This document shows, piece by piece, positions 1 through 64,000 of a stretch of 64,000 bases of DNA. This DNA comes from Fibrobacterota bacterium (lineage in GTDB: Bacteria; Fibrobacterota; Fibrobacteria; UBA11236). How positions within the stretch are numbered: position 1 is the first letter of the stretch; every line of letters starts with the position of its first letter. The notes under the pieces were generated by a model that was not told where the DNA came from, did no database searches, and worked only from the letters and a program-made list of their open reading frames with translations. The stretch spans positions 577,840 through 641,839 of the forward strand of contig CANKII010000001.1 of assembly GCA_947482115.1 (NCBI GenBank). The letters run 5' to 3'. Position numbers and translations under genes: made by a program.

Positions 1-380
1 TGATAATCCTGAAGATTGGCCGATAGCGAAGCCGCGATGAACTCCAACGTGTCTTCCAGCTTATTCGGGGGCAACTTCAACGTACCGCCATCCTTGAGCA
101 AGCTGGAATAAAGTTGCAGTGTTGCCGTTTCTTCAGGCTTGTTCGGCAAATTCGGACGGGCGCACAACAAGGTGAGCTTCACGATGTCCAATGTGGAATC
201 GGGAACCAGATAAGCCACGGCTCCGTCTTTTAATTCCACGCGGTAGTCTTTGGGATAAGGCGGCTGATAAGACCATTGCGGAAAAACGATCTTCGAATAA
301 TGCGCAGGAATGGCGGGACCGGCGGGCTTTGCCGCCAAAGCTGCTGCAACGAAGGACAAGGCAAACAGAAGAGGTTTCAT
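1..380 (-). CDS. M16-family peptidase-like subunit (partial, N-terminal part; gene continues beyond the window start)
   Basis: Own translation of the minus strand from the ATG at 380..378: MKPLLFALSFVAAALAAKPAGPAIPAHYSKIVFPQW..., a signal-peptide-like N-terminus with no stop before the window edge. Its ATG overlaps the TGA of the upstream M16 gene (ATGA). M16 peptidases typically occur as adjacent pairs. The six-frame track lists only out-of-frame ORFs here. Confidence 0.5.
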   Translation of the reverse strand, partial: MKPLLFALSFVAAALAAKPAGPAIPAHYSKIVFPQWSYQPPYPKDYRVELKDGAVAYLVPDSTLDIVKLTLLCARPNLPNKPEETATLQLYSSLLKDGGTLKLPPNKLEDTLEFIAASLSANLQDY

Positions 381-1915
381 GGCTTACTCCCCTTGGGAAG
401 GAGAACCCCGACTGTTGCTGCATCACGCAGGAAGTATTTGGCGCAAACCTTCTGGACCTGTTCCGCACTGACTTTTTGCACGGCCTCCGGAAAGGTGTTG
501 ATGTTTTCCCAGCCGCCGCGCATTTCCCAATACGCCAGTTGCGTGGCAAGATTGTCGAGATTTTCCACGGCACGAATGCTGTTCGCAACCACTTGATTGC
601 GAGCGCGCTGCAATTCCCGTTCAGAGATGGGATGTTTGGCCATGTCGTCCAGCACTTCCCACACGGCCTTTTCCACCTTGTCTATTGCAGGAGCGCCATC
701 CAAATCCGCGCTAACCTGAAAATTTGAGGTGTATTTGGTAACATCATTTCCGGCCGAAGCGGAGATCGCCAGCTTCAACTCTTTCACGAGTTTCTGATAC
801 AGGCGACCGCTCTTTCCGGAGAGAACGCCTTCCACGACATCCAACGCATACAAGTCCTCGTTGGGAAACCCGGGCGTGTGAAAAAGAATGTCGAGCCGCG
901 GACGCGCATCGGCGCGATGCACGGTCAAGCGCTTTTCCCCGGCCTGTGGCGGCTCCTGCGTCACCACGGGAGGGAATTCCTCCCCGCGAGGAATTCCGTT
1001 GAAATAGCGTTTGATCTGGCTCATGGCCCAAGCCGTGTCCACATCTCCGGCCAGCACCAGAATGGCATTGTTGGGCTTGTAGTAACGGCGATAGTGATCC
1101 TCTGCCTCGCGCTGGGTCAGATATTTGATGTCGGAGGGATAACCAATGGTGGGAAAACGATAGGGATGCGCTTCGTAAAAAATGCCCATCAGACTTTCCC
1201 AATAGCGACCGGTAGGGCTGTCCTCGACACGCATGCGCCGTTCTTCCATCACCACATCGTGTTCCGGATAGAATTCGCGCAACACGGCATTTTTCATGCG
1301 GTCCGATTCCAACCACAGATAAAGTTCAACTTTATTTTTAGGAAGCGTCACAAAATAAGCCGTCATGAGGTCTGACGTAAACGCATTCAATTCCGTACCG
1401 CCGGCGCGTTCATAAGCGCCCCAGAGTTCTTCTTTGATCATGATTTTGCGCTGTTCGGCCAACAGAGAATCATAGCGCGACTTCCAACCGGCAGCCTTGA
1501 CTGAATCTTCGCGCACGGCTTCAAGACTATCCATCACCTTTTCAATTTTGGCTTCGAGAATCTGATCGCGTTTCGGATCGCTCGTTCCAATAGTCTTTGT
1601 GCCCTTGAACAGCAAATGCTCCAGCATGTGCGCAATGCCCGTGTGACCCGGCGCTTCATGCACCGAACCGGTCACATAAAACAAACGGCAGGACACGATG
1701 GGTGCGGTATGACTGGGATAAATGATGACCTTGAGGCCATTGTCCAATTGGGTATAAGCGGGATGAATGCCTTCGGCAGATGAAAGGCCGACAAAAATTG
1801 TCAGGGCGAGGCACCCTTCGACTACGCTCAGGGACCGTGCCTCGCCCTGACGCGAACCGGCGTTACGCCGGTTCAGGAACAATCGGCGCAGGTTCTGCAG
1901 GTGCATTGACCACAT
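377..1915 (-). CDS. M16 (pitrilysin/insulinase) family zinc peptidase, secreted
   Basis: 512-aa ORF with the inverted zinc-binding motif HxxEH (GIAHMLEHLLFKGT) and a hydrophobic signal-like segment after a long N-region. The exact start is uncertain: the ORF overlaps the upstream helicase by ~50 nt and contains hairpin element G. Confidence 0.8.
   Translation of the reverse strand: MWSMHLQNLRRLFLNRRNAGSRQGEARSLSVVEGCLALTIFVGLSSAEGIHPAYTQLDNGLKVIIYPSHTAPIVSCRLFYVTGSVHEAPGHTGIAHMLEHLLFKGTKTIGTSDPKRDQILEAKIEKVMDSLEAVREDSVKAAGWKSRYDSLLAEQRKIMIKEELWGAYERAGGTELNAFTSDLMTAYFVTLPKNKVELYLWLESDRMKNAVLREFYPEHDVVMEERRMRVEDSPTGRYWESLMGIFYEAHPYRFPTIGYPSDIKYLTQREAEDHYRRYYKPNNAILVLAGDVDTAWAMSQIKRYFNGIPRGEEFPPVVTQEPPQAGEKRLTVHRADARPRLDILFHTPGFPNEDLYALDVVEGVLSGKSGRLYQKLVKELKLAISASAGNDVTKYTSNFQVSADLDGAPAIDKVEKAVWEVLDDMAKHPISERELQRARNQVVANSIRAVENLDNLATQLAYWEMRGGWENINTFPEAVQKVSAEQVQKVCAKYFLRDAATVGVLLPKGSKP
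1800..1851. repeat. Hairpin element, type-2 core copy G: perfect 15-bp inverted repeat (gtcagggcgaggcac / gtgcctcgccctgac) around a 22-nt loop ccttcgactacgctcagggacc
   Basis: Read directly. The arms are exact reverse complements. The loop is the reverse complement of GGTCCCTGAGCGTAGTCGAAGG, which matches the type-2 core at 31449 and 61528 and resembles the type-1 core. It lies between the helicase stop (1863) and the peptidase hydrophobic core, in frame in the annotated peptidase N-terminus (RQGEARSLSVVEGCLALT). Confidence 0.7.
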
Positions 1916-3602
1916 AATCTTTCCACTCTTTCACTTCGTACGAATAACCCTGTTCGATCAGGAACAATTGCCGGTTCATCCCGAACTCCTGCTCTTTAGT
2001 GTCACGCGTGACGAGGGTATAAAAATGCGCCTTGGCTCCATTGATCTTGGGACGCAACACGCGACCTAGTCGCTGGGCTTCTTCCTGACGGCTGCCGAAA
2101 GCACCGGAAATTTGAATCAGCACATTGGCATCGGGAATGTCGACTGCAAAATTTCCCACCTTGGACACGATCAGGATTTGGATGATGCCTTCACGGAATT
2201 CCTGATAGATCCGTTCGCGTTCCCCGTTGGGCGTGGAACCGGTAATCATGGGTACGCCCAGAATTTCCTGAATCAGATCCAACTGGTTCAGATATTGACC
2301 GATGATCAGAATCCGATCACCGGGATGGCGGCGAATCAATTCCTTCACCACCGGAATCTTGTCCGGATTGGTGGAAGCCAGTACGGTTTTGTTTCGCAAG
2401 TCCGCAAGAGCATAGGTCACGCGTTCGCTGCCGCGCAGCGGAACCCGAATCTCCGTACAAACCGCAGTGGCGATCCAGCCCTGCCCTTCCAGAATTCTCC
2501 ATGGCACTTCAAATTTTTTGGGGCCGATGAGAGAGAAGACTTCCTTCTGCTTTCCATCCTCGCGAATCAAAGTCGCGGTCAAACCCAAACGGCGCGTAGC
2601 CTGCATGTCCGCGGAGATGCGGAACACCGGCGCAGGCAAAAGATGAACCTCGTCATAAATGATAAGGCCCCAGGCATTTTGTTCGAAGATTCCGAAATGC
2701 GGGAACTCTTCAGTCTTGCGTTTGCGATAGGTCAGGATTTGATAGGTCGCCACGGTCACCGGAGCAATGGTCTTCGAATCTCCGGTGTATTCTGAAATTT
2801 GATCCGGCCGAATGGTCGTCTTGTCGAGAATTTCTCGAATCCATTGACGCGCAGCCGTCACATTGGTAGTCAACACCAAGGTATGGCAACGACAACGCGC
2901 CATCACGGCCATTCCGATCACGGTTTTTCCCGCACCGCAAGGCAGAACAATGACACCCGAACCGCCCTTTTCCGATCCACCTGCATAAAAAACCCGTCCA
3001 GCGGCTTCCTGATAATCACGCAGCTTCATCGGACTGCCGGACAGCATGGTGTCGCGCATGTCGATTTCCAACGGAGTGCCGGCTACATAACCCGCAATAT
3101 CTTCAGCAGGAAACCCAATCTGTGTGAGGGCAACTTTGATGGGACCGCGTGAATGCGGACGAAGCAATGCCCTGCCGTTGACCGGAGGACGCTCCACATA
3201 TACGGCAATTTCCCGAACCTTGCAAACTTCTTCCAACAATTCCGCATTTTCGGATTCGAGAATCAAACCTTCCGAGTCACGGCTCAAACGCAACTGGCCA
3301 TAACGCTCCATGAAGGTTTCGATTTCATATACGACATTCGCGGGCAGCGCATAACGCGAATACTGGCGTAACACGTCCAGCACTTCCTTGGAACTGTGGC
3401 CGGCCGAAGCGGCGTTCCAGAGGGAGAGATGCGAAACAGCGTAAGTATGAACGTGTTCGGGACTTTTAATCAATTCGGTGAAAGGCGCAATGGCATCGCG
3501 AACCGCATCATGCTGCGGATGTGCCGCCTCGAGGAGGAGGGTCATGTCCCCCTGTACAATCAAGGGTTTTTCCACCGATGGATCCAAGTCGATTGATTGC
3601 AA
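1863..3602 (-). CDS. XPB/ERCC3 (Ssl2/Rad25)-like SF2 DNA helicase
   Basis: 579 aa. Walker A (LPCGAGKT), DEVH box (IIYDEVHLL), RED motif (LIREDGK) and a C-terminal helicase domain. Overall architecture resembles archaeal/bacterial XPB homologues. Confidence 0.75.
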   Translation of the reverse strand: MQSIDLDPSVEKPLIVQGDMTLLLEAAHPQHDAVRDAIAPFTELIKSPEHVHTYAVSHLSLWNAASAGHSSKEVLDVLRQYSRYALPANVVYEIETFMERYGQLRLSRDSEGLILESENAELLEEVCKVREIAVYVERPPVNGRALLRPHSRGPIKVALTQIGFPAEDIAGYVAGTPLEIDMRDTMLSGSPMKLRDYQEAAGRVFYAGGSEKGGSGVIVLPCGAGKTVIGMAVMARCRCHTLVLTTNVTAARQWIREILDKTTIRPDQISEYTGDSKTIAPVTVATYQILTYRKRKTEEFPHFGIFEQNAWGLIIYDEVHLLPAPVFRISADMQATRRLGLTATLIREDGKQKEVFSLIGPKKFEVPWRILEGQGWIATAVCTEIRVPLRGSERVTYALADLRNKTVLASTNPDKIPVVKELIRRHPGDRILIIGQYLNQLDLIQEILGVPMITGSTPNGERERIYQEFREGIIQILIVSKVGNFAVDIPDANVLIQISGAFGSRQEEAQRLGRVLRPKINGAKAHFYTLVTRDTKEQEFGMNRQLFLIEQGYSYEVKEWKDYVVNAPAEPAPIVPEPA

Positions 3603-3634
3603 ATTAGGCCTCGGAAAAGGGGTAAATTTAACTC

Positions 3635-4525
3635 CTAAGAGGGCGTTAAAACGCCATTGTCTTGCTTGAAAAAAGCCTGCTGTCGCGCCAAATGCGCCTT
3701 TTCGAATTCCTGTGCATCTTTCAATTCCTCTTCGGTCAAAACACCGGGTTCACCCGTCACTTCCAGAGCGGCTAGCATGGCTTTTGCCATCTCCAAAAAA
3801 CCTTCTTCGAATCCATTCTCAGGCAACGCGCGAATCTCACTCAACGACATGGCATGGCTTCGCAAGGAATCGAGATAAGCGGCACGTTGTTCTTCGTTGA
3901 GGCGGAGAATTTCCACCAGTCTTTCATGGTCCGGAGTCAAAGGAATGGAGCCATGTTGGAGAAAAGCTTCACGGGTCCTGCGCTGCGCCGAACCCACCAC
4001 CTTCCGTTCACCAAAAGCCAGTTCCGCCCGCGATGTGGATGCAAAACACGGCAGGGTGGATTGTTGGGTTATGGATTTTTTTGTTGAGGCGGACAGTCGG
4101 GGTAGCGCGGTCCCTGAGCCTGTCGAAGGGTGCGCCCCGACAACCGATAGACCAAATCCATTCAATGCCGCTGCCAACGCCCATCCGATCCGCTCATGCG
4201 AAACCGCCAGCGTCGAACACCATGCAGCCTCATCGCGTCGGGCAATCAGGGAATAAGTCAACTCTTCGGCATGCAATACCGCGCGCCCACCGGTGGGTCG
4301 CAACACAAAATCCCAACCGCGTTCTTGCAAGGCCGCCCTATCAAATTCTTCCGAAGGTTTCTGGAAATAGCCAAGGCTCACACACCAGGGTTCCCAACCG
4401 TAAAATCGCACCGTTGGCGGAGAGCGCTTCTCTTCCACCGCTTTCAGAACGGCTGCATCCACCGCCATGTTGAATGCTCCGCGATGTTTACCCGTGAATA
4501 AAATGCGCCACGGTTTTGCGTTCAT
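3635..4525 (-). CDS. Lipoate-protein ligase / octanoyltransferase family protein (BPL/LPL catalytic domain)
   Basis: 296 aa. The N-terminus (FTGKHRGAFNMAVDAAVLKAVEE...RFYGWEPWCVSLGYFQ) is typical of the LplA/LipM family. It carries an in-frame copy of hairpin element A encoding HPSTGSGTALPRL. Confidence 0.65.
   Translation of the reverse strand: MNAKPWRILFTGKHRGAFNMAVDAAVLKAVEEKRSPPTVRFYGWEPWCVSLGYFQKPSEEFDRAALQERGWDFVLRPTGGRAVLHAEELTYSLIARRDEAAWCSTLAVSHERIGWALAAALNGFGLSVVGAHPSTGSGTALPRLSASTKKSITQQSTLPCFASTSRAELAFGERKVVGSAQRRTREAFLQHGSIPLTPDHERLVEILRLNEEQRAAYLDSLRSHAMSLSEIRALPENGFEEGFLEMAKAMLAALEVTGEPGVLTEEELKDAQEFEKAHLARQQAFFKQDNGVLTPS
4096..4141. repeat. Hairpin element, type-1 core copy A (GGTCCCTGAGCCTGTCGAAGGG at 4109..4130) with imperfect flanking inverted repeats (gtcggggtagcgcg / tgcgccccgac)
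   Basis: Read directly. It lies inside the lipoate ligase CDS, in frame. Confidence 0.7.
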
Positions 4526-5289
4526 TCAAGACCGCCACCATGGGATTCCAGCGCATCCCGCGCCCCGGCCTGCTCCGCAATTTTCTTGGAAGTTCCGTTT
4601 CCACGGCCCCATTCCTCACCGCGCACTTTCACCGATACGACAAAATTCTTGCGGTGTTCCGGCCCGGATTCATCCGCTACTTCGTAGGATGGAACACCAT
4701 AACCTTGCGATTGCGTGAACTCCAACAACAGGCTTTTATAATTGGCGAGATCGGCATCGGACAAAACATCGTCCATGATGCGCATCAAAGTGCTGTGAAT
4801 CATGCGGCGCACCGACTCATACCCACCGTCGAGATACACGGCGCCCAACACGGCTTCATAGGCATCCGCGAGTATGTTCAGCCGCTGTCGTCCACCCGCT
4901 TTTTCCTCCGACTTACTGAGTAGGATATACGCCCCCAAATCCCATTGCGCCGCACACAGCCCCAATACTTTCGCACTGACCACCAGCGATTTCATCTGGG
5001 ACAATTCGCCTTCCTCGCAATCGGGATGATGGCGGAACAAATAATCGGTGACAATGGAATTCAACACTGCATCGCCCAAAAATTCCAGCCGTTCATTGGA
5101 CGAAGGACGGCGGGAAGCCTTGATGTTATTCACCCAGGAACGGTGCGATAATGCTTTTTCGAGATGACGGGGATCAAAGAACGTATAGCCCAATACTTTT
5201 TCCAACTGGGTCAAACGTGCTTGCTTGGAGGCTTCGCTGCGCCGTGGCTTGAACAAGCGCCACAACGAAGCGAAGAAATTATGCGTCAA
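4522..5289 (-). CDS. rnc: Ribonuclease III
   Basis: RNase III signature ERLEFLGDAVLNSIV, a second catalytic region (EAVLGAVYLDGG) and a C-terminal dsRBD. Confidence 0.9.
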   Translation of the reverse strand: MTHNFFASLWRLFKPRRSEASKQARLTQLEKVLGYTFFDPRHLEKALSHRSWVNNIKASRRPSSNERLEFLGDAVLNSIVTDYLFRHHPDCEEGELSQMKSLVVSAKVLGLCAAQWDLGAYILLSKSEEKAGGRQRLNILADAYEAVLGAVYLDGGYESVRRMIHSTLMRIMDDVLSDADLANYKSLLLEFTQSQGYGVPSYEVADESGPEHRKNFVVSVKVRGEEWGRGNGTSKKIAEQAGARDALESHGGGLE

Positions 5290-5305
5290 CAGGGGAAAGA
5301 AAAAA

Positions 5306-5545
5306 TCAGGACTTGGATTTTACGTAAGCGATGACATCGCTCACCTTCTTGAGCTTCTCGGCTTCTTCGTCCGGAATCTCAATGTCAAACTCATCTTCGA
5401 GGGCCATGACCAGTTCGACCTGATCAAGGGAGTCCGCACCCAAGTCTTCGGCAAAGGCCGCTTCCGGCTTTACTTTGTCCTCGGTGACACCCAGTTTTTC
5501 GACGATCACCTTGGTGATTTTTGGCAGCAGTTCATCAGACATCAC
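5306..5545 (-). CDS. acpP: Acyl carrier protein
   Basis: 79 aa with the phosphopantetheine-attachment motif [16 protein letters not shown], located in the fab cluster. Confidence 0.9.
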
Positions 5546-5657
5546 TGTCTCCTTAAAAGTGGAATTGAAGGGACAAACCCCTTATTTGGCTTAATATAAC
5601 AACGGGGCCCATTTACTTCGCACCATTTTTGCCTTTTTTGCGCATTTCAATCCGGCC

Positions 5658-6404
5658 TCAAATACCCATTCCGCCATCAATGGAAAGGACCTGGCCCGTG
5701 AGATAAGCCGATTCACGCGAGGCCAGATAGGCGGTCAAATCCGCGATCTCCCCCGCTCCACCCATACGGCCCATTGGGATGGATGCAAGGATTCCCGTTT
5801 TCTGAGCCTCGTTAAGTGCTTGAGTCATATCGGATTCGATGAATCCTGGCGCAATCGCGTTGCAGGTAATATTGCGGGAAGCCACTTCCTTGGCGCAGCT
5901 CTTGGTGAAACCAATAATACCCGCCTTGGACGCTGCGTAATTGGCCTGACCGGCCTGACCATGCACCCCGACAATGGAGGTGAGGTTGATGATACGTCCA
6001 TACTTTTGCCGGATCATGGTTTTCACTGCCGAGCGGCTGCACAGAAAAACAGAACGCAGATTGATGCGGATGACTTCATCGAAGTCTTCATCCTTCATGC
6101 GCATGAGCAAGCCATCTTTGGTGATGCCGGCATTGTTGACCAGAATTTCCAAGGAGGGAGTCAACTTTAACACGGCATCGAATAAAGCATTCACGGCTGC
6201 GGAATCTCCAATATCCGCCGCATGGGCATGAGTCGTTGATCCGGTTTCAGCGGCGATTTTCTTCGCGGCCTCCTGAATGGCTTCTGCATTACGCGCCACT
6301 AGATGCACCGTCGCGCCTTGTTGCGCGAGGCGCAAAGCGATGGCATATCCCAATCCACGGCTCGCGCCGGTCACCAATGCGGTTTGTCCTTTGAGGTCGA
6401 TCAT
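5658..6404 (-). CDS. fabG: 3-oxoacyl-[ACP] reductase (SDR family)
   Basis: TGASRGLGYAIA Rossmann motif and YxxxK catalytic motif; lies between fabD and acpP. Confidence 0.85.
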   Translation of the reverse strand: MIDLKGQTALVTGASRGLGYAIALRLAQQGATVHLVARNAEAIQEAAKKIAAETGSTTHAHAADIGDSAAVNALFDAVLKLTPSLEILVNNAGITKDGLLMRMKDEDFDEVIRINLRSVFLCSRSAVKTMIRQKYGRIINLTSIVGVHGQAGQANYAASKAGIIGFTKSCAKEVASRNITCNAIAPGFIESDMTQALNEAQKTGILASIPMGRMGGAGEIADLTAYLASRESAYLTGQVLSIDGGMGI

Positions 6405-7312
6405 GCCAAATCCTCCGGGTTCTCCACCGGTGTAATCTTCAAATCGCGGGAAATACCGCGAGCCAGTCCCATCAATACTTTTCCTGCGCCCACTTCAAGT
6501 CCTTCGACCACGCCCAGAGACATGGCTTGTTGAATCGATTCCACCCAGCGCACAGGAGAAGTGAGCTGTCGCAGCAGTCCGGTTCTCAACGTTTCCGGAT
6601 CACTTTCCGCTGCTGCATCCACATTGGTAATGACGGGAACCTTGGCACGAAACAGAGTCACGGCACCCAATCCTTTTCGCAAACCTTCCACGGCGAATTC
6701 CATCAACGGAGAATGGAAAGCGCCGCTCACCGGTAAACGAACCACTTTCTTCGCACCCATTTCGGCGCACAATTTTTCTGCAGCTTCGACTCCAGCGCTT
6801 TCTCCCGAAATAACAATTTGCGAAGGACTGTTGAAATTTGCCGCCACGACAATCCCTGATGCGGACGCTGCTTTCAGGGCTTCTTCCAGTTTCTCACGTT
6901 CCAAACCGAGAATGGCGGACATGGCTCCGGGTCTTGCTTCACCGGCTTTGGACATCAGCTCGCCGCGCAAACGCACGAGTCTCAATCCGTCGGCAAAAGA
7001 GAAAACACCCGCAGCGCAAAGCGCAGAATATTCTCCGAGGGAATGTCCGGCCACATAATTGAACTCCACGCCGCGTTCGCGAACCCATTCCATCGCCATC
7101 ATGGACACGGTGAACAAAGCGGGCTGGGTGTTTTCCGTGGCGGTCAGTTTTTCTTCAGGTCCATTCCACAGAATGTCGGACAAATCAAAACCCAACACCG
7201 AGTTGGCTTCATCGAGAATTTTTTTAGCTCCGGCATGGGACTCGGAAAGTTTTTTTCCCATTCCGAGATATTGGGAACCTTGACCGGGGAAAAGGAGAAT
7301 GCGATTGCTCAT
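6401..7312 (-). CDS. fabD: Malonyl-CoA:ACP transacylase
   Basis: GHSLGEYSAL active-site motif; 303 aa. Its start overlaps the fabH end region. Confidence 0.9.
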   Translation of the reverse strand: MSNRILLFPGQGSQYLGMGKKLSESHAGAKKILDEANSVLGFDLSDILWNGPEEKLTATENTQPALFTVSMMAMEWVRERGVEFNYVAGHSLGEYSALCAAGVFSFADGLRLVRLRGELMSKAGEARPGAMSAILGLEREKLEEALKAASASGIVVAANFNSPSQIVISGESAGVEAAEKLCAEMGAKKVVRLPVSGAFHSPLMEFAVEGLRKGLGAVTLFRAKVPVITNVDAAAESDPETLRTGLLRQLTSPVRWVESIQQAMSLGVVEGLEVGAGKVLMGLARGISRDLKITPVENPEDLA

Positions 7313-7332
7313 ATTTTACCTCCCGAGTTCTT

Positions 7333-8283
7333 TCACCATCTTACCAAATTACAACCCCAGGACATCCCGCCTCCCACCGCGGCCAATGCCACCAGCATTC
7401 CCGGCTTCAATCGCCCATCGCGTTCGGCTTCATAAAGCGCCAGCGGAATGGAGGCGGACGATGTGTTGCCATAGCGATTCACATTGATCATAACCTTCTC
7501 TTCAGGAAGATCGAGCTTCTCGGCAATGGCTGTCAGAATGCGAATGTTGGCCTGATGCATGACGAGTAAATCGACATCCTTGGGCAGAAGATTTTCCAAG
7601 GCGAGCGTATCCTTCACCACTTTGGACACTTCGGAAACCGCCAGCTTGAACACCTGCTTGCCATCCATGCGCATGGTGGCTTTGTCGGAAAGAATATTGT
7701 CCAGATAAAGAATTCCGGCCTGCCCGCCGTCGCTGCGCAACAAGGAGCGAATCACGCCGCGATCTTTCGGACCTTTGCTGATCAAGGCCGCAGCTCCCGC
7801 ATCGCCGAAGAGAATGCAGGTGTTGCGATCCGTCCAATCCACCACGCGGGACAATACTTCCGCACCGATGACCAGCACGTTGTCGCATTGACCGGAGTCG
7901 ATCAATAAGGATGCGAGATTGACTCCGTACACAAATCCCGCACAGGCGGCCGTAATGTCGAAGGCGAAGGCGTTCTTCGCGCCGATCTTTTCCTGAATGA
8001 AACACGCTGTGGCGGGAAATTGTTTGTCCGGAACTACCGAACCGGCGATGATGGCGCCGACTTGTTCGGGTTTGATGCCCGCCTTTTCCAAGGCACTTAA
8101 AGCCGCAGCCGCTCCGAGATCGGAAGCATGCAGACCACTGTCCTTGGGAAGAATATGCCGTTCTTTAATGCCGGTGCGGGTGGTAATCCACTCGTCGGAA
8201 GTTTCCACCATGCGCTCGAGTTCGGCGTTGGTGAGAATATTTTCCGGAACGCAAATCCCGAGGCCGCGGATAATCGCGCCCAT
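7333..8283 (-). CDS. fabH: 3-oxoacyl-[ACP] synthase III
   Basis: FabH-like sequence with the active-site Cys in AACAGF. The track ORF extends to 8457, but that 58-aa extension is low-complexity and overlaps plsX. The ATG at 8283 (MGAIIRGLGICVPEN) overlaps the plsX stop as TGATG and gives a typical ~316-aa FabH. Confidence 0.85.
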   Translation of the reverse strand: MGAIIRGLGICVPENILTNAELERMVETSDEWITTRTGIKERHILPKDSGLHASDLGAAAALSALEKAGIKPEQVGAIIAGSVVPDKQFPATACFIQEKIGAKNAFAFDITAACAGFVYGVNLASLLIDSGQCDNVLVIGAEVLSRVVDWTDRNTCILFGDAGAAALISKGPKDRGVIRSLLRSDGGQAGILYLDNILSDKATMRMDGKQVFKLAVSEVSKVVKDTLALENLLPKDVDLLVMHQANIRILTAIAEKLDLPEEKVMINVNRYGNTSSASIPLALYEAERDGRLKPGMLVALAAVGGGMSWGCNLVRW

Positions 8284-9245
8284 CAAGCCACCTGGGCGAG
8301 TTTGGCGGCGATTTTTTCGACAACGCCAGCTTCTGCCTGACGATAGGCCGCGTCCAATCCATTCTTGATGGCCTTGGCATCGGCACGACCGTGCGTAATC
8401 AATCCGGTGCCATTCAATCCCAGCAGCAAAGCCGCACCGAAATTGGAATAATCCCAATCGTGTTCAAATTGCTTGCCTGCGGGAGAATCAATGTTGCCGA
8501 ACAATTTGAGATGGTATTCGTGGAAGCCTTCCATCAGCTTCAACACGACATTGCCCGTGTAACCGGGAGTGACGACGACATCAACTTCGCCCTTGAGCAA
8601 ATCGCGGCCTTCGATATTCCCGATAAAATTAAGCGGAGCCTGCTTGAGCAATTGATGCGTTTCCTGCAAAGACTCGGGACCTTTTTTCTCTTCCTCACCC
8701 ATGTTCAGCAAGCCGACGGTAGGATTATTACGTCCGAGAACCGCTTCAGCGAATACAGAACCGCAAATACCGAAGCACACCAAGGTCTGCGGCTTTTCAT
8801 CCACGTTCGCACCGCAATCGAGCACGACGGTTTTTTTACCGAGCGATGGCATGACGCAAGCGATGGCGGGACGCGGAATTTGTCCCACGCGACCGAGAAT
8901 CATGAGACAGGCAGCCATCATGGCGCCGGAATTTCCGGCGGAGATGCTGGCTTGAACCTTGCCCATCTTTTGTAATTGCACACAGGCGACAAGACCGGAG
9001 TCCTGCTTTGTTTTGAGAACGACAGTGGGAGAGTCGTCCATGTTAACGATGCCGGGAGCATGGAAGACTTCAATGCCTTCACCCGACCAGCCGTATTTTT
9101 TTAAAAGGGAATCGACCGTGTCCTGAGGACCGGCGAGTACGATGCCGTAACGTCCCTGCGCTTCGCGGGCGGCGAGAACGGCACCTTCAACCACAGCTTC
9201 GGGGGCATTGTCCCCGCCCATGGCGTCTAATGCAACTTTAATCAT
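8283..9245 (-). CDS. plsX: Phosphate acyltransferase PlsX
   Basis: MIKVALDAMGGDNAPEAVVEGA... is a typical PlsX N-terminus; 320 aa. Confidence 0.9.
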   Translation of the reverse strand: MIKVALDAMGGDNAPEAVVEGAVLAAREAQGRYGIVLAGPQDTVDSLLKKYGWSGEGIEVFHAPGIVNMDDSPTVVLKTKQDSGLVACVQLQKMGKVQASISAGNSGAMMAACLMILGRVGQIPRPAIACVMPSLGKKTVVLDCGANVDEKPQTLVCFGICGSVFAEAVLGRNNPTVGLLNMGEEEKKGPESLQETHQLLKQAPLNFIGNIEGRDLLKGEVDVVVTPGYTGNVVLKLMEGFHEYHLKLFGNIDSPAGKQFEHDWDYSNFGAALLLGLNGTGLITHGRADAKAIKNGLDAAYRQAEAGVVEKIAAKLAQVA

Positions 9246-9263
9246 CGAATTGGAAAGAGGACT

Positions 9264-9443
9264 TTACTCCGCCGGCTGGCGGACCTCCACATTACCATAG
9301 AAACCACAGTTCGCACAAACGCGGTGACCCATTTTGATCTGGCCGCAATGCGAACATTTGGTGGTGGCCGGAACCGTCAACACCCAGTGGGTCTTGCGCT
9401 TGTCGCGACGCGTCGTCGAAGTTTTTCTTTTTGGAACTGCCAT
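9264..9443 (-). CDS. rpmF: 50S ribosomal protein L32
   Basis: Own translation from the minus-strand ATG at 9443: MAVPKRKTSTTRRDKRKTHWVLTVPATTKCSHCGQIKMGHRVCANCGFYGNVEVRQPAE (59 aa) with the L32 signature and CxxC...CxxC. It is missing from the six-frame track because it is under 60 aa. Confidence 0.8.
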   Translation of the reverse strand: MAVPKRKTSTTRRDKRKTHWVLTVPATTKCSHCGQIKMGHRVCANCGFYGNVEVRQPAE

Positions 9444-9464
9444 TTTTCACTCCCGATGGGTCTA

Positions 9465-10052
9465 TTACGACTCCGATTTTCCCCGCTTTTCCCCGGAAAC
9501 TTTCCCTTTTGGGGCTGGCTTCGCAGGAATTTCTTTCAAGGCCTTCAGCATGGCCCAACGGGGATCAACCCGATCCGTCTTCTTCTTTTCTTTGATTACC
9601 GGGGCCGGTCGGCCACATTTCACGCAGTTATTTTGCGCATCCAAGTCCGGAAGAGGGTGCAAATTATAGTTCAAAATGACCTGTTCCGCAATGATATGGT
9701 CGAGCGGAATATCGAAAACATCGGGGCCCAGCTTAACTTGGTAATCCTCAATGCCTTGGTCCTCGTCTTCGAGCCAATCGAGGCCTTTTTCCTTGCGTTT
9801 TCCAATCAAAAGATTGAATTGGGTCTCGAAAGGTTGGTCGAGTTTGTCGAGGCAACGGCCACAATCCAGGCTCAAAATCCCCCGGACTTCACCCCGCGCC
9901 AGATAGATCTCTTCAGCCAAAGGGGTCACATCCACATGCGCATGGACTTTTCCAATGGCTCCGGATTCCAAAAGCTCGGGTAACTCAGAAGCATTGGCTT
10001 CCAAGTCCAGCTCTACAGGTTCTTTACCAAGGGTGTCAAATGCGATATTCAC
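9465..10052 (-). CDS. yceD: YceD/DUF177 family protein (large-subunit accumulation protein), probable GTG start
   Basis: The C-terminal half of the ORF 9465..10358 has the DUF177 CxxC pattern (LDCGRCL...CVKCG) and the conserved position upstream of rpmF-plsX. The first ~100 aa of the ORF are low-complexity and overlap a plus-strand membrane-protein gene, so a GTG start at 10052 (VNIAFDTLGKEP) is proposed. The exact start is uncertain. Confidence 0.5.
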   Translation of the reverse strand: MNIAFDTLGKEPVELDLEANASELPELLESGAIGKVHAHVDVTPLAEEIYLARGEVRGILSLDCGRCLDKLDQPFETQFNLLIGKRKEKGLDWLEDEDQGIEDYQVKLGPDVFDIPLDHIIAEQVILNYNLHPLPDLDAQNNCVKCGRPAPVIKEKKKTDRVDPRWAMLKALKEIPAKPAPKGKVSGEKRGKSES

Positions 10053-10081
10053 GGGATGGGAAAAGGTAGTATTCAAGCCGT

Positions 10082-10555
10082 ATGTTGATGATTGGATTGA
10101 TTCTTGCAAGTATTGCCCTGTTTTTCGCCTCTGCGAAGGCCCATGGGCGTCAGCTTCGGTTGGAACGGGAATTTGAGGGGCATTATTCGGTTCAGTTTGG
10201 CGGAAAGAATCATCCGTGGGTCGATGCCCTCTGGCGCGCGGAACGATGGCGTTTTTGGTGTTTGCTGGCGGCTTGTGAAATTGCCCTGTTGGCTTTGAGT
10301 TTAAAACATCCTTTTTCATGGAAGTTGTTGCTCGTCGCGATGGGCTGGATTCCGGCATTCGCCTTTTCTATCACCGGTGGGTTGAGTCTTTTACGATTGA
10401 CGAAAGCGATTATTGCCCGCTCCCGATCTTCCACTTCCCACATTAACCTTCGCCCCGACTGGGCAGTGACGGCAATCATTACCAGTTCGCTTTGGTGGAT
10501 ACTGGTTTTAATTTTGGTCTTAGCTGCGACTATACTCTCGAAATTTCAGAATTAA
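10082..10555 (+). CDS. Small polytopic membrane protein (about 4 predicted TM helices), function unknown
   Basis: 157 aa, hydrophobic. Its stop TAA overlaps the ATG of the downstream GT2 gene (TAATG), which suggests translational coupling. Confidence 0.45.
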   Translation: MLMIGLILASIALFFASAKAHGRQLRLEREFEGHYSVQFGGKNHPWVDALWRAERWRFWCLLAACEIALLALSLKHPFSWKLLLVAMGWIPAFAFSITGGLSLLRLTKAIIARSRSSTSHINLRPDWAVTAIITSSLWWILVLILVLAATILSKFQN

Positions 10556-11706
10556 TGTTTCACCCCCTCTGTTTGCTTTTCACCTTCGCCAGCTTCATTT
10601 ATCTCCTGCTGGATATTCAATTGATTCGTGGCTTGCGTAAACTGAAGAAATCATCTGCAAACAAACCAAATCAATCCCCATCCATCACTGTTCTGATAGC
10701 CGCCCGCAACGAGGAAAAGAATCTCCCCCGTGTATTAAACGTCCTGTTGGCCCAGGACTATCCCGGAGATAAAACGCAAATCGTAGTGATCAATGATCGA
10801 TCTGAAGACGGCACGGAATCGGTGCTTCGCCGATACACCAATGAGAATCCCGGCAAGGTGGAATTTCTCAACATTCAAACTATTCCACCCAATATGAGTC
10901 CCAAGAAACATGCGCTGTTCAAAGGGCTCGAAATTGCAAAAGGCGAATGGATTGCGGTCACCGATGCCGATTGCATCATGGGCCCACAATGGCTTTCTTC
11001 AATGAGCAACGAGTTCTCCGAAGACACAGGAATGGTGTTGGGGTTTACAGGCTACGAAGAATCCCAGAAAGGTTTCAGCATGGGGCAAGGCGCGCAGGCA
11101 TTGGAGTTCGTGTCCTACGGCGTCGTCTCATCCGCCTTGATTGGTTTGGGATTTCCTGTCATTGCCAATGCCAACAACCTCGCCTATCGCCGCAAAGCCT
11201 TCAACGATGCTTCCGCATTGCGCCAGCACGGACACATAGTCAGCGGTGATGACGACTTTGTACTTCAGGAAATTCATGCCACGGGGAAATGGGCAATTCG
11301 CTATTCCTTAAATCCGCAAACTTTGATGCGCACCGCGCTTCCGGATTCCTGGGAACATTTCTGGGAACAGCGAAAACGTTGGGCCAGCAAATGCATGATG
11401 TACCGTCCACGGCAAATCGCATTTCTCGCTATGATTTTTGCGTTTTACGCCGCAGTTCCAATACTGCTGATCGCGGGTTTTTGGAATACGCAATGGGCTT
11501 GGCTCGGTTTGGGAGTTTTCCTTGCAAAAACCGTGGGAGATTTTGCGGTGACGAAACAGGGACTCAAAATTTTTGGACTCGGGAAATTGCTTCGGTTCTT
11601 CCCCCACACCGCTTTACTTCACATCCCGCTCATCGTCTGCGCCGTATTAGCCGGAACTTTTGGGGGATTTACATGGAAGGGACAAAAACTCTCCCGTCGA
11701 GCCTAG
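10555..11706 (+). CDS. Family-2 glycosyltransferase, membrane-integrated processive type (DxD and QxxRW motifs)
   Basis: N-terminal TM helix, then ITVLIAARNEEKNLPRVLN...QIVVINDRSEDGT (GT-A fold), DAD (VTDADCIM), Q-R-K-R-W (EQRKRWASK) and C-terminal TM helices. The start is taken at the internal ATG at 10555 rather than the track start at 10492. Confidence 0.75.
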   Translation: MFHPLCLLFTFASFIYLLLDIQLIRGLRKLKKSSANKPNQSPSITVLIAARNEEKNLPRVLNVLLAQDYPGDKTQIVVINDRSEDGTESVLRRYTNENPGKVEFLNIQTIPPNMSPKKHALFKGLEIAKGEWIAVTDADCIMGPQWLSSMSNEFSEDTGMVLGFTGYEESQKGFSMGQGAQALEFVSYGVVSSALIGLGFPVIANANNLAYRRKAFNDASALRQHGHIVSGDDDFVLQEIHATGKWAIRYSLNPQTLMRTALPDSWEHFWEQRKRWASKCMMYRPRQIAFLAMIFAFYAAVPILLIAGFWNTQWAWLGLGVFLAKTVGDFAVTKQGLKIFGLGKLLRFFPHTALLHIPLIVCAVLAGTFGGFTWKGQKLSRRA

Positions 11707-13562
11707 TAGTCGTCAACACCGGGCTCCAGCACTTCCTTGCGCTTCTTCCCGGTTTCCTCTTCGGTGGTATCTTCAACTGCAGCATCCGTTGAAGTGGATC
11801 CGCCTTCTGAAACAACCTTGCTGGAATCCCCGTTTGCCTTGGTGAATAACGAATCCATATCCGCTTTGGTGAAATTTGCGTAGACCATCTTGTCTCCGGC
11901 AATGCGGCCGTAAACCGTATTATGGTATTTCTTGTTCAAGGTGTAATAAGCAACTTTGGCCGAATCCAGACTGCCGTGTACCGGCGGCAGTTCATGCGCC
12001 TGACCCTCACGCAAAAAGGCCATGACGAAAAGCGCCTTTGGCGCAAATTGCGTCCGGGGATATTGCCCGTAAACCATCCGATAGGCGGGAACAACCTTTT
12101 TGGAAACATCCTCCCCGCCGAAACGCAGTTTTTCCGCTTCGAGAAAAAGGGTGTGCGCCCTGTCTTCGTCGGTTTGCACCGTCGGTTTTAAACCCAGATT
12201 TTTCTCCGCCTGTTTGGCCCATTCGGTATTGGGGAATTTTTCCAGCACATAGCGATAAAGCGAATCCCCCACGGGCTTGTTCTTCTTGAATTCCTCCTGA
12301 ATATAGGCCCGGGCATAGGCGGCGCGGATGGTATGGGTACTGTCGAGTGTGTTGCTGGCGACAATCTGGTTCAATCGTGCCAGCGCACTATCGACCTGCG
12401 AGAGATTGAAGAGGAACAATTCCGCAATCATGAAACTCGAGTAATGGGGTTGAACAGAATCCGGCTTGGCCTTCCGGAGTTCGGCAATGCGCGACAACGC
12501 ACGGGATTTCTCCGCGGCCAGAGCGCCGAACTCAAAACTTTGACCCACGGCTGCGGAGGAATCGAAGTAAACCTTGGCGGAGTCCTCCTGACGGAGCACT
12601 TCGAAATAATGATCCCCCAAGCGATAAAAGGCCTCGGCCGCAGGCGCCCCCCGGGGCTTCATGCGTGGAACCTGCCGGTAAAGATTTTCCGCTGCCTTCC
12701 AATCCCCCAAACCTTCCCTTCCCCGCCCCATCAACACCTTGATGTCCGGACGATAAGGCCCATACCCTTTCTGCTTGTATAGATGCTTCGCTTCATCAAT
12801 CCCGTCGGCAAACTGTTTCTCCCGGTATTTGCAAAGCAGCGCCAGCCGTTCATTGCGATACTTGAATTTGTCGGCGTAGATGTTGTGTTCCGGGGCCAGT
12901 GCATGTCCCCGAGCCCGCTCCCATTGGCCCAGATTAAACGAGAGCTTTGCAGCTTCCCAATGCACATCCGCCCGGACATCGTCGCTCAGGCCTTTCTGCT
13001 CCAAAAACTTTTCAAAATAAGTCAAACCCGCAGAAGCGGAATCCCCTTCCATTTCCATATGCGCCGCAAGCAACAGGGCTTCACGCAAAATTTCACCCGA
13101 GGGGTTTTTCTTCAGGACGATTTGCACCGCATCCCGTGCCTTGAGCATTTTTCCATCGAGATAAAAAGCCTTGGCGCGATGAATCTCCGCCAAAGGATTT
13201 TGCGGAGCCGTCGGATAATAACGCGCCAATTCCTCGTACTTCTCCACGGCCATTCCATAATCTTCCATCAGCAAATAACTCTCCCCCATCAGGAAAAGAG
13301 CCTTGGGCCCATAATCGGTGCGCTCCGGATAAAGCTCCAGCAACTTGGAACATTTGGCTATCGCGCGTTCAAACTTCAGCTTTTCTTCCGGCGTCACAAC
13401 CACCGAATCTTCCGGATCCTTGGCGAGGCGTTTTTCACGCATGCGAATGGCTTGATCGTAAGCTTTCTGCGCGTTGAAAAATGTGTTGAAATAAACACAG
13501 CCACCGAGCAGCAGTGACAACAGCATCAGACCGGGGAACAGGATTTTAAATCGGCGCGACAT
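11703..13562 (-). CDS. Tetratricopeptide-repeat lipoprotein (YbgF/BamD-like TPR protein)
   Basis: 619 aa. Signal peptide plus lipobox-like LLGGCVY; many TPR-like helical repeats; an acidic low-complexity C-terminal tail. Confidence 0.6.
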   Translation of the reverse strand: MSRRFKILFPGLMLLSLLLGGCVYFNTFFNAQKAYDQAIRMREKRLAKDPEDSVVVTPEEKLKFERAIAKCSKLLELYPERTDYGPKALFLMGESYLLMEDYGMAVEKYEELARYYPTAPQNPLAEIHRAKAFYLDGKMLKARDAVQIVLKKNPSGEILREALLLAAHMEMEGDSASAGLTYFEKFLEQKGLSDDVRADVHWEAAKLSFNLGQWERARGHALAPEHNIYADKFKYRNERLALLCKYREKQFADGIDEAKHLYKQKGYGPYRPDIKVLMGRGREGLGDWKAAENLYRQVPRMKPRGAPAAEAFYRLGDHYFEVLRQEDSAKVYFDSSAAVGQSFEFGALAAEKSRALSRIAELRKAKPDSVQPHYSSFMIAELFLFNLSQVDSALARLNQIVASNTLDSTHTIRAAYARAYIQEEFKKNKPVGDSLYRYVLEKFPNTEWAKQAEKNLGLKPTVQTDEDRAHTLFLEAEKLRFGGEDVSKKVVPAYRMVYGQYPRTQFAPKALFVMAFLREGQAHELPPVHGSLDSAKVAYYTLNKKYHNTVYGRIAGDKMVYANFTKADMDSLFTKANGDSSKVVSEGGSTSTDAAVEDTTEEETGKKRKEVLEPGVDDY

Positions 13563-13565
13563 TGG

Positions 13566-13613
13566 GAATAGTGTACGAAATTAGACCCGGCCTGTAAGGG
13601 CGACCCGGCGGGT
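13566..13613. repeat. REP-like GC-rich palindrome (ccggcctgtaagggcgaccc-ggc-gggtcgcccttacaggccgg), copy 1
   Basis: Read directly: ~20-bp perfect arms with a 3-nt centre. It lies between the carB stop and the start of the TPR gene. It shares the core GGGCGACCCGGCGGGTCGCCC with the palindrome at 20497. Confidence 0.7.
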
Positions 13614-13618
13614 CGCCC

Positions 13619-16600
13619 TTACAGGCCGGCGTGAAATTCCTGCAAGGAGCGGACTTCGAGTTCCCCGCGTTTCAGGGCGCGAATGGCTTCCAATGCCGCA
13701 CGTGCCGCAGACATGGTTGTCGTATAAGGAATCTGGGCAATGAGCGCAGCTTTACGAATCAAACCATCGTCTTCAATCGCAGCTTGTCCCAAAGGCGTGT
13801 TGATCAGCAAAGCGCATTCCTTGCTCTGAATCAAATCCACGATATGCGGAGAACCTTCGGAAACCTTGTTCAAGGCGCGACAGGAAATGTCGTGTTCACG
13901 CAACACCTTCGCCGTGCCTGAAGTCGCAAGCAATTCAAAGCCGAGTTCCTGTAAACCCTGCGCAATCGGGACAATATTTTTCTTATCGTGATTATTCACG
14001 GAGAGAAATACCTTCCCGTGACTGGGAAGGCTGTTCCCCGCTGCGATTTGCGCCTTGGCAAAGGCTCGTGAAAAATTCGAATCGATGCCCATCACCTCGC
14101 CGGTGGATTTCATCTCGGGGCTTAGCAAGGTATCGACACCGTGGAATTTTGCAAACGGGAATACGCTTTCCTTCACCGTGACATAATTGCCGATGCGGGC
14201 CTCGGTGAATCCCAATTCCTGCAAAGTTTTCCCGAGCATGGCCTTGGTCGCCAACTTGGTCAAAGGAACACCGAGTGTTTTGCTGACGAAAGGAACCGTG
14301 CGGCTGCCGCGTGGATTCACTTCCAGCACATAAACCACATCGTCCTTAATGGCATACTGGACATTCATCAATCCAATCACCTTAAGCTCTTTGGCCATGG
14401 CGATGGTTTGGCGGCGCATTTCTTCCAGTACCGATTCGGTAATGTCCTGCGGCGGCATGATGCAGGCGGAATCTCCGGAGTGAATACCGGCTTCTTCAAT
14501 GTGCTGCATGATTCCCGCCACCACTACGGTTTTCCCGTCGGAGATGGCGTCCACATCCACTTCCATCGCTTGATCGAGGAACTTGTCCACAAGCACAGGC
14601 CGCTCAGAAGAAGCCTCGACTGCAGTGGCCATGTAATGACGCAACTCGTCTTCAGAATACACGATAGCCATCGCACGTCCGCCAAGCACAAAAGAAGGAC
14701 GCAGTAAGACGGGATAGGTCAACCGGGCTGCAACGGCAACCGCTTCTTCGGTGTTCACAGCCAAACCATTGGGCGGTTGCTTGAGACCCAAACGATTGAC
14801 CAGTTCGGAGAACAACTTGCGATCTTCCGCGATGTCGATGGAAGAAGGCGAGGTTCCCAAAATGGGCGCATGAGCGGCCTCCAAAGCTTTCGCCAACTTC
14901 AACGGCGTTTGTCCGCCGAATTGCAGAATGACACCGTAGGGTTTTTCCAACTCGATGATGTTGAGAATATCTTCACGAGTCAACGGTTCGAAATAAAGTT
15001 TGTCCGAGGTATCGTAATCCGTACTTACCGTTTCGGGATTGGAGTTCACCATGATGGATTCGCAATCCTCTTCCTGTAATGCAAAGGACGCCTGACAACA
15101 GGCATAGTCGAACTCGATACCCTGACCGATGCGGTTCGGGCCACCACCAACGATGATCACCTTCTTGCGATTCGTAGGAACCGATTCATTTTCTTCATCG
15201 TACGTCGAATAATGATAAGGCGTGAACGCCTTGAACTCGGCGGCGCAGGTGTCGACCGTCTTGTACACCGGCATGATATTCAGCGCCTTGCGCTGTTGAC
15301 GCACATCCTCTTCCTTGGAACCGGATAAGTACGCCAGTTGCACGTCGGAATAGCCCCATTGCTTCGCTTTCCGCAAAGTTTCTTTGGGTAAAGATTTGAG
15401 CGACTTGCCCTTCAAGTCCGACGCTTCGAAACGAACCAGATCGAGAATGTGATTCAGGAACCACGGATCCATGCGGCACATGCCCTGAACCTTTTCCAGA
15501 CTCCAGCCCAATTCAAAGGCGCGCTTCACGGAGAAAACACGGTTGATGCCGGGATGTTTGAAGTCGAGATTCTTTTCGATTTGATCGTCGGGAATTTCTT
15601 TTTTCCCGTCGGCGCCCAAACCGTAGCGGTCGATTTCCAGCGAGCGCATGGCTTTCTGCAGGGACTCTTTGAAAGTGCGACCGATGGCCATGGCCTCGCC
15701 CACCGACTTCATCTGCGTGCCCAGAACCGATTCCGCCTGCGCAAACTTCTCGAAGGTAAAACGCGGAACCTTGGTCACGACATAATCGATGGTCGGTTCA
15801 AAACAGGCAGGCGTGACGCGGGTGATGTCGTTCTTCAATTCATCCAGCGTATAGCCAACCGCAAGTTTGGCGGCGATTTTGGCAATGGGAAAACCAGTAG
15901 CCTTGGACGCCAATGCCGAACTGCGCGACACACGCGGATTCATCTCAATGATGATCAAGCGGCCGTCTTTGGGATTCACGGCGAATTGCACGTTGGAACC
16001 GCCGGTCTCCACTCCGATTTCACGGATGCAGGCGATGGAGGCATCGCGCATGCGCTGGTATTCCTTGTCCGTCAGCGTTTGCGCCGGAGCCACGGTGATG
16101 GAATCACCGGTGTGAATGCCCATGGCGTCCACGTTTTCAATGGAACAGATGATGACGACATTGTCCTTGCGGTCGCGCATCACTTCCATCTCGAATTCTT
16201 TCCATCCCACCATCGATTCCTCGACGAGGATTTCGGAAATCGGACTCAATGACAAACCACTGCGCGCAATGCGTTCAAATTCTTCTTCGGAGTATGCAAA
16301 GCCTCCGCCTGCTCCACCCATGGTGAAAGCCGGACGGATGACCAACGGCAAACCGATTTCCTTCATGGCGATGCGCGCTTCGTCCATGGTTCGGGCGACA
16401 AAAGACCGCGCTGAATCAATGCCAATTTTCGTCATCGCATCTTTGAACAACTTGCGCGACTCGGCTTTTTTGATGGCTTCCAGATTCGCGCCGATCATTT
16501 CGACGCCGTACTTTTCCAGAATGCCGCGTTCGGCCAGTTCGACGGCCGTGTTCAATCCCGTTTGTCCGCCCAAAGTGGGCAACAAGGCATCGGGTCTTTC

Positions 16601-16840
16601 CTTGGCAATAATCTTCTCGCACATTTCCCACGTAATCGGCTCGATATAGGTCGCATCGGCCATCTGGGGATCGGTCATGATGGTGGCAGGATTCGAGTTG
16701 ATCAGAATGACCTTGTAGCCCTCTTCGCGCAGGGCCTTGCAGGCCTGAGTACCGGAATAATCGAACTCGCAGGCCTGCCCAATGACAATGGGCCCGCTTC
16801 CGATGAGCATGATTTTATGAAGGTCCTGGCGCTTGGGCAT
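13619..16840 (-). CDS. carB: Carbamoyl-phosphate synthase large subunit
   Basis: Two ATP-grasp halves, [21 protein letters not shown] near the N-terminus, and an MGS-like C-terminus. The start is placed at [14 protein letters not shown] (16840), not the track start at 16924. Confidence 0.9.
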
Positions 16841-16999
16841 GGATACGGGTCCGTTTGTGAAAAGATGGGAAAAAACCTGTGAAAAGGTAACAACGGCTGC
16901 ACGGTCTACGAATGCCCTGATCAATCCCTTTTGTCTCGGGAAATGCCGAGCGCATGCCTATTTTGAAGGTTGTATATCCAGCCAGAAAGACCTTAAAAG

Positions 17000-17479
17000 A
17001 TGACCGCACAAGAGTGGATTGGCCGCCTAAACCTTGTCCCCCATCCCGAAGGCGGGTTCTACAAGGAAGTTTACCGTTCAAGCTTTCCCGTGGTTCCACC
17101 CAGCGGCAAGGTTACGGGGGCTTGCACTTCCATTTATTACCTGCTTCAGGACAAAGACTTCTCAGGCTTTCATCGGCTTGCCTATCCTGAAATCTGGTAC
17201 TTCCAGGATGGTAACGCTTTGGACGTACATGCCATCGATCCTTCGGGAAAATATTCGGTGACAAGACTGGGTAAAGGCGTTGGAGAACATTTGTCACTGG
17301 TGGTGGAACCGGGTGTCTGGTTCGCGGCAGAACCTCCTGAAAAGAACGGGTTTGCCCTCGTTAGCTGCGCGGTTGCTCCGGCTTTTGACTTCGAATTATT
17401 TGAGATGGGCAAAAAAGAGGAACTGACGAAAAAGTGGCCTCATCATAAGGATATTCTCGAGAAGCTGTGCCGAATCTGA
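17000..17479 (+). CDS. Cupin-fold protein (DUF985-like)
   Basis: 159 aa. LVPHPEGGFYKEVYRS...YYLL resembles the conserved N-terminus of the DUF985 cupin family. Confidence 0.55.
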   Translation: MTAQEWIGRLNLVPHPEGGFYKEVYRSSFPVVPPSGKVTGACTSIYYLLQDKDFSGFHRLAYPEIWYFQDGNALDVHAIDPSGKYSVTRLGKGVGEHLSLVVEPGVWFAAEPPEKNGFALVSCAVAPAFDFELFEMGKKEELTKKWPHHKDILEKLCRI

Positions 17480-17490
17480 AATAGGATCGT

Positions 17491-18513
17491 TTATGGGGAA
17501 GTAAAAATGACCCCGTCATAACCCACCGCGACAAGTTTTCCGGTCCCTGAGCCTGTCGAAGGGCTTGTCCCCGCGACGGAATACAAGACGGATTTGGCAG
17601 CCAACGAATCGTTTGTCCAATGGACGCCATCATCTGAAACCAAAACCGTTCCTTCATAACCCACCGCAATAAATCGTCTGTTGTTCCACGTAATCGAGTT
17701 CAAGACGCCAAACGATCCCCGGGAAGCCCAGGTTACACCGTCCGGAGAAGCCAAAATATCTCCGTTGTTGCTTACAGCAACCAGTTGACTTCCACTCCAT
17801 GCGAGGGAGGAAAGGGCATTCGTGATGCCGGAACTTTGTTCCATCCACGTCACGCCATCTTGTGAAGTGAGAACCGTACCGTAGTAGCCCACTGCAATCA
17901 TCCGCGTTCCACTCCATGCCACGGAATACAAGTCTTCACCCCCTAAAACACCGTCACTTCCACCGTGAACCGGATCCTGCCGTCCCAATACCGGAAGCCG
18001 TTCGGTCCATGTAATTGCATCGGGAGATGTTAGTATGATCCCATCCCAGCCCACTGCCACAAAGAGTCCGGTCCCTGAGCCTGTCGAAGGGCCGGTCCAA
18101 ATAACCGAGTTTAAAATTGCCGATACTCCAGAATTCCGCTCTGTCCACACCACGCCATTCGGCGATGTTAAAACAATGCCGCCAGACCCCACAGCCACTA
18201 ACTGTCCGGGCCCTGAGCCTGTCGAAGGGCCTGTCCAAATCACAGAGTTCAAGGGATTTTCAGTTCCCGAAATTTGCTTTGTCCAGGTTGCTCCATCGGA
18301 CGACGTCAGAATAATTCCACTCGAACCGACGGCCACCCATTGATGATCCGCCCAAGTCACCGAATTCAATGCCTCGGTTGTTCCCGAGACCTGTTGTGTC
18401 CAAGACTTTCCCAAATTCACATTTTCATCATTGCCGGTCGAAGTCCTCATGCAATTCCAGAGAAACATCGGAATGATCAAAAAGGCTCCAATAAAAAGAT
18501 TCTTATTGCGCAT
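17491..18513 (-). CDS. Secreted BNR/Asp-box repeat protein (Ycf48-like beta-propeller)
   Basis: Signal peptide. Six or more S-x-D-G-x-T-W BNR motifs (TSSDGATWT, TSPNGVVWT, TSQDGVTWM, ASPDGVTWA, VSDDGVHWT). Three copies of PSTGSG(T/P)G are encoded by the hairpin-element core. Confidence 0.65.
   Translation of the reverse strand: MRNKNLFIGAFLIIPMFLWNCMRTSTGNDENVNLGKSWTQQVSGTTEALNSVTWADHQWVAVGSSGIILTSSDGATWTKQISGTENPLNSVIWTGPSTGSGPGQLVAVGSGGIVLTSPNGVVWTERNSGVSAILNSVIWTGPSTGSGTGLFVAVGWDGIILTSPDAITWTERLPVLGRQDPVHGGSDGVLGGEDLYSVAWSGTRMIAVGYYGTVLTSQDGVTWMEQSSGITNALSSLAWSGSQLVAVSNNGDILASPDGVTWASRGSFGVLNSITWNNRRFIAVGYEGTVLVSDDGVHWTNDSLAAKSVLYSVAGTSPSTGSGTGKLVAVGYDGVIFTSP
17542..17563. repeat. Hairpin element, type-1 core copy B (GGTCCCTGAGCCTGTCGAAGGG), flanked by gacaag/cttgtc
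   Basis: Read directly; inside the BNR gene, where it encodes PSTGSGT. Confidence 0.7.
18070..18091. repeat. Hairpin element, type-1 core copy C
   Basis: Read directly; inside the BNR gene (PSTGSGTG). Confidence 0.7.
18208..18229. repeat. Hairpin element, type-1 core copy D (GGGCCCTGAGCCTGTCGAAGGG)
   Basis: Read directly; inside the BNR gene, 141 bp from copy C (one protein-repeat period). Confidence 0.7.
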
Positions 18514-20494
18514 GCATCCACTCCGCAGCCTTTGAGCGCATCTCCCGAATCAATTCCGAGTCTTCCAGTAAATCCACGAACCGGAGCAGCCCAAATCCAC
18601 TTTGCCGTGTCCCGTCCAGACTTCCCGCACCGCGACGTTGAAGGTCCATCTCGGCAATGCGGAAACCATCTTCGGTGGACGCAAACTCGCGCAAACGTTC
18701 TTCGGTTTCCTCCGGCCACCCGTTAAGCGGTGCCAACAGAAAGCACCAGGCTTGCGATTGACCACGACCCGTGCGACCGCGCAACTGATGCAATTGCGCC
18801 AGCCCAAATCGATCCGCACTTTCGACCACCATCAGGTTCGCTCCCGGCACATCCACACCTACTTCAATTACAGTCGTAGCCACCAACGCATGGATTTCGC
18901 CCTTGCGGAATGATGACAAAATGCGTTCACGTTCCTGTGATGGGATTCGTCCATGCACGGCTTCAACGCGCCATTTGCCAACATTTCGTAACCGTTTGAC
19001 GGCGGAATCAATTGCTGCAATGCTTTCCGTTTCGTTGTCCATTTTATTCCCCCCCTCAAGAGGGGGGGATAAAGGGGGGGTGATTCTGGGAACAACCCAA
19101 TAAACCTGATTTCCATTTTGGGTTTCCCGAAAAAGAAACTCCAGCATTTCCTTTTCTTTTTCCGCAGGAACGCGTCGGGTTTTTACCGGCAAACGCCCAG
19201 CAGGTTTTTCCGCCAACGTCAACACATCCAAATCGCCATACAATGATTGTGCCAGCGTGCGCGGAATTGGTGTAGCGGAGAGATACAACACATGCGGTTC
19301 AATACCTTTGGCGGACAATGCTGCACGTTGTTCCACACCGAAGCGATGTTGTTCATCGATCAACACCAGCCGCAATTCTTTGAACACCACGCCGGATGAC
19401 AACAGCGAATGCGTGCCGACCACGAAGGGCAAGCTCCCATCCTTCAGTTTTTCAAGAATGCGAGTCCTCTCATCTGCGGGTGTCGAAGCCGACAACAATG
19501 CGGATTCAAAACCCGCTGCTTTCAATACTGCGGCGGTGGAACGGAAATGTTGCTCCACGAGAATTTCCGTGGGTGCCAGCAACACGGCCTGCGCTCCTGC
19601 AGCCATTACACGGATCGCTGCCAGCAAGGCCACGGCTGTTTTTCCCGAACCCACATCGCCGTGCAACAGGCCAAAGAATTGGCCCTGCGTTTCCAATGCG
19701 GTGTGAATGGATTGCAACACTTCTTCCTGACCTTTGGTCAGCGAAAAAGGCAAAGCGGAATGCGCAGCTTGTTCTGTTTCGGGATGCGCAGTGAAGACCC
19801 GACCCCGGTTTAATCGTTCCCGTCGTGCAACTTCGCGCTTCAAACTTAGCGGCCACAACTCACGAACCTTTATTTCACTAAAAGCCGTAGCGACCAAGTC
19901 CAACGACGTAGGCGCATGCAGAATTTTCAACGCTTCAATTTCGGACCGCAGCTGAAGGAAATTTTTCTCGTCCGGTGAAAGCGGATCGGAAAAAGAAAAC
20001 TGCTCCAGTGTTTCCAAAGCCAGTCGCCGCACCAACTTGTGATCGATGCGAGCTTCTTCCATTTCCTCGGTCATGGGATAAACGGGGAGCATGCCGCCGC
20101 GAGGTTCCTGATCCTCGTCAAGCTCCTCCCATTCGGGATGCGCGATTTGAAAGTCGTGGAAATAGGTCACAGGCCCGGCAACAGAGATTCGCTTTCCGGG
20201 TCGCAGGCGCTGTTTGAGAAAGTGGAGGCCGCGAAAGAAAACCAGTTCAATGCCACCCGTTTCATCGCGAACATGAACGACAAGCCTTGTTCCGATGCTG
20301 TCAGCTGATTCGATATGCGCGGGGAAAAAAGCATCCATCCCCTCTTTCAGGGAATCAATGGGAGTAATGCGCGTGCGGTCTACATACCGGCGCGGCAGAT
20401 AATAAACGAGATCGCGTAATGTGAGGAGGCCTGAGGCTTCGAAAGCCTTCAGGCGTTTGGGACCAACCCCGGTTAAGCGGGATAATTCGGACAT
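18503..20494 (-). CDS. recG: ATP-dependent DNA helicase RecG
   Basis: 663 aa. Wedge/OB N-terminal region, Walker A (GDVGSGKT), DEQH box (LIDEQHRFGV) and helicase C domain. It contains an in-frame G/C homopolymer insertion. Confidence 0.85.
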   Translation of the reverse strand: MSELSRLTGVGPKRLKAFEASGLLTLRDLVYYLPRRYVDRTRITPIDSLKEGMDAFFPAHIESADSIGTRLVVHVRDETGGIELVFFRGLHFLKQRLRPGKRISVAGPVTYFHDFQIAHPEWEELDEDQEPRGGMLPVYPMTEEMEEARIDHKLVRRLALETLEQFSFSDPLSPDEKNFLQLRSEIEALKILHAPTSLDLVATAFSEIKVRELWPLSLKREVARRERLNRGRVFTAHPETEQAAHSALPFSLTKGQEEVLQSIHTALETQGQFFGLLHGDVGSGKTAVALLAAIRVMAAGAQAVLLAPTEILVEQHFRSTAAVLKAAGFESALLSASTPADERTRILEKLKDGSLPFVVGTHSLLSSGVVFKELRLVLIDEQHRFGVEQRAALSAKGIEPHVLYLSATPIPRTLAQSLYGDLDVLTLAEKPAGRLPVKTRRVPAEKEKEMLEFLFRETQNGNQVYWVVPRITPPLSPPLEGGNKMDNETESIAAIDSAVKRLRNVGKWRVEAVHGRIPSQERERILSSFRKGEIHALVATTVIEVGVDVPGANLMVVESADRFGLAQLHQLRGRTGRGQSQAWCFLLAPLNGWPEETEERLREFASTEDGFRIAEMDLQRRGAGSLDGTRQSGFGLLRFVDLLEDSELIREMRSKAAEWMHAQ
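19049..19080. repeat. Homopolymer-rich hairpin-forming tract C7-TCAAGA-G7-ATAAA-G7 inside recG
   Basis: Read directly: ccccccctc (19049..19057) is the exact reverse complement of gaggggggg (19060..19068). Encodes PPLSPPLEGG in RecG. Confidence 0.8.
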
Positions 20495-20496
20495 GG

Positions 20497-20535
20497 CCGG
20501 TAGGGGCGACCCGGCGGGTCGCCCCTACCGGCCCC
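20497..20535. repeat. REP-like GC-rich palindrome (ggccggtaggggcgaccc-ggc-gggtcgcccctaccggcc), copy 2
   Basis: Read directly: 18-bp perfect arms. It sits between the rplS stop and the recG start. It has the same core as the 13566 copy, with two compensatory arm differences. Confidence 0.75.
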
Positions 20536-20540
20536 CACGA

Positions 20541-20897
20541 TTAGGCTTCACGTTCTTTGATGCGCGAGGCCTTACCGGTCAAGTCACGCATGTAGAATAT
20601 GCGCGCACGGCGAACCTTGCCGAGGCGGCTCACCTTGATTCCCGCGATGCGCGGTGAATGCAAGGGGAAAATACGTTCGACGGCAACGTTGCTGGACATT
20701 TTACGCACCGTAAAGGTTGCGGAAACTCCGGCACCGCGACGTTGAATCACAACACCCGTGAAAGTTTGCACGCGTTCTTTGCTGCCTTCGATGACCTTGA
20801 AGTCAACGCTGATGGTATCGCCCGCGCGGAATTCCGGAATGTCGGTGCGCTGGGCGGCGTCGTTGTGGATTTTGGCTACTGTAGGATGCATGATCAA
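20541..20897 (-). CDS. rplS: 50S ribosomal protein L19
   Basis: A conserved L19 sequence; lies downstream of trmD. Confidence 0.9.
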
Positions 20898-21610
20898 ATT
20901 TCCTTTTTCTTCTCTTCCGTAAGCTCTTTCTTTTCCAGCAGTTCCGGTCGATTCTTCCGAGTCAACCTGAGGCTTTCTTCAAGCCTCCAATTCCGGATGT
21001 TCTCGTGATGCCCTGATAGAAGCACTTCGGGAACAGACCGGCCTTCGAACTCCTGCGGCCTCGTATAAACCGGCCATCCCAACCGATTCGGGTCGTAGAA
21101 ACTATCCGTTTCCGCAGACTCCGAATCTCCCAAGACACCCGGTAAAAGGCGCGCCACTCCATCGATCAGGACCATGGCCGGAAGTTCGCCTCCCGATACC
21201 ACGTAATCGCCTATGCAGATTTCTTCGTCCACATAAACGTCGCTAATGCGCTGATCAATGCCTTTATAGTGGCCGCAAATGATAAGAATATTTTCGATTT
21301 CAGCCAATTCCCGCAGCCTTTCCTGCGTCAAAATACGGCCTTGGGCGCTCATTAGCAGCACCCGGGGCCGCACAGGAGCCAATTCCGTGTTTACCTCGTC
21401 TATGGCCGATTTCAGGGGTTCGGGCCGCAAAACCATGCCGGCTTCGCCGCCATACGGGGCATCATCCACCTGTCCGTGCTTGTTGATGGCATGATCGCGG
21501 AGTTGATGGGCTTTCAGAACCAGAGCCCCGGATTTTTGCGCCCGTCCCGGAATGCTGGTTTCCAGAACGTTGAACATTTCCGGAAACAAAGTGATGATGT
21601 CAATGCGCAT
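20894..21610 (-). CDS. trmD: tRNA (guanine37-N1)-methyltransferase
   Basis: [13 protein letters not shown] is a typical TrmD N-terminus; SPOUT fold; overlaps rimM and rplS. Confidence 0.9.
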
Positions 21611-22140
21611 CAGAACAAAATTCCCCGCAGCATGGACAAGTCCAGTTCCACAATTTTGGTTTCGACGTCGATCTTTTTGACGTATTGATCATTCCACGGA
21701 ACCGGGATTTCACCATGCGATGTTTTGAGCAACAGGAATTCCTGAACTCCGGTTTCCATCACTTCCAAAACCGTTCCGACTTCTTCGCCTTTTTCATCAA
21801 TGGCTTTCATGCCGGGAAGATCGGAGAAATAAACCATACCCTTCGGCAGTTCGAGTTTTTCTTCAGGGCCCACGCACAATTCCATACCGCTTAAATGCGC
21901 TGCGGCCTCAGGCGTTTTGATATCCTCGAATTTCAAATACCAGTAGCGATCATCCGCGCGTGTTGCGCGTACGGCGAGAGTTTCAACCTCTTCCCCATGC
22001 CGCTTGCGGCAATAAACTTGCTTGAGTTGCTTATGACGATCAAAGTCAAACGTTTCGGGTTTAACCTTGATTTCACCCAGCAAACCATAGGGTTTCTGGA
22101 TCACACCGACGAGAATCAATTCATTGGAAGTTTCAGACAT
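21610..22140 (-). CDS. rimM: 16S rRNA processing protein RimM
   Basis: LILVGVIQKPYGLLGEIKVKPETFDF (RimM N-terminal domain) plus a PRC barrel; lies in the trmD operon. Confidence 0.8.
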   Translation of the reverse strand: MSETSNELILVGVIQKPYGLLGEIKVKPETFDFDRHKQLKQVYCRKRHGEEVETLAVRATRADDRYWYLKFEDIKTPEAAAHLSGMELCVGPEEKLELPKGMVYFSDLPGMKAIDEKGEEVGTVLEVMETGVQEFLLLKTSHGEIPVPWNDQYVKKIDVETKIVELDLSMLRGILF

Positions 22141-22182
22141 TCTCCAAAGTTACCCGTTCCCATCGGAGTTTTCACGTAGGAT

Positions 22183-22770
22183 TCAGGTTATTTGTTTCCT
22201 ATGCGCTTTCTCGAATAAAAACACTGCAATAAACGCCCCAATCAATGCGGTAGCCATGTCGGTTTGCGTGTCCCACACATAACCCTGCGTGCCGAGAAAA
22301 GCATCCGCTCCCTGCCCCATCCACAGCGCCGCCAGCATTTCGAGAATCTCATACAATGCGCTGATGCCGCCGCAAACAAGAACCACGACAAAGGACATCA
22401 AAACTTTGTGCCCATCCCAATAGCGAACGCGCATGAAAATTTCCCGGATGGCAATGGCCGGAATGAATCCTTGCACAAAATGACCGAGCTTGTCGTAGTT
22501 GTTTCGAGTGCCGATTCCGAGGTTCTTTACCCACTCTCCGGCAGGCACAAGTGCGTAAGTGTAATGACCTCCCACGCACAATACACCGGCGTGAACGATG
22601 ATGAGGATTTGCAACAGCGGGGAAATTTTCCCTTTTCTTCCGAGATGCCAAACCAAAGGAAGAACAAAAATGACCGGAAAAACTTCCATCAACCATGTGG
22701 CCGCATCATGAGGTGAGATACGGGTGATTGCGAGTTCCAGAACCAAAATCGCCAGGGTATAGGGATACAT
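22183..22770 (-). CDS. Polytopic membrane protein, DUF2238/YjdF-like (tentative)
   Basis: Hydrophobic ORF. The track ORF starts at 22899, but that N-terminus overlaps the divergent nitroreductase gene, so an internal start MYPYTLAILVLELAI at 22770 is proposed. Confidence 0.4.
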   Translation of the reverse strand: MYPYTLAILVLELAITRISPHDAATWLMEVFPVIFVLPLVWHLGRKGKISPLLQILIIVHAGVLCVGGHYTYALVPAGEWVKNLGIGTRNNYDKLGHFVQGFIPAIAIREIFMRVRYWDGHKVLMSFVVVLVCGGISALYEILEMLAALWMGQGADAFLGTQGYVWDTQTDMATALIGAFIAVFLFEKAHRKQIT

Positions 22771-22849
22771 ACGCAATCCTCCATCTTGAAAATCTGCCAC
22801 TTTGACGATACGTACCTTATATAGGTAACCCGAATCCGGAGCATTTTGC

Positions 22850-23440
22850 ATGGAATATCCCGTTCCCATCGAATCTTTTCGCCAGTCCGAATACCCCATC
22901 GATCCACAGTTCCTGAAACGCTGGTCTCCACGGGCGATGAACGGGGCGAAAATAGATTTGCCTGTTTTGATGTCCCTGTTTGAAGCCGCGCGCTGGGCGC
23001 CTTCCTCTTCAAATCTTCAGCCATGGAATTTTATCTATGGCATCCGAGACACTCCCGCATTCGATGGATTGTTTCAAACCTTGGGCAAGGGGAATCAGGC
23101 TTGGTGTGTGAATGCAGGTGCATTGGTGCTTGCGGTTTCAAATACCCAACAAAACGGAAAACCCAACAAAGCCCATGCTTTTGACACCGGCTCCGCATGG
23201 ATGTCGCTGGCCTTGCAGGGTTCTTTATTAAATCTTGTGGTTCATGGCATGTTGGGATTTGATTTCATCAAAGCACATGAAACGGCAGCTTTGCCTATAG
23301 GCTATGAACCGCAAGCCATGATCGCCATCGGTCATCCTGCGCCTGTGACGCAACTCCCCGAGTCCTATAGGGAACGGGAAAAACCGAGCGACCGGAAAAA
23401 GATCGAAGAGTTTGTCTTCGAAGGAAAATGGCCGGGATAA
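22850..23440 (+). CDS. Nitroreductase-family oxidoreductase
   Basis: 196 aa. RWAPSSSNLQPWNF is a typical nitroreductase FMN-binding region. Confidence 0.75.
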   Translation: MEYPVPIESFRQSEYPIDPQFLKRWSPRAMNGAKIDLPVLMSLFEAARWAPSSSNLQPWNFIYGIRDTPAFDGLFQTLGKGNQAWCVNAGALVLAVSNTQQNGKPNKAHAFDTGSAWMSLALQGSLLNLVVHGMLGFDFIKAHETAALPIGYEPQAMIAIGHPAPVTQLPESYREREKPSDRKKIEEFVFEGKWPG

Positions 23441-23500
23441 ATCTGGGCAATAAAAAAGGCTGCGTGAGCAGCCTTTTTCTTCAAACATGAAATATCGGGA

Positions 23501-24049
23501 TTAAGCTTCGGGTGCGGCTTCCGCAGGAACTTCGGCAGCAGCAACCTTCGCGGCAGCTTCGGCTTCCTTCGCAGCGGCTTTGGCAGCTTCTTCAGCAACC
23601 TTTGCAGCAGCAGCTTCCTTGGCAGCTGTTTCAGCGGCGGCCTTCGCGGCAGCAGCTTCCTTGACGGCAGCTTCAGCAGCGTTCTTGGCAGCAGTTGCCT
23701 GCTCCGCCTTCACCACCTTGTGGATCTTGACCTTCTTGCTGAGAACAGCACGAGATTTGAGAGGAGCTTCGGCGGTTGCCTTGCCCTTCGCAATCAACTG
23801 TGCTTTTTCCATGATGCCGTGACGATGGAACAAGGACTTCACTGTGTCGCTCGGACGAGCGCCGTCTTTGATCCACTTCAAGGCGCTGGCCTCGTTCACC
23901 TTCACCGCAGGCGGGTTCAGGGTCGGATCATAGTGACCGATTTGTTCGAGAAATTTTCCCGTAGCCGCAGAGCGGGAATCCGCAACTGTGATGCGGTAAA
24001 AAGGCTTGTGAGTGTGGCCCATGCGAGCCAAGCGAATAACAACTGCCAA
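23501..24049 (-). CDS. rpsP: 30S ribosomal protein S16 with a long Ala/Lys/Glu-rich C-terminal tail
   Basis: The N-terminal ~90 aa are canonical S16 (MAVVIRLARMGHTHKPFYRI). The C-terminal ~80 aa are a low-complexity AAKEAAAAKA... tail. Confidence 0.85.
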   Translation of the reverse strand: MAVVIRLARMGHTHKPFYRITVADSRSAATGKFLEQIGHYDPTLNPPAVKVNEASALKWIKDGARPSDTVKSLFHRHGIMEKAQLIAKGKATAEAPLKSRAVLSKKVKIHKVVKAEQATAAKNAAEAAVKEAAAAKAAAETAAKEAAAAKVAEEAAKAAAKEAEAAAKVAAAEVPAEAAPEA

Positions 24050-24134
24050 GAGATGGCCTCCCTTTTTGGAGGGTTAAGGGTAGAAAAACATGCGGGAAAG
24101 TCAAAGGAATTTGGCTGAAAAAAGCCAATTGCTG

Positions 24135-25490
24135 CTAAAACTTCGGCATCCCGCCCCGTTGTTGCATCATGCGTTGAAGATTCTTCATGCCCCCGGCCTT
24201 GCCCGCCATCCCGGACATTTGCTTCATCATCTTCTGCATTTGCTCAAATTGGCGCAAAATCTGGTTCACTTCCTGCAAAGAAGTCCCGCTTCCGGCGGCA
24301 ATACGGAAACGGCGACGTCCGTCGATAATTTTGGGATTGACCCGCTCTTTTTGGGTCATGGAGGTCAGAATGGCCTCCACATGCTTGAACTGGTTCTCGT
24401 CAATTTTCGCGTCCGACAACTTCCCCATGCCAGGAATCATGGACATGATGTCGGCCATGGAACCCATTTTTTTGACCTGACGCAATTGATTCAGAAAGTC
24501 ATTCAGATCGAATTTGTTCTGCTTGAATTTTTTCTCAAGTTGCTTGGCTTCATCGGCGTTGTAAACTTCCTGCGCTTTTTCCACGAGCGTGAGCACGTCG
24601 CCCATGCCGAGAATGCGCGACGCCATGCGATCCGGATGGAACAATTCCAGCGCATCGAGTTTCTCGCCCGTACCGATATAACGGATGGGTTTACCCGTCA
24701 CTGACTTGATGGAAAGCGCCGCACCACCGCGCGCATCGCCATCCATTTTGGTGAGGATGACGCCGGTGAAATCGAGTCGATCGTTGAACGACTTGGCCAC
24801 GTTCACCGCTTCCTGACCAGTCATGGCATCGGCCACGAAGAATCGCTCCGAAGGTTTCACTGCGGATTGAATGCGTTCCAGTTCCATCATCAAGGCATCA
24901 TCGATTTGGAGGCGGCCAGCCGTGTCGAAAATGACGATGTCGCATCCCGCTTCCTTTGCGGCCTTACGTCCATTCTCCGCAATCTTTACGGGATCGCCGA
25001 TGCCCTCGTCGTAAACCGGAATATCGATTTGTTTGCCCAGAACCTTGAGCTGTTCAATGGCGGCAGGACGATACACGTCGCAAGCCACCAGCATGGGTTT
25101 GCGTTTCCACTTGTCGCGCAGATTCAAAGCCAGTTTGCCACAAGCCGTGGTTTTACCCGAACCCTGCAGACCCATCATCAAGACGCCGACTGGACTCGCA
25201 CCTTGATAGCGCGGTTCTTCCCCTTCACCTCCCAGCAAAAGAGCCATTTCGTCGTGCAGGATTTTGACGATCATCTGCCCCGGTGACACGGATTGTAGGA
25301 CTTCGGCTCCGAGAGCTTTGGTCTTTACCGAGGCAATGAACTCCTTGACCGTTTGGAAATGAACGTCGGCGGCGAGCAGGGCCACGCGAATCTCGCGCAG
25401 GGACTCGGAAACGTTTTCCTCGCTGATTTTATGCTGGCCGCGCAGTTTTTTGAAAACCGCGTCCAGTTTTCCGGTAAGCTGTTCAAACAT
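24135..25490 (-). CDS. ffh: Signal recognition particle protein Ffh
   Basis: SRP54 N, G (GLQGSGKTT) and M domains with a methionine-rich C-terminus. Confidence 0.9.
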   Translation of the reverse strand: MFEQLTGKLDAVFKKLRGQHKISEENVSESLREIRVALLAADVHFQTVKEFIASVKTKALGAEVLQSVSPGQMIVKILHDEMALLLGGEGEEPRYQGASPVGVLMMGLQGSGKTTACGKLALNLRDKWKRKPMLVACDVYRPAAIEQLKVLGKQIDIPVYDEGIGDPVKIAENGRKAAKEAGCDIVIFDTAGRLQIDDALMMELERIQSAVKPSERFFVADAMTGQEAVNVAKSFNDRLDFTGVILTKMDGDARGGAALSIKSVTGKPIRYIGTGEKLDALELFHPDRMASRILGMGDVLTLVEKAQEVYNADEAKQLEKKFKQNKFDLNDFLNQLRQVKKMGSMADIMSMIPGMGKLSDAKIDENQFKHVEAILTSMTQKERVNPKIIDGRRRFRIAAGSGTSLQEVNQILRQFEQMQKMMKQMSGMAGKAGGMKNLQRMMQQRGGMPKF

Positions 25491-25540
25491 GATGGGATGA
25501 CGAAATAGAAATTACCCGGATGAAATCCGAATAACCGGTT

Positions 25541-26134
25541 TCAGGTTTTCTTCACAAACAACAGCAGCGAAAGCACCAGTAAGGCGATGGCGGCGATCCA
25601 AGAGCCCATGATTCGCAGCCCGATTTGCTGCCATTTTTTTTTACCGAGTCCTTCGCCCAATCCCGTCACACAGACAAACACAAAATAAAGGGTCACGCCA
25701 GTGCCAAGATTCAGGGCGGCTTTTGATATTACGGTTTCCCCGGCAAAATCAAGTCCCATCAGCAGGCCGGTTAAAACCGCAAACAGACCCAGACTCCAAT
25801 AGGGAACCGTCCAATTCAACAGGATTAAAAAACCGAGCAGACCCGCTCCTAGCAGTAAAAAGGTTTCGGTGGAAAACCCGATGGAAAACGTGGCCAATCC
25901 TAAACCCACCGCCAACGACGACAGAAAGGCGGCCGTCGGCATCGAGCTGTCTTTTTTCGGATGCTGACTTAAAAGAATCCCCAGAGCAATCAAGATCAGC
26001 AGATGTGGAAGCGAAACAAAGGGATGCAAAAGCCCGTTGTAAAAGTCATTCAACCCCGGCACGGGAACATGAGCCGAAGCCCATTGCGGAGTCAGCAGCA
26101 AAAGGGCAACAATGCCGAAAAGTTTTTTTCTCAT
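25541..26134 (-). CDS. HupE/UreJ-like membrane protein (possible Ni/Co transporter), paralogue 1
   Basis: 197 aa. Signal peptide, conserved His residues (ASAHVP, HPFV), multiple TM segments. Its start overlaps the end of the adjacent paralogue. Confidence 0.45.
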   Translation of the reverse strand: MRKKLFGIVALLLLTPQWASAHVPVPGLNDFYNGLLHPFVSLPHLLILIALGILLSQHPKKDSSMPTAAFLSSLAVGLGLATFSIGFSTETFLLLGAGLLGFLILLNWTVPYWSLGLFAVLTGLLMGLDFAGETVISKAALNLGTGVTLYFVFVCVTGLGEGLGKKKWQQIGLRIMGSWIAAIALLVLSLLLFVKKT

Positions 26135-26733
26135 AACACGTGCGTCAGGAATCCCAATCCGATCAGGGAAACCACTCCGCCCAAAACGCGTATCGCAATT
26201 TTTCCAGATGGAAACCGATCCAGTAATCCGAAAGCGATTCCGGACAAGTGAAGCAGTCCCGTCGCCACTACAAATCCCAAACTATACGCAAGGGGATTCG
26301 CAGCGTTGGGAAGTTCGGTGCCATGCGCGTGGCCGTGAAAAATGGCGAAGATGCCGACAAGAACCGCTGCGATCCAAATGGGAGGCTTGGCTGCTGCAGC
26401 CACCATGATTCCGAGGACAATGGCGGACAGGGCGATGCCGATTTCCACTCCCGGAAGAGGCACGCCTGCAACCCCCAAAACCCCGCCGAAAGCCATCACC
26501 AATGGAAACACGACGGGCAAAAGCCAAATCGCCGGAGCCCCTAAAAAGGCGCCCCATAAGCCCACGGAAACCATGGCGACCACATGATCCAAACCTGAAA
26601 TCGGGTGTAAAAAACCGCTCGTAAAACCACCCGCGAGGCCTTGCCCGCTATGGGCTTCAGCCAAAACCACCATGGCCAATACCATCCAGACGATTTTTTG
26701 AACCTGTTTTACAGGGCTTTTTTCCATGTCCAT
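26131..26733 (-). CDS. HupE/UreJ family membrane protein, paralogue 2
   Basis: 200 aa. HPISGLDH and HGHAHG motifs and a glycine-rich TM helix are typical of HupE/UreJ. Confidence 0.6.
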
Positions 26734-26856
26734 CTTTCCAAAGCTTTCTTATTCCCAAGCTTTTTGCATCGATCCAGACGTGGAAAAAGTACAACAAAGT
26801 CCGGAGCCTTTGCTAATTTTCACCCCCTCACTTACTTCTTATCGAAAGGCCTTTCC

Positions 26857-27858
26857 ATGCTCAAGGTGTACACAAACAAGGACGGATCCGCAGCGGCCCT
26901 CAAGGGTAAAACAGTCGCCGTGATCGGTTATGGAAGCCAGGGACATGCTCAGGCCCAGAATCTGCGCGACAGCGGCGTGAAGGTCATCATTGGCCAGCGC
27001 AAGGGTTCCGCGAATTACAAACTGGCGGTGAAGCACGGCTTCAAACCCGTCAGCGCCGCCGAAGCTTCCGCCAAGGCCGATGTCATTCAAATCCTTTTGC
27101 CGGATGAAGTTCAAAAGGATGTGTATGAAAAAGAAATCAAGCCGAATCTCAAACCGGGTAAGTGCCTGATCTGGTCGCACGGTTTCAACATTCACTTCAA
27201 CATCATCAAGCCGCCGAAGGATGTCGATATCATCATGATCGCGCCCAAAGGTCCCGGTCACTTGGTGCGCAGCGAATTCCTTAAAGGTGGTGGTGTCCCC
27301 TGCCTCATCGCAATCAAGCAAAACGCCACCGGCAATGCCAAGGCCATTGCTTTGTCGCATGCACGCGGTGTGGGTGGTTTGCGCGCGGGTGCGATCGAAA
27401 CCACTTTCAAGGATGAAACTGAAACCGACTTGTTCGGCGAACAGTCCGTGCTGTGCGGCGGCCTCTCGGCACTCGTCAAGGCGGGTTTTGAAACCTTGAT
27501 CGAAGCAGGATATCCGGAAGAATTGGCTTACTTCGAATGCATGCATGAAGTCAAGCTGATTGTCGATCTGTTCTATCAGGGCGGTCTTTCCTACATGCGC
27601 TACTCCGTGTCGAACACGGCCGAGTATGGCGACATGGTCACAGGTCCCCGCATCGTCAACGCCAAGACCAAGCTGGAGATGAAAAAGGTTCTCAAGGAAA
27701 TCCAAAACGGCACCTTCGCCAAGAAGTTCCTCACGGAACTGCAGGGCGGTGGCAAAAAATTCCGCGCCTGGGAAGCCAAGGAAAAACAGCATCCGCTCGA
27801 AGTGGTCGGACGCCGTTTGCGCAAGAACATGAAGTGGATCGACTCGAAGGAGGTTTAA
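26857..27858 (+). CDS. ilvC: Ketol-acid reductoisomerase
   Basis: [41 protein letters not shown] is a canonical IlvC N-terminus. The start is at 26857 inside the longer track ORF. Confidence 0.9.
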
Positions 27859-27867
27859 CCTCTTTCC

Positions 27868-28464
27868 TTGAGGCTTGGGATGTTTCTCCGCGAGAAGGAA
27901 GATCGGCGCAATGCGTCGCTGCTGAACGCGGAGAACTCCCTGCTTCTGATCGTTGACTTTCAGGAAAAATTCATCGGTGCAGTTTCCGGCATGGAAGAAG
28001 TCGGGAAACGCATTGCAGTCTTGGCCAAAGCTGCCGCGCTGCTTCAAATCCCCATCATCGTTTCAGAACAGTATCCCAAAGGTCTGGGCCGCACTTTGTC
28101 AGAAATCCTGTCGGTGCTTCCGCAGGGAACCCCGGTGATTGAAAAACTTTCCTTCAGCGCGATGGATGTTCCGGAATGGGCCGAGGCGGTGCGTTCTTCC
28201 AAGCGCAATCAAATCATCCTCTGCGGAGTCGAGACTCACGTGTGCATTTTGCAAACTGCAATGGACTTGATCCAAAATTCGGATGGACAGGTTTATGTGG
28301 TGGAAGATGCTGTCGCTTCACGCAAGGTTTCCGACAAGGATGCTGCTTTGCGAAGGTTGGAAGCCAACGGCATTCAGGGTGTGACGGCGGAGATGGCCGT
28401 GTGCGAATGGCTGCGTCAGGCGGGCACGCCGAAGTTCAAAGAAATACAAGCGTTGATTAAATAG
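27868..28464 (+). CDS. Isochorismatase-family cysteine hydrolase
   Basis: LLLIVDFQEKF (catalytic Asp), a conserved Lys, and CGVETHVC (catalytic Cys). Confidence 0.65.
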   Translation: MRLGMFLREKEDRRNASLLNAENSLLLIVDFQEKFIGAVSGMEEVGKRIAVLAKAAALLQIPIIVSEQYPKGLGRTLSEILSVLPQGTPVIEKLSFSAMDVPEWAEAVRSSKRNQIILCGVETHVCILQTAMDLIQNSDGQVYVVEDAVASRKVSDKDAALRRLEANGIQGVTAEMAVCEWLRQAGTPKFKEIQALIK

Positions 28465-28467
28465 CCG

Positions 28468-28520
28468 CTCATCTCGATACGGGCTAAAGCCCGCCTCCGG
28501 CGGACGTATCGAGACAAAGC
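28468..28520. terminator. Convergent-gene hairpin: outer 9-bp stem ctcgatacg/cgtatcgag enclosing two nested small palindromes (gggctaaagccc, ccgcctccggcgg)
   Basis: Read directly; lies between the isochorismatase-family stop and the PPK2 stop (convergent genes). No clean U-tract. Confidence 0.4.
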
Positions 28521-28526
28521 GGCAGT

Positions 28527-29393
28527 TTATTTCTCCAACATTTTCCGAATCAACCGCAAATCTTTTTTCCGTTCCGGCCCCGCCTTGGGATGGGACATCT
28601 TCAATCCCTCCAGAGTTTCCAGAATCACCTTGGAGATCAACAGGCGTGCGTCGCCCTTGTTGTCCGCCGGAATCACATACCACGGTGCTTCGTCGGTGCT
28701 AGTGGCACTCAGGCATTCTTCGTAGGCCTTCATGTATTCTTTCCAGAATCCCCGCTCCTTGATGTCAGCCATGTCGATTTTCCAATTCTTCTCCGGCGTA
28801 TCCAACCGGTTCAAAAACCGCTTGCGCTGCTCCTCCTTGGAAAGATGCAGGAAGAATTTGATGACGCGTGTGCCGTTGCGGTGAAGATGCTTTTCCATAT
28901 CGAGTATGGAATCAAAACGCCCTTCCCATATTTCTTTTCCTGACGGGCCATCGGGAATTCTCTGGGCCTTCAGGATTTCTGGATGGACACGAACGATGAG
29001 CACTTCTTCATAATAGGAGCGATTGAAAATACCGATGCGGCCGCGTTCCGGGAGGCATAAGGTGGTGCGCCACAGGAAGTCGTGATCCAAATCCTCCGCG
29101 CTGGGATGCTTGAAGCTGAACACCTGACAGCCCTGCGGGTCCACGCCGGACATGACATGCTTGATGGCGCTGTCCTTGCCCGCCGCATCCATGGCCTGAA
29201 AAATCAGCAACAGCGAAAAACTGTTGGAGGCAAAAAGCAGCTCCTGCAATTTGCGGAGTTGCTCCACATGCCCGCGCAAAGCCGTCTGGTATTCGCCCTT
29301 GCTCTTGCAAAAGGGTTTGATTTGGGTCGGCCTCTTTTTGAGATCGACGGATTCACCTTCTCCCACGCGGAAATCACGGGTATGGATTTTCAT
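28527..29393 (-). CDS. Polyphosphate kinase 2 (PPK2) family protein
   Basis: Walker [11 protein letters not shown], lid and Walker B regions; 288 aa, typical of single-domain PPK2. Confidence 0.8.
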
Positions 29394-29433
29394 TGCTACA
29401 ATATAAGGCTTCCTGCGGATAAAATCCGCTTAA

Positions 29434-30552
<1,119 letters not shown>

Positions 30553-30588
30553 CCCGCCGCGCTTCGACAGGCTCAGCGACCGGCGTGT
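30553..30588. repeat. Hairpin element, type-1 core copy F, reverse orientation, diverged (cgcttcgacaggctcagcgacc), flanked by cgccgcgc / gcgaccggcg
   Basis: Read directly; immediately 3' of the leuB stop, in a convergent intergenic region. Confidence 0.6.
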
Positions 30589-30604
30589 CGTATCAAAACA
30601 AGAA

Positions 30605-30937
30605 CTATTTCTTCTTCGGCAACCCTGCTGCGTATTTCACACCGATTTCGATCCACTTTCCCAACGCTGCGTCCGTGGCCAATGCCTTGGGTCCCACCAA
30701 TATCCAGCCCTTCATGGGTTTTCCGGTGATGTCGAAGGGACGGACATGCGGTTTGGATAAAGCCTTGTCCCAATCTTCCGGGTCCATGCGGACAATCATT
30801 TCGTCACCGTATACGCCGACGGACATGTTGCCGTTGAGGAGAAAAGCCATTCCGCCGAACATTTTTTTGTCCACAAGGCCGGGTTGTTTTACGATGCGTT
30901 TGAGAATTCGTTCAGCAAGTTGTTGATCGTAGGCCAT
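30605..30937 (-). CDS. TfoX/Sxy N-terminal-domain-like protein
   Basis: 110 aa. The LVDKKMFGGMAFLLNGNM...VR pattern resembles the TfoX_N domain. Confidence 0.45.
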   Translation of the reverse strand: MAYDQQLAERILKRIVKQPGLVDKKMFGGMAFLLNGNMSVGVYGDEMIVRMDPEDWDKALSKPHVRPFDITGKPMKGWILVGPKALATDAALGKWIEIGVKYAAGLPKKK

Positions 30938-30963
30938 AATGATTTCAGGTTTGGCAGAAGCGT

Positions 30964-31257
30964 TTAATCACCTAAGTGATACCAATCCTCTTCTTTCAAA
31001 TTTGTCAAGAATCGATGAACATCATCTAAGGATCCATGCTGAAAAGCCCACTCAATATGCTCCTGTAACCTAAGCATTTTTAGCATCGCTGGTGTATCCC
31101 ACCAAGCTGCCAAAATTAAAGGCGACGAAGGTTCCCAACCATTTCCTTTTCTTTGCTTGTTTGGGAGCATCTCAAAAAGTTCACTCCATTTAATTGGCTG
31201 TGGACAAACGCGATTATTTAATCGCGCTTCAGCCAATGTTTCTTCTAATGTCGCCAT
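30964..31257 (-). CDS. Hypothetical protein (97 aa), markedly lower GC than its flanks
   Basis: ORF with no motif I recognise. Local composition is much more AT-rich than the neighbouring genes. Confidence 0.35.
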   Translation of the reverse strand: MATLEETLAEARLNNRVCPQPIKWSELFEMLPNKQRKGNGWEPSSPLILAAWWDTPAMLKMLRLQEHIEWAFQHGSLDDVHRFLTNLKEEDWYHLGD

Positions 31258-31264
31258 AAATAGA

Positions 31265-31423
31265 TCAAAACAAAGCGTAGATAAACGGCGCCAGATACGG
31301 CACCTGCGACGCCACCGCCAAAACCCCCATCAACAACAGCACAATAATGGTCGGCAGCAGCCACCAGACCTTACGGACGCGGAGGAATCCCCAAATATCA
31401 CCGAGTAAACTTTGTCGTGCCAT
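31265..31423 (-). CDS. Small hydrophobic peptide (52 aa) downstream of the carbamoyltransferase
   Basis: Own translation: MARQSLLGDIWGFLRVRKVWWLLPTIIVLLLMGVLAVASQVPYLAPFIYALF, one TM helix. It is below the track's 60-aa cut-off. It lies 54 nt downstream of the carbamoyltransferase on the same strand. Confidence 0.3.
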   Translation of the reverse strand: MARQSLLGDIWGFLRVRKVWWLLPTIIVLLLMGVLAVASQVPYLAPFIYALF

Positions 31424-31448
31424 AAGTACTCCAATCTAATTTTCGTCC

Positions 31449-31474
31449 GCTGGCTGAGCGTAGTCGAAGCCAGC
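31449..31474. repeat. Hairpin element, type-2 core copy H (gctggc-TGAGCGTAGTCGAA-gccagc)
   Basis: Read directly: perfect 6-bp arms. It lies immediately after the carbamoyltransferase stop codon. Confidence 0.65.
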
Positions 31475-31476
31475 AG

Positions 31477-33252
31477 TTAATCCTTCGCAACAGATTCCGA
31501 ATCCCACGTGTCCTTCATGTTTTCCCCGCGATGAATGATAAAATCCTCCATCACCAGACAATCGATTCCCGTTCCCATCATACAGCGATATGCCTGTTCC
31601 GGCGTGCAGACAATCGGTTCGCCGCGGATGTTGAACGAAGTGTTCACCAGCATCGGCACACCCGACAGTCCGCCGAAGGTCTTGATGAGATCATAATAAA
31701 GCGCATTGGTTTCCCGCCGTACCGTTTGCAGCCGTCCGCTGCCATCCACATGCGTCACCGCCGGAAGCTTCTCACGCCATTCCGGCCGCACCGGATAGAC
31801 CATCAGCATGAAATCCGTCGGCAATGGAACCGGATCATCGCATTCAAAGTATTTCGGCGCATCCTCGACACAAACAGACGGGGCGAAGGGACGGAAGATT
31901 TCACGATGCTTGACCTTGAGATTCAGAATGTCCCGCATGTTGGGATCACAGGGATTGGCCAGAATACTGCGTGCGCCCAGCGATCGTGGTCCCCATTCCA
32001 TTCGTCCCTGAAACCATCCCACCACTTTACCGGATTGAATCAGGTTTGCCGTTTCATCCAACAACTTTTCCCGCGATGGGAAGCGATGATGGACAATGTT
32101 TTGGCCGCGCAGAAAGGACTCGACTTCATCCGAAGAAAAGCTGGGGCCAAGATAAGGATGATGTAACGTGTGATTTGGAGAAGCAATTTGCCGGGGATTG
32201 TTGAATAAGGCATGATGTACATACAATGCCGTACCCATGCTGGAACCACCATCCCCTGCATTGGGCTGTATCCAGACATTTTGAAAATCCGTCTGCGAAA
32301 GAATCTTTCCATTACCAACGCTGTTCAATGCTACCCCACCGGATAATACCACGTTCGGACATTGGGTGGTTCGGTGCAATTGGCGCAGCATGGCAATCAC
32401 TGCTTCTTCGGTGATGATCTGGACTGCGGCGGCAATGTTCTCATGCCTCGAGGTCACCGGGTCCTCAGGCTTGCGAGGTGAACCACCAAGATGATCGCAC
32501 AACTTTTTCGAAGGCATCCGCTCGGCGAATTCATAATCGAAATAGCTCATGTCCAATTGAAAACTGCCGTCGGGTTTCAAATCGATTACTTGCTTCAACT
32601 TTGTGTAATACGGATTTGAAACAGGATTTTTGTCACCGTAAGCCGAAAGACCCATCACCTTGTACTCGGAATTATTGACGGAGAATCCCAGATACGCCGT
32701 GACCGTGGAATACAGCAAGCCAATGGAATGCGGAAAGCGGATTTCCTTGTGAAGTTCCAGCTGTGTTCCACGACCCATCCCCATTGCAGCCGTTGTCCAC
32801 TCCCCCACCCCGTCCACCGTCAACACAGCGGCTTCGTCAAAAGGACTCGGGTAAAAGGCTCCGGCCGCATGGGACAAATGATGTTCGAGAAAAAACACAT
32901 CGCCGCGATAACCGAGTTTCTTTTTGAACAACTTGCGGACACGCAATTTTTCCGTGAGCCACGAAGGCATGGCGCGTTGAAACACCATGAAGCTGCGGGG
33001 AAAATGCTGAACATGCTGCGTCAACAACCTCTCAAACTTGATCAGGGGTTTTTCATAAAAGGCGAGGGCATCCACTTCGCCAATATCAAGTCCGCCCTGC
33101 TTCAGGCAAAAAGCCACGGCATTTTCGGGAAAGGCGGGATCGTGTTTGCGCCGTGTGAAACGTTCCTCCTCGGCTGCGGCGACAATCCCACCATCCCGAA
33201 TCAAGGTCGCTGCGGCGTCGTGATAATGGCAACTGATGCCGAGAATATTCAT
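31477..33252 (-). CDS. Carbamoyltransferase (NodU/CmcH family)
   Basis: 591 aa. MNILGISCHYHDAAATLIRDGGIVAAAEEERFTRRKHD is a typical carbamoyltransferase N-terminus (ASKHA-fold, YrdC/Kae1-like). Confidence 0.85.
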   Translation of the reverse strand: MNILGISCHYHDAAATLIRDGGIVAAAEEERFTRRKHDPAFPENAVAFCLKQGGLDIGEVDALAFYEKPLIKFERLLTQHVQHFPRSFMVFQRAMPSWLTEKLRVRKLFKKKLGYRGDVFFLEHHLSHAAGAFYPSPFDEAAVLTVDGVGEWTTAAMGMGRGTQLELHKEIRFPHSIGLLYSTVTAYLGFSVNNSEYKVMGLSAYGDKNPVSNPYYTKLKQVIDLKPDGSFQLDMSYFDYEFAERMPSKKLCDHLGGSPRKPEDPVTSRHENIAAAVQIITEEAVIAMLRQLHRTTQCPNVVLSGGVALNSVGNGKILSQTDFQNVWIQPNAGDGGSSMGTALYVHHALFNNPRQIASPNHTLHHPYLGPSFSSDEVESFLRGQNIVHHRFPSREKLLDETANLIQSGKVVGWFQGRMEWGPRSLGARSILANPCDPNMRDILNLKVKHREIFRPFAPSVCVEDAPKYFECDDPVPLPTDFMLMVYPVRPEWREKLPAVTHVDGSGRLQTVRRETNALYYDLIKTFGGLSGVPMLVNTSFNIRGEPIVCTPEQAYRCMMGTGIDCLVMEDFIIHRGENMKDTWDSESVAKD

Positions 33253-33492
33253 GTCAGACTTTTAAAAGGGACGAAGCCACGAGTCCCGATCCTTGGGCGC
33301 TGGCGGGACGTCCAGCCAATAAGAATCCGGGGGTATTGTTTTGGATTTATTCCCAAGCCGGTAAAAAATCGAGGAGAGACCAACCCCCAGAAAATAGGCC
33401 ACCGTAAACAGGATGAAATTGCTGACGATCTGAAAAGGCTTGAGGACAATGCGCAAACCCTTGTCGATTCGATGGAGGATATTGCGAACTGG

Positions 33493-33514
33493 CCCTTCGA
33501 CAGGCTCAGGGACC
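33493..33514. repeat. Hairpin element, type-1 core copy E, reverse orientation (cccttcgacaggctcagggacc)
   Basis: Read directly; in the 344-bp divergent intergenic region between the carbamoyltransferase and ilvE. It is followed by the 10-bp palindrome ctgaattcag. Confidence 0.7.
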
Positions 33515-33595
33515 ACTGAATTCAGCATACGTTCAATTTACATCCCGGAGGATTTTACTAGATAGGAATGTGAACACCCATCCCTGAGAAGATTT

Positions 33596-34606
33596 ATGCA
33601 ACTCGACTGGAAAAACCTCGGTTTTCAATACCTTCCCACTCACGGTCAGGCGCAATGCGATTTTGCCGATGGGAAATGGGGTTCTCTGGAGTTCCAGACG
33701 AATCCCATGCTCAGTATGCATGTGGCCGCCAATTGCCTGCATTACGGTCAGGCCATTTTTGAAGGCCTGAAAGCTTTCCGCACCAAGGATGGCCGGGTAG
33801 TGATGTTCCGCCCGGACAAGAACGCCAGTCGCATGCGGGAATCCGCCGAACGGCTTTGCATGGAAGCCCCATCCGATGAGCTCTTTATAGAAGCCTGCAA
33901 AATGGCCGTGACTCGCAATATCGATTTTGTCCCACCTTATGGAACCGGTGCAAGCCTTTATCTCCGTCCGCTGCTCATCGGTACCGAAGCCACGGTGGGT
34001 ATTAAGGCTTCATCATCCTATACCTTCCTCGTGCTCGTAACGCCCGTGGGTCCTTATTACAAGGACGGTTTTCATCCCGTGGAAGCTTTGGTCATGCTGG
34101 ATTATGATCGCGCCGCGCCGAAAGGCACGGGCCGGGCCAAAACTGCGGGCAATTATGCCGCCAGTCTATTGCCGGGTTTGTTGGGAAAGAAAAAAGGCTT
34201 TCCCATCATCCTCTTTGCCGATCCCAAGGAAAACAAATATGTGGATGAATTCGGAACCTCCAACTTCATCGGCATTACAGCTGCCGGAGAGTACAAGACC
34301 CCTGACTCCTCATCCATCCTGCAAAGCGTGACCAACGAAAGCCTGCAACTCTTGGCAGCGGAAATGGGACTCAAAGTGGTGAAGGAACCCATTGCATTGG
34401 ATTCACTCGGTCAATTTTCCGAAGTGGGCGCATGCGGCACGGCAGCGGTGATTACACCGGTGCATGCCGTGCATTATGGGGAAAAAGTTTTCCGGTTTGG
34501 TGAAAAAGACAAAGCGGGCCAAACTCTGGCCCGCCTGTATAAAAACCTGCAAGCCATCCAGTACGGGGACTCTCCCGATACGCATGGATGGTTGGTAGAG
34601 GTTTAA
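33596..34606 (+). CDS. ilvE: Branched-chain amino acid aminotransferase (fold type IV)
   Basis: 336 aa. Typical class IV aminotransferase motifs (FEGLKAFR, GTGAAL-like region, catalytic Lys). Confidence 0.85.
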   Translation: MQLDWKNLGFQYLPTHGQAQCDFADGKWGSLEFQTNPMLSMHVAANCLHYGQAIFEGLKAFRTKDGRVVMFRPDKNASRMRESAERLCMEAPSDELFIEACKMAVTRNIDFVPPYGTGASLYLRPLLIGTEATVGIKASSSYTFLVLVTPVGPYYKDGFHPVEALVMLDYDRAAPKGTGRAKTAGNYAASLLPGLLGKKKGFPIILFADPKENKYVDEFGTSNFIGITAAGEYKTPDSSSILQSVTNESLQLLAAEMGLKVVKEPIALDSLGQFSEVGACGTAAVITPVHAVHYGEKVFRFGEKDKAGQTLARLYKNLQAIQYGDSPDTHGWLVEV

Positions 34607-34618
34607 CAAAAATGCAGC

Positions 34619-34654
34619 CCCGTAGGGGGCGCATTTTTGTTACGCCCCTTACGG
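34619..34654. terminator. Bidirectional terminator-like hairpin (cccgtagggggcg - catttttgtta - cgccccttacgg)
   Basis: Read directly; between the convergent ilvE and adhesin-gene stops. 12-bp arms with one mismatch and a T-rich loop. Confidence 0.45.
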
Positions 34655-37600
34655 ACCGGCGTTAACCACACCAATCTTGATGACAGCCGTTGTATTGCCA
34701 CCGGGGTTTTGCGCGGTGACCGTATAGTTTGTTGCCGGGGAAATCACCGAGGGCGTCCCCTGTATGTAACCCGTGGTTCCATCAAAAGTGATTCCGGTTG
34801 GAAGTGCCGGTAAAATGGAGTAATTCGTCACGATGCCTTGAACGGTGGGAACATTGGGAGGACTGATGGCGATATTGCGGCCATACGTGGGAATATCATC
34901 GATGTATGAAAGCTCGGTGGGAACTCCAACGATGGTAATGTTGATGATGGCTTGTACAGAACCCAACGGGTTGCTCGCTGTCACCGTGTAATCCGTGGCA
35001 AAGGATTGGTGTGTCGTCGGAGTTCCCGTCAGAACACCTGTCAAACTGTCTATAACCAGGCCAGTGGGAGGCGCAGGACTGACGGAATAATGGGTGATGA
35101 AGCCGGTAATCGAGGGAGGATTCGGAGTAATGGCCAGACCAAGGACGTAGGCCGCCGCGTCATCCGCATAGGAGAAATTGGAAGGTATGGCAAATACCCC
35201 GATGTTCACCACCGCTGTATCCGAACCTCCGGAACCGGTTGCAATAACCGAGAAATCGGCAGACAAAGATTGCAGCGTCGGAGTCCCGGAGATGACGCCG
35301 GTAAGAGTGTCCAACGACAAACCGGGTGGGAGCGGGGAAATAAGTGCATAGTGGGTTACATCCCCCCCAGTTGAAATCACGGAATCCGGAGTAATGGCCG
35401 AATCCTTTATATAAGCTGCGGGATTGTGAACGTATGCGATCATGGGGGCTATGAGAACCTGTAAAACACCGGAATCGCTTGTTGCCACACCGGCAATGTT
35501 GGTCACCACGCACTTGTAATAGCCCGAATCCGAACCCTGAACATTGACGAGCGTCAGCGTATCGAGATTGCCAACGCTGTCCACTCCGTTCTTGAGCCAC
35601 TTGTAGAAGAGCGGAGCCGTACCCGATGCAGTCACTCCAAATTTCGCCGTGGCTCCCTGAACAAGAGTCTGACTTACAATGGGCTGGGTGACAATGGACG
35701 CAGGCACATTCAACGACAAGGTCACGCTGTTGCTGGTAGTATCGCCAAGGGGGTTTGTCACAATGACTTTATAGGAGCCGGTATCCGCAGCCTGCACGTT
35801 CACCAAAGTCAGAGTGTCCAATGTGCCGACAGTATCGGTGTTGTTCTTCAACCAGACATAGGTAAGAGTGTCCATGCCCACGGCCATCACACCAAACTTC
35901 ACTGTGGATCCGGCATTCACCATCTGGCTGGCGGGTTGCGAGAGAATCACAGGCGCCAGATTCACAGTCAAAACCCCCGAGTCACTCGTTGCCACACCGG
36001 CAATGTTGGTCACCACGCACTTGTAATAACCCGAGTCCGAACCCTGAACATTGACCAAGGTTAGTGTATCCAGATTTCCAACACTATCCACCCCGTTCTT
36101 GAGCCATTTGTAGGAGAACGGGGCCGTACCCGAAGCCATTACGCCAAATTTCACGGTCGCAGTTTCATTTGCCACCTGGCTGGCGGGCTGCGAGGTCACA
36201 CTGGGAGCCACGTTCAACGCGAGGGTCACGCTTACACTTGACGTATCCCCGGCCACGTTATGAATCAGCACTTTGTACGAACCCGTATCCGCAGCCTGAA
36301 CATTGACCAGCGTCAATGTATCCGAAGAACCCACGGTGTCCGTATTATTCTTCAGCCAGACATAAGTCAACGGAGCCGTGCCCGTCGCCACCACCCCAAA
36401 TGTCGCCGTGGAGCCCGAGTTCACCATCTGGCTGGCGGGTTGCGAAGTAATCACCGGGACAAATTGCACATGCAAGGTGCCCGAATTGCTTGGTGCCACA
36501 CCGGCAACATTGGTGACAAAGCACTGATACGAACCCGAATCCGAGCCTTGAACATTGATCAGAGTCAATGTATCCGAAGAACCCACACTATCGGCGCCGT
36601 TGTGAATCCACTTATACGACAACGGATTGGTGCCTGTAGCCCCGATGCCAAATTTCACCGTGGAACCGGAATTCACCGTTTGAGATACGACCGGCTGGGA
36701 GGTTAGGCTGGGCAATATGTTCAACCCAAGGTTCGCACTAACACTGGAGGTGTCGCCGGCAATATTATGAACGAATACCTGGTAAGAGCCCGTGTCCGAA
36801 GCCTGAAAATTCAATATCGTGAGCGTATCCGTGAAAGCCACCGTGTCCGTATTGTTCTTCAGCCAGACATAAGTCAACGGAGCGGTGCCCGTCGCCACCA
36901 CACCAAATTTCACCGTGGAGCCTGCATTGGCCATCTGACTGGATGTCTGCGAGAGGATCACAGGAAGATAATGCACCACCAACGATCCGGGATTGCTGGG
37001 CGCAACACCTGCGATATTATTGACAAAGCACTGGTACGAACCCGAATCCGAACCCTGAACATTGACAAGGGTCAATGTGTCCAAATTACCCACGCTGTCC
37101 ACCCCGTTCTTCACCCACTTGTAATGAAGCGGAGCCGTACCGGTTGCGATGACACCCAGTTTCACCGTCACACCCGAATTCACGGTTTGGCTGGTGACAG
37201 GCTGCGAAGAAATGTTGGGCGCCACGTTCAGTCCCAGAGTCACGCTGACACTGGAAGTGTCTCCGGCGATGTTATGAACGAACACCCTGTAGGAACCCGT
37301 GTCCGCAGCCTGAAAATTCAATATCGTGAGTGTATCGGTGAAAGCTACCGTGTCCGTATTGTTCTTCAGCCAGACATAAGTCAACGGAGTCGTGCCCGTC
37401 ACCACCACGCCGAATTTGACTGTCGATCCCGCATTGGCCATCTGGCTTGAAGACTGGGACGTAATCACAGGGAGCGCATGCACGATCAAAATGCTGGAAT
37501 CACTCGTGGCAATGCCGGCAACATTCGTGACAATGCATTTGTAAGTGCCTGAATCTGAAAGTTGAACATTCGACAGGGTCAGGGTGTCCTGATTGCCCAC

Positions 37601-39058
37601 GCTGTCCACGCCATTCTTGAGCCATTTACGATGGAGCGGAGCCGTGCCCACCGACACAATGCCAATCTTAACGGTTGTTCCCGTCAGTACGGTCTGTGTG
37701 ACAACCGGTTGCGAAAGAATACCGGAGGGGACATTCAAGCCCAAAGTCACACTGTCGCTTATCAGATCACCAAGGGAATTGTGTATGAACACCTGGTAAG
37801 TACCGACATCCGAGACCTGCGCATTGGGCAGGGTCAGTGTATCCGATGTACCCACGGTGTCTGTATTGTCCTTGAGCCAGGTGTAGGTCACCGGAGCCGT
37901 TCCTGTGGCCACAACCACAAATTGCGCCGTGTCTCCTGTGTTTACCATCAAACTCACCGGCTGCGAGGTGATTTCGGGTGGAGTATGCACGATCAACACC
38001 CCGGAGTCACTAGCCGCTACACCGGCAACGTTCGTGACCACGCACCGGTAATATCCAGAATCGGCACCCACCACACTGGCAATCACCAGCGTATCCTGAT
38101 TTCCAACGCTGTCCGCGTCATCTTTAGTCCAGACGTAATGGAGTGGACCCGTGCCTGTCGCTACTACACCGAATGTCACCGAAGAATCCGCATTCACGGT
38201 TTGAGTGACAACAGGCTGGGAAGTGATCAAAGGCGCCACATTCAAACCCAGAGTCACACTGGTACTCACTGTGTCCCCGGCCACGTTGTGTACCAGTACC
38301 TTGTAAGAACCCGTATCTACCGCCTGGACATTGGATAAAGTCAGGGTATCGAGCAATCCCACGGTATCCGTATTATTTTTCACCCACTGATACGTTAATG
38401 GCGCAGTACCGGTGGCCTGCACGCCAAATTTCACCGTCGAACCTGTATTGGCCATTTGACTCACAGGTTGGGAGCTAATCACCGGTGGTTTGTTCAGGGA
38501 TAATGCAGCGTTGCTGCTCGTCGTATCTCCGATGAGATTGCTCACAACAACCGAATAAAAACCCGTGTCGGATACCTGGACGTTGAACAAAGTAAGCGTG
38601 TCCGTATTCCCTACACTGTCTATATCATTAAAGAGCCATTTATACGTCAATGGAGCCGTACCCGCAGCGACCACGCCAAATTTCACCGTCGAACCCGCAT
38701 TCACCATTTGGCTCATGGGATCGGAGACAATGGACGGCCTTTCATTCACTGTAATGTTTATCGTGTCCGTGGTGGAGCCGGAATCATTACTGGCCGTGAC
38801 CACGTAATCCGTGGCAACCGATGCCGATTCGGGAGCTCCTGAAATGACTCCGCTGACGGAATCCAGCACCAAGCCCGCAGGCAGGGCTGGCGCTACCGAG
38901 TAAAGAAAGACAGTATCCGTTACCGTGGGAGTGTCAGGTGTAATCGGCAAATTTACGGTGTAAACAACCGGGGTCGTGTAAGTGAGATCGGAGGGGGACT
39001 CAAATGCAAAGCTCGAAACAGCGAGCATCAAGAGGGCTGGCAAACCTATCTTTTTCAT
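34649..39058 (-). CDS. Giant secreted surface protein of ~13 tandem Ig-like (I-set-like, GxYxC) domains, with putative-Ig/cadherin-like domains at both ends
   Basis: 1469 aa. Signal peptide MKKIGLPALLMLAVSSFA. An ~90-aa repeating unit alternates between two subtypes (...TYVWLKNNTDTV...DTGSYKV... and ...HYKWVKNGVDSVGN...DSGSYQC...). Several units are near-identical at both protein and DNA level. Confidence 0.7.
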   Translation of the reverse strand: MKKIGLPALLMLAVSSFAFESPSDLTYTTPVVYTVNLPITPDTPTVTDTVFLYSVAPALPAGLVLDSVSGVISGAPESASVATDYVVTASNDSGSTTDTINITVNERPSIVSDPMSQMVNAGSTVKFGVVAAGTAPLTYKWLFNDIDSVGNTDTLTLFNVQVSDTGFYSVVVSNLIGDTTSSNAALSLNKPPVISSQPVSQMANTGSTVKFGVQATGTAPLTYQWVKNNTDTVGLLDTLTLSNVQAVDTGSYKVLVHNVAGDTVSTSVTLGLNVAPLITSQPVVTQTVNADSSVTFGVVATGTGPLHYVWTKDDADSVGNQDTLVIASVVGADSGYYRCVVTNVAGVAASDSGVLIVHTPPEITSQPVSLMVNTGDTAQFVVVATGTAPVTYTWLKDNTDTVGTSDTLTLPNAQVSDVGTYQVFIHNSLGDLISDSVTLGLNVPSGILSQPVVTQTVLTGTTVKIGIVSVGTAPLHRKWLKNGVDSVGNQDTLTLSNVQLSDSGTYKCIVTNVAGIATSDSSILIVHALPVITSQSSSQMANAGSTVKFGVVVTGTTPLTYVWLKNNTDTVAFTDTLTILNFQAADTGSYRVFVHNIAGDTSSVSVTLGLNVAPNISSQPVTSQTVNSGVTVKLGVIATGTAPLHYKWVKNGVDSVGNLDTLTLVNVQGSDSGSYQCFVNNIAGVAPSNPGSLVVHYLPVILSQTSSQMANAGSTVKFGVVATGTAPLTYVWLKNNTDTVAFTDTLTILNFQASDTGSYQVFVHNIAGDTSSVSANLGLNILPSLTSQPVVSQTVNSGSTVKFGIGATGTNPLSYKWIHNGADSVGSSDTLTLINVQGSDSGSYQCFVTNVAGVAPSNSGTLHVQFVPVITSQPASQMVNSGSTATFGVVATGTAPLTYVWLKNNTDTVGSSDTLTLVNVQAADTGSYKVLIHNVAGDTSSVSVTLALNVAPSVTSQPASQVANETATVKFGVMASGTAPFSYKWLKNGVDSVGNLDTLTLVNVQGSDSGYYKCVVTNIAGVATSDSGVLTVNLAPVILSQPASQMVNAGSTVKFGVMAVGMDTLTYVWLKNNTDTVGTLDTLTLVNVQAADTGSYKVIVTNPLGDTTSNSVTLSLNVPASIVTQPIVSQTLVQGATAKFGVTASGTAPLFYKWLKNGVDSVGNLDTLTLVNVQGSDSGYYKCVVTNIAGVATSDSGVLQVLIAPMIAYVHNPAAYIKDSAITPDSVISTGGDVTHYALISPLPPGLSLDTLTGVISGTPTLQSLSADFSVIATGSGGSDTAVVNIGVFAIPSNFSYADDAAAYVLGLAITPNPPSITGFITHYSVSPAPPTGLVIDSLTGVLTGTPTTHQSFATDYTVTASNPLGSVQAIINITIVGVPTELSYIDDIPTYGRNIAISPPNVPTVQGIVTNYSILPALPTGITFDGTTGYIQGTPSVISPATNYTVTAQNPGGNTTAVIKIGVVNAGP

Positions 39059-39320
39059 GAGGAATCCTTCCTTTTTCTTTAACCGTCGGAGTCTGGGCTT
39101 GATAGAAATGTTCGCAGACTAAGTTTTTATTTAATCAGGTTAAGACGTAAAAAAGTTTGGGGGACGTGACAGTAACATTGTGTTACAATAGTCCCCACAT
39201 ATAAAGCCATGTGATTTGTCTCACTTACATTGGACAAGGGATCCAGCTCTTTAGCTTGTATGAAACAAACAGAAACACGTTTTTTCGCGGGAAACAACCG
39301 CTTTTTTCCCCAATCAAAAA

Positions 39321-39419
39321 ATGATTACCTTGGATCCCATGAATTCAGACTGCCACCGCACCCGATTGAACGGGCTTATTGCGATTCGAATTATTACCCC
39401 GCTCGGGAGCGGCCTTTAA
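39321..39419 (+). CDS. Candidate Ile-rich leader peptide (MITLDPMNSDCHRTRLNGLIAIRIITPLGSGL) of a cimA attenuator
   Basis: Own translation: 32 aa with 5 Ile codons, 4 of them within 7 codons (LIAIRIIT). The stop lies inside the first hairpin, upstream of the antiterminator/terminator structures. Confidence 0.4.
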   Translation: MITLDPMNSDCHRTRLNGLIAIRIITPLGSGL

Positions 39420-39441
39420 GGGAATTTGCATCTCCCTAAAA

Positions 39442-39474
39442 AAGCCCGCTCCGACCAGAGCGGGCTTTTTTATT
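39442..39474 (+). terminator. Intrinsic terminator (aagcccgctc-cgacca-gagcgggctt + TTTTTTATT) 52 nt upstream of the cimA ATG; attenuator terminator
   Basis: Read directly: 10-bp GC-rich stem followed by a T-tract. The upstream segment gagcgg (39407..39412) can alternatively pair with ccgctc (39446..39451), which would form an antiterminator. Confidence 0.55.
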
Positions 39475-39525
39475 GGGGGGTAAAACAGAAACACGGAAAA
39501 TGGAAAACAAAAAAGGCGGGAAGCC

Positions 39526-41106
39526 ATGAAAAAGCAAGTCTTCATATACGACACCACTTTGCGGGACGGCAATCAAGCCAAGGGCCTTTCCCTTTCGCTG
39601 GAAGACAAGCTCACCATCGCGCGCAAGCTGGACGATTTCGGAGTCGACTATATCGAGGGTGGATGGCCCAATGCCACCAATCCCACCGACGTCGAATTCT
39701 TTGCCCGCGCCCGGAAGATGACCTGGAAGTACGCAAAGATTGCGGCATTCGGCAGCACCTGCCGTCCCAACGGAAAACCGGAGGAAGATGCGAGCTTGCG
39801 GCATTTGGTGGACACACAGGCTCCGGTGATCACTATTTTCGGCAAAAGCTGGGACTTGCATGTCACCGACGTGTTGCGTACGACGCTCGAGGAAAATCTC
39901 CGGATGATCCGCGACTCCGTGGCGTTCCTCAAAAAACACGCTTCCGAAGTGGTATACGATGCCGAACATTTCTTTGACGGCTACAAGGCCAATCCAGAAT
40001 ATGCCATGTCGACCTTACGTGCGGCAAAAGAAGGCGGTGCGGATTGTCTTGTGTTATGCGATACCAACGGTGGCATGGCCTTGTCGTGGGAACTCGAAGA
40101 AATCACCGCCTTGGTAAAACGAACTTTGGATGCACCGTTGGGAATCCATGTTCACAACGATACGGGCGTAGCCATCGCCAACAGCCTCGCTGCGGTACGC
40201 GCAGGTGCGACGCAAGTCCAGGGCGTATTCAACGGTTACGGCGAGCGCTGCGGTAACGCCAATCTCACCGTCATCGTTCCCGATTTGCAGCTTAAGATGG
40301 GCTACAAGGTGGTTACGGATGAACAACTGGGGAAACTGCGCAGCCTTAGCCTGAGCATCAGCGAAGTCGCCAATCTCACAGACGATATCCGTCAGCCGTA
40401 CGTGGGTGAAGCGGCCTTTGCCCACAAAGGCGGAGCGCATGTGGATGGAGTCATGAAAGTGGCCCGCAGTTTCGAGCACATCGATCCGGCATTGGTGGGA
40501 AATGCCCGCGACTTCATCGTGTCCAATCAAAGCGGCAGCAGTTTGATCTGGGACAAGATCCGCGCCATCGTTCCCGAAGTGGACAAGCGCAGCCCTGAAG
40601 TGGCCGCGATATTGGCCGAGGTAAAGCACAAAGAGGATTCCGGATATCACTTTGAAATCGCCGATGCGAGTTTTCAATTGCTGGCCCGCCGCCATCTGGG
40701 TTTGTTTCAAGATCGCTTTGAATTTCTTGGCTTCAAATCCACCGAGGAACGCAAAGAAGATGGAGGACTGCATTCGGAATTCAGCCTCAAGTTGAAAGTC
40801 GGAAATGAAGTCGAGGAAACCTCCGCTGTGGGAAATGGTCCGGTAGACGCGATGAACGCCGCCATGTTGAAAGGTTTGATCCGTTTCTTCCCGAACTTGA
40901 AATCCCTCGAATTAATCGACTTCAAGGTCCGGGTGTTGGACAACGCCAAAGGCACCGGGGCGACAGTTCGCGTCTGGACGCGCTATCTCGATCATGCGCA
41001 TCCGGAAATGGAACCTTACGGAACCATCGGTGTTTCCACCAACATCATCGAAGCGTCATGGCTGGCGTTGATGGACGGGATTCATTACAAGTTGATGCGG
41101 GGATAA
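39526..41106 (+). CDS. cimA: (R)-citramalate synthase (LeuA/CimA family, short 'LeuA_allo' type)
   Basis: 526 aa. IYDTTLRDGNQAKGLSLSLEDKLTIARKLDDFGVDYIEGGWP and a C-terminal LeuA-dimer-like regulatory domain. The length and the N-terminus fit CimA rather than LeuA. Confidence 0.75.
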   Translation: MKKQVFIYDTTLRDGNQAKGLSLSLEDKLTIARKLDDFGVDYIEGGWPNATNPTDVEFFARARKMTWKYAKIAAFGSTCRPNGKPEEDASLRHLVDTQAPVITIFGKSWDLHVTDVLRTTLEENLRMIRDSVAFLKKHASEVVYDAEHFFDGYKANPEYAMSTLRAAKEGGADCLVLCDTNGGMALSWELEEITALVKRTLDAPLGIHVHNDTGVAIANSLAAVRAGATQVQGVFNGYGERCGNANLTVIVPDLQLKMGYKVVTDEQLGKLRSLSLSISEVANLTDDIRQPYVGEAAFAHKGGAHVDGVMKVARSFEHIDPALVGNARDFIVSNQSGSSLIWDKIRAIVPEVDKRSPEVAAILAEVKHKEDSGYHFEIADASFQLLARRHLGLFQDRFEFLGFKSTEERKEDGGLHSEFSLKLKVGNEVEETSAVGNGPVDAMNAAMLKGLIRFFPNLKSLELIDFKVRVLDNAKGTGATVRVWTRYLDHAHPEMEPYGTIGVSTNIIEASWLALMDGIHYKLMRG

Positions 41107-41119
41107 AATCCCGCGCTCT

Positions 41120-42973
41120 TCAAGGCTGTGAAAATCGGAGTCTATCTAAATATTCCAGCGCACTGGGAAAACCCGGCTTGACTTTCAAAGCCTTGCGAAA
41201 CAGAATTTCTGCGGTTTTCATGTCGCCCAAGATGGCCCGATCCACTCCCTGATTCACATAAGACGTCGCATAATCCGCCTTGATTTCCCCAACGAAAAGA
41301 TGATTGCCATCCGGCAAAGGTCTGAAAGAAAATTCTTTCACGGGAAGAATGGCGACATTGGTGTCCCGGAAAAGACGCAGCACGAGACCCGAAGCGACAC
41401 CCTTATATCCTTCGGGTGAAACCTCCGGGGTGGCATAAACCGGCCGCTTCCCATAATTTGTTCCGATAAAACTTTGCGCAACTGAAATGAACCGGGATTT
41501 CAGAAGCATGCCGCTATTCAACCCGCGATCGAACGCATTCATTTCACGAATGGCGGTTTCCACTTCGGAACGCGAATTCTCAACCAGCCAGGGATAACGC
41601 TGCTCAAGCTGAGGAAAGTACCAGGCCGATTCCAAAAAGGATTTATCAATCACCGTCACATCGGGCCTCATTCCCTCCACCAACTGGAGATAATAAGCGG
41701 GCATGGTGAACTGCGGCCCCTGATCCGAAAAAATGATCGCTCCGGAATCCACGGAATCGAAAACATTTCTCACATAGTCCTCAACCGCATAATCACGGCT
41801 TTCGTCAATGGCACGGTAGTGGACACATAACGGGGAAAAAACCAGCATCAGACATAAAATCCGGGCAAACCGTAACAGCATCTTCCCGCGCATGATCTCC
41901 AGAGAGAAATAAATCCCGTATGCGATCCAAATTCCCGTCGTGACATAAGCCAACAGGTAATAGGAATCTATGTCGGTTATGCCATAATTACTGGAATAAG
42001 CCAGACAACAAAAAAAGAGCAGCGCCGAAAAAACCAGCATTCTTTTGAAGCGCCGGAAAAGCCCCACCAATCCAATAAATGCAAAGAACAGCGGAACATA
42101 TCCGAACTCTGACGGATAAGTTCTGAAAAAGTGCTGAAGGTGACCTTCAGCGGTATCGAATGAAGCAAACATGGCGGCATGATATTGTTTGCCGGTGACA
42201 TGCCACCAAAACTCCTGGAGGGTGACGGGATTGCCCCAATTCATCAAGGGATGTTGGGCGGCGCGCAACGGGAGATAGAGGTAAAGGGACAATCCGATGA
42301 GAAATGGAATCGCCGCCATCGCAATCTTGATCCATGAAGCGCGTGAAAAGCCCTGAGTCGCGAAGAAGAGGTAAAGAAACCCGGGGGCAAGCAGAATGGT
42401 CGTCATGTGATTGGTGAAACTCAATCCCAATATCAGGGCAAACAGATGCCATAACCGGTTTGAATGCGGATTTTCCAAAACCGAGCGGACAAAAAGCAGA
42501 ATCAACAGTGATAGAAAAAGGAGATGGAGGGGATAAACTTCAACCGAAAGCGCCTGGGACCAGAATGTACCGGAGAAGGCGAGAATTAATGCTGCAGATG
42601 CGGACGCGATTCTCGCGGAAGCTTCCCGAACGCTCCCTGCGACAGCGGATTTGTTTAAAAGCAGCCGCAGAAACAGCTGGTAAAAGAAAAAAACCGCAAT
42701 GGAACACAGAACCGCAGACATGAGGTTCAGCTTCCAAATGATTCGCCCCCCAATGGGAAGATGAGCGAACACCCAGCCCAAAAGAGTGAACAACGGATAA
42801 CCGGTGGGATGTGCAATACCCAATGTTGATGCAACCACCGCCAATTCCCCGCTGTCCATGGGCAGAACCGAGGGTGCAAGCGTGCTCAAATAGACGAGAA
42901 ATGCAACCAGCGAAAGGAGCAAGCCAACCCAAACGTCGCTTTGAAAAAATTTTAAGCGCTTTGGATCTCTCAT
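41120..42973 (-). CDS. DUF2723-type polytopic membrane protein (PMT/TMEM260-like GT-C glycosyltransferase fold) with a C-terminal TPR-like region
   Basis: 617 aa. About 11 TM helices in the N-terminal ~450 aa, a DUF2723-like N-terminus (LAPSVLPMDSGELA) and a soluble C-terminal domain. Confidence 0.55.
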   Translation of the reverse strand: MRDPKRLKFFQSDVWVGLLLSLVAFLVYLSTLAPSVLPMDSGELAVVASTLGIAHPTGYPLFTLLGWVFAHLPIGGRIIWKLNLMSAVLCSIAVFFFYQLFLRLLLNKSAVAGSVREASARIASASAALILAFSGTFWSQALSVEVYPLHLLFLSLLILLFVRSVLENPHSNRLWHLFALILGLSFTNHMTTILLAPGFLYLFFATQGFSRASWIKIAMAAIPFLIGLSLYLYLPLRAAQHPLMNWGNPVTLQEFWWHVTGKQYHAAMFASFDTAEGHLQHFFRTYPSEFGYVPLFFAFIGLVGLFRRFKRMLVFSALLFFCCLAYSSNYGITDIDSYYLLAYVTTGIWIAYGIYFSLEIMRGKMLLRFARILCLMLVFSPLCVHYRAIDESRDYAVEDYVRNVFDSVDSGAIIFSDQGPQFTMPAYYLQLVEGMRPDVTVIDKSFLESAWYFPQLEQRYPWLVENSRSEVETAIREMNAFDRGLNSGMLLKSRFISVAQSFIGTNYGKRPVYATPEVSPEGYKGVASGLVLRLFRDTNVAILPVKEFSFRPLPDGNHLFVGEIKADYATSYVNQGVDRAILGDMKTAEILFRKALKVKPGFPSALEYLDRLRFSQP

Positions 42974-43088
42974 ATTCAGAGAATCTTAACAAAACCGACT
43001 CGCCGCTTATATTGCTCTGGGAAAAAGAGCGGATTTTCAGAGCAATTTCAGAGCAGCCGTTCCCATTCGTGCGGGACTCCATTATTTT

Positions 43089-43928
43089 GTGGACACCATG
43101 AACACCGCGCCGGACATAGCCGGGTACACTGATTACCGGAAATATTTGCAGGACGCTTATGTCGCCCGTAAATCCTGGGACGGAAAATTTTCCCAACGAT
43201 TCATCAATCAAAAAATGGGAACCCGATCCTCCGGATGGTTTGCGGACGTCCTTGCCCGAAGGCAAAAACTCAAACCTCATCATGCAACCCAGATCGGCAC
43301 AATATTCAAGCTTGAATCCAGGGAGCGGGATTTTCTGAGGGTGCTCATTGAATTGGAGCAGGCCTCAACACCCGAAGAAAGAACCGCGGCGTATGACAAA
43401 TGGTTCAGTCTCAAGGGCATGCGCGAGGAAATAGTCTCGAAGGATCGTTTCAAATATTTTGAGCATTGGTACTATCCGGCCCTTCGCGAATTATTGACGC
43501 TAAAACCGTTTCAGGTAAATTACGCCGCCCTCTCCACATTGCTTTATCCCCCCATAAAACCCGCCCAGGCGAAGGAAGCCGTGGAGACCTTGATTCGGCT
43601 GGGACTTGTTTTTCCGGGAGCCCCTTCCCCCCTCCCCGTTCTCGTTAAGGACTCTTCAAGCAAAACAAATCACTGGCACAAGATCCTGAAATCGTACATG
43701 CAGCTTGCATTGCCCGCCCTGAAAAAATTTTCCAAGGAGGAGCGCAATTTCTCCTCTCTGACACTCACCTTTTCGCCGGAAGGATTGAAAAAGGCCGGTG
43801 ATGAAATTGCGGCCCTTCGCAGCAGACTTCTGATGCTGTCCGAGAAAGATCGGGATCGGGATCGGGTTTATCAATGCCTCTTTCAGGTCTTTCCACTGTC
43901 ATTACCGGTGGAGACCCAAGGTGATTGA
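43089..43928 (+). CDS. Hypothetical protein, TIGR02147-like (Fibrobacter-type paralogous family; possible HTH regulator)
   Basis: 279 aa. The N-terminal YTDYRKYLQDAY...FSQRF pattern matches my recollection of TIGR02147 members. The assignment is tentative. Confidence 0.35.
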   Translation: MDTMNTAPDIAGYTDYRKYLQDAYVARKSWDGKFSQRFINQKMGTRSSGWFADVLARRQKLKPHHATQIGTIFKLESRERDFLRVLIELEQASTPEERTAAYDKWFSLKGMREEIVSKDRFKYFEHWYYPALRELLTLKPFQVNYAALSTLLYPPIKPAQAKEAVETLIRLGLVFPGAPSPLPVLVKDSSSKTNHWHKILKSYMQLALPALKKFSKEERNFSSLTLTFSPEGLKKAGDEIAALRSRLLMLSEKDRDRDRVYQCLFQVFPLSLPVETQGD

Positions 43929-45234
43929 CCGGAAAAATATTTTCCAGGGCATCGCCTTGGCTGCGATGCTTTTGTTTTCCGCCTGCCAGTTTCTCAGCAA
44001 TGGCGGCACGGAAATCCCCAACGAGCTTACCGGTAACCTGTATCTTCAGGGTGGAATGCCATCGGCCTACACGGAAGTAATCCTGTATCCCGTGGATTAT
44101 GTTCCCGGAGATGCAGGCTCGATGGCGAAGCGAAGAATCACCCGAACAGACAGCACCGGCAGATTCCGCTTCAAAAACATCCCTGCAGGATGGTATAATG
44201 TATTCAGCCGTCAGGGTCTTCAAAATTCCATGGATAGCGTATTTGCCTTTTCCGATTCCATTACGCTTTCAAGTGGAACGCGGGAAATGCCACCCGACAC
44301 CTTGCGACATCCCGGCTCCCTGAGCGGCATCGTGCAACTGCGCGCGCAGGACGATCCCAGAACTGCAACGGTGCAATTGCTCGGAACCGATTATTCAGGT
44401 TCCGTCGATTCCAACGGGAGATTTCAGATTCCGCGCGTGGCGCAGGGCATTTACCCTGTACGGGTTATCACCACACTTCCGGATTATGCACCGGGTATTC
44501 AGCAGGTGACCGTACAGTCAGGCAGAAACGACACCTTGCCGGATATTCTCATCCTCAGCTATCCGAAGCATTTTACCATCAACAATTCCACCTCTGCTTT
44601 ATGGACTTTTGACATCCTCAGCAATACCGGTACGATTCAAGATGTCGTGAATGGCTTCCTCTTGACACCATCAAAACCGATGCCCTATGAAGCCACATCT
44701 TTTGGTTTCGCTGTGGCCATGAACGGGACGGGCCAGTACTTCGCCATTGAAAATCACCTGGAGTTGACAATCAGTGCCACGGGAAAGGTCACTTATGAAG
44801 CCCGCATTTATCTGGATCAATATCCGGCGGGTTCCTTTATGGAAGCGTCTTCAGTTATCAGCCTGAATCGGGACCTCAATCTCCAAATCAATTCGGATGG
44901 AAGCCTTCAAATCTGGACGAGGAAGCTGGATCTCACAGCAACCGCTTATGATTATATCCCGGTCAGCGCGCCGGGGGTCATTCCATTAAAACGCTGGGTG
45001 GATGTGGCGGTGGCTCTCGATCAAGGTGCGCATCAATGCTATGGCTATGTGGATGAAAAACCCGTTTCACTATCCGTGGGATTTGTGAATGCGGACCCCT
45101 TCGAGGTTTTAAAATCACGCCTGTTCGTCGGCAATGATTCCCTGAACAGTCAGCAATTCATCGGGAAGATCGACGAACTGAGGATTTCAACCAGCTTAGT
45201 CCTCGGAGCAGGCCTGCCCCTCGTCATTAAATGA
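43921..45234 (+). CDS. Secreted lipoprotein with two carboxypeptidase-regulatory-like beta-sandwich domains and a C-terminal LamG/concanavalin-A-like lectin domain
   Basis: Lipobox LLFSACQF. TDSTGRFRFKNIPAGWYNV and VDSNGRFQIPRVAQGIYPV are CarboxypepD_reg-like. The C-terminus has a ConA-like jellyroll signature (GKIDELRIS). Confidence 0.5.
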   Translation: MIDRKNIFQGIALAAMLLFSACQFLSNGGTEIPNELTGNLYLQGGMPSAYTEVILYPVDYVPGDAGSMAKRRITRTDSTGRFRFKNIPAGWYNVFSRQGLQNSMDSVFAFSDSITLSSGTREMPPDTLRHPGSLSGIVQLRAQDDPRTATVQLLGTDYSGSVDSNGRFQIPRVAQGIYPVRVITTLPDYAPGIQQVTVQSGRNDTLPDILILSYPKHFTINNSTSALWTFDILSNTGTIQDVVNGFLLTPSKPMPYEATSFGFAVAMNGTGQYFAIENHLELTISATGKVTYEARIYLDQYPAGSFMEASSVISLNRDLNLQINSDGSLQIWTRKLDLTATAYDYIPVSAPGVIPLKRWVDVAVALDQGAHQCYGYVDEKPVSLSVGFVNADPFEVLKSRLFVGNDSLNSQQFIGKIDELRISTSLVLGAGLPLVIK

Positions 45235-46110
45235 CCCATCGCAAATGGCCATGTAAATCCTGCCATTCTTCGCGGGCTGCAAATACACCTTCGACGGATT
45301 CGCAATAACCCCCTCCCCATCCACTTCCACATAACCACGCTCAAGTCGGTAGCTTTCACCGCTTTCAATTTCTGCGGAATCAAAGGGAACGAGCACATTG
45401 TTGGCCAGATGCCAAATATGAAGGGTAAAAGGTGTGTTGCCCGTGTTCAACATCCGTATCGTGTCTCCCCCCATATTCCAGTCTCTTACAGGCTCTGATG
45501 TAAAGGCTTTCATCCGTCCGAAATCCAATCCGTATTGGGACATGTCCACTTCCACCGCATCCGACCGGTAAAGTTTAAAGTCCAGGACTTTCGCAAACAC
45601 ATTGAATGAAACTTCCTGCGAAAGATTCAGAGTGTCTCCCTGTGCATCCGTGGTATTACCGGAAATATTGGCCTCCGCTGCATTATCCCCCATGGGAAGC
45701 AAACTGTCCGGCCCCAAACCATCCAAACGATTGCCGTGCACCACGTTCAGTGTGATGACTTGAAGTATCGGGGCATTTTTGGCGGGTTGCAAAACCTTGA
45801 TGGTGGACGGACTGAAGTAAAAATGCGGATTGTTCGTGGTCAAATGGATGTTGCGAATGTCCACGTCTCCCGTGTTTTTCAGAACAAAAAATCTTTGGAT
45901 GGAACTTTTCGCGTCGCCCAAATCAAATTCAAGGGCTTTCGAACCCGTATCCTGAACCGGAATTTTTTCAACAGCTTTTTTTGCGGATGCCAGAGAAGCA
46001 AACTGGAGATGACCGGGCCGGAGTCCGCCATTTGCATTGGTGAGACTGGCATCCTTGCTCATGCAAGCAACAAAAACCGACACCAGCCCAAAGGCAAAAC
46101 AACGTCTCAC
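45196..46110 (-). CDS. Lipoprotein of unknown function, paralogue A
   Basis: Lipobox VFVACMSK. Clear paralogy to the adjacent gene (LTTNNPxFYFSPSxI...LPMGxNxAxAxxSGxTxD). Confidence 0.5.
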   Translation of the reverse strand: MRRCFAFGLVSVFVACMSKDASLTNANGGLRPGHLQFASLASAKKAVEKIPVQDTGSKALEFDLGDAKSSIQRFFVLKNTGDVDIRNIHLTTNNPHFYFSPSTIKVLQPAKNAPILQVITLNVVHGNRLDGLGPDSLLPMGDNAAEANISGNTTDAQGDTLNLSQEVSFNVFAKVLDFKLYRSDAVEVDMSQYGLDFGRMKAFTSEPVRDWNMGGDTIRMLNTGNTPFTLHIWHLANNVLVPFDSAEIESGESYRLERGYVEVDGEGVIANPSKVYLQPAKNGRIYMAICDGSFNDEGQACSED

Positions 46111-46132
46111 ACAAATCCCTTCGAAAGTTTAA

Positions 46133-47074
46133 CTACCAGCCCGAGGGGTAAAAGATTCCGGTAAATTTACCATTAGTCGCAGAGTTGACGCTGGCCTGCA
46201 GCCACAACTTTTCGGATTTGGCGACAACACCATGCCCGTCGATTTGAATCAGCGGTGCGCCGGGTTTCCCGTCGAAGGATACCACCATGTTGCATCGTGG
46301 GGCGACCTCCATCGAATCTGCTGCAACCGCGATATAGTTGGCATCATTGTAAAAAGCCTTAACCTTGAAACTCGTGTTTCCAGAATTGAAAATCCTCAAT
46401 GTGGGGCTACTCAGGGGTTTTTTGCCCGTATAGAATCCGCGCACCGCATCGCCGGTAATGCCACCATACCCCCCGAAATTGAAATTGTTGCGTGACATGT
46501 CCACAAGCGACGAGTCAAACGAATAAAACTCTACATCAAAGATTTTCGCGTAAACCTTAAATTGAGCCAACTGGGAAATGGCGATCGAGTCGTGATGGCT
46601 ATCCGAGGTCGTTCCGGACACTGAAGCCGTCGCGATATTTGCGCCCATGGGCAGTTGAGACGCCGGGCCCACTCCGTTGATCTGGGTGCCGTGAATGACA
46701 CAGAGTTTGACCAGTTGCAGCAATGAGGATGTTTTAGCAGGTGCTAAGATGTCAATTTCCGAGGGACTGAAATAAAAATTAGGGTTGTTCGTGGTCAACT
46801 TGACATGCTTCACGTCGCAATCCCCGGTGTTTTGCAACAGGAAGTATTGCTGAATGGAACTGTTGGCCGTATCGAGGTCAAATGTGTACGTGGTTGAAGA
46901 ACCCACCGTCTTCAAAGAACTGGTGACCTTGGCCAACCCTTTCATGGAAACCAGTTGGATCTGTCCCGGTTGTGAATCACTTGAAATGGGTGCGGTAACG
47001 GAATCTTCCTTGTTCATGCAAGCAGTAAAGCCCAAGACCAGCGCCAAAATGAGAATCTGTTTCAACTGTTTCAT
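46133..47074 (-). CDS. Lipoprotein of unknown function, paralogue B
   Basis: Lipobox LGFTACMNK. Tandem paralogue of 45196..46110. Confidence 0.5.
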   Translation of the reverse strand: MKQLKQILILALVLGFTACMNKEDSVTAPISSDSQPGQIQLVSMKGLAKVTSSLKTVGSSTTYTFDLDTANSSIQQYFLLQNTGDCDVKHVKLTTNNPNFYFSPSEIDILAPAKTSSLLQLVKLCVIHGTQINGVGPASQLPMGANIATASVSGTTSDSHHDSIAISQLAQFKVYAKIFDVEFYSFDSSLVDMSRNNFNFGGYGGITGDAVRGFYTGKKPLSSPTLRIFNSGNTSFKVKAFYNDANYIAVAADSMEVAPRCNMVVSFDGKPGAPLIQIDGHGVVAKSEKLWLQASVNSATNGKFTGIFYPSGW

Positions 47075-47215
47075 AAGTAACCTCCGAGTTGGATACCCTT
47101 TAGTTTAGGAGCCGAAAAACCTCGCGTCAAGAGAAATCACAGTTTCGGACAAATAACCGCTCTGTAAATAAGAGCGTTACAGGGGAAATGTTTTTAAAAA
47201 GGCCGGATTTGCTTT

Positions 47216-49762
47216 TCAATCCAAAGTATCGTCCGAAACCCTGCCAAATCCGGAGGGGAATTTAATCGCTAAAAATCCCAGTACTCCAAACGCAATCCAT
47301 GTGATGTACAGCCAGACTTTGCGATAAGGATCCCACACGCCTTCGACTTCAATTGTATGCTCGCCAGCCGGAACTTTTAGAACAATTTCATAGGTAGCAC
47401 CGGGATAAAACGGAGTTTTTTGCCCGTCAATGCTTGTCTGGAGATAACTGTAATAGCTAGCTGCAAGCCGTACATAAGCTGGCTGGTTCAGTCGGATGCG
47501 ATAGTGATATTTCTTGGGATAGACTTTATAATCCAATAAATTCAAAACTGGACTTCCAGAAGCAGGTAATGATTCAAATGATGTGCCGGCTTGAACAAAG
47601 ATTCTTTTGGCAGTTGAATGCTCATAATCCAGATTCATGTCCGAAAAAAGTTGTTTTAATTCCGAGGGGTCTTCCTCATTTTTCCATGCATGAGACTCTA
47701 TACCTGAGCTGGCGATAACTGGAGTGTGATAGCGGAACCGCCCATCAATGTAAACGTCGTCTGTCTCAAGATCTTCCAACTTCGTGGTATCGAAAGTGTG
47801 AATTGGATCACCATGCAATACAACATCACGAAAATTGTTCAGGTAAAAATAATTGAGCGAGAAACTATCTGGAAACACATGTGGCTCTTTAAAATGGGTC
47901 ATTAACCAGCCGTAAAATGTTTGCCCAAAGATGGAACGTCGCGGACCTGTTTCTGGTTGGATTCCCAGTTCAGATGGCATCCCTATTCTTCTAACCATAG
48001 AGCCGGGTATTTGTCCGCTATAATCCCCCGCCTTTTCTTCTTCAATAAAAAAGTAATACGGAACATTTTCCCCTTTATCCAGATATCTTTTGCTTTCAGC
48101 TTTATAACGTTCCATGAAATTCCACTTGTCTTGAGTTGCGGCCTTGAAGGGAAACTGGAATGTTGTGGCTCCAACATCGAGCGCTAAAAAAACAAGCGGG
48201 ATAATACCCCAAAGATTTTGAAACCTTGGAAATTTTTCACTCGCCCACCGCCGCCAGATTAATATTCCGAAGCCGGAACCAGCCGACATAAAAAAAACCA
48301 AAAAGGCCTGATAGCGATGATCCGGAAAAATTCGTAGGAATGTGAGGCCAGGAACCCTAACCAGTTCGAAGTAGAAAAACACTACGACAATGCTTCCGAT
48401 GAGAAAAACGGAAATAAATTTCAAGGCATTCGAATCCAAATCAAATCTTCTTGATAGTCCAAACAGTCCTAAGAGGGCAAACAACAGTGGGACCAAACCC
48501 AAGTATCTGTTGAAAAAACTTGCCTTGGCAATTTTTTCGGCTTTGGAACCTTCCCCAATAAACCAGTGGCCATTGTACCATTGATACAGAACCTCGGGAC
48601 GTATCCTCATTTCAGGGTTAGCTTGAATGGCCTCAAAATTTCGGGCGGTATGATGTGCAGCAGATTCATTTTTTTGGACTATGGGCGCAGTGACCATTCC
48701 TGCTAGAATGAATATCTCAAGACCAAACGAAATTGCGAAAAGGATAAAAGATCTCTTTTTCTGAATACGGAGGGATCGGGTGGCTAGCCGGAAAAGGCAG
48801 TAAAGAGTGACAAGCCCCCAGACCATAGCCCCCCACACAAAGTGAGTGTAAACGATACCAGCCAGAGGAATTGCACACAAAAGAAAATAGCGTAACCGAA
48901 ATCTGCTTTCTGCCAATCCAAGTTCGAAAAAATAAAACGGCCACGGAAGGCATGCATATACGATGGATAATGGAAGTTGTCCAATACCGAAAACGTGATA
49001 AAAGTGCCAATAATTCAAGCAAAATGCGCAGCTCGAAAAAATCGCGGCATAGCGACTTCGCGTCAGTTTTTCGATCCAAAGAAACATCCCGATTCCAGAG
49101 GCTGTAAAAGCCACCCATAGAATTAATTTGACACCAAAATGCGAATTTGTGAGAAATGCCAAGACTCCAGCAAGAACTGAAAACAGGTTACCGATGTATT
49201 GCCTGCAATTCCATCCGGAATAGAACAAGGTGGAATAATTTGCGAAAGCACCCATTTTAAGAGAACGAGTAAATTCGTCAATACCCGCAACAAAAAATAT
49301 GTGATCAACAAAGAATGGAAACTCGCCTGGATGCAGAGAAAATCGGCAGAATGAAGCAAACAGAAATGAAAGACATAGGGCTTTTTTCCAAGTGCTATTA
49401 CCGATTATCTCCCATGTCCCTTCAAGCACTCGAAATCGAGCTTGCAAGTAAACCATGTATATGGGTATACCGATCAAAAGGACCGCTAAAAGTTCGTCTA
49501 AGCTGTCAAATCGAATGGGGGAATTTGGATTGGATAGGTAGGTAGTGAAGTCGGTAAAAGAACCAAATACAGTGTTTACTGCGAGAACCTGACTGAACTT
49601 CGTAAGCGTCACAAACTGAAAAACCCAAAGCAAAAAACACCAGCCTACGAGTGCCAATAAAAAGTGAAAACGACGATCCGATATGACTAGAATCTTTGAA
49701 CTTTCTGAGACTTGACTTTGGCTCAAAGCTCGCTGGATTTTAGTTCGCTTTTTACTTCCCAT
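47216..49762 (-). CDS. YfhO-like GT-C-fold polytopic membrane protein (probable envelope glycosyltransferase), lower GC
   Basis: 848 aa. About 13 N-terminal TM helices, a large extracytoplasmic C-terminal domain and a final C-terminal TM helix (VWLYITWIAFGVLGFLAIKF); this topology is characteristic of YfhO-family proteins. AT-richer than its surroundings. Confidence 0.45.
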   Translation of the reverse strand: MGSKKRTKIQRALSQSQVSESSKILVISDRRFHFLLALVGWCFLLWVFQFVTLTKFSQVLAVNTVFGSFTDFTTYLSNPNSPIRFDSLDELLAVLLIGIPIYMVYLQARFRVLEGTWEIIGNSTWKKALCLSFLFASFCRFSLHPGEFPFFVDHIFFVAGIDEFTRSLKMGAFANYSTLFYSGWNCRQYIGNLFSVLAGVLAFLTNSHFGVKLILWVAFTASGIGMFLWIEKLTRSRYAAIFSSCAFCLNYWHFYHVFGIGQLPLSIVYACLPWPFYFFELGLAESRFRLRYFLLCAIPLAGIVYTHFVWGAMVWGLVTLYCLFRLATRSLRIQKKRSFILFAISFGLEIFILAGMVTAPIVQKNESAAHHTARNFEAIQANPEMRIRPEVLYQWYNGHWFIGEGSKAEKIAKASFFNRYLGLVPLLFALLGLFGLSRRFDLDSNALKFISVFLIGSIVVVFFYFELVRVPGLTFLRIFPDHRYQAFLVFFMSAGSGFGILIWRRWASEKFPRFQNLWGIIPLVFLALDVGATTFQFPFKAATQDKWNFMERYKAESKRYLDKGENVPYYFFIEEEKAGDYSGQIPGSMVRRIGMPSELGIQPETGPRRSIFGQTFYGWLMTHFKEPHVFPDSFSLNYFYLNNFRDVVLHGDPIHTFDTTKLEDLETDDVYIDGRFRYHTPVIASSGIESHAWKNEEDPSELKQLFSDMNLDYEHSTAKRIFVQAGTSFESLPASGSPVLNLLDYKVYPKKYHYRIRLNQPAYVRLAASYYSYLQTSIDGQKTPFYPGATYEIVLKVPAGEHTIEVEGVWDPYRKVWLYITWIAFGVLGFLAIKFPSGFGRVSDDTLD

Positions 49763-49783
49763 AATTTGTTAATCCTAACAAAA

Positions 49784-52762
49784 TCACCGCCCCGAACCCC
49801 GAGTCAACAACGGCATAAGATACGGCTTCAACGTCACAAGTATGCTCACCGGCAACGCGCTGGTGAAACCATAATTTGCTGCCTTCGCCCCTTCCACATG
49901 CGCCGTCAACGTTCCAAAAAAACGATCGCCCAGATAGAACACAAAGGTTGCCGTGCGATTCACCACGCGTGACTCGACAAGCTCCCCTCCCCTGCCGAAG
50001 GTTTCAAACCGCTGATCTCCGGTCCCCGTTTTTCCGCCGAGCGGTAGAATCGTTCCATCAGGAAGTTTGAAGGCATCCCTGCCGCGCGCAGCCGTGCCAT
50101 TCTCCACCACGTCCAGCAGCGCCTCCTTTGTCACACGGCAAAGCTCCGGCGGCAACAGCGTATCCACCGGTGTTTCACCGGGTGCAAAAACAGTTTCATA
50201 CGGAGTTCCTGCAGCAAAATGCAAACGCTGCACCATGCCGGATGGGTAATGTTTTCCGTCGTTCAACAAAATCCCCACCAGCTCCGCAAGGGAGTTGGGC
50301 CGGTCTCCTGAAGCGCCAATGGAGGTTCCCAGCGAGGGAACGAGCGAATTGAACGGATAGCCCACGCGCTGCCACGCCCGGTGGATTTCCTCGAAGGCTT
50401 CCATCTCCTGAATGGCGCGAATGCGGGCATCCTGCCGGTCGTGATGATGTGTTTTGAAAAGCCACGAATATGTGTCGCGAACCGGCTGTTGCGAAGCCGC
50501 ATCCACTTCCTTCCAACTGGCATGATTATGCGATTTCAAATAACTCGCCAGCCACAATTCCAGCGGATGAACCCCGGCGACGAATCCATAATCCGCCAGA
50601 CTCCAATCCCTGTTGGAGTTTCGGGAATAAATATTCTCCAGACTGCCTGTGGGATGCAGGGAATCGCCCAGCGTATCCCGGATGAAACTCGCAAAAGATT
50701 TCGCCGAGTAATCCGGATAAAGATACCGGTACGCTGCCGCCTGACGCCGCAGACCGCGGCGACTCAAGCCTTGAAAGAAAACATCCAGCGCGGAATCCGA
50801 TGAAAGTCCCTTGTATTTGCGGAAGAACTTGGCCAGAAAAACCTTGCCTTCCTTGTCCGCAAACTTTTCCAGATAATGTTGCCGTTCCGGTGTGTCTCCG
50901 GAATCAAATACCATGGCTTTGGAAATTGGAGCATCGGCGATGTGAAAGTTCACAACATCCCGCATGAGCCGGACAAAAACCAGATTGATGGAATGACGCA
51001 GGGCGTCGCGCACGGTGAAGGAACGGTTGTTGTCCTCCGGATGAAAGTTCGCGAAAGTTTGTTCCCCTCCTCCCGTGAAAAAAGTCTCACGCGGATTCGC
51101 GGAGTATTTGCGTTCCATGCCGGCTTCGAGAAGGGCCGTCAGCGAAGTGTCCTTGGCCGTGGCCAAATCATTTGCAACCCAGCGGCTCAGGACATCCTGC
51201 GCATGAGCCGCCGTGTCTCTCAGCGCAGCGGGAGACAATCCCGCCCATTGATGATGGAGACCGGTGAGGATTTCCAGATAATGAACCAAGGTCCTCAGCT
51301 TGGCCGTCGATCCCAAATCCAGCTTCACCTGTTCATTGATATCAAGAGGTTGTTCGTAATTGTCCGCCTGAACGCGCAAAAGATTCCGCCCGGCGGATGT
51401 CTCGAACAAAGTGAAGCTGTAAATCACCTGATTGGGATCGCCCTTGTCCAAAAGGCGGAAGCCGCGAAGTCCCGCACTGTCGAGAAAACGAGTGTCGCTC
51501 AAACGCTTCAGGGTTTTCACCACCTGCGCCTGAACATTTCCGTCCAAAGTGGTGGAGGCCGTAAGATCCATCCGATCGAGATCGTAAAGCCTCTGTACTC
51601 CAAGAAGATGATTGAGCCGGTTGCGCACCGCATTGATGGCCTTGCGCCCGGTAAAGTCTGCGGGAATATCGTCATCTGATCGCAGCATCAATTTCGGTTT
51701 CGCCGCCAACGCTGCGTCACGCATCCCGGGCGACAGGATTCCTTCCTCAGCCAGTAAACGCACATAACTGTCGCCGATGGAATACAACGCTTCGGGACGC
51801 TGCAACAAATAATCCGAAGGACGCCGGTGGGCGATGAACAATTGCAAAGCCTTGCGGTATTCCAACCCGCGCCGGGCCATATCTTTTCCATGCAACGCGC
51901 TGTTCAACGTGTCTACGGGCGTGCTGTACCAAGCCGCAAGCCCGTCACCCAATCCGTTCACCTCGCCATATCCCGGAATCGCAGCAAGGGGAACCGTGTT
52001 CACATATTGCAGCAGGATGCGCTTGCGGGCCGTCAAAGTATTCTCTCCACCGAGATAGGCGCGCAAGGACGCGGAAAGCATTTGCCCGATTTTGTCGGTG
52101 CGCGTCGAAGTGCGTCCTTCACTGGAGTGGCGGTACTTTTCGATTTGAGTTGCAAGAGTGCTGCCCCCCGCAGCACCCGAGGGAAGCCCCAACTTTTTCT
52201 TCGTTTGTTCCGAGATCGCCTTTCCAAAACGAATCCATTCCACGGCGGGATTGGTGTAGGGATGCGCGGAGTCCAACAGATCCCGGTTCTCAATGAACAG
52301 GAGTGTGTTCGCTATTTCCGAAGGAATCGAATCAAAGTCCGGATAAATGCGCTGGGGGTACAGGGCCGAGTAAAGAACTTTTCCGCCGCGATCCAGGATG
52401 CGAAGCCCGGCCTGCATTTTTTCAGGATACGGCGCGGGCATTCCGGCGCTTGTCCAGCGCATCAACTCGGGAGAAAACCGGGTTTGCGATTCGATGTAAT
52501 ATCCCTGTTCGCGCAAAGTCGCCGCGAAAGCGGGAAGTTGCACATAACCCCGGCGCAAATCCTCAGGCCCTTTGAATGGGAAAACCACGTTGGAACTCAG
52601 GCCGTCTTCCAGTGAATAAGTCAACCTTTGCGCCCAGCGGGTGAACAGCCATGCCTGCACCCGGGAAGTTCGCGCTTCCCAAACGAGAATCGCAGCGAGC
52701 AACAGCAACAAAACGGCGATACCGGCGAGAAATATTTTCAGGAATTTCAGGAAGGGGGGCAT
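49784..52762 (-). CDS. Class A penicillin-binding protein (PBP1C-like; transglycosylase + transpeptidase)
   Basis: 992 aa. N-terminal TM anchor, a glycosyltransferase-51-like region (LLFIENRDLL) and transpeptidase motifs SxxK (GSTAKL), SxN (HSINL) and KTG (GGKTGTG). Confidence 0.7.
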   Translation of the reverse strand: MPPFLKFLKIFLAGIAVLLLLLAAILVWEARTSRVQAWLFTRWAQRLTYSLEDGLSSNVVFPFKGPEDLRRGYVQLPAFAATLREQGYYIESQTRFSPELMRWTSAGMPAPYPEKMQAGLRILDRGGKVLYSALYPQRIYPDFDSIPSEIANTLLFIENRDLLDSAHPYTNPAVEWIRFGKAISEQTKKKLGLPSGAAGGSTLATQIEKYRHSSEGRTSTRTDKIGQMLSASLRAYLGGENTLTARKRILLQYVNTVPLAAIPGYGEVNGLGDGLAAWYSTPVDTLNSALHGKDMARRGLEYRKALQLFIAHRRPSDYLLQRPEALYSIGDSYVRLLAEEGILSPGMRDAALAAKPKLMLRSDDDIPADFTGRKAINAVRNRLNHLLGVQRLYDLDRMDLTASTTLDGNVQAQVVKTLKRLSDTRFLDSAGLRGFRLLDKGDPNQVIYSFTLFETSAGRNLLRVQADNYEQPLDINEQVKLDLGSTAKLRTLVHYLEILTGLHHQWAGLSPAALRDTAAHAQDVLSRWVANDLATAKDTSLTALLEAGMERKYSANPRETFFTGGGEQTFANFHPEDNNRSFTVRDALRHSINLVFVRLMRDVVNFHIADAPISKAMVFDSGDTPERQHYLEKFADKEGKVFLAKFFRKYKGLSSDSALDVFFQGLSRRGLRRQAAAYRYLYPDYSAKSFASFIRDTLGDSLHPTGSLENIYSRNSNRDWSLADYGFVAGVHPLELWLASYLKSHNHASWKEVDAASQQPVRDTYSWLFKTHHHDRQDARIRAIQEMEAFEEIHRAWQRVGYPFNSLVPSLGTSIGASGDRPNSLAELVGILLNDGKHYPSGMVQRLHFAAGTPYETVFAPGETPVDTLLPPELCRVTKEALLDVVENGTAARGRDAFKLPDGTILPLGGKTGTGDQRFETFGRGGELVESRVVNRTATFVFYLGDRFFGTLTAHVEGAKAANYGFTSALPVSILVTLKPYLMPLLTRGSGR

Positions 52763-52812
52763 GTGGTTGCATATTTTAGCATTCTTCGCCGTTCACCCGC
52801 TGGATCGACCCC

Positions 52813-53361
52813 ATGCCCATCAAAACATCCGAAGACACCGAGGACATTCAAAGCCTGCCGGCAGGGGTCCGAATCATTTCCCTTCTGGCAGGTGTGATTC
52901 TGATGGTGCTAGGATGGAAATCGCTGGTGCCGGATTACCAGCTCTTTCACAAGCTCACCCACATGGATCAGGCATACCTGCCCACTCCGGGTAAAATCCT
53001 GCAGGTGAACATCCGCCGCGACACCGCCGCCACCGGGGATAAATGCTATCCCGATGTGCTGTTCGAATATTTCGTGGATGGGAAAAGCATTTGGGGCTGG
53101 AGGTTTTCCTACGAAGATGAACCCCGTCACCGGGCCTATTGGGAAAAACGCTTAAGCCGGTATCATGTGGGAGACACGGCCACGGCCTATGTCAATCCGA
53201 AGGATCCCAAGGATTCCTTCGTGGAAAAAAAGACCGACAGTTTGCTGCGACCTTTGCTGAAAATTCTTCTCGCCGCCGCATTCATGGCGTTCGGAGTATT
53301 CCTCTTCGCCATCCCAGTAATTGCTTTTTTCGGAATGCTGTTCCGATCCAGAAAATCTTAG
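52813..53361 (+). CDS. DUF3592-like membrane protein
   Basis: 182 aa. An N-terminal TM helix, a central beta-rich domain and a C-terminal TM helix, as in the DUF3592 architecture. Confidence 0.5.
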   Translation: MPIKTSEDTEDIQSLPAGVRIISLLAGVILMVLGWKSLVPDYQLFHKLTHMDQAYLPTPGKILQVNIRRDTAATGDKCYPDVLFEYFVDGKSIWGWRFSYEDEPRHRAYWEKRLSRYHVGDTATAYVNPKDPKDSFVEKKTDSLLRPLLKILLAAAFMAFGVFLFAIPVIAFFGMLFRSRKS

Positions 53362-53367
53362 CGTGAA

Positions 53368-54330
53368 TTAATGTCCGCCGGAAGCTTCGGTGGCCAGAAA
53401 ATGTTCCGCATCCAAAGCCGCCATGCAACCTGTTCCCGCTGAAGTAATCGCCTGACGATAGCGTTTGTCCTGCACATCTCCTGCGGCGAACACACCGGGA
53501 ACACTGGTCAATGTTGAATCTGGCTCGGTGAGGATGTATCCGCTTTCATCGGTTTTGATTTGACCTTCCAGAAACGCCGTGTTGGGCGTGTGACCAATGG
53601 CATAAAATAAACCTTTGGCTTCGAGGTCATAGGTGTGACCGGTCTTGAGGTTTTTCACCTTCACACCCTCGAGATATTTCTCTCCGAATACGTCTTCCAA
53701 CTGCGCATCCCAAACCATTTCCAACTTGGGATTTGTGAAGGCGCGTTGTTGCATGGCCTTGCTTGCCCGCAATTCATTACGGCGATGGACGAGATAAACC
53801 TTGGAGGCGAACTTGGTGAGATAGGTGGCCTCTTCCACGGCGGTGTCCCCGCCGCCAATCACGACGAGCGGTTGGTTGCGGAAAATGGGAAGCGCGCCAT
53901 CGCAAACCGCGCAGGCGGAAATTCCCTTCTGCCACAAATCATCCTCATGCGGGACGCGCATGCGCTTGGCCGTGGCACCGGTGGCAATGATGATTGTCTT
54001 GGCGAGGATCACATCCCCTTCTTCGGAATACACCTTGAACGGACGTTGCGACAAGTCGACTTTGGAAATGGTTTCCGTGCGGATGCGGGTGCCGCAATGG
54101 ATGGCCTGCTCGCGCATGTGATGCATCAATTCCGGACCGCCGATGGTTTTGAAACCGGGGAAGTTTTCGATTTCGGTGGTGGTCGTGAGCTGTCCTCCAG
54201 CGGCAACTCCTCCGGCCATGAATCCTTCATAGAGAAGCGGGTTCAGGTTGGCACGGGCGGCGTAAATGGCGGCGGTGTGTCCGCCGGGACCGGAACCGAT
54301 AATGACGACGTTTTCGACAGTGTTGTTCAT
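53368..54330 (-). CDS. trxB: Thioredoxin-disulfide reductase
   Basis: FAD motif [18 protein letters not shown], redox-active CAVCDG and an NADPH motif. Confidence 0.9.
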
Positions 54331-54385
54331 GAGTTTTTAATTCCGTGTTTTTTCAATGAATGGATTTTTCCACAATCTAGAAAAG

Positions 54386-54403
54386 GAGGGGGAAATGCCC
54401 CTC
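54386..54403 (-). terminator. Intrinsic terminator (gagggggaaatgcccctc) with flanking A/T tracts, downstream of the beta-propeller gene
   Basis: Read directly: 7-bp GC stem. On the minus strand it is followed by cttttctag, which is T-rich. Confidence 0.5.
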
Positions 54404-54441
54404 TATTTTACACATAGGTAAGTGATTTAACGAGGTTTGAG

Positions 54442-56007
54442 CTAGCGGGAAGGAGTCACATAAACGCCAGCAGCACGACTGGCATCAGAACTACGCCGTC
54501 CTGAAACTGTCTTTAGGGGAGCGGCATTTTTGAGTTGCCCATCCAAGGATACGTTTACAGCCATCGCTTGATTTTTCTTGTTCGTTTTTTGCGCAAGAAT
54601 GGGAACGGGATATCCCATGGCTATGGGGGAATCGTTCTGTATTCGATAAACACCATTGCTTGGGGTGGCCAAATAGAGTATTCCTTGAGAACTGGAAACC
54701 ATGTCTATCACCTGCCCGCCAACAATAGTTGTGACCTTGCGAATGCCTGAAGGTGGAGTAAATTCATAAAGCCCCGAGGCGCAGGCGATCCACACGGTAC
54801 TCCCACTTTTGGGAAGAAGGGATTGCACAGTGTCGCTTGGCAAGGCTGAATTATTCGTTCGATACGATAACCACGTTTGACCTGTATAAAGACGTAAGCC
54901 CTTGCCGGTGAACATGGAGGACGGAGCGTCCATTCCCACCCAAAGAGTGTCCACCTTGCCCGCCTTTAATCCCGTGACCTTGATTCCACTTAGAGTCGTG
55001 GAATCGCGCGTCATCCATGCGCCCGACTGGATATTGCGGCCCGCCAAACCGACCGGCGTTCCCGCCCAGGCAAAGGTTTGTGTGGCCGCAACCACAGAGA
55101 CAGTAGTATTCGAAAAAGGTGTCAAGTAACGCGCTTCAACCAAAGTATCCCTGAGAACATTGATCCGAACAATCCCCTGATTGCTTCCCATCCAAGTGAA
55201 TTGATTATTTTCGAAACCGCTGCAGGAATAATAAGTGCCTTTTGAACTGAATGTTTTTTTAGCCCAAAGGATTCCGTTGGGAGTACCCACAAGGGGTTGT
55301 CCGGAATAAGTTACGCACAGACATTGTGAGGAAGATATCCCACCACCATTGTAAAATGTCCAACTATTCGTTTGCCAAAAAGCCATTTCATCGCCGACTG
55401 CATTATTAGCATCGGGGCCTACAACCCAAATTTTTCCGCTACTGTCGATATCCATATGGCGAATATTTCTAATCGTGGGAGGGCCATAGGTGGGCTGAAT
55501 ATGGGCGCATTCCTCCAACGTCAACCCAGATTGCTTCGCCCATCGCGCCAGTCGCGGATCTTTGATCTCACGGATATAGGCATGGTTCTGTTTGCGGACA
55601 ATGTCTTCCGCAAAATCCTTGTGTCCCGAAACGATCACCAAATACCCCACCGCGCAAGGCACGCCTTCCGCATCAATGAAATACGGAACCAAACTGTCGG
55701 GATAATCCCTGTTTTTCGGAAACTCTCCGCGTACCCAATATTCATGCAAAGCATCCAACCTTTGCGCACGGGCTTTCTTCTGCTCCACAGTCAAACCCGT
55801 CGGAGTATGCAAACGCAAATCCGATTCGACCGCCTCCAAATGTTTTTGAATCCGGAATTGCTCCGGCTCGGCCAGATTCACCCGGGATTCGTAATAGGAC
55901 TTGGCGTGGGTGTATGGAATGAATTGGACCGGATCTTGGGATAAGGATGCCCAAGTTGCACCCATCAGAAATCCCCCGATAGAAACGATAGAGTTGAATA
56001 GGCGCAT
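54442..56007 (-). CDS. Secreted protein with an N-terminal domain of unknown function and C-terminal Reg_prop-like beta-propeller repeats
   Basis: Signal-peptide-like MRLFNSIVSIGGFLMGATWASL (start moved to 56007). The C-terminal half contains repeated GxxW/YxxT blades. Confidence 0.4.
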   Translation of the reverse strand: MRLFNSIVSIGGFLMGATWASLSQDPVQFIPYTHAKSYYESRVNLAEPEQFRIQKHLEAVESDLRLHTPTGLTVEQKKARAQRLDALHEYWVRGEFPKNRDYPDSLVPYFIDAEGVPCAVGYLVIVSGHKDFAEDIVRKQNHAYIREIKDPRLARWAKQSGLTLEECAHIQPTYGPPTIRNIRHMDIDSSGKIWVVGPDANNAVGDEMAFWQTNSWTFYNGGGISSSQCLCVTYSGQPLVGTPNGILWAKKTFSSKGTYYSCSGFENNQFTWMGSNQGIVRINVLRDTLVEARYLTPFSNTTVSVVAATQTFAWAGTPVGLAGRNIQSGAWMTRDSTTLSGIKVTGLKAGKVDTLWVGMDAPSSMFTGKGLRLYTGQTWLSYRTNNSALPSDTVQSLLPKSGSTVWIACASGLYEFTPPSGIRKVTTIVGGQVIDMVSSSQGILYLATPSNGVYRIQNDSPIAMGYPVPILAQKTNKKNQAMAVNVSLDGQLKNAAPLKTVSGRRSSDASRAAGVYVTPSR

Positions 56008-56136
56008 ATCTCCCCCTCCCCAAGTCATTATGAATATTACGCCTGTCTTGACGATTATGATCCATGAAAAACGAAAAAATCGTTCGTAAAATTCGAACAG
56101 TGAAATTCTGACCCTCTAGAGGGTTAAATTGAACCC

Positions 56137-56928
56137 ATGCCCAGCCGAAATCCCCCCATCGTCCTGTCCATTTCCGGTTCCGATCCCAGTGGCGGAGCGG
56201 GAATCGAGGCGGATCTCAAGACATTTCACCAACACGGTGTTTACGGCATGGCCATTCCCACCCTGTTGACCGCTCAAAATACAGTAGGTGTTCAGAACAT
56301 TCAATTTCTGAACCCGGATTTTCTGGAAGAACAATGGAATGCCATTTTTGCCGACCTGTGTCCCAACGCCATCAAGATTGGCGCATTGGGATCGCGTGAC
56401 ATGGTTTTGCGCATCGCCAAGCTGCTTTCCAAAAAAGAGGCCAAAGGAATTCCCATCGTGCTGGATCCGGTGATGGGCTCCACTTCGGGAATTCCCTTGC
56501 TGGAACCCAAAGCTGTTTCCATTTTAATCAATCACATCTTTCCTCTTTGCCGTGTGATTACACCGAACACACTCGAGTTTTCCAAACTGTGTGGAAAAGA
56601 AGTGACGGCGGACAAAGCAGCGGAATTGTTGAAAGTCTTTGGCAAAGACAAACCCTATGCCATTCTTCTTAAAGGCGGGCATTTCACAGGCTCACAAAGC
56701 ATCGACCTGCTTTGGAGTCAAAATCGCATAACTCCATTCAAAAGTTCGCGACTGAACTTGAACGCACATGGCACCGGCTGCGTGCTGGCCTCCTCCATTG
56801 CTGCAAACCTTGCTCTGGGCCAATCCATTCCGACGGCATGCCGCAATGCCAAAGCCTTTGTCCATGAAGCCCTGACCTCGGCTCCGAAATTGGGAAAAGG
56901 ACAAAGAGTCCTGAATTTATGGGTCTAG
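56137..56928 (+). CDS. thiD: Hydroxymethylpyrimidine / phosphomethylpyrimidine kinase
   Basis: VLSISGSDPSGGAGIEADLKTF is a canonical ThiD N-terminus; ribokinase-like fold. Confidence 0.85.
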   Translation: MPSRNPPIVLSISGSDPSGGAGIEADLKTFHQHGVYGMAIPTLLTAQNTVGVQNIQFLNPDFLEEQWNAIFADLCPNAIKIGALGSRDMVLRIAKLLSKKEAKGIPIVLDPVMGSTSGIPLLEPKAVSILINHIFPLCRVITPNTLEFSKLCGKEVTADKAAELLKVFGKDKPYAILLKGGHFTGSQSIDLLWSQNRITPFKSSRLNLNAHGTGCVLASSIAANLALGQSIPTACRNAKAFVHEALTSAPKLGKGQRVLNLWV

Positions 56929-56987
56929 AGCAGACTGTTAACACGTAGATTTGAGTCTGATTATTTTATTCCCGGTTCATCCAAGGT

Positions 56988-57581
56988 TTGCCCATGAACA
57001 CCCAAGACATCCTCAAGAAATTTTTCCCCAGTGGATTTGACACACTGACTGAAAAGGAAAAACGGGTCGTTCGGCATATCTCCGAAAAGAAGCAAATCAG
57101 CCGAAACACCAACCAGGATTTCTCCGGTGAACTGACCTTCGGACAAAGACTCGCGGATCGCGTCGCATCTTTCGGCGGCTCGTGGACTTTTATTCTTTTG
57201 TTTCTGGGAACCCTGCTTTGTTGGGTCGCGCTCAACACCTTCGTATTGGCCAGACACGATTCCCAATTCGACCCCTATCCCTACATTCTCCTGAATTTGA
57301 TTCTGTCCATGCTGGCCTCTTTGCAGGCCCCCGTGATCATGATGTCGCAAAACCGGCAGGCGGCCAAGGATCGGCTCGATGCGGCCCATGATTATGAAGT
57401 GAACCTGAAGGCCGAACTGGAAATCATGGGACTGCATGAAAAGATGGACGCCCTTCGTGAACGCCAGTGGCAGGAACTGATTTTGATGCAGCAAAAACAA
57501 ATCGAACTGCTTACCCAACTACTCGACGACAAAATGCAATCGGAACAGGGTTCCTCAAGAGGCTCTTCAGAGAATGCCTGA
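56988..57581 (+). CDS. DUF1003 family membrane protein
   Basis: 197 aa. Two TM helices followed by a coiled-coil tail. The QAPVIMMSQNRQAAKDR segment is typical of DUF1003. Confidence 0.55.
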   Translation: MPMNTQDILKKFFPSGFDTLTEKEKRVVRHISEKKQISRNTNQDFSGELTFGQRLADRVASFGGSWTFILLFLGTLLCWVALNTFVLARHDSQFDPYPYILLNLILSMLASLQAPVIMMSQNRQAAKDRLDAAHDYEVNLKAELEIMGLHEKMDALRERQWQELILMQQKQIELLTQLLDDKMQSEQGSSRGSSENA

Positions 57582-58512
57582 AACGGAACAAAACCCTTCG
57601 GGGGATTTCGCTCCACGTATTGCCGGCTATTTCGGCGTTCTGATCATTCTCGGATTCGCAATCTGGTTTGCAACCCTTCTCATCCATGAAGCCTACCGCT
57701 ACGACCGCATCCTTCGGGTTCAATTTCCGGAATTGGGAACCTTGATTGTCGAAGATCCCGTGGTTCGAAACGGAGTTCCGATCGGCCGCGTCAAAAGCCT
57801 CACCCTCCAAAACGGACAGGCTTTGGCTGAACTGGAATTATTCCATCGCGATTTCATTCCGGCTGATTCCCGTTTCATCAACTTCAACCATTCCCTCATG
57901 GGCGCGCGAATGGTGGTGCTCCTGCCCGGAAGTTCAAAAAACCCCCTCGACGAAGCGACTATTCAAACGGGATTTTTCGCCGATGGCGTGGCGGAATCTC
58001 TCCGTCGCGTAAATGATCTTCTTGCGACTGTCGCGACCATCCGCGCTCAAATCGACCAACTCACCAGCGGTCCCAATGCCGCCATCTCCCCCGCCCTGTT
58101 GAACCACTTGAACGACAATGCCCTGCAATTAAATAGGCTGGCTTTGAAAGTGGACCAAGGTGGAAAATCCCTCCGGGCGGGGCTGGAAAGCTGGGTTCAT
58201 GCGGAGTACGCTTTGCAAAAAGGATTGACAACCGTTCATTCCGGCATGGACTCCTCGGAAAAGCAAATCACCACCTTTCTGAACTCTGCAAACGCCGCCG
58301 AACAACAGGTGGACATGCTCTTGAGTTCCGCAGAAAAACTTCTTGTGGGCGTTCAGGATTCCACCGGCATAACCCATTCCCTGCTGAACGATCCCAAGGT
58401 GTATGACAACATCAAGACATCGTTGGTCGTTCTTGACAGCGCCCTGCGCATCCTTCAGGGAGATGGTTTGCATCATGTGGTAGGCTGGAAAAACATCCAC
58501 TTCTTCAAATGA
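57574..58512 (+). CDS. MCE/MlaD-domain membrane-anchored protein
   Basis: N-terminal TM anchor, an MCE-like beta-barrel region (TLIVEDPVVRNGVPIGRVKSL) and a helical C-terminus. It overlaps the upstream gene by 8 nt. Confidence 0.5.
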   Translation: MPETEQNPSGDFAPRIAGYFGVLIILGFAIWFATLLIHEAYRYDRILRVQFPELGTLIVEDPVVRNGVPIGRVKSLTLQNGQALAELELFHRDFIPADSRFINFNHSLMGARMVVLLPGSSKNPLDEATIQTGFFADGVAESLRRVNDLLATVATIRAQIDQLTSGPNAAISPALLNHLNDNALQLNRLALKVDQGGKSLRAGLESWVHAEYALQKGLTTVHSGMDSSEKQITTFLNSANAAEQQVDMLLSSAEKLLVGVQDSTGITHSLLNDPKVYDNIKTSLVVLDSALRILQGDGLHHVVGWKNIHFFK

Positions 58513-58516
58513 TCCC

Positions 58517-59545
58517 ATGCTAAAGTCTTTATCCAGCCTTGTTTTCATCGCACTGTGCGTTCTGACCTGCAGTCCGTCCTCTTCCATCACATCCCCGTTT
58601 CAAAATCCCGCGCAGGGAGATACGGATTATGCGATCCAAGGCGAATACCTTGGAACCAATGTCGCCACGGGATTGGCGATGGGCGCTCAGGTGATGGCTC
58701 AGGGACAGGGAACCTTTGCGCTTTTACTGCTCGATGGTGGATTACCTGGGCAGGGTTGGAATGGAAACGGAAGAAAAAGCTTTTCGGGAAACCGGCAGGG
58801 AAATTCGGCAATCTTTGTCCAAAGCAGCTTCAATCTATCCGTTGGAGTTACGGGTGATTCCCTGACAGGAACCAATGAGTTGGGACAGACTTTACGACTC
58901 GTCAAAGTTCACCGCCAAAGTCCCACGTTAAATCAGACGCCGCCTGCCGAAGCCACCGTACTTTTTGACGGAACCTCCGTCGCCGCATGGGCCGACGCCG
59001 TGCTGGATTCCAATCACATCATGTTTGTCAACATCGGTTCCAGTGGAGCCACGACATTGCAGTCGTTTACCGACTTCACTTTGCATCTGGAATTTCGTCT
59101 GCCCTTCGAACCGGACGCATCAGGACAGGGACGCGGGAATAGCGGCATCTATTTGCAAAAGCGGTATGAGTTGCAGATTCTCGACAGCTTCGGTCAAAGT
59201 CTGCCCTACCTGTTTGCCGCAGATACGATTGAACCCAAGCGCCAATGCGGAGCGTTCTATGAACAAAGCGCACCGCTGGTCAACATGGCCTTTCCTCCTT
59301 TGACCTGGCAAACCTACGACATCCAGTTCACGTCGGCGCGATGGGATTCCACGGGACACAAAATTCAAAATGCCAAGGTCACCGTTCAACAGAACGGAGT
59401 GGTGATCCATCAGGATCGTATCCTGTCAAATTCCACATTGGCAGGCAGCCCGGAATCTTCCAGTCCAAGTCCGCATCTTTTGCAATACCACGGCCATGAA
59501 ATTGCATTCCGGAACATCTGGATTACTAGGTTTTCCCCACCATGA
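58517..59545 (+). CDS. Secreted DUF1080 (3-keto-disaccharide hydrolase-like / LamG-like jellyroll) protein
   Basis: Signal peptide. The GNSGIYLQKRYELQILDSFG core is typical of DUF1080, as is the C-terminal ...EIAFRNIWI. Confidence 0.6.
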   Translation: MLKSLSSLVFIALCVLTCSPSSSITSPFQNPAQGDTDYAIQGEYLGTNVATGLAMGAQVMAQGQGTFALLLLDGGLPGQGWNGNGRKSFSGNRQGNSAIFVQSSFNLSVGVTGDSLTGTNELGQTLRLVKVHRQSPTLNQTPPAEATVLFDGTSVAAWADAVLDSNHIMFVNIGSSGATTLQSFTDFTLHLEFRLPFEPDASGQGRGNSGIYLQKRYELQILDSFGQSLPYLFAADTIEPKRQCGAFYEQSAPLVNMAFPPLTWQTYDIQFTSARWDSTGHKIQNAKVTVQQNGVVIHQDRILSNSTLAGSPESSSPSPHLLQYHGHEIAFRNIWITRFSPP

Positions 59546-60012
59546 CGGAAACCCTGCAAGAGGACATTCGTAAAATCCTGGATCGCCAGGGAACCATGGA
59601 CCCGACTTTCAATTCCATCGCCTGTAAAATTGTTGAAGAGTTCGACGCCAAAATCGGTGTCATTTATACTCTCGACGCGGGCACAGGCATGTTGAAACTC
59701 CGCTGTCATTGCGGGATCGAAAAGGAAGCCGCCGGGAAACTTCGCTTCCTGTGCATGGGCAAGGACATTCCCGGCCAGGTCGCCGCCACACGGAAAGCCA
59801 TTCAAGGCTGCCATCAAAGCGAATCCGGAGTGAAATCTTCCGGTCCCGAGTTTGAAGTCTTTACGGCAGGAACGCTTTTCGTCCCCATGCTCCATGAAAA
59901 CGCCATGATGGGAGTGCTCGGCATCGGCAAGGGGTTTCACCGTGAATACGCCCCCGATGAAATCGCCTCCCTCACCTCAATCGCCCATCTCATCGCCGCT
60001 TATCTGAAATAA
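59542..60012 (+). CDS. GAF-domain protein
   Basis: 156 aa. GAF-like pattern (VIYTLDAGTGMLKLR...AMMGVLGIG...APDEIASLTSIAHLIAAYL). Its start overlaps the upstream stop. Confidence 0.55.
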   Translation: MTETLQEDIRKILDRQGTMDPTFNSIACKIVEEFDAKIGVIYTLDAGTGMLKLRCHCGIEKEAAGKLRFLCMGKDIPGQVAATRKAIQGCHQSESGVKSSGPEFEVFTAGTLFVPMLHENAMMGVLGIGKGFHREYAPDEIASLTSIAHLIAAYLK

Positions 60013-60027
60013 AGTGAAATAGCCGCC

Positions 60028-61491
60028 ATGTTCTCCTTGTGGGATTGGATTGTGGTCGCCGTTTATTTCGCTGCCATGGCTGGCATCGGCGCGTACTTCT
60101 CCAGAAAAAACCGCAACTTCAAAGATTTCATGTTTGGCGGCGGCAACATGCCGTGGTTTGCCGTGGGTATTTCCCTCATCGCCACCTCCGTCAGCGCCAA
60201 TACCTTCCTGGGCAATCCCGCCGACTCATATGCCAACGACATGCGGCTGTTGATGTTGAATTTCGGTTCCCTCGCCGCCATCGTCATAGTGGGAACTTTT
60301 TTCATTCCCCGCTATCGTGCCAGTGGAATCAAATCCGCCTACGAGCTTTTGGAAATCCGGTTTTCAAAACCCGTGCGAACACTCGCAGCCTCGCTTTATT
60401 CCTGTCATTTACTATTACGGATGGGAATGCTGATTTATGCTCCTTCGCTGGTGCTGATGAAAATCACCGGAGTTCCCTTCTGGGCGGCGGCTATCAGCAT
60501 GGGGCTCTTCGCCATGCTCTACACTTCGCTCGGTGGAATTAAAGCCGCGACCACCACAGACATCATCCAATTCTGCATCTTCTTCGGCGGCGGACTACTG
60601 TGCATTTATTTCTGTGCCAAGGGTGTGGGTTCTTTCGGAAAGACATGGGAACTGGCTCAAGCTGCAGGGAAAACACGCTGGTTGGATTTCACTTTTAATC
60701 CTGCAAGTGAACGGAATTTTTTCTCCGCGGCCATCGTGTACATCGTTTTCGAAGTCGCCATTCGGGGTTGCGATCAACAATTCGTACAGCGATACCTTTC
60801 CACCAAAAGCGTGCGCACGGCGAATTACTCCTCCATCACCTCTTCCCTATTGGGAATTTGTGTGGGCATCGTATTCTTTACGGTCGGCGCATTTCTCTAT
60901 GTGTATTTCCAAGTGGCGCATGTCGAAGCATTGCCGGTCACCAAAGTCAACGAGGTCCTCCCATATTTCATCATCCACGTTTTGCCACCGGGGGTGAAAG
61001 GCTTACTCGTTGCGGCTATCATGGCGGCGGACATGGGCGCTTTGAGCTCCGTATTAACCGCTTTGTCCAACACCACCGTTGTAGACTTGCTGCCACGCAC
61101 TCCCGGTGATGGCGAAATCAATCTCAGGAACGCCCGCAAGTGGGTTTTACTTTGGGGATTGCTGGGAATGGCCGCTTCGTTCGTTTGCGCCCTGGGAAAT
61201 ATCTCCATCCTATCCAAAGCATTGTTTTTCACATCACTGTTCAGTGGCCCATTACTCGGATTATTCTTGATGGCCTTCTTCCGGCCCAAACTTCATCCTA
61301 CCGCAGTCATTGTCGCAACCTTCGGCGGCATGGCCGTGCTGATGTTGTTTCTAAAAATCCCGGTATTGCCCGCAGGTTTGTGGAAACCTGTCTACGAAGT
61401 CTCATGGCCGTGGAATCCGTTGATTTCCATGACGGCGTCAATCACGATGGCACATGTGTTGAATTTGTTTTTTCGAAATCGACCCCGCTGA
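60028..61491 (+). CDS. Sodium:solute symporter (SSS family)
   Basis: 487 aa. 13-14 TM helices, an N-terminal SSF signature (GGGNMPWFAVGISLIATSVSANTFLG) and a GxxxG-rich core. Confidence 0.8.
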   Translation: MFSLWDWIVVAVYFAAMAGIGAYFSRKNRNFKDFMFGGGNMPWFAVGISLIATSVSANTFLGNPADSYANDMRLLMLNFGSLAAIVIVGTFFIPRYRASGIKSAYELLEIRFSKPVRTLAASLYSCHLLLRMGMLIYAPSLVLMKITGVPFWAAAISMGLFAMLYTSLGGIKAATTTDIIQFCIFFGGGLLCIYFCAKGVGSFGKTWELAQAAGKTRWLDFTFNPASERNFFSAAIVYIVFEVAIRGCDQQFVQRYLSTKSVRTANYSSITSSLLGICVGIVFFTVGAFLYVYFQVAHVEALPVTKVNEVLPYFIIHVLPPGVKGLLVAAIMAADMGALSSVLTALSNTTVVDLLPRTPGDGEINLRNARKWVLLWGLLGMAASFVCALGNISILSKALFFTSLFSGPLLGLFLMAFFRPKLHPTAVIVATFGGMAVLMLFLKIPVLPAGLWKPVYEVSWPWNPLISMTASITMAHVLNLFFRNRPR

Positions 61492-61515
61492 CTTCGACTC
61501 CGCTCAGTCAGCGGG
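61483..61515 (+). terminator. Hairpin overlapping the SSS-gene stop (ccccgctgact - tcgactccgctc - agtcagcggg)
   Basis: Read directly: 10-bp perfect arms in a convergent intergenic region. Followed by the T-containing ctgtttccc. Confidence 0.4.
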
Positions 61516-61527
61516 ACACTGTTTCCC

Positions 61528-61555
61528 GATCGTTGAGCGTAGTCGAAACGACCGG
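61528..61555. repeat. Hairpin element, type-2 core copy I (cgatcgt-TGAGCGTAGTCGAA-acgaccg)
   Basis: Read directly: arms complementary with one mismatch. It lies between the convergent SSS and DUF445 genes. Confidence 0.6.
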
Positions 61556-61575
61556 ATGCCCCTACCGTCGTTCGG

Positions 61576-62199
61576 TTACCGGTGTAAATACACCACATTG
61601 ACCACGGCTTGAATCACGCCGATGATCAAACCCAAAACGCCACCAATCAAGGCGATCTCGCCGAATTCCCGTTTCCCGATTTCCTCGATGATGTCATTCA
61701 ATTCTTCCACCTTGAACGCCAGAATATTACGACGAATGGTTTCCCGCAAATCGATTTTGTGTTCCAGCGTTTCGACAAGATTTTTTAAGAACCCTTCACT
61801 CTCTTCGGAGAATGCCTCCGCAATGCGATCGCGAATGCCATGCAATTTCTCCGGACTGACGAAGGCTTTGATCAATGGCATCGAGTCCAATATGCCGCCC
61901 AGTTTCTCCTCCCACTTTTCCACCAATAATTTCCGCATCGCTTCTTTGGGATCGACCTGGGAAAGGAAATTGAGAATGTCCTGCTCGGTGAGAAACTGTT
62001 TCGCGATGGCATCGGAAATCTTATCCGCAAGCTCGGCCTGACGTCGTGGCAGCAATCCCTGTATCTTGAATCCGAATACGTTGATGGGCCGCACCGGCTT
62101 CATCAGCAGTTTCACCGCCAGCCAGTTGGTGAAATAACCATGCGCTCCTGCAAGCACCATTGGAAGCAAAACAAGAGTCAATATGTGATCGATTCGCAT
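61576..62199 (-). CDS. DUF445 family membrane protein
   Basis: 207 aa. An N-terminal TM helix and the conserved GYFTNWLAVKLLMKP segment. Confidence 0.5.
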   Translation of the reverse strand: MRIDHILTLVLLPMVLAGAHGYFTNWLAVKLLMKPVRPINVFGFKIQGLLPRRQAELADKISDAIAKQFLTEQDILNFLSQVDPKEAMRKLLVEKWEEKLGGILDSMPLIKAFVSPEKLHGIRDRIAEAFSEESEGFLKNLVETLEHKIDLRETIRRNILAFKVEELNDIIEEIGKREFGEIALIGGVLGLIIGVIQAVVNVVYLHR

Positions 62200-62446
62200 T
62201 GCGTAATATCCTTCGACTCAAGGTTAATGCGTAATATAGCCCGTATTCGCCAATAACCTGTCTATTTGAAATGATGGCAATGTTTATTACTATTGCAACC
62301 CAGATCAGAGCACTCTCCCGATTTCCTCGACTTTCGCGAACCGCGTTTTTCCCCGCTTCGTTGACATCCTTGGATACCGGGCGGCCGCAACAGGGGAAGT
62401 ACCCCGCGACCGACGGAGACCAGATTCCACCCGGCAACCCAAGGAG

Positions 62447-63949
62447 TTGTTTGCCATGCATTTTAAAGAATTAAACCTTATTGAACCGATTCTCGCAGCC
62501 TTGAAAACAAAGGGCTACGAAGTACCCACCCCCATCCAGGCCGCCGCCATTCCGCCCATTTTACTGGGCCGCGATGTGCTCGGTTGCGCACAAACGGGAA
62601 CGGGTAAAACCGCTGCGTTCGCGCTTCCGGTGCTGCAAAACATCACACAGAAACAAGGAACAAAACAGGGTGCAATACGCGTTCTGGTTCTCTCACCCAC
62701 CCGCGAACTTGCCGTGCAAATCGGCGAAAGTTTCGCCGCCTATAGCAAGGGTTTGAAAGTTCGCGGCACCACGGTTTTCGGCGGTGTCAGTGACATGCCG
62801 CAAAAACAGAAATTGCGTCAGGGTGTGGACATTCTCGTCGCAACTCCCGGTCGTTTGATGGATCTTCACGCACAGCGGGCTTTGTCCCTTGACAAGGTTG
62901 AGATCCTTGTGTTGGACGAAGCGGATCGCATGATGGACATGGGATTCATTCACGACGTGCGCAAAATCGCCGCATTGATTCCTGCGCAGAGACAGACGTT
63001 GTTTTTTTCCGCCACCATGCCTCCGGAAATCCGCTCGCTCGCCAAGAGCCTGCTGCGCGATCCCGTGAATGTCGAAGTGGCTCCCGTTTCCGCCGCCGCG
63101 AATAACATTGAACAGGCCGTTTATATGGTATCGCGCAACAGCAAGCCGTCTTTGCTGCGGCATCTGTTGTCCGACACGTCCATCCGTCGCGCATTGGTGT
63201 TCACACGCACCAAACACGGTGCGGATCGCGTTTGCAAAACCTTGGAGCGCTACCGCATTTTCGCCGAAGCATTGCATGGCAACAAAACGCAGGGAGCGCG
63301 TCAGCGTGCCCTGTCGAACTTCAAAAGTGGACAGACCCGCATTCTCGTCGCCACCGACATCGCCTCGCGCGGCATTGACGTGACGGACATCTCCCACGTT
63401 TTCAATTTCGATTTGCCGGAAGTTCCGGAAACCTATGTGCATCGCATCGGCCGCACGGCCCGTGCAGGCGCATCGGGCATTGCCTATGCCTTCTGTGATT
63501 CCGAAGAGCGTTCGTATCTTCGCGGCATTGAGCGGCTTATTCGCCAGCAGTTGAAGATTGTGCCCCTGCCCGTCCTGGAAGAAACTTTGGCTCCGATTCC
63601 GCAATCCGAACCCGGAACCATGCGTCCACGCTCCGCAGCTCCGTCTCATCGCCCCGCATCTTCGGGACCGGGACGTCGCGAACCGGTGCGTGCGTACGGT
63701 CATGGTGGCGGACACGGTGGTGGTGGTTCCCGTCCGCGTTCCGAAGGCGCTGCACGTCCCCAACGGACTTACAGCAATGCTGCCGGTGGTTCTTCGCGTC
63801 CGCGTTTTGAAAGCGATTCGAATTCTGATTCCCAACGCCCGCAATCAAGGGATGGAGAAACCGTAGGTTCACAAGGCCAAGGTTCGCAGCATGGACGGAA
63901 GCCTTTCTGGCAGAAATCGCGTCCTACCGCCGGAAAACGCTACTCTTAA
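62447..63949 (+). CDS. DEAD-box ATP-dependent RNA helicase (RhlE/DeaD-like) with an Arg/Gly/Ser-rich C-terminal tail
   Basis: Q motif (FKELNLIEPILAAL...TPIQ), Walker A AQTGTGKT, DEAD box (VLDEADRM), SAT and HRIGRTARAG. Preceded by an ~245-nt leader. Confidence 0.9.
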   Translation: MFAMHFKELNLIEPILAALKTKGYEVPTPIQAAAIPPILLGRDVLGCAQTGTGKTAAFALPVLQNITQKQGTKQGAIRVLVLSPTRELAVQIGESFAAYSKGLKVRGTTVFGGVSDMPQKQKLRQGVDILVATPGRLMDLHAQRALSLDKVEILVLDEADRMMDMGFIHDVRKIAALIPAQRQTLFFSATMPPEIRSLAKSLLRDPVNVEVAPVSAAANNIEQAVYMVSRNSKPSLLRHLLSDTSIRRALVFTRTKHGADRVCKTLERYRIFAEALHGNKTQGARQRALSNFKSGQTRILVATDIASRGIDVTDISHVFNFDLPEVPETYVHRIGRTARAGASGIAYAFCDSEERSYLRGIERLIRQQLKIVPLPVLEETLAPIPQSEPGTMRPRSAAPSHRPASSGPGRREPVRAYGHGGGHGGGGSRPRSEGAARPQRTYSNAAGGSSRPRFESDSNSDSQRPQSRDGETVGSQGQGSQHGRKPFWQKSRPTAGKRYS

Positions 63950-64000
63950 TTTCAATTCCACCTACGATTTACTTGAACGTGACCGGGGGTGGAATTAGCT

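Follow-up and report, generated by a model that had tools for sequence, protein, structure and literature searches.

Canonical REPs carry an unpaired tag on one side of the stem, and REPINs show vertical persistence at orthologous sites. In E. coli, IHF and gyrase reportedly bind REP/BIME elements. Published REP classes comprise about 10 to several hundred copies, with a tag degeneracy described as GYAG, GYRG, GTRG or GTMG. REPs are found no more than 20 bp from the end of the upstream ORF, where GTAG termini supply stop codons (Di Nocera 2013, PMC3733652). The group-3 REP consists of GTAG, an 8-bp perfect stem and a 3-nt loop with an essential first G, and mutation at position 4 of the tag abolishes cleavage (Corneloup 2021, PMC8266576). 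The same study mentions roles in genome structuring (PMC8266576).

The DNA considered here, a 64-kb window (the whole stretch analysed) from an uncultured Fibrobacterota lineage, contains two palindromes of this type, one at the junction of carB with a gene for a TPR protein and the other at the junction of rplS with recG. Assignment to this phylum is based on homologues of RecG and of the TPR protein that bear Fibrobacterota names. The palindromes, their parts and the flanking genes are as follows.

11703-13562, minus strand: gene for a Fibrobacterota-specific TPR/YfiO-like protein, 619 aa, downstream of copy 1
13587-13629, no strand assigned: REP-type palindrome copy 1, 43 nt, 20-bp perfect stem and 3-nt loop, reading CCGGCCT GTAA GGGCGACCC GGC GGGTCGCCC TTAC AGGCCGG
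13587-13593 and 13623-13629: copy 1 outer stem, CCGGCCT and AGGCCGG
13594-13597: copy 1 tag GTAA, mirrored by TTAC at 13619-13622
13598-13606 and 13610-13618: copy 1 core stem, GGGCGACCC and GGGTCGCCC, around the loop GGC at 13607-13609
13619-13621, minus strand: carB stop codon TAA, supplied by the GTAA tag within the copy 1 stem
13619-16840, minus strand: carB, carbamoyl-phosphate synthase large chain, 1073 aa (from Pfam, the gene call in L121 and a PDB alignment)
18503-20494, minus strand: recG, 663 aa, downstream of copy 2
20495-20533, no strand assigned: REP-type palindrome copy 2, 39 nt, 18-bp perfect stem and 3-nt loop, reading GGCCG GTAG GGGCGACCC GGC GGGTCGCCC CTAC CGGCC
20495-20499 and 20529-20533: copy 2 outer stem, GGCCG and CGGCC
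20500-20503 and 20525-20528: copy 2 tags, GTAG and CTAC, one per arm
20504-20512 and 20516-20524: copy 2 core stem, around the loop GGC at 20513-20515
20541-20891, minus strand: rplS, ribosomal protein L19, 116 aa, upstream of copy 2

Both copies are double-tagged: each arm bears a tag, followed by a further 5-7 bp of outer stem, and the result is a perfect palindrome of 39-43 nt. They have in common the centre GGGCGACCC-GGC-GGGTCGCCC and differ at two sites, T versus G just outside the tag and A versus G at tag position 4. A preliminary description of the window had recognized the two palindromes, their common centre and the exact mirroring of both differences in the opposite arm, and we find perfect stems and mirrored changes at both sites. 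It also saw no U-tract and placed them in the 3' regions of minus-strand genes, which agrees with an 11-nt overlap of copy 1 with the end of carB, stop codon included, and a distance of 7 nt from the rplS stop to copy 2. The tail of copy 1, GTCTAATTTC, is weakly T-rich and is flagged by a permissive terminator scan, with no proper U-tract, and that of copy 2, ATGTCCGAAT, has no U-tract. The coordinates given there (13566-13613 and 20497-20535) are replaced by those listed above, the first having been about 20 nt off. The GTAG or GTAA tag against the stem in each arm had been overlooked.

The 21-mer centre occurs at exactly two sites in the window, against 0.01 expected from shuffles, and the two copies are the longest perfect hairpins of the 64 kb; an A/T-flanked terminator of 15 bp ranks next. 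Ordinary A/T-flanked terminators are found at 23453-23478 and 39437-39472. When the window was scanned for the core with up to three mismatches, for GTAG beside hairpins of any kind and for every perfect hairpin, just these two sites stood out. Nor is there a third copy, or any other GTAG hairpin above chance, in the window together with about 18 kb of added flank (L131, L132), making about 82 kb of the source genome. Neither palindrome has a match in Rfam at the gathering threshold, and at E<=1 the sole hit over either of them is a generic hairpin, far below threshold, on copy 1.

We consider it fairly likely that both palindromes are members of the GTAG-tagged REP superfamily, with an origin in RAYT-type processing, a symmetry kept at the DNA level and a role in punctuation. 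The class itself, GTAG followed by a GGGC(G)... stem and a 3-nt loop, is widespread. Both copies are stem-loop palindromes within the 20-50 nt of REPs. Extragenic REPs mostly follow ORFs whose neighbours are unidirectional or convergent, and both copies likewise lie near the 3' end of the upstream ORF and between co-directional genes (here downstream of minus-strand ones). Both have GTAG or a close variant at the stem, GTAG/CTAC on both arms of copy 2 and GTAA/TTAC in copy 1. As in the GTAG superfamily, they are short GC-rich palindromes with a 2-3 nt loop, they form sub-variants with complementary stem changes, they occur in deep-branching phyla, and they sit between unidirectional genes with the tag serving as a stop codon (PMC3733652; Nunvar 2010, PMC2817692). 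Fibrobacterota are not among the phyla named for GTAG repeats (PMC3733652), to which membership would add an uncultured lineage. The combination of GTAG, a perfect stem of 8-9 bp and a 3-nt loop beginning with G also recalls the group-3 REP/TnpA_REP 'REPtrons' of S. maltophilia and Marinomonas (Corneloup 2021, PMC8266576).

However, the fit is incomplete. The tags of the window copies are on both arms and base-paired together, unlike those of canonical REPs, and the GTAA of copy 1 falls outside the published degeneracy; copy 1 is probably no longer a RAYT substrate. REP classes are multi-copy and dispersed; only two copies are seen in about 82 kb here, and the repeat family of the preliminary description is a putative one in this genome. 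We saw no RAYT in the searched DNA of the source genome, in contrast to REPtrons. Like REPINs and BIMEs, which consist of two individually palindromic REPs, inverted with a linker between them, and are often reiterated, each element is a long hairpin made from two inverted tag-bearing halves; unlike them, its arms are not self-palindromic, its 'spacer' is the 3-nt loop, and it stands as a single palindrome rather than in alternating arrays. With intrinsic (Rho-independent) terminators the palindromes have in common a stable GC-rich hairpin just past a stop codon, but neither tail supplies the immediate U-tract, and the downstream gene begins 0-24 nt past the hairpin.

The same core is present at no fewer than 120 loci in many phyla, and those among the matches listed include Chloroflexota, Gemmatimonadota, Planctomycetota, Desulfobacterota, Acidobacteriota, Fibrobacteria, Patescibacteria and others. 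Among these listed matches, GTAG or CTAC lies directly at the stem in 95 of 130 core copies, on one side only in 78; GTAG accounts for 112 of the 260 flanking tetramers, and the flanks beyond the tag are random. The listed core loci contain 221 GTAG-tagged perfect hairpins in 827 kb, where shuffled sequence gives 1 and control tags give 3-17; the remaining stems mostly begin with GGGC. RAYT-like ORFs (tyrosine transposases) occur in 7 of the 120 listed core loci, and in five of the seven the ORF itself contains a REP. Their matches to Pfam Y1_Tnp and NCBIfam NF047646 REP_Tyr_transpos have E values of 1e-17 to 1e-20, although RAYT-like proteins beside the core score 71 and 62 bits, under the NCBIfam equivalog cut-off of 80. 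In two loci (L035, L066) the RAYT-like gene is flanked by inverted core copies with their tags outward, an arrangement that resembles REPtrons and is seen in other phyla. These hairpins flanking or inside RAYT-like genes, GTAG-GGGCGACCC across phyla, together with the tags on the arms, bear out the earlier designation of the window palindromes as REP-like. A single REP head, GTAGGGGC(G), is thus common to very distant phyla along with RAYT-like genes.

By tblastn, neither the window nor any other Fibrobacterota locus searched (about 250 kb in all) gave a RAYT. The queries were an E. coli RAYT, run on the window plus loci L001-L126, and four RAYT-like proteins encoded at other loci, run on the window plus L001-L143. 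A scan of viral contigs matched 22, none of them with a RAYT, and so gives no sign of phages as the main carriers. In metagenomes, the extended form GGCCNGTAR...YTACNGGCC was found on one foreign contig (L130, with two copies); the source organism is absent from that collection. A full-text literature search for the exact core returned unrelated papers only, and the core is absent from the supplements of Di Nocera 2013 (PMC3733652).

In Fibrobacterota relatives, GTAG palindromes with different stems occupy the same gene gaps, at carB|TPR in L137 and L141 and at rplS|recG in L134, L135, L136 and L142, of which the palindrome in L136 is identical to copy 2. In several of the relatives with occupied slots the flanking genes have only 72-88% nucleotide identity. 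The preliminary description would have been contradicted by two sole copies in the genome together with a lack of structural conservation in relatives, and the occupied slots show that relatives do keep the structure. Among the palindromes in the two gaps, as many as a third of stem positions differ; GTAG GGGCG is invariant on both arms, and complementarity is kept while the outer and apical parts of the stem change freely. In the alignment of related elements 99.3% of cells are paired, with both-sided change in 8 of 17 pairs and one-sided change in none, a result reached by 0 of 500 shuffles. Nine related elements contain 164 Watson-Crick pairs, without one G·U pair or one-sided change. In L137, where the carB stop is the TAG of the tag, a relic half-REP, GGGTCGCCCCgAC, directly follows the newer palindrome. 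The pairing record and the relic point to symmetry at the DNA level. The mirroring noted earlier is therefore real, but it is not by itself the signature of hairpin selection that it was taken for, and mirrored substitutions in general should not be read as proof of selection on RNA structure.

We hypothesize that the elements derive from RAYT-type single-strand DNA processing and that the two slots have been occupied long-term, with turnover. Arm symmetry would be kept at the DNA level, either because new palindromic copies replace old ones or through template switching between the arms, and not by compensation step by step at the RNA level. Such maintenance or turnover at fixed sites would fit the related elements better than RNA-only selection. 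Comparison of the slots offers a clean natural experiment on REP persistence, setting turnover and DNA-level symmetrization against RNA selection. Homogenization of stems within a genome is ruled out as a general rule by the different stems in the two slots of one contig (L141/L142).

An alternative hypothesis is that the palindromes are non-mobile, lineage-conserved regulatory RNA hairpins selected in place at the two junctions, whether as U-tract-less or factor-dependent terminators, RNase III processing sites or translational insulators, with their REP likeness incidental or due to ancient ancestry only. Occupation of the same slots in several relatives with such diverged flanking genes, the strong covariation and the very low density outside the two slots all speak for it, as does the distance of 0-9 nt from the hairpin to the recG ATG in all lineages. 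In L127 a different hairpin fills the gap between rplS and recG, and its sense strand carries two G·U pairs. However, a constraint acting on RNA only should allow G·U pairs and one-sided changes, and none are present among the 164 pairs. The invariant GTAG GGGCG is moreover the signature of the cross-phylum, RAYT-associated class, the relic in L137 indicates replacement rather than gradual change, and in deeper relatives the element is absent from both slots. We regard this alternative as unlikely.

The perfect two-fold symmetry and the invariant half-site GTAGGGGCG could also suggest operators at which a dimeric protein binds double-stranded DNA, or sites where cruciforms form and affect DNA topology, in line with protein binding by E. 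coli REP/BIME elements and the genome-structuring roles mentioned (PMC8266576). Outer and apical stems that vary with complementarity kept describe a folded hairpin rather than an operator read as sequence, and the sites lie at gene 3' ends, in one case over a stop codon, not in promoter regions, which makes this explanation very improbable. That two unrelated GC-rich hairpins resemble each other by chance, or that assembly created them, deserves almost no credence. Such a reading could appeal to there being two copies only and to the tendency of the palindromes to break assemblies, as several contigs end inside them (L133, L002, L007, L106, L112). Against it, seven contigs, most of them from separate samples, carry the identical sequence, which is thus not an assembly artefact; the 21-mer statistics and the recurrence of the tagged architecture in relatives and across phyla complete what is effectively a refutation.

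Returning to the tagged-REP reading, both copies probably act as intercistronic hairpins in mRNA. Copy 1 lies within the minus-strand carB mRNA and is predicted to fold as RNA at -44.6 kcal/mol alone and at -51.8 kcal/mol in a 66-nt context (z = -8.9); the value for copy 2 is -42.8 kcal/mol. Hairpins of about -43 to -45 kcal/mol in the carB and rplS mRNAs could punctuate the transcripts between cistrons. Decay of the upstream cistron in the 3'->5' direction would be blocked, and access to the termination codon and initiation region would be limited, with the carB stop in the stem and the recG ATG adjoining. Together, the decay block and the hindered stop and start access would uncouple strong expression of the upstream gene from weak expression of the downstream gene. 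Cutting of the 18-20 bp stem by RNase III may contribute as well, and the palindromes may have a secondary function as structured terminators. REPs near stop codons have reportedly been studied by Liang and Deutscher.

Positional conservation at just two slots is unlike what is predicted for a freely dispersing repeat. A more specific proposal, about which we are doubtful without finding it implausible, is that the GTAG palindromes of this Fibrobacterota clade are no longer mobile and have been domesticated as fixed RNA processing or insulator signals at carB|TPR and rplS|recG, kept as perfect DNA palindromes by arm-to-arm template switching or site-specific replacement, giving a stop codon and masking a start codon. 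If true, REPs would have turned into operon punctuation that is conserved across divergence at the genus or family level.

The palindromes at the two junctions explain why the end of carB falls within a hairpin and why there is no space for a ribosome-binding site ahead of recG. The last two residues of carB (Gly-Leu) are encoded by the copy 1 arm (minus strand ...GAA TTT CAC GCC GGC CTG TAA), and the alignment with E. coli CarB stops at ...EFHA; from copy 1 to the ATG of the TPR gene there are 24 nt. The recG ATG adjoins the 3' base of copy 2 with a 0-nt spacer, a start confirmed by the N-terminus MSEL(S/T)RL, which is conserved in relatives. A strain variant (L138) carries an uncompensated SNP in the tag.

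We found two perfect palindromes in the window, built on the same core.

Palindromes in the window
13587-13629: copy 1, at the carB|TPR junction (slot A), CCGGCCT-GTAA-GGGCGACCC-GGC-GGGTCGCCC-TTAC-AGGCCGG, 20-bp stem
20495-20533: copy 2, at the rplS|recG junction (slot B), GGCCG-GTAG-GGGCGACCC-GGC-GGGTCGCCC-CTAC-CGGCC, 18-bp stem

These are the longest perfect hairpins within the window, and the 21-mer common to both occurs at no other site there (0.01 expected). The preliminary description had recognized both palindromes, but placed the first (13566-13613) approximately 20 nt too far to the left and the second 2 nt off. It was right that both differences between the copies are matched exactly in the opposite arm and that neither copy has a U-tract; it overlooked GTAG, the hallmark tetranucleotide of repetitive extragenic palindromes (REPs), which adjoins the stem in each arm of copy 2; copy 1 carries GTAA instead. 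RNA folding on the transcribed (minus) strand gives -44.6 (copy 1) and -42.8 kcal/mol (copy 2) for the palindromes by themselves, and -51.8 (z = -8.9) and -46.7 kcal/mol (z = -6.0), respectively, for their 66-nt contexts. Sequence identity across contigs, mostly of different sample origin, is 100%.

All genes flanking the two copies lie on the minus strand. The 3' end of carB runs into copy 1 (...GAA TTT CAC GCC GGC CTG TAA): the final two codons come from the palindrome arm, and the stop codon is the TAA of its GTAA tag. Because the alignment to E. coli CarB ends at ...EFHA, only the non-conserved CarB tail comes from the palindrome. The gene for a Fibrobacterota-specific TPR protein begins 24 nt past this hairpin. 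Between the two, at 13572-13581 (minus strand), is the motif GATTTCGTA(C/A)A, which is conserved ahead of the TPR gene in three lineages (the window and the relatives' loci L137 and L141), partly in the REP-less locus L143, and possibly serves that gene as a promoter or 5'-UTR element. Copy 2 starts 7 nt past the rplS stop and its end directly abuts the recG ATG, a start codon confirmed by an N-terminus conserved among relatives. The named homologues of the RecG and TPR proteins all come from Fibrobacterota MAGs, and the organism is uncultured.

GTAG-tagged palindromes of the REP type occur in several phyla, near the ends of upstream ORFs, and their tags often provide stop codons (PMC3733652). 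Group-3 REPs consist of GTAG, an 8-bp perfect stem and a 3-nt loop that requires its first G, and cleavage is abolished by mutation at tag position 4 (PMC8266576). By extension from that mutation, copy 1 is probably an inactive substrate. When 185,579 species-representative genomes were scanned for GGGCGACCC-NNN-GGGTCGCCC, the core was found at at least 120 loci, and the matches listed include Chloroflexota, Gemmatimonadota, Planctomycetota, Desulfobacterota, Acidobacteriota, Fibrobacteria, Patescibacteria and others. Among the matches listed, GTAG and/or CTAC stands against the stem in 95 of 130 core occurrences with full flanks (78 on one side only, 17 on both), GTAG accounts for 112 of the 260 flanking tetramers, the flanks past the tag are random, and the first loop base, read from the tag, is usually G. 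The 827 kb of matches listed contain 221 GTAG-tagged perfect hairpins; shuffled sequence yields 1, and control tetramers in place of GTAG yield 3-17. The remaining GTAG-tagged stems there mostly start with GGGC.

REP-associated tyrosine transposase (RAYT)-like proteins are encoded at 7 of the 120 loci among the matches listed. They carry the HUH motif MPNH(L/V/M)HG and the motif WQRNYYE, and match Pfam Y1_Tnp; their best family is NCBIfam NF047646, 'REP-associated tyrosine transposase' (E-values 1e-17 to 1e-20, with scores under the equivalog cut-off). At two of the fetched loci, L035 and L066, the gene lies between two inverted core copies whose tags point outward, as is classical. The preliminary description had suggested checking for a RAYT association; the core shows one at these loci, and no RAYT gene was found in the window or the other Fibrobacterota loci fetched. 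In five of the seven genes a REP lies within the ORF itself, just past the HUH motif.

RAYT-like ORFs with an internal REP
L119 394-990
L061 5016-5537
L113 7217-7561
L022 21-479
L030 3754-4350

The internal REPs are translated as VGATRRVAPT, LGATRRVAPT, WATHRVAPT or VGAGSEPAPT. The L119 ORF holds approximately three partial REP copies in tandem, and the L030 copy is in reverse orientation, reading RRGDPMGRPY. A REP in this position may serve autoregulation, or the position may be favoured for insertion.

The GTAG tags and the cross-phylum, RAYT-associated core support the original REP-like reading, and the window palindromes are best filed as members of the already-known GTAG-REP kind. The source genome has two copies in ~82 kb, with no other GTAG hairpins above chance there; REP classes in the literature have between ~10 and several hundred copies, so this low density is compatible with membership. 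What is new is the occurrence of a GTAG-REP in Fibrobacterota, a phylum previously unlisted for such repeats (PMC3733652). The window variants differ from the general kind in their double paired tags, outer stem and fixed slots. However, an extended form, (G)GCCTGTAG-GGGCGACCC-GGY..., occurs twice in L130, a low-GC contig from marine sediment, at 4465-4501 and 7203-7241, once after gyrB and once after a lipoprotein gene, so the window organism is not alone in having the GGCC-N outer stem. The end of this contig carries one more GTAG hairpin (8004-8029), whose stem is GGGCGGGTT. In L034 (Gemmatimonadota), five tandem units with a period of 78 bp, each with GTAG-GGGCGACCC-GCC-GGGTCGCCC, span 477-809, a clustered block resembling those of Thermomicrobium roseum. 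Several contigs start (L002, L007, L106) or end (L133, L112) within these palindromes, at which short-read metagenome assemblies appear to break.

Both junctions show conserved synteny, which allows a comparison of the orthologous intergenic regions in relatives.

Elements in orthologous slots of relatives' loci
Slot B (rplS|recG), L136: same sequence as the window element
Slot B, L134: AGGCCTT-GTAG-GGGGGAACG...
Slot B, L135: GGGACG-GTAG-GGACGCGG-TAA...
Slot B, L142: GGGTC-GTAG-GGGCGATTC-GC...
Slot A (carB|TPR), L137: CGGGCAT-GTAG-GGGCGGGA-TTA..., carB stop is the TAG of the tag
Slot A, L141: CGGGATTT-GTAG-GGGCGTGG-TCA..., 5 nt past the native stop

Coding DNA flanking these slots is 72-88% identical to the window. 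In more distant relatives the GTAG palindrome is absent from the slots examined: slot B has only an 18-nt spacer in L129 and a different hairpin of 13 bp (sense strand: 11 Watson-Crick pairs, 2 G·U pairs) in L127, and slot A of L143 has a small, unrelated hairpin. Inside a lipoate-protein ligase-like gene, CCTGTAGGGGCGA occurs at L141 19123-19150 and L137 19458-19470 and not in the window's orthologue; the L141 region matches the rplS|recG REP of the same genome at 23 of 28 positions, and the sequence could be either an intragenic REP that has degenerated or a coincidence of the coding sequence.

We aligned the basal 17 columns of nine distinct elements, two of them from the foreign contig L130. 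Paired cells amount to 99.3%, two-sided changes occur at 8 of 17 pairs, and one-sided-only changes at none. Not one of 500 shuffles reached the observed pairing and covariation, and slid controls pair at 39-50%. The invariant columns, GTA(G/A) and GG(G/A)CG, are mirrored in the opposite arm and form a head identical to that of the cross-phylum class. Covariation is thus confirmed well past the two window copies. The mirrored changes had been taken as a signature of selection on the hairpin; pure compensatory selection at the RNA level is disfavoured, however, because the nine elements have 164 Watson-Crick and 0 G·U pairs, one-sided intermediates are absent, and pairing is as perfect on one DNA strand as on the other. 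Genome-wide homogenisation of stems is ruled out as a general rule by the genome of L141 and L142, whose two slots carry different stems.

Two observations indicate processes at the DNA level instead. Immediately 3' of the complete palindrome of L137, which has a different stem, GGGTCGCCCCgAC (9975-9987) agrees at 12 of 13 positions with the right arm and tag of a GGGCGACCC-type GTAG-tagged REP such as copy 2, from which it follows that, at slot A, an older REP of this type lost its left half to a newer palindrome. In L138, a strain of the L137 species, one tag has an uncompensated G->T. Most can be learned from the half-REP relic of L137 and from the covariation at orthologous slots, which involves no G·U pairs. 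The most economical model has REPs in both slots of a common ancestor, followed by turnover in its descendants. Symmetry would have been retained through the arrival of new copies that were already palindromic or, alternatively, through arm-to-arm template switching in quasi-palindromes, a known phenomenon of replication.

The upstream stop codon lies at or within 7 nt of both copies, which are likely transcribed within their co-directional gene pairs. In operons, the classical role of REPs is to protect upstream mRNA and reduce distal-gene expression; by analogy, the transcribed hairpins would be expected to shield upstream mRNA from 3' exonucleases and lower expression of the distal gene. 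The hairpin is 0-9 nt from the recG initiation region in every lineage, and a copy 2-type hairpin would mask that region; interference with translation termination near the stem would also be expected. A perfect stem of 18-20 bp is a plausible RNase III substrate.

Canonical bidirectional intrinsic terminators (A-tract, GC stem, T-tract)
Window 23453-23478
Window 39437-39472
L142 6858-6887

Such A/T-flanked terminators elsewhere in the window show that the organism has ordinary terminators in use, from which the two REP sites differ. The position of the terminator after rpsP is conserved in one relative. Two small hairpins 760 bp apart (36300-36319 and 37059-37078) have a common 8-bp stem, ACATTGAC/GTCAATGT, and different loops, and bear no relation to the GTAG class. 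A weak Rfam match to the Yersinia sRNA Ysr141, antisense inside recG at 19564-19672 (+), is almost certainly spurious (28.5 bits vs a gathering threshold of 196).

Follow-up and report, generated by a model that had tools for sequence, protein, structure and literature searches.

Probable in-frame insertions of a short, cross-phylum DNA repeat in equivalent loops of a bacterial beta-propeller

At positions 17491..18513 on its minus strand, the 64-kb stretch of DNA analysed in this study (hereafter the window) carries an ORF encoding a protein of 340 amino acids, the start of which overlaps the end of recG by 11 nt. A hydrophobic N-terminus followed by Cys21, a signal judged by eye, makes the product a probable lipoprotein, and structure prediction suggests a Ycf48-like beta-propeller. 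The AlphaFold2 model, built with 37 homologues (pLDDT 87.9, pTM 0.85), displays seven blades of four strands each, and a Foldseek comparison of this model with the PDB placed Ycf48 structures at the top (5oj3 and 2xbg; E about 1e-11, TM 0.64-0.71), at a sequence identity of only 16-18%. The original prediction had described the product as a BNR-repeat protein; however, no match to Pfam BNR (PF02012) was obtained at E up to 1, and the Pfam search returned a faint, sub-threshold DUF6242 match alone, with none to Ycf48. A BNR repeat is thus not demonstrated, and the model indicates that a Ycf48-like propeller is the right assignment at the level of the fold. This seven-bladed fold is common to the host protein, Ycf48 and HCF136, and the host blades harbor an S-x-D-G-x-T-W motif similar to the Asp-box; the host differs from these two proteins in belonging to a large, uncharacterised family of bacterial propellers (DUF6242_C, a faint assignment). 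A metagenome scan for close propeller orthologues gave a best match of 37% identity.

Three loops of this propeller are encoded by nearly the same 22 nucleotides. The 22-mer GGTCCCTGAGCCTGTCGAAGGG (GGT CCC TGAGCCTGTCGAA GGG) is located on the plus strand, antisense to the gene, at 17542..17563 (copy B) and 18070..18091 (copy C), and with one mismatch (GGG for GGT) at 18208..18229 (copy D). On the coding strand, the three copies read CCT TCG ACA GGC TCA GGG (A/C)CC, followed by G and then by LVAVG or FVAVG. The encoded peptide is PSTGSGT for copy B (blade 7 loop, residues 318-324) and copy C (blade 3 loop, residues 142-148), and PSTGSGP for copy D (blade 2 loop, residues 96-102). The originally predicted positions of the three copies, each encoding PSTGSG(T/P)G ahead of the LVAVG/FVAVG strand, are exact. 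The proposal that copies C and D are one blade period apart also holds, the distance being 138 nt (46 codons) and not the 141 bp (47 codons) first given; copies B and C are 528 nt apart. The host gene has the same sequence in five independent assemblies, including the NCBI MAG GCA_947466335.1, and the copies are therefore not an assembly artefact. No strain polymorphism was found, the host gene and the other copies being identical in every contig of this population examined.

Elsewhere in the window, the exact 22-mer recurs at 4109..4130 on the plus strand (copy A) and at 33493..33514 on the minus strand (copy F), and a CGC/GCG variant, GGTCGCTGAGCCTGTCGAAGCG (GGT CGC TGAGCCTGTCGAA GCG), is present at 30560..30581 on the minus strand (copy E). 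With the 20-mer core CCCTGAGCCTGTCGAAGGGC as query, the window contains six matches at three mismatches or fewer (exact at 17545, 18073, 18211 and 33492; those at 4112 and 30559 have one and two mismatches, respectively), whereas shuffled sequence would yield 0.01. Copy A lies in a lipoate-protein ligase gene, lplA (3635..4525, minus strand; Pfam LplA-B_cat/BPL_LplA_LipB domains), in which it is read in frame as PSTGSGT within a variable loop. In this loop an 82%-identical homologue (P0122) is shorter by exactly 7 residues, and copy A is a fourth insert of the same kind as those of the propeller. Copy F supplies the first codons (MLNSVVPEPVEGPV...) of a called ORF of 88 aa (33262..33528, minus strand), which is located upstream of a carbamoyltransferase gene and for which a Pfam search matched nothing. 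Copy E, between two convergent genes, starts 8 nt past the stop codon of an isocitrate/isopropylmalate dehydrogenase gene (29461..30552, plus strand) and is the sole truly intergenic copy among the six. The identity of the propeller 22-mer with sequence elsewhere, previously ascribed to intergenic hairpin loops, is real, but two of the three comparators are not intergenic (4109 is within lplA and 33493 within the 88-aa gene). The flanking features are missing from two near-matches, at 22484 and 37569, which were taken as chance. The window also contains a separate palindrome, GTAG...CTAC, at 20492-20540; a tRNA/tmRNA scan of the window found none.

In blades 2, 3 and 7, the additional segment is found in one and the same beta-hairpin, in the loop that joins strand LNSVxW to strand xVAVG, and the modelled loop is 11 residues long in these blades versus 2-4 residues in the other four. 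The closest homologue found (P0001, 58% identity), which has an unusual blade-4 insert in common with the host protein, lacks all three segments, each gap being exactly 7 codons. A word-indexed homologue search in which a single blade served as query matched nothing. Loop lengths were counted over the proteins of an exhaustive homologue search, the hits of which are mostly long multi-blade proteins: among 929 loops from 269 family proteins, 639 have the canonical length of 4 residues, 25 have 11 residues (4 + 7), and about 10 of these 25 (~1% of all loops) are PSTGSG-like at various stages of decay. The PSTGSGxG insert, for which a comparison of orthologues had been proposed, is thus not a generic feature of the family. 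The motif was found in only two of the 120 best homologues, in both cases in the same loop (PSTSSGTG in P0016 and PSTGSGAG in P0118).

At the DNA level, the codons that encode the same amino acid in the three blades show no synonymous difference within the core (0/19), versus 27/41 in the flanks (Fisher p = 4.8e-7). The nucleotide comparison of the blades suggested at the outset therefore gave a clear answer, the 22-mer core being more conserved than its surroundings. Together with the 7-codon gaps in the closest homologue and the occurrence of the same 22-mer in unrelated genes and genomes, this conservation upholds the earlier suggestion that a DNA element invaded the gene. The three segments are most likely in-frame insertions of a selfish 22-nt repeat, distributed across phyla and kept in loops as flexible peptide. 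We infer that the differences from relatives reflect insertions here rather than deletions there, that the three insertion events were independent and that selection filtered the inserts.

A possible, though rather unlikely, alternative to independent events is a single insertion that later spread from blade to blade by short-tract gene conversion or repeat homogenisation. Such a history would fit the identical position of the insert within the blade in all three copies, the LNSVIWTG-PSTGSG stretch common to blades 2 and 3 at the protein level, and the 26 nt that copies B and C have in common, 4 nt more than the canonical unit. However, synonymous differences begin right beside the core (between blades 2 and 3, in 4/7 upstream codons for the same amino acid), blade 7 has flanks that match those of the other insert blades at only 44-64% identity, and a conversion tract would need to match the boundaries of the element three times. 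Moreover, homologues from other organisms carry the insert in the same loop with element-like codons, and the unrelated lplA gene, 13 kb away, carries the unit too. The first option of the original prediction, invasion followed by homogenisation, thus stands for the invasion; homogenisation is unproven, in view of flanking synonymous differences reaching up to the core and of the divergent flanks of blade 7.

The PSTGSGxG loop could also be regarded as a protein-level feature of a subtype of propeller blade, the DNA identity elsewhere being secondary. A minority of family loops do have 11 residues and are rich in G/S/T/P, and some of them are PSTGSG-like (PYTGSGPG, SSTSLGNG, GASGTGPG, PSGAQGSG). 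This reading is nevertheless very unlikely, since the loop represents only about 1% of family loops and all three segments are absent from P0001. The DNA evidence also speaks against it: codon choice is identical across the three copies, the lplA copy and copies elsewhere; the G/S alternation seen in homologues (PSTGSG/PSTSSG) corresponds, on the other strand, to the single C/T position of the element; and the diverged loops look like decayed element DNA. For instance, P0118 has the element's own codons except for GGC replaced by GGT, the DNA of P0072 (PYTGSGPG) is identical to the element at 21/27 positions, and that of P0054 resembles the variant with T at the element's one variable position. 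Such older insert copies in other genomes have undergone both synonymous and non-synonymous decay. The copies in the present genome appear to be recent, in that they still match both the family consensus and one another, and the contrast between pristine copies here and decayed copies in distant homologues points to a recent burst in this lineage.

The repeat is found far beyond this genome. Across 265 unique copies, the conserved unit is GGT-NNN-TGAGCYTGTCGAA-N'N'N', in which NNN and N'N'N' are complementary; no conservation extends beyond it. A scan for the exact 22-mer, with one genome per species, identified at least 120 stretches, the loci that supplied these 265 copies, in hosts that include Microbacterium, Plantibacter, Bacteroidales, Prevotella, Chitinophagaceae and Treponema, as well as Lachnospiraceae, Fibrobacter, Verrucomicrobia, Thermodesulfobacteriota and Binatia. 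The unit as such is present in Actinomycetota, Bacteroidota, Spirochaetota and Bacillota, on plasmids of Proteobacteria and in viral contigs, of which at least 120 carry it. Plasmid records with the unit number 41, mainly from Sphingomonadaceae, Moraxella, Comamonas and Microbacterium. None of 5,426 complete E. coli genomes contains it. The distribution of the element is very wide yet patchy. Covariation of the triplets was assessed on 126 unique copies from a scan of viral contigs in which the triplets were left free, a sample that is thus unbiased for the triplets. The two triplets are perfectly complementary in 74 of these 126 copies, whereas shuffles averaged 5.75 and did not exceed 14, and at least 26 types of triplet pair occur. 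No signal was found for pairing beyond 3 bp, with or without a bulged T, and the predicted stability of the hairpin is not unusual when compared to shuffles (z -0.5 to -1.8).

The original prediction had proposed, as its second option, that the motif at other loci derives from the propeller gene itself, an idea that can be widened to the family of this gene. The presence of three copies in one gene, and of the motif in the same loop of a few relatives, might suggest this. The idea is already contradicted by the occurrence of the unit in many phyla, plasmids and viral contigs, almost all copies being in contexts unrelated to the propeller family, by its own covarying stem with at least 26 variants, and by the lack of the motif in most members of the propeller family; we attach next to no probability to it.

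The copies are arranged in diverse ways, including arrays of head-to-tail copies repeated every 23 nt, inverted doublets, clusters, nested copies and copies split by another copy. The nested and split copies and the period-23 arrays are signs of insertion as a unit. In loci with a GC content of at most 55%, 64 of 128 copies are inside ORFs of at least 120 aa, and 49 of these 64 are antisense to the GGT orientation; intergenic copies have no orientation bias (19 vs 14), a pattern more in keeping with a DNA element than with an RNA signal. Among the reading frames of the coding copies, PSTGSG is the most frequent. Several of these copies are located between the Pfam domains of their host proteins, such as the pterin-binding and B12-binding domains of MetH in Treponema bryantii, the 5' nuclease and 3'-5' exonuclease domains of DNA polymerase I, and the domains of a FAD/Fe-S oxidase. 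Others lie inside a T9SS sorting domain and, as several copies, inside methionyl-tRNA formyltransferase (Fmt).

A function of the copies in mRNA or protein, as a translation-pacing hairpin between blades or as loops that jointly create a binding surface on one propeller face, would account for their pristine cores and for the three equivalent loops, which lie on the same face of the model. We consider it quite improbable that the copies are kept for such a purpose: their hairpins do not exceed shuffled sequence in stability, the unit also occupies linkers of various unrelated proteins, the older copies of homologues have decayed, and the closest homologue found does without the three segments.

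The insertion of a selfish repeat is the reading that we favour. According to this scheme, each insertion would add a net 21 nt (7 codons) in the form GGT-NNN-TGAGCYTGTCGAA-N'N'N', and the repeat would enter intergenic and coding DNA alike. Coding copies would persist only when the frame is kept, the site is a loop or linker and the reading frame is harmless; in the propeller, this frame would be the antisense P-S-T-G-S-G-T, a flexible Gly/Ser/Thr peptide. Movement may proceed via a single-stranded hairpin recognised by a hypothetical trans-acting enzyme. A 3-bp stem is too weak alone for a stable hairpin, yet its covariation is strict, which suggests either recognition by a protein or a mode of copying that regenerates complementarity.

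The tolerance of coding copies in loops and linkers follows a logic established for the Rickettsia palindromic elements (RPE) and similar repeats (PMC3184786). RPEs, which are selfish and palindromic, occur in intergenic DNA as well as in frame within genes, where they leave the protein intact; they measure about 105-146 bp and are confined to one genus (PMC3184786). As with RPEs and other in-frame repeats such as the Bordetella BRE, extra peptide segments are found here at tolerated positions, in frame inside coding genes whose homologues lack the segment. In contrast to the about 100-150 bp of RPEs and their restriction to Rickettsia, the present unit has 22 nt, adds only 7 residues and keeps a near-identical core over many phyla, plasmids and viral contigs.

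A second point of comparison is provided by the REP/REPIN sequences, for which RAYT (Y1 HUH) transposases provide the mobility. REPs are characterised by a conserved stem and a 5' GTAG, are restricted to particular lineages and lie almost exclusively outside genes. The present element resembles them as a short, interspersed, non-autonomous repeat that can form a hairpin, an imperfect palindrome occurring as singlets, inverted doublets and clusters. It differs from them in having a 5' GGT and no GTAG, in conserving its 13-nt loop while the 3-bp stem is variable and covaries, in residing in ORFs for about half of its copies (64/128), and in its cross-phylum distribution.

DNA uptake sequences (DUS/USS) arise by substitution and are lineage-specific. 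Like them, the present motif is short and high-copy, occurs in both orientations and in inverted pairs, and has preferred coding frames. It is thus conceivable that it is an uptake-like recognition site accumulating by point substitution under molecular drive. This is however extremely improbable, because the copies are 7-codon indels and not substitutions relative to homologues, because nested copies and 23-nt tandem arrays exist, because the same sequence is found in many phyla, unlike lineage-specific uptake signals, and because the stem triplet covaries.

Other known classes were examined and rejected. A MITE measures 50-500 bp and has the terminal inverted repeats of a parent IS as well as direct target-site duplications, whereas the present unit has 22 nt, and neither conserved flanks nor duplications accompany it in the 265 and 126 copies compared. 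Hammerhead, T-arm, attC, Tn3-type inverted repeats and CRISPR repeats were dropped as unfitting in sequence or architecture. Nothing in the window matched the 4,227 covariance models of Rfam at gathering thresholds, nor did six copy-dense loci at E up to 1. In the literature searched, whether by its DNA, by its peptides or by more general wording, no paper on the element was found.

The details of integration were approached through an all-against-all comparison of 120 loci for empty and filled sites, which gave one imprecise case (L051 versus L088) and no pair of high identity. The exact junctions, a possible target duplication and the question of insertion versus deletion were therefore judged from the protein alignments (58% and 82% identity). 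Copies C and D are flanked by direct repeats (CCGGTCC and CTGTCC, respectively) that, read as target-site duplications, imply inserts of 24 and 29 nt. These sizes fit neither the 7-codon gaps nor a canonical loop of 4 residues, and duplication was thus rejected; we attribute the repeats, on the resemblance of the sequences, to W-T-G codons that probably mimic the element's own GGTCC/CTGTC. Insertion of a 13-nt unit into a 6-bp palindrome was also rejected, as the coding inserts carry GGT and both triplets.

The occurrence of three inserts in the same loop, which is also the loop occupied in other genomes, needs either a target preference or strong selective filtering. The W-T-G codons (TGG ACN GG) read CCNGTCCA on the other strand, which resembles the element's GGTCC and CCTGTCGA, and nested copies reveal that the element has inserted into its own centre. 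Taken together, these two observations make a sequence preference possible. Selection for one tolerant loop would yield the same pattern.

The centre of the element is reminiscent of a laboratory-selected molecule, the RNA-cleaving 8-17 deoxyribozyme. The core of its 17E/8-17 form is CCGAGCCGGTCGAA (PMC9821912), to which the N and loop of the element, CTGAGCCTGTCGAA, are identical at 12/14 positions. The 8-17 deoxyribozyme requires an invariant AG in its triloop and an invariant CG in the unpaired segment that follows (PMC8266665). AGC-N4-CGA in the element provides both at the right spacing, its AGC loop and TCGAA segment being matched, and the two are of similar length, as a unit of 13-14 nt with flanking helices. 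The two mismatches, however, are both partners of the middle pair of the stem, where C-G has become T.T. In place of the three-base-pair stem of 8-17, the element thus has a middle T.T and an outer pair that depends on a C as the third base of NNN, while its one variable position keeps a G-C or G.T inner pair. Furthermore, the flanking triplets of the element pair with each other and not with a substrate strand. This likeness is a lead and not a finding. It is highly unlikely, though it can be imagined, that the unit is an ultra-small cross-phylum mobile element whose centre would be a natural relative of 8-17, a structured and possibly catalytic single-stranded DNA underlying its spread; the peptide inserts in proteins would then be a by-product.

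In-frame insertion of a repeat is a phenomenon of a known kind, but the repeat itself appears to be undescribed, unusually small and widespread. Known in-frame selfish repeats measure at least 100 bp and are confined to a genus, whereas the present one is a 22-nt unit with an almost invariant centre of 13 nt, found not only in a propeller but also inside the housekeeping proteins MetH, Pol I, Fmt and LplA. The focal gene offers a clean natural example: its repeat protein has a pristine copy in each of three equivalent loops, and a homologue is devoid of all three. Whether the element is more generally an unnamed pan-bacterial mobile repeat that seeds protein loops and linkers is, in our estimate, an evenly balanced question. 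If so, it would imply a widely shared, unnamed mobilising activity, would be a likely cause of spurious small ORFs in annotation and would represent a general and recurring origin of short insertions into the loops and linkers of bacterial proteins.

A fourth copy of the element encoding PSTGSGT was located at 4109-4130, within the lipoate-protein ligase gene (3635..4525, minus strand); the original prediction had taken it for an intergenic hairpin, and it is instead read in frame inside a coding sequence. This copy is enclosed by a longer palindrome (GTCGGGG..CCCCGAC), and the loop that carries it is shorter by exactly 7 residues in a homologue at 82% identity. Another exact copy, in the opposite orientation, is found at 33493-33514 within a called ORF of 88 aa (33262..33528, minus strand), where it occupies codons 5-11 and is translated as VPEPVEG. 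A carbamoyltransferase gene lies downstream of this ORF, for which a Pfam search gave no match and whose real start codon may be located downstream of the called one. The sole intergenic copy in the window (30560-30581) sits between convergent genes, 8 nt past the stop of the Iso_dh gene; it is a compensated variant in which CGC...GCG replaces CCC...GGG, and no T-run is present at this copy.

In-frame copies are also observed in proteins encoded by other genomes (loci L019 from Treponema bryantii, L093, L072, L062 and L061). At these loci, MetH, DNA polymerase I and an FAD/Fe-S oxidase carry the element in interdomain linkers, Fmt has several copies within its C-terminal domain, and two paralogues have it in their T9SS sorting domain. 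In blade 1 of P0118, a propeller homologue carrying PSTGSGAG, a loop has the sequence W T G P G V G Q L (TGG ACG GGA CCC GGA GTG GGG CAG in its DNA, L002). Such a loop is what would be expected to remain of an insert after deletion of its central 12 nt, and may be a footprint or a coincidence.

The element core across the copies (CTGAGCCTGTCGAA) resembles that of the laboratory-selected RNA-cleaving deoxyribozyme 17E/8-17 (CCGAGCCGGTCGAA): 12 of the 14 positions are identical, and the two mismatches are the two partners of a single stem pair.

A repeat family distinct from the PSTGSG element is represented in the gap that separates the rplS stop from the recG start, where a 49-nt stretch (20492-20540) contains a perfect REP-like palindrome (GTAG...CTAC; GGCCGGTAGGGGCGACCCG-CC-GGGTCGCCCCTACCGGCC). 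This palindrome is polymorphic: the 49-nt stretch is missing from two strains 99.85-99.99% identical (L147, an NCBI MAG, and L148), which have 2 nt instead. The ATG taken by gene callers for recG directly follows the 3' end of this stretch in the window allele, and in the allele devoid of the stretch the called recG is 52 codons shorter.

Elsewhere, the 22-nt element forms head-to-tail arrays with a 23-nt period, the longest runs comprising at least 5 units in succession (L068 124-444 from Microbacterium algihabitans, L046, L206, L057); the same loci also harbor longer composite repeats with periods of 34-45 nt. In Microbacteriaceae, a full copy is preceded by runs of its left half (GGTCCCTGAGCC plus 9-10 nt). 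Two viral contigs (L269 6277-6380; L257 1516-2440) carry inverted doublets with an ACC|GGT junction, which recur several times between genes, an arrangement reminiscent of REPIN doublets. Finally, at four other loci (L029, L060, L120, L122), a complete copy splits another one near the center of the 13-nt core, for instance as ggtccctgagc[22-mer]cctgtcgaaggg. Judging from the sequence of these interrupted copies, we suggest that the element inserts as a unit, and possibly that it targets itself.

Follow-up and report, generated by a model that had tools for sequence, protein, structure and literature searches.

The 64-kb stretch of DNA analysed here (64,000 nucleotides, referred to as the window) contains a recG coding sequence of 663 amino acids on the minus strand (18503-20494), identified from the list of open reading frames, full-length matches to RecG structures in the PDB, Pfam domains and synteny. 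Residues 4-656 of the product match the RecG structures 1gm5 (E = 4e-104) and 9wm0 (1e-102); the PDB matches are to T. maritima and E. coli RecG, over the full length. The precomputed Pfam domains are RecG_wedge, DEAD, Helicase_C and RecG_dom3_C, and the wedge, SF2 motor and C-terminal domain 3/TRG region that mark a protein as RecG are all present in full length. The equivalog cut-offs of NCBIfam are not reached: the best model, NF008168, gives 636.7 bits where 718 are required, and TIGR00643 gives 554.6 where 659.4 are required; the top matches are all RecG models. Judged from its sequence, this RecG is a divergent member of the clade. The gene closes a conserved rimM-trmD-rplS-recG cluster, directly downstream of trmD-rplS, and the order trmD-rplS-recG is kept in the clade. 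GTAG-containing REP-like palindromes were seen at 20495-20533 and 13572-13644 of the window.

The first-pass annotation had drawn attention to a palindromic homopolymer tract in frame within recG. Its peptide (TPPLSPPLEGGNK), the three 7-nt runs and the 9-bp inverted repeat were all exact when we re-read the coordinates. The plus strand has a C7 run at 19049-19055, then TCAAGA, a G7 run at 19062-19068, ATAAA and a second G7 run at 19074-19080. The inverted repeat consists of CCCCCCCTC (19049-19057) and GAGGGGGGG (19060-19068) around an AA loop; it is perfect over 9 bp, and the flanking T/A pair would extend it to 10 bp. On the coding strand the sequence is ATC ACC CCC CCT TTA TCC CCC CCT CTT GAG GGG GGG AAT AAA ATG, and the recG frame specifies I471-TPPLSPPLEGGNK-M485. 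The first coding-strand C7 run (19074-19080, the distal G7 of the plus strand) forms part of an in-frame heptamer C CCC CCT. The second C7 (19062-19068) and the G7 (19049-19055) are enclosed in a core hairpin, TCCCCCCCTC-TT-GAGGGGGGGA (19048-19069, assigned to neither strand), which is a perfect inverted repeat with 10-bp arms and a 2-nt loop and has a predicted energy of -10.7 kcal/mol as DNA.

Codon-level comparison with four related loci (L112, L113, L005 and L118) delimits a larger unit, which we call the cassette: AGA ATC A-C7-TTTAT-C7TC-TT-GAG7-AATAAA-ATG, from R470 to M485 (19040-19087, minus strand). As single-stranded DNA the whole cassette is predicted to form a 13-bp bulged hairpin (-10.9 kcal/mol). 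Relative to the closest relative, which is free of the insert, the net insertion is 33 nt, covering codons T472-G482 (TPPLSPPLEGG; 19049-19081, minus strand) according to an alignment of 120 homologues and the HMMER gap against 1gm5. It comprises two 12-nt tandem units, ACCCCCCCTTTA and TCCCCCCCTCTT (9/12 identical), followed by GAG GGG GGG. The window, which is the scope of this count, contains only four G/C runs of at least 7 nt, the fourth being a C7 at 35362-35368; dinucleotide shuffles predict 0.01 occurrences of the 20-mer palindrome. The plus strand also has the pattern G3-N1-G3-N5-G3-N1-G3, a G-quadruplex potential by sequence alone, which cassettes with G6 runs do not share.

Complementarity between Pro and Gly codons, combined with codon usage, is not a sufficient cause of the palindrome. 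When synonymous codons were resampled with the peptide and the codon usage of the window held fixed, the probability of an inverted repeat of at least 10 was 0.0004 and that of three runs of at least 7 was 0.00015. GGG makes up 15% of Gly codons in the window and CCG 36% of Pro codons; by hand count, the cassettes of the window, L005, L112 and L113 use GGG in 6/7 Gly codons and CCG in 0/15 Pro codons. A rare codon adjoins the insert. The invariant Arg470 of the VVPRI motif is encoded by AGA (19085-19087, minus strand), the only AGA among the 58 Arg codons of the window's recG. AGA or AGG occupies this position in all seven lineages with a Pro-rich insert and CGN in the three others, and AGA accounts for 0-6% of Arg codons in these genes.

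In the protein, the insert follows the first β-strand (VYWVV, residues 463-467) of the C-terminal, second RecA-like lobe and precedes a helix (485-505). The HMMER alignments show a gap here of 8 residues against T. maritima RecG and about 12 against E. coli RecG. An in-frame insertion relative to canonical RecG, as the first-pass annotation had proposed, is therefore borne out by these gaps and by the insert-free relative P0002; its placement in the linker between helicase domains 1 and 2 has to be corrected to the loop after β-strand 463-467. Residues 471-488 (19031-19084, minus strand) are predicted to be a disordered surface loop, with pLDDT < 50 and no secondary structure in an AlphaFold2 model computed from a 28-sequence alignment. 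Among 120 homologues, inserts of 0 to about 60 residues occur in the same alignment column, and loop length is hypervariable across the Fibrobacterota-like clade. The model and the alignment indicate that the insert site is a permissive, disordered loop and an indel hot spot across this clade.

Constancy within the species

An identical 663-residue protein is encoded on at least 20 contigs (24 read; 26 index blocks), and the tract lengths are identical at the DNA level in four loci from four ENA analyses (ERZ27277814, ERZ28593288, ERZ28613009 and ERZ27263719). The sole recG polymorphism among these four loci is at 19061, where CCT on the minus strand is CCG in L002, a synonymous change that costs the hairpin one base pair. 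The 90% protein cluster contains just the 663-residue form and a 611-residue form with a different start, and no length variants. A homology search of a 15-billion-protein collection revealed no truncated or frameshifted allele near 100% identity. This constancy is that of consensus assemblies, which low-frequency slippage variants within populations would escape.

We simulated slippage of the cassette runs in silico. Gain of one nucleotide gives products of 479-483 residues and loss of one nucleotide a product of 541 residues. After a +1 change in either C run, translation stops after 479 residues at a TGA in the -1 frame (19056-19058, minus strand), which begins at the second loop base and takes its other two bases from the start of the 3' arm. 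All truncated forms lack the HGR (motif IVa) segment, motifs V-VI and the TRG region, and we infer that a change of one repeat unit would abolish RecG function. Four of the six +1/-1 pairs between runs leave the reading frame open.

The cassette in related lineages

A C-run/G-run hairpin is present at this site of recG in five diverged lineages (63-69% RecG identity). Three of the five have the full architecture found in the window; the reading frames differ, and a rare AGA/AGG Arg codon adjoins. The cassette reads C6-TTCA-C6TC-AGA-GAG6 in L112, C6-TCGAT-CCCGCCTC-GGG-GAG6 in L113, CCCTCCCCT-TC-AGGGGAGGG in L005 and C7-GAA-G7 in L118. In three lineages the arms are perfectly complementary despite their differing sequences. 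Run lengths are 7/7/7 or 6/6/6 with the net length still in frame, and the hairpin lies in different codon phases. Third-position identity at conserved four-fold codons among cassette lineages is 0.35-0.41, i.e. saturated.

P0002, at 82% identity the closest relative found, is without the insert, and the cassette is also absent from P0026, P0013 and other close relatives. Two RecG proteins that are 91% identical, P0012 and P0026, differ by a clean 39-nt indel at the cassette site (loci L113 and L117). ATT...ATC and GAT repeats are visible at the indel boundaries and the Arg codon is AGA in one locus and CGC in the other, but we saw no clear target-site duplication or terminal inverted repeats there. 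A scan of JGI metagenomes with back-translated patterns, which were too general, returned only RecGs at 34-43% identity. It is the DNA shape (homopolymer runs, hairpin and rare codon), and not the peptide, that appears to be inherited, and across deep lineages this shape is gained or lost at one exact position of a helicase of the essential type. The tracts are invariant in the assemblies of the species that were found, and in diverged lineages the cassette is kept, resized or absent.

The heptamer C CCC CCT, of the slippery X XXY YYZ form that goes with -1 frameshift sites of the dnaX/IS3 type, lies in phase at two places in the window and at one in L112, 3-4 nt ahead of the hairpin; L113 and L005 lack it. 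In the window, the -1 frame reaches its stop inside the hairpin, where loop and 3' arm meet; in L112 the stop comes about 21 codons further on, and in L113 the frame is open for more than 160 codons. A defined product of programmed -1 frameshifting is unlikely, because the heptamer is absent from L113 and L005. A putative internal translation start, GAGGGGGGGAATAAAATG, in which an ATG follows a Shine-Dalgarno-like sequence, has no counterpart in L112, L113 or L005, and a product running from M485 to the C-terminus is not on record. Searches of the tract for an intrinsic terminator, a promoter or a known RNA family (Rfam) gave no match.

Similar hairpins elsewhere

The window contains no other pair of C5+ and G5+ runs closer than 15 nt and no second copy of the cassette, and no hairpin of the cassette architecture was found outside recG in 40 kb of clade loci, which speaks against an abundant repeat family over the small part of the genome that these searches covered. 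One further hairpin in the 40 kb has the opposite orientation, with the G run first; it lies 3' of the L112 recG and is likely a terminator hairpin.

In other phyla, the layout C-run / T-rich spacer / C7TC-NN-GAG7 recurs in frame in real genes, among them atpG (L016) and those for a CCG-domain Fe-S protein (L022), an alpha/beta hydrolase (L021), a phosphoribosyltransferase (L013) and an alpha-2-macroglobulin (L027). The sequence in L021 matches the window cassette at 29/33 nt and encodes TPPYSPPQEGG. Such near-identical 33-nt architecture in unrelated genes hints at a common element or process. Hairpins of this kind are multi-copy in a Sericytochromatia MAG (4 within 1.7 kb), and a 'Spirochaetaceae' MAG has at least 4 dispersed copies with shared flanks; there are none in 294 kb of control loci. 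The search gave 24 matches in 185,579 genomes, a set from which the window's own species is absent. A single match in 2.9 million viral contigs offers no case for an association with phages.

Discussion

The tract has the appearance of a contingency locus, and the first-pass annotation had suggested that slipped-strand mispairing in the C7/C7/G7 runs could frequently turn recG off and on, and so modulate the rates of recombination and mutation. The open reading frame contains three runs of 7 nt, the shortest length at which polyG/C tracts are counted as phase-variable loci in Campylobacter jejuni (PMC4965091), and any uncompensated 1-nt change would truncate RecG at 479-541 residues. Moreover, the sequence created by a +1 change, TGA-GGGGGGG-AATAAA-ATG, resembles a stop/Shine-Dalgarno/start junction, and a RecG split into two cistrons is conceivable. 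However, this layout is not conserved in L112, L113 and L005, no C-terminal fragment starting at M485 is found among recorded products, and neither the contigs nor the protein collection contain a length or frameshift allele. The tracts are located 71% of the way along a housekeeping gene, not at the beginning of a surface or restriction-modification gene. In C. jejuni, high switching rates have been measured for G8-G11 tracts, and nine is the modal length of polyG/C tracts there (PMC3401435). We regard frequent switching as strongly disfavoured: the tract does not seem to behave as an on/off contingency switch in present populations, and phase variation is unsupported. The same annotation had offered an assembly or sequencing artefact as the alternative. 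Homopolymers are indeed error hot spots, and the recG of one relative, in what is a nanopore-type assembly (L116), is split by a frameshift at A5C4G3 elsewhere in the gene. An artefact at the tract is nevertheless very unlikely, to the point of being negligible, because separate assemblies (those of the four ENA analyses, and also NCBI and Logan records) agree and relatives carry homologous cassettes; the tract is in frame, and the cassettes of other lineages share its architecture.

Two further explanations take the cassette as real and give it a function or an origin of its own. The AGR codon, the Pro-Pro runs and the GC-rich mRNA/DNA hairpin could together be a selected cis-acting device for translational or transcriptional pausing or attenuation that tunes RecG synthesis, and possibly makes full-length RecG dependent on EF-P or on m1G37-modified tRNAPro. 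We consider such a device doubtful. It would fit the location of recG behind trmD-rplS, the preservation of runs and hairpin at the DNA level despite saturated synonymous sites and different codon phases, the leaning towards CCC/CCT and GGG against genome usage, and the linkage of AGR to the cassette. The predicted RNA hairpin is strong (centroid -16.9, MFE -22.6 kcal/mol for a 66-nt stretch), but the folding z-scores against dinucleotide shuffles are weak (-0.05 to -1.3, except for L005 at -2.9). P0002, P0026, P0013 and other close relatives manage without the cassette, the natural SNP at 19061 disrupts a stem pair, and neither the -1-frame stop nor the heptamer is conserved. Alternatively, the cassette may derive, as a copy or a relic, from a very small REP-, MITE- or RPE-like palindromic repeat that entered a tolerant loop in frame, and was either inherited and then repeatedly lost or inserted more than once at the recG site. 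The filled and empty sites of the L113/L117 pair, the recurrence of the layout in other phyla, the multi-copy hairpins of the two MAGs and their absence from the control loci point in this direction, and in-frame palindromic elements are known, RPE being an example (review PMC3184786). Against this origin, the cassette is a single copy in the window with none of its architecture elsewhere in the clade loci, no clear target-site duplication or terminal inverted repeats are visible at the indel, and matches are rare among genomes and viral contigs. The cross-phylum matches were chosen by the search pattern itself, so that the similarity of their flanks is partly selection bias, and the evident REP family of the window is a different, GTAG-tagged palindrome. 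Overall, we think a mobile origin rather improbable. The boldest form of these ideas, which we also hold to be unlikely, is that the cassette is no passive low-complexity loop and is either a selected cis-acting element gating RecG translation or a member of an undescribed cross-phylum class of ~33-nt C-run/G-run palindromic insertions. Within the trmD-rplS-recG operon, such a gate might tie RecG translation to EF-P or to the part that TrmD plays in tRNAPro function; members of such a class would settle, in either orientation, in the loops of essential genes and would always be translated as (S/T)PP(L/Q)EGG.

The explanation that we favour, with modest confidence, is that the cassette is a genuine, fixed, single-copy palindrome of 33-48 nt that is prone to slippage, maintains itself and is carried as a passenger peptide. 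It would be translated as a Pro/Gly-rich passenger, leaving RecG full length and presumably active, and its unusual DNA form would reflect mutational dynamics rather than protein-level selection. Replication slippage would duplicate and resize the runs and be tolerated only if compensated so as to keep the frame; the tandem duplication that makes up the two C-run units, and the compensating pairs that leave the reading frame open, fit such a history. Template switching on the hairpin, an established mutational route at quasipalindromes (PMC7202029), would then keep the arms complementary, and hairpin-promoted deletion would strip the cassette from some lineages. This account of a passenger cassette has its difficulties. 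Pure neutrality would not obviously lead one to expect that several lineages, their synonymous sites saturated, retain uninterrupted runs of 6-7 nt together with a perfect hairpin. The tight linkage of the rare AGA/AGG codon to the insert is not explained by the passenger account, and the near-identical 33-nt architecture in unrelated genes of other phyla, as in L021, also counts against it. Simple slipped deletion or insertion would not yield AGA in one and CGC in the other locus of the L113/L117 pair, and the 'mutational attractor' step is conjectural.

Three 7-nt G/C runs in a repair gene mimic a mutator switch, and the comparative data argue otherwise; the recG tract guards against over-calling phase variation from sequence alone. 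A cassette that maintains itself would show, in a clear natural case, how slippage and template switching shape protein loops. Were its shape selected, a coding region would contain a compact element of translational or structural control. As a micro-repeat, the cassette would extend Rickettsia-type in-frame selfish DNA to elements about three to four times smaller, in several phyla.

Comparison with known systems

Signature indels in surface loops share with the recG cassette the in-frame insertion into a disordered loop of a conserved enzyme, the variation among relatives and a canonical protein that lacks the insert; the recG cassette differs in conserving DNA architecture (C runs, G run, hairpin and AGR codon) and not the peptide. 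Rickettsia palindromic elements are present in many dispersed copies per genome. Like the cassette, they are hairpin-forming palindromes located in frame in housekeeping genes, with filled and empty sites (Ogata et al. 2000, reviewed in PMC3184786). They measure about 105-146 bp (PMC3184786), whereas the recG cassette measures 33-48 nt and was seen once in about 100 kb of clade DNA. GTAG-tagged REPs (PMC3733652) are likewise short GC-rich hairpins; the cassette is set apart from them by its intragenic location, its homopolymer arms, the missing GTAG tag and its single copy in the DNA examined. With the polyG/polyC contingency loci of C. jejuni (PMC3401435, PMC4965091), recG has in common G/C tracts of 7 nt within an open reading frame and truncation by frameshifts. 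It differs from them as a housekeeping gene without tract polymorphism, whose three mutually compensating tracts are not near the 5' end. A parallel in mechanism is quasipalindrome template-switch mutagenesis (PMC7202029), which creates inverted-repeat arms and keeps them perfectly complementary; for the recG cassette, it is invoked as the process that may account for the comparative pattern.

A C-run/G-run hairpin in an intact recG

The 663-aa ORF at 18503-20494 on the minus strand encodes RecG. Its whole length matches the solved RecG structures from T. maritima (E = 4e-104) and E. coli (E = 1e-102), and the precomputed Pfam domains of its product are RecG_wedge, DEAD, Helicase_C and RecG_dom3_C. 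The top NCBIfam matches are all RecG models, yet they stay under the equivalog cut-offs (636.7 vs 718 bits); the nearest named RecG homologues, at ~51% identity, come from Fibrobacteria/Fibrobacterota MAGs. recG is the final gene of a rimM-trmD-rplS-recG cluster that is kept in relatives. Its stop overlaps by 11 nt (18503-18513) the start of a downstream 340-aa ORF (17491-18513), which contains many repeated ...WT...G...S motifs and has no Pfam match on record. Two GC-rich, GTAG-containing REP-like palindromes (GGCCGGTAGGGGCGACCCG-C-CGGGTCGCCCCTACCGGCC) differ in type from the recG hairpin: one (20495-20533), with perfect 19-nt arms, exactly fills the gap from the rplS stop to the recG start, and the other (13572-13644) overlaps the carB 3' end. 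By appearance they belong to an intercistronic REP/terminator family of this genome.

Re-reading of the window confirmed the first-pass description of the recG tract and its encoded peptide. The plus strand reads CATTTTATT-CCCCCCC-TCAAGA-GGGGGGG-ATAAA-GGGGGGG-TGATT, with C7 at 19049-19055 and G7 at 19062-19068 and 19074-19080. The arms, CCCCCCCTC and GAGGGGGGG, pair perfectly across a 2-nt loop, and the inverted repeat reaches 10 bp once the flanking T/A pair is counted. Only four G or C runs of at least 7 nt occur in the 64 kb, three of them within these 32 nt; the window contains no further C5+...G5+ pair, and the expected count of the palindrome in shuffled sequence is 0.01. As to whether other ORFs of the genome hold such runs, a question raised in the first-pass annotation, the answer covers the window, where there is one: a plus-strand C7 (35362-35368) inside a 1469-aa minus-strand ORF (34649-39058), with no palindrome. 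As single-stranded DNA the recG cassette is predicted to form a bulged stem of 13 bp, TTTAT/ATAAA included (-10.9 kcal/mol); a 66-nt RNA stretch gave -22.6 kcal/mol, with weak z-scores against dinucleotide shuffles.

We resampled synonymous codons for the observed peptide using codon frequencies taken from the window itself (38 ORFs, 17,645 codons). The probability of an inverted repeat of at least 10 bp was 0.0004, and that of three runs of at least 7 nt was 0.00015. GGG makes up 15% of glycine codons in the window and CCG 36% of proline codons; by codon count, the cassettes of four lineages use GGG for 6 of 7 glycines and CCG for none of 15 prolines. The cassette architecture exceeds what codon usage explains, and the special feature at this site is the DNA rather than the peptide.

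Stability within the species

Assemblies from ENA, NCBI and Logan yielded the exact 663-aa RecG on 24 contigs (26 index blocks). At DNA level, four loci, drawn from as many ENA analyses, match the window over all 1992 nt, save for one synonymous CCT->CCG change in L002, a locus of the same species. This change (window 19061, gene nt 1434) lies in a hairpin arm and breaks one stem pair; as a single case, it may be due to chance, to a mutational hot spot at this spot of the gene or to a sequencing error beside a homopolymer. Two forms alone make up the 90%-identity cluster: that of 663 aa and one of 611 aa that starts elsewhere. A homology search of 5.8 billion clusters returned no truncated recG allele at near-100% identity, and there is no record of the fragment from M485 to the end as a product.

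The first-pass annotation had proposed that recG could be frequently switched on and off by frameshifting at the runs or, alternatively, that the tract is an assembly artefact. Seven is just the minimum length at which polyG/C tracts are counted as phase-variable in C. jejuni (PMC4965091); the modal tract there is nine, and the high measured switching rates concern G8-G11 (PMC3401435). Frameshifts in recG would be destructive, since the products obtained in silico stop at 479-541 aa: gain of 1 nt in either C run creates a TGA at the boundary of the loop and 3' arm (479 aa), gain in the G run gives 483 aa and loss of 1 nt 541 aa. Four of six compensating +1/-1 pairs leave the ORF open in silico, with just 3-8 residues altered. 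No off allele appeared among the 24 contigs, the cluster or the homologues, although consensus assemblies may miss rare variants. The lack of frameshifts in the assemblies lends no support to a contingency locus and, together with an identical in-frame sequence across ENA loci, counts against an artefact; we rank both explanations low.

L116, a relative of 70% identity, has a frameshift in recG (2001-3979) that leaves two ORFs of 436 and 223 aa; it falls at an A5C4G3 stretch, ~30 codons upstream of where the insertion would lie. Judging by its name, the contig comes from a polished nanopore assembly, so a homopolymer error is the probable cause.

The insertion site

HMMER alignment supports the earlier view that the tract is an insertion relative to the usual RecG, with a gap of 8 residues (TPPLSPPL) against T. 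maritima and ~12 against E. coli. The insert had been assigned to the linker between the helicase lobes. An AlphaFold2 model (alignment of 28 homologues; mean pLDDT 83) relocates it to within the C-terminal RecA-like lobe, because residues 471-488, which have pLDDT <50 and no secondary structure, fall between strand 463-467 (VYWVV) and helix 485-505. This strand would correspond to SF2 motif IV. The HGR segment, ~30 residues downstream of the insert, aligns with T. maritima R622/K628, a segment named motif IVa in PMC6213257.

In an alignment of the best 120 homologues, all members of the close clade have VVPR(I) and then 0 to ~60 additional residues, among which Pro, Ala, Ser, Gly and acidic ones abound, and more distant RecGs have the canonical PLIEESE without an insert. 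P0002, at 82% identity the closest relative found, lacks an insert, and a short form such as IDAEGNEADA is common to several widely separated lineages. Taken together, these sequences mark the site as an indel hot spot of the whole clade. The recG tract is genuine, fixed and in frame, in a predicted disordered loop that tolerates indels.

Cassettes in relatives

We compared the window with DNA from nine other lineages, whose RecGs share 63-78% identity with each other and 67-70% with the window protein. On the coding strand, the window cassette reads AGA ATC A-C7-TTTAT-C7TC-TT-GAG7. L112 (protein P0011) has AGA ATT GA-C6-TTCA-C6TC-AGA-GAG6; L113 (P0012), AGA ATT A-C6-TCGAT-CCCGCCTC-GGG-GAG6; L005 (P0005), AGA ATT A-C5 ... 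CCCTCCCCT-TC-AGGGGAGGG; and L118 (P0022), AGG ATC ... C6 ... C7-GAA-G7. L116 (P0069) has a G7 alone, and the cassette is absent from L006, L114, L115 and L117. Between the window and the others, conserved four-fold codons have a third-position identity of 0.35-0.41, that is, saturated; despite this, runs and a perfect inverted repeat of 8-10 bp persist in the window, L005 and L112, whose recG genes each contain only one or two inverted repeats of at least 8 bp. The codon phase of the hairpin differs (GAG GGG GGG in the window vs (GA)G AGG GGG G in L112) and the run lengths are each one apart (7/7/7 vs 6/6/6), with the net length still in frame. The same DNA architecture appears at the same site in diverged lineages and is missing from close relatives.

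P0012 and P0026, the latter from L117, are 91% identical in protein and DNA and differ by a clean 39-nt indel at the insert site, which coincides with AGA vs CGC at the invariant arginine of VVPRI (Arg470; window 19085-19087). This codon is AGA in five and AGG in two of the seven lineages with a Pro-rich insert (window, L005, L112, L113, L116, L118 and L006), and CGC or CGG in the remaining three, which have none. In the window, L112 and L113 it is the gene's sole AGA among 58-68 arginine codons. An approximate neighbour-joining tree places cassette lineages in both major sub-clades, each beside insert-free sisters, a distribution that needs either one old gain and many losses or several gains.

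The hairpin elsewhere

Neither the window nor 40 kb of clade loci contains a hairpin of this architecture outside recG. When 185,579 species genomes were scanned for CCCCCCCNCTTGAGGGGGGG, 24 loci from unrelated phyla matched, none from the window organism; about 10 have the window layout, with an extra C7-8 or G7-8 run 2-6 nt away. In-frame hairpins that are near-identical (C7TC-WW-GAG7), in many cases close to a third C/G run, occur in atpG (L016) and in genes for an alpha/beta hydrolase (L021), a CCG-domain Fe-S protein (L022), a phosphoribosyltransferase (L013) and an alpha-2-macroglobulin (L027), and encode (S/T)PP(L/Q/S)(E/R)GG. The hydrolase copy (TPPYSPPQEGG) shares 29 of 33 nt with the window cassette. 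A Sericytochromatia MAG (L009, 3525-5181) has four C6-7TCT(T/A)GAG7 hairpins in 1.7 kb, and a 3.5-Mb 'Spirochaetaceae' MAG (OZ245363.1; L018, L020, L023, L025) at least four C9TTGAG9 copies, dispersed and with shared flanks; in both genomes this kind of hairpin is the basis of a repeat family. Such hairpins number zero in 294 kb of control loci and one in 2.9 million viral contigs. Flanking similarity among the matches is partly selection bias, as they were selected by the search pattern, and we regard the apparent cross-phylum recurrence as a lead.

Origin and maintenance

We infer that RecG carries the cassette as a passenger peptide. Slippage would shape it, leaving tandem 12-nt units and compensated run-length changes as traces; hairpin-templated switching (PMC7202029) could hold the arms perfect, and hairpin-promoted deletion may have removed the cassette from some lineages. 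This slippage/template-switch model accounts imperfectly for the persistence of pure runs and for the AGR (AGA/AGG) linkage, and for this reason we keep two alternatives alive. One is a selected cis-acting element; the recG tract has no Rfam, promoter-like or terminator-like match, and the Shine-Dalgarno-like G run with ATG485, the in-phase heptamer C CCC CCT and the -1-frame stop are all unconserved among the compared lineages. The other is origin of the cassette from a micro-repeat.

Among known systems, contingency loci of the C. jejuni type are defined by length polymorphism, which the recG cassette lacks in the assemblies examined, and repeat families by multiple copies, of which the DNA examined (window and 40 kb of clade loci) has none beyond recG. 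The cassette comes closest to two systems taken together: lineage-specific loop indels, and in-frame palindromic elements such as the RPEs of Rickettsia (PMC3184786).

Follow-up and report, generated by a model that had tools for sequence, protein, structure and literature searches.

A fibrillar-adhesin-like Ig-repeat protein of invariant length encoded between aminotransferase and leuA genes in a member of the class Fibrobacteria

Fibrillar adhesins are operationally defined by an adhesive domain together with a stalk, and the I-set domain (PF07679) is on the list of their stalk domains (Monzon, Lafita & Bateman 2021, PMC8286594). About half of the surveyed fibrillar-adhesin-like (FA-like) proteins have no recognisable anchor, and the way in which anchorless fibrillar proteins attach is a gap explicitly noted in the literature on these adhesins (PMC8286594). 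Periscope proteins are defined by a very high identity of the coding sequence of their repeats, combined with length variation among strains (Whelan et al.; review PMC9704523). The gene described here, found in a window of 64,000 nucleotides (the whole stretch of DNA that was analysed), encodes an ordinary member of the common fibrillar-adhesin-like Ig-repeat class, of which thousands of uncharacterised proteins are known.

The 1469-residue open reading frame reported in the preliminary description is a real gene on the minus strand, with the stop codon included in the span given in Table 1. A Shine-Dalgarno-like GGAAGGA lies ~8 nt 5' of its ATG. The product starts with a signal peptide, the cleavage of which was placed by eye near the junction of SFA and F and which has no lipobox cysteine; the equivalent N-terminus of the orthologue in a sister species is MKQSIWLVVASLTVSAFA, followed by D. 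Behind the signal peptide come one He_PIG domain, 13 I-set/Ig_3 domains (84/85 aa) and three further He_PIG domains. The proposal of an Ig-repeat surface protein with putative-Ig/cadherin-like termini is therefore supported, in the form of a signal-peptide-bearing and probably extracellular protein with He_PIG at both ends. Around the Ig gene lie housekeeping genes (leuB, carbamoyltransferase, ilvE-like aminotransferase and leuA). A hairpin with the appearance of a bidirectional terminator separates the Ig gene from the convergent gene for the class IV aminotransferase, which ends at 34606, and because of this putative terminator between convergent genes the Ig gene looks monocistronic. A TIGR02147 Fsuc_second paralogue is present at 43089-43928, in keeping with an origin in the class Fibrobacteria.

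Table 1. Positions in the window of the Ig-repeat gene, the parts of its product and the adjoining hairpin.
Feature	Position	Strand	Remarks
Secreted Ig-repeat protein gene	34649..39058	-	~151 kDa, pI 4.5; protein identical to database entry P0121
Sec-type signal peptide, MKKIGLPALLMLAVSSFAF...	38999..39058	-	read from sequence
N-terminal He_PIG (putative Ig/dystroglycan-type cadherin-like), aa ~22-107	38738..38989	-	Pfam
13 I-set/Ig_3 domains, aa 108-1204	35447..38737	-	Pfam
Two internal C-terminal He_PIG, aa ~1205-1378	34925..35446	-	Pfam
Terminal He_PIG, aa 1379-1469	34652..34924	-	distinct subtype, own profile
GC-rich hairpin GCCCCGTAGGGGGC, T-runs on both strands	34617..34630		pattern match only

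The open reading frames on the antisense strand had been dismissed as products of the repetitiveness of the gene. They are indeed not genes, but for four of the five the cause is codon usage and not repetition: these four sit in the antisense frame that is aligned with the codons and is kept open by the rarity of TTA, CTA and TCA codons in the sense strand (14/1470). In synonymous-codon shuffles the antisense frames reached 311 +/- 89 aa, longer than the 259 aa observed.

Each of two Pfam profiles, Ig_3 (463 bits against a cut-off of 30, E=4.5e-142) and I-set (346 bits against a cut-off of 23.7, E=1e-105), matches 13 stretches of the protein, in agreement with the estimate of about 13 tandem Ig-like domains made beforehand; the size of ~90 aa given for these tandem units has to be revised to 84/85 aa. 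Units 1, 2, 4, 6, 8, 10 and 12 are of A type (84 aa, GxYxV, no cysteine), while units 3, 5, 7, 9, 11 and 13 are of B type (84-85 aa, GxYxC), and the GxYxC signature attributed to the domains is consequently found in the six B units only and not in the seven A units. The alternation of two subtypes that had been noticed begins at unit 2: the array consists of a single extra A unit and six A-B double units of 504-507 nt each, with a DNA period of 507 nt for A+B. The whole protein contains 6 cysteines in 1469 residues, the first at residue 339, with one F-strand cysteine in each B unit, and the canonical intradomain disulfide between cysteines of strands B and F is absent from all 13 Ig units. 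This disulfide is not obligatory for I-set membership.

The structure prediction of a repeat that had been suggested was performed on units 6+7, for which AlphaFold2 returned two beta-sandwiches with a pLDDT of 94.9. The top fold matches of this model in the PDB are titin I67-I69 and Robo1 Ig1-4, with a probability of 1.00, E ~1e-11, TM of 0.67-0.76 and 24-26% identity. Judged from the model, the units are predicted to adopt the beta-sandwich Ig fold of the Ig_3/I-set superfamily.

By sequence, the solved structures that match best come from phages, namely 9ncf_S (E=1e-46) and 9c2d_S, the tail protein of Shigella phage Sf14 (E=4e-38; PMC11821841), and a match is present in 268 phage records, as would be expected if an Ig-like decoration or tail protein of a phage or prophage had been captured by the chromosome. 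Such an origin is extremely improbable, because hundreds of bacterial Ig_3 proteins (35-41% identity) match just as well as the phage proteins (~36%), no phage genes are found among the housekeeping neighbours, a signal peptide is present and synteny is conserved in the sister species. Phage I-set tail and capsid decoration proteins (Sf14, PDB 9c2d; Felixounavirus tail) do share the tandem arrangement of I-set domains, but with 2-4 domains against the 13 found here in a chromosomal housekeeping context.

Several units had been described as almost identical at the DNA level, from which ongoing intragenic recombination or gene conversion, and likely length or antigenic variation, had been deduced. 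In pairwise codon-aligned comparisons the most similar units, 6 and 8, share 83% of their DNA, the runner-up pairs 77, 76 and 73%, typical pairs 50-70%, and adjacent units 50-62%. Identity at third codon positions is 31-64% between units, i.e., near saturation, and the synonymous divergence of the most similar units nearly equals that between two species. Units 11 and 13 share a stretch of 48 aa that is identical in protein, yet 37.5% of its third positions differ. The longest exact direct repeat in the gene is 43 nt, exact repeats of at least 30 nt cover 168 of its 4410 bases, and Tandem Repeats Finder reported no array in the gene, save one 47-nt feature. At the protein level, adjacent domains, which are of unlike type, are 43-61% identical, and same-type domains two positions apart 58-88%. 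The repeats are old, and, given that they are only distantly similar in DNA, ongoing recombination or conversion is not supported in this organism.

The exact 1469-aa protein is present on 23 contigs, which may represent one widespread clone instead of many strains. The two gene copies for which DNA was retrieved are identical to the window across all 4410 nt, the 90% cluster has three members, all of 1469 aa, with two variants that differ by 1-2 residues, and the homology search returned no near-identical shorter or longer variants; the database copies are short-read assemblies, which limits this test of length invariance. In this species the gene varies not at all in length and hardly in sequence, and it does not qualify as a hypervariable or contingency locus. 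Distant similarity of the repeats in DNA and a gene length that does not change were named in the preliminary description as the observations that would contradict it, and both were made here.

The positional orthologue in the sister genome GCA_900299345.1 (P0002) also lies between leuA and the aminotransferase gene. It is 53% identical to the Ig protein, whereas the flanking proteins reach 83% and 87%, and has 14 units versus 13 here. No unit finds a better match in the orthologue than within its own protein, and in a neighbour-joining tree the units group by species inside the A type and inside the B type. Within the sister species, the sole difference between L011 and L001 is a deletion of 252 nt, exactly one unit, with its breakpoint in a 36-nt perfect repeat; this allele is known from one sample, as two near-identical contigs, and may have arisen by collapse during assembly. 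In a third lineage, represented by the fragment L020, the last Ig unit is followed by three He_PIG and a stop, and in L005 and L006 no Ig gene lies between the aminotransferase gene and leuA. The Ig gene is accessory and specific to its lineage, evolves fast, and is inserted between two conserved genes, that for the ilvE-like aminotransferase and leuA.

These differences between species and alleles, like the tandem layout of domain-sized units, are what a length-variable surface protein of the Periscope type would produce, in which highly identical repeats recombine often and strains vary in length or antigenicity. The very high identity of repeat coding sequence that characterises such proteins (PMC9704523) is nonetheless missing, even in the most similar pair and all the more between adjacent units, the exact repeats are short, all database copies of the species have 1469 aa, and the one shortened allele comes from a single sample of the sister species. 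This interpretation is already largely refuted and is now very unlikely; what survives of it is a slow turnover of the array, on an evolutionary scale only.

Pfam places four He_PIG stretches in the whole protein. The internal C-terminal pair matches the C-termini of P0002, P0009, P0023 and P0032 position by position. The terminal He_PIG is a different subtype, with the motifs LSYxDDxPTY...PPNxPTxQGIVT...TTGYIxGTP...NPGG and an acidic pI of 4.2; 3 residues remain between it and the end of the protein, and the C-terminus, ...IKIGVVNAGP, stands directly behind He_PIG. When 2715 He_PIG units from the 176 matched of 289 proteins were scored with the terminal-unit profile, only 17 units, all extreme C-terminal, reached 106-148 bits, and all remaining units gave at most 90 bits. 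The terminal subtype is always found at the extreme C-terminus (17/17), ending 0-11 residues before the stop, on several differently built secreted proteins, including P0023 from the same sister genome as P0002; support that is independent of the profile comes from five proteins (P0128, P0151, P0178, P0229 and P0243) and from L020. The AlphaFold2 model of the two C-terminal domains is poor, with a pLDDT of 52. Common descent of a C-terminal cassette would yield the same pattern of terminal He_PIG without a sorting role.

Profile searches with Pfam and NCBIfam agree with the earlier statement that sortase, T9SS or autotransporter signals are not recognisable. The sorting domains of NCBIfam were unmatched at E<=0.01 when the whole protein was searched and at E<=10 when the search was restricted to the last 91 and 178 aa, nine terminal units compared with Pfam at E<=1 returned He_PIG only and no sorting-domain family, and the T9SS CTD profiles TIGR04183/PF18962 (type A) and TIGR04131 (type B) are unmatched by this protein. 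No lipobox cysteine, LPXTG with hydrophobic tail, transmembrane anchor, BTD or C-terminal beta-barrel family was found in it, and no outer-membrane export route was identified. Among known domains, Pfam gave Ig-family and He_PIG matches, with the rest sub-threshold noise and no known adhesive domain.

In diderms, a Sec signal by itself takes a protein no further than the periplasm. The protein may be unanchored, either periplasmic or released to the medium or in OMVs, where it would serve in soluble form for binding or as matrix, with its conserved C-terminal He_PIG as a shared ancestral module for binding and not for sorting or anchoring. The absence of every anchor searched for would fit this possibility, as would the fact that He_PIG, usually as an internal repeat, is known from over 17,000 database proteins, and the acidity of the terminal unit, given that in Fibrobacter succinogenes the C-terminal domain put forward as the signal for T9SS is basic and that the Fibrobacter BTD has a pI above 9 (PMC6851124). 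It is a possible but clearly less probable arrangement, since the terminal subtype stands strictly at the last residues in all 17 cases and a rod of 17 domains, some ~60-70 nm long, would be unusual in the periplasm. Strict confinement to the C-terminus is the usual mark of a terminal signal or anchor.

By its sequence and position, the terminal He_PIG is a weak candidate for an anchoring or sorting module. The more specific proposal, that it is an undescribed C-terminal sorting or surface-attachment domain of one Fibrobacteria lineage, an acidic functional analogue of the T9SS CTD derived from He_PIG, is tentative and rather unlikely; if true, large secreted proteins of Ig-array, DUF2341/Laminin_G_3 and multi-He_PIG build would form a regulon marked by the terminal He_PIG.

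Taken as a whole, the protein is probably a stable, Sec-exported, monomeric rod of fibrillar-adhesin-like build with slow unit turnover, held by its terminal He_PIG, in an uncultured member of the class Fibrobacteria. At ~4 nm per domain, the stalk of 13 domains would be ~50-60 nm long. It may have originated when a unit of two domains, A-B, was duplicated in tandem, which would be the reason why immediate neighbours are dissimilar, and units would have been gained, lost and homogenised over long times through rare recombination at identical stretches of 36-43 nt. The rod may project a binding surface off the cell or bind an extracellular polymer, and the conserved terminal He_PIG, in place of a T9SS CTD, a lipid anchor, a sortase motif or a beta-barrel, would be what holds or sorts it. 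For this gene, hypervariability proves to be a false lead, and the terminal He_PIG offers a testable handle on the surface retention of anchorless Ig and fibrillar proteins in bacteria of the FCB group.

When compared with known systems, the protein resembles fibrillar adhesins and FA-like proteins (PMC8286594) in being a long, single-chain, secreted protein that consists mostly of a tandem Ig-fold stalk, and it shares the lack of a recognisable anchor with about half of the FA-like proteins surveyed. Because it has no known adhesive domain, it falls outside their operational definition; it also differs in its He_PIG ends and in that its attachment to the surface is only putative. The homology search gave at least 1986 proteins at E<=1e-10 among 8000 scored candidates. 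Its bacterial Ig_3/I-set relatives, annotated as 'immunoglobulin domain-containing proteins', occur in Verrucomicrobiota, Planctomycetota, Ignavibacteriae and Acidobacteriota, have the same Pfam domains, a similar size (1200-2500 aa) and 32-42% identity over ~75% of the query, but carry other modules (PF07603, Laminin_G_3, GDSL lipase, pectate lyase); the He_PIG-capped architecture is common to the Fibrobacteria orthologues P0002 and L020 only. The terminal He_PIG is comparable to the T9SS CTD and to the Fibrobacter BTD/Fpm-1 in being an Ig-like domain of ~90 aa, strictly C-terminal on differently built secreted proteins of one genome, while differing from the T9SS CTD in having no match to TIGR04183/PF18962 at permissive thresholds. 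Like Periscope proteins, this is a secreted bacterial rod of tandem domains of >50 residues, the units of which are gained and lost over evolution; unlike them, it has repeats that are 50-83% identical in DNA and a length that is invariant in all database copies. With the titin I-band (PDB 2rik, 3b43) and the ectodomains of Robo and contactin it shares the I-set fold and the extended tandem arrangement, although these proteins are eukaryotic, no functional homology is implied, and the B-F disulfide is missing here. As in titin, adjacent domains are the less similar ones, a design opposite to that of Periscope proteins, and the gene provides a clean case of a bacterial stalk of tandem Ig domains that is made from a super-repeat of two domains and keeps adjacent domains dissimilar.

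The Ig gene is real and its architecture in the preliminary description is mostly right, while the near-identical DNA repeats are absent. The 1469-aa open reading frame lies, as proposed, on the minus strand, with the ribosome-binding motif GGAAGGA upstream of its ATG and an encoded N-terminus, MKKIGLPALLMLAVSSFAF, that, judged by eye, resembles a Sec signal peptide. In the protein, Pfam recognises 13 Ig_3/I-set domains (E=4.5e-142 and 1e-105) together with four He_PIG ("putative Ig") domains. Combined with the alignment of the units, this agrees with the proposed count of 13 Ig units, the alternation of two subtypes and the Ig-like nature of the terminal domains. GxYxC, given as the motif of all these domains, holds for the six B-type units only and not for the A-type units. 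The period in the DNA is 504-507 nt, which corresponds to one A-B pair.

Positions of the Ig gene, its protein domains and the neighbouring features (nucleotides of the window unless marked aa)
Feature	Position	Strand	Remarks
Ig gene	34649-39058	-	1469 aa
Ig unit array	aa 108-1204		84 or 85 aa per unit
A-type units	units 1, 2, 4, 6, 8, 10, 12		GxYxV, cysteine-free
B-type units	units 3, 5, 7, 9, 11, 13		GxYxC
He_PIG domains	aa 22-107; within aa 1205-1469		one; three
146-aa ORF	35160-35600	-	inside Ig gene
Class IV (ilvE-like) aminotransferase gene	33596-34606	+	
GC-rich hairpin GCCCCGTAGGGGGC	34617-34630		T-runs flank both strands
leuA-like gene	39526-41106	+	
Block between leuA and transglycosylase gene	41120-49762		~8.6 kb; TMEM260-like GT-C glycosyltransferase; TIGR02147/DUF4423 protein; CarboxypepD_reg+Laminin_G_3 protein; two ORFs without above-threshold family match, one with faint sub-threshold HYDIN-like Ig match
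TMEM260-like (PF11028) putative protein O-mannosyltransferase gene	41120-42973	-	2 kb from Ig gene
TIGR02147 (Fsuc_second) paralogue	43089-43928		

Several units had been thought to be almost identical in their DNA, which is not what was found. Tandem Repeats Finder returned no array on the Ig gene, and for this reason the repeat units were delimited from the protein. In a codon-aware alignment of the 13 units the best pair, units 6/8, has 83% DNA identity and the next-best pairs 77, 76 and 73%, with most pairs at 50-70%, adjacent units at 50-62% and third-position identities of 31-64%. The longest exact direct repeat in the gene is 43 nt, and exact repeats of at least 30 nt cover just 168 of its 4410 bases. 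At the protein level, neighbouring units are 43-61% identical and same-type units two positions apart 58-88%. Third-position identity at codons for the same amino acid was used as a yardstick of age. Between the window genome and the sister species it amounts to 49% in the aminotransferase gene next to the Ig gene and to 53% in leuA, and between the most similar units to 65% (6/8) and 62.5% (a protein-identical 48-aa stretch of units 11/13). Because silent-site identity is 62.5-65% among these units versus 49-53% between species, the youngest repeat pairs are, judged by these sites, nearly as ancient as the divergence of the two species. The protein similarity of the units is kept by selection and not by recent gene conversion.

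The ongoing variation that had been deduced from near-identical repeats is likewise not supported, given that the repeats are diverged and that every database copy from the window species has 1469 aa. The protein is identical to P0121, whose exact sequence is found on 23 contigs, and the gene copies of two further loci (L012 and L013) match the window at every one of the 4410 nt. The 90% cluster of the protein contains just two further proteins, P0001 with 2 residue differences and P0122 with 1, and both are likewise 1469 aa long. The homology search returned no protein between 100% and 53% identity to the window protein, so the protein collection holds no length variant of the window species. 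The 23 contigs are mostly from short-read assemblies and may represent a single clone; short reads should assemble the Ig repeats correctly, because these are so diverged.

The positional orthologue in the sister species (P0002, 1547 aa, genome GCA_900299345.1) has 14 units, each of exactly 84 aa, versus 13 in the window protein. When all 27 units are compared together, the split of A- and B-types precedes that of the species and the units group by species within each type; for no unit does the best identity to the other protein exceed the best identity within its own. Concerted evolution would produce such grouping by species, and so would independent duplication and loss. One sister-species allele, P0123 (L011 1501-5892), which comes from a single sample (SAMN03252802), differs from L001 8001-12644 solely by a 252-nt in-frame deletion of one Ig unit, with no other mismatch over 4392 nt. 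The breakpoint lies inside a perfect direct repeat of 36 nt whose translation is YKWLKNGTDSVG, and the deletion may be a real product of recombination that removed one unit or else a collapse in the assembly.

The Ig gene is surrounded by housekeeping neighbours (PPK2, leuB, a carbamoyltransferase, the aminotransferase and the leuA-like gene). It is convergent with the aminotransferase gene, the hairpin between them being a probable bidirectional terminator, and it appears monocistronic. A sigma-70 promoter scan upstream of the Ig gene found none, such a scan being uninformative for this phylum. Syntenic loci recovered through the flanking aminotransferase belong to MAGs that bear the title "Fibrobacteria bacterium". 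Two other MAGs of Fibrobacteria (L005, 10001-12840, and L006, 10001-12948) have the aminotransferase and leuA side by side with no Ig gene between them; the Ig gene has therefore been inserted into a conserved pair of branched-chain amino-acid genes. In the equivalent position of the sister genome, P0002 has 53% identity to the window protein, versus 83% and 87% for the flanking proteins. This difference and the absence from the two MAGs mark the Ig gene as accessory, lineage-specific and fast-evolving. L020, a fragment of a JGI contig, encodes the final B-type Ig unit followed by three He_PIG domains and a stop, which indicates that a third lineage shares this architecture.

The prediction of the structure of the repeats by AlphaFold2 gave, with high confidence, two beta-sandwiches for units 6+7 (pLDDT 94.9), for which the top Foldseek matches in the PDB are titin I67-I69 and Robo1 Ig1-4. 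Among solved chains, those nearest in sequence are the phage Ig-like 9ncf_S and 9c2d_S (tail protein, Shigella phage Sf14), followed by titin, Robo and DSCAM. A prophage origin of the Ig gene was rejected from its genomic context and from its matches in phage genomes, which reach only ~36% identity. In the protein collection, 1986 proteins matched at E<=1e-10 among 8000 scored candidates, most of them Ig-array proteins that are 32-42% identical and are named "immunoglobulin domain-containing protein" or "hypothetical"; the few with a named source are from Verrucomicrobiota, Planctomycetota, Ignavibacteriae and Acidobacteriota. These relatives are a large, already known, uncharacterised class.

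Beyond leuA, a further block extends to the gene of a 992-aa transglycosylase. Since leuA and the transglycosylase gene abut in the sister genome, this block is a lineage-specific insertion. The GC content falls to 0.44-0.46 at 46-50 kb of the window, and an 848-aa ORF of the block has no Pfam or NCBIfam match. Eukaryotic TMEM260 O-mannosylates Ig-like IPT domains. The Ig-repeat gene is Thr/Ser-rich, and by analogy a functional link between its product and the TMEM260-like glycosyltransferase is conceivable, although the two genes are not syntenic in the sister genome, which counts against it.

The antisense ORFs listed within the Ig gene are indeed not genes, but their cause is codon usage and not, as had been proposed, repetitiveness. 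Four of the five sit in the codon-aligned antisense frame, where stops arise solely from sense TTA, CTA and TCA codons, which number 14 of 1470. Synonymous-codon shuffles that keep the protein and the codon usage give antisense ORFs that are longer still, the longest being 311 +/- 89 aa versus 259 observed. On the strand of the gene, in another frame, lies a 146-aa ORF; this frame is interrupted by 35 stops over the length of the gene, its longest opening being 202 codons, and the ORF, like the antisense ones, most likely results from composition.

The earlier impression that the protein has no recognisable sorting signal holds: no lipobox, transmembrane tail, LPXTG, beta-barrel or type IX secretion (T9SS) C-terminal sorting domain was found, even at permissive C-terminal thresholds. 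With a pI of 4.2, the last 91 aa are acidic and quite unlike the basic domain that has been put forward as the C-terminal T9SS signal of Fibrobacter succinogenes (PMC6851124). The three-He_PIG C-terminal module has its best matches (51-55% identity) at the extreme C-termini of differently built proteins, namely P0009 (DUF2341 + He_PIG, 2410 aa), P0023 (Laminin_G_3 + DUF2341 + multi-He_PIG, 1629 aa) and P0032 (2164 aa). These equal the match to P0002, and the internal He_PIG repeats of the same three proteins match clearly less well. GCA_900299345.1, the genome of P0002, also encodes P0023 (L014 6001-10890, contig OMJM01000022), which adjoins two tandem GDSL-lipase genes and ends in the terminal He_PIG subtype of the Ig-repeat protein.

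A profile of the last unit was run over 289 gathered proteins, 176 of which carry He_PIG units (2715 in total). It gave 17 units at 106-148 bits, each ending 0-11 residues before the stop, and at most 90 bits for all others; 12 of the 17 were in the profile build or allelic to build sequences, and five (P0128, P0151, P0178, P0229 and P0243) are independent of it. The terminal subtype is separated only by this profile of the last unit alone. A search of the whole library with a profile built on both final He_PIG units returned 17,376 proteins at E<=0.001, with giant multi-He_PIG proteins dominant, and the best stretch in them was mostly internal, so He_PIG pairs in general are not C-terminal. 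A metagenome scan with the terminal unit returned one locus, and a homology search with the last 178 aa returned 15 short fragments, the query's own protein being absent from the result. The AlphaFold2 model of the C-terminal two domains, from a 5-sequence alignment, was too poor for use (pLDDT 52). Strict C-terminal placement is what characterises a domain for terminal sorting or anchoring, and is equally compatible with a shared ancestral C-terminal cassette of another role. That the terminal He_PIG is a previously undescribed C-terminal sorting or anchoring domain seems rather unlikely.

The best-supported reading is that of a stable, Sec-exported, rod-like protein of a fibrillar-adhesin-like class, for which we infer a surface location, a ligand and a role of the terminal He_PIG. 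Its stalk would be a titin-like array that arose when a two-domain unit was duplicated, which places dissimilar domains next to each other. Periscope proteins require high identity of the repeat coding sequences and strain-to-strain length variation (PMC9704523), and the Ig-repeat protein falls outside this definition. Compared with fibrillar adhesins (PMC8286594), it has the stalk but no known adhesive domain.
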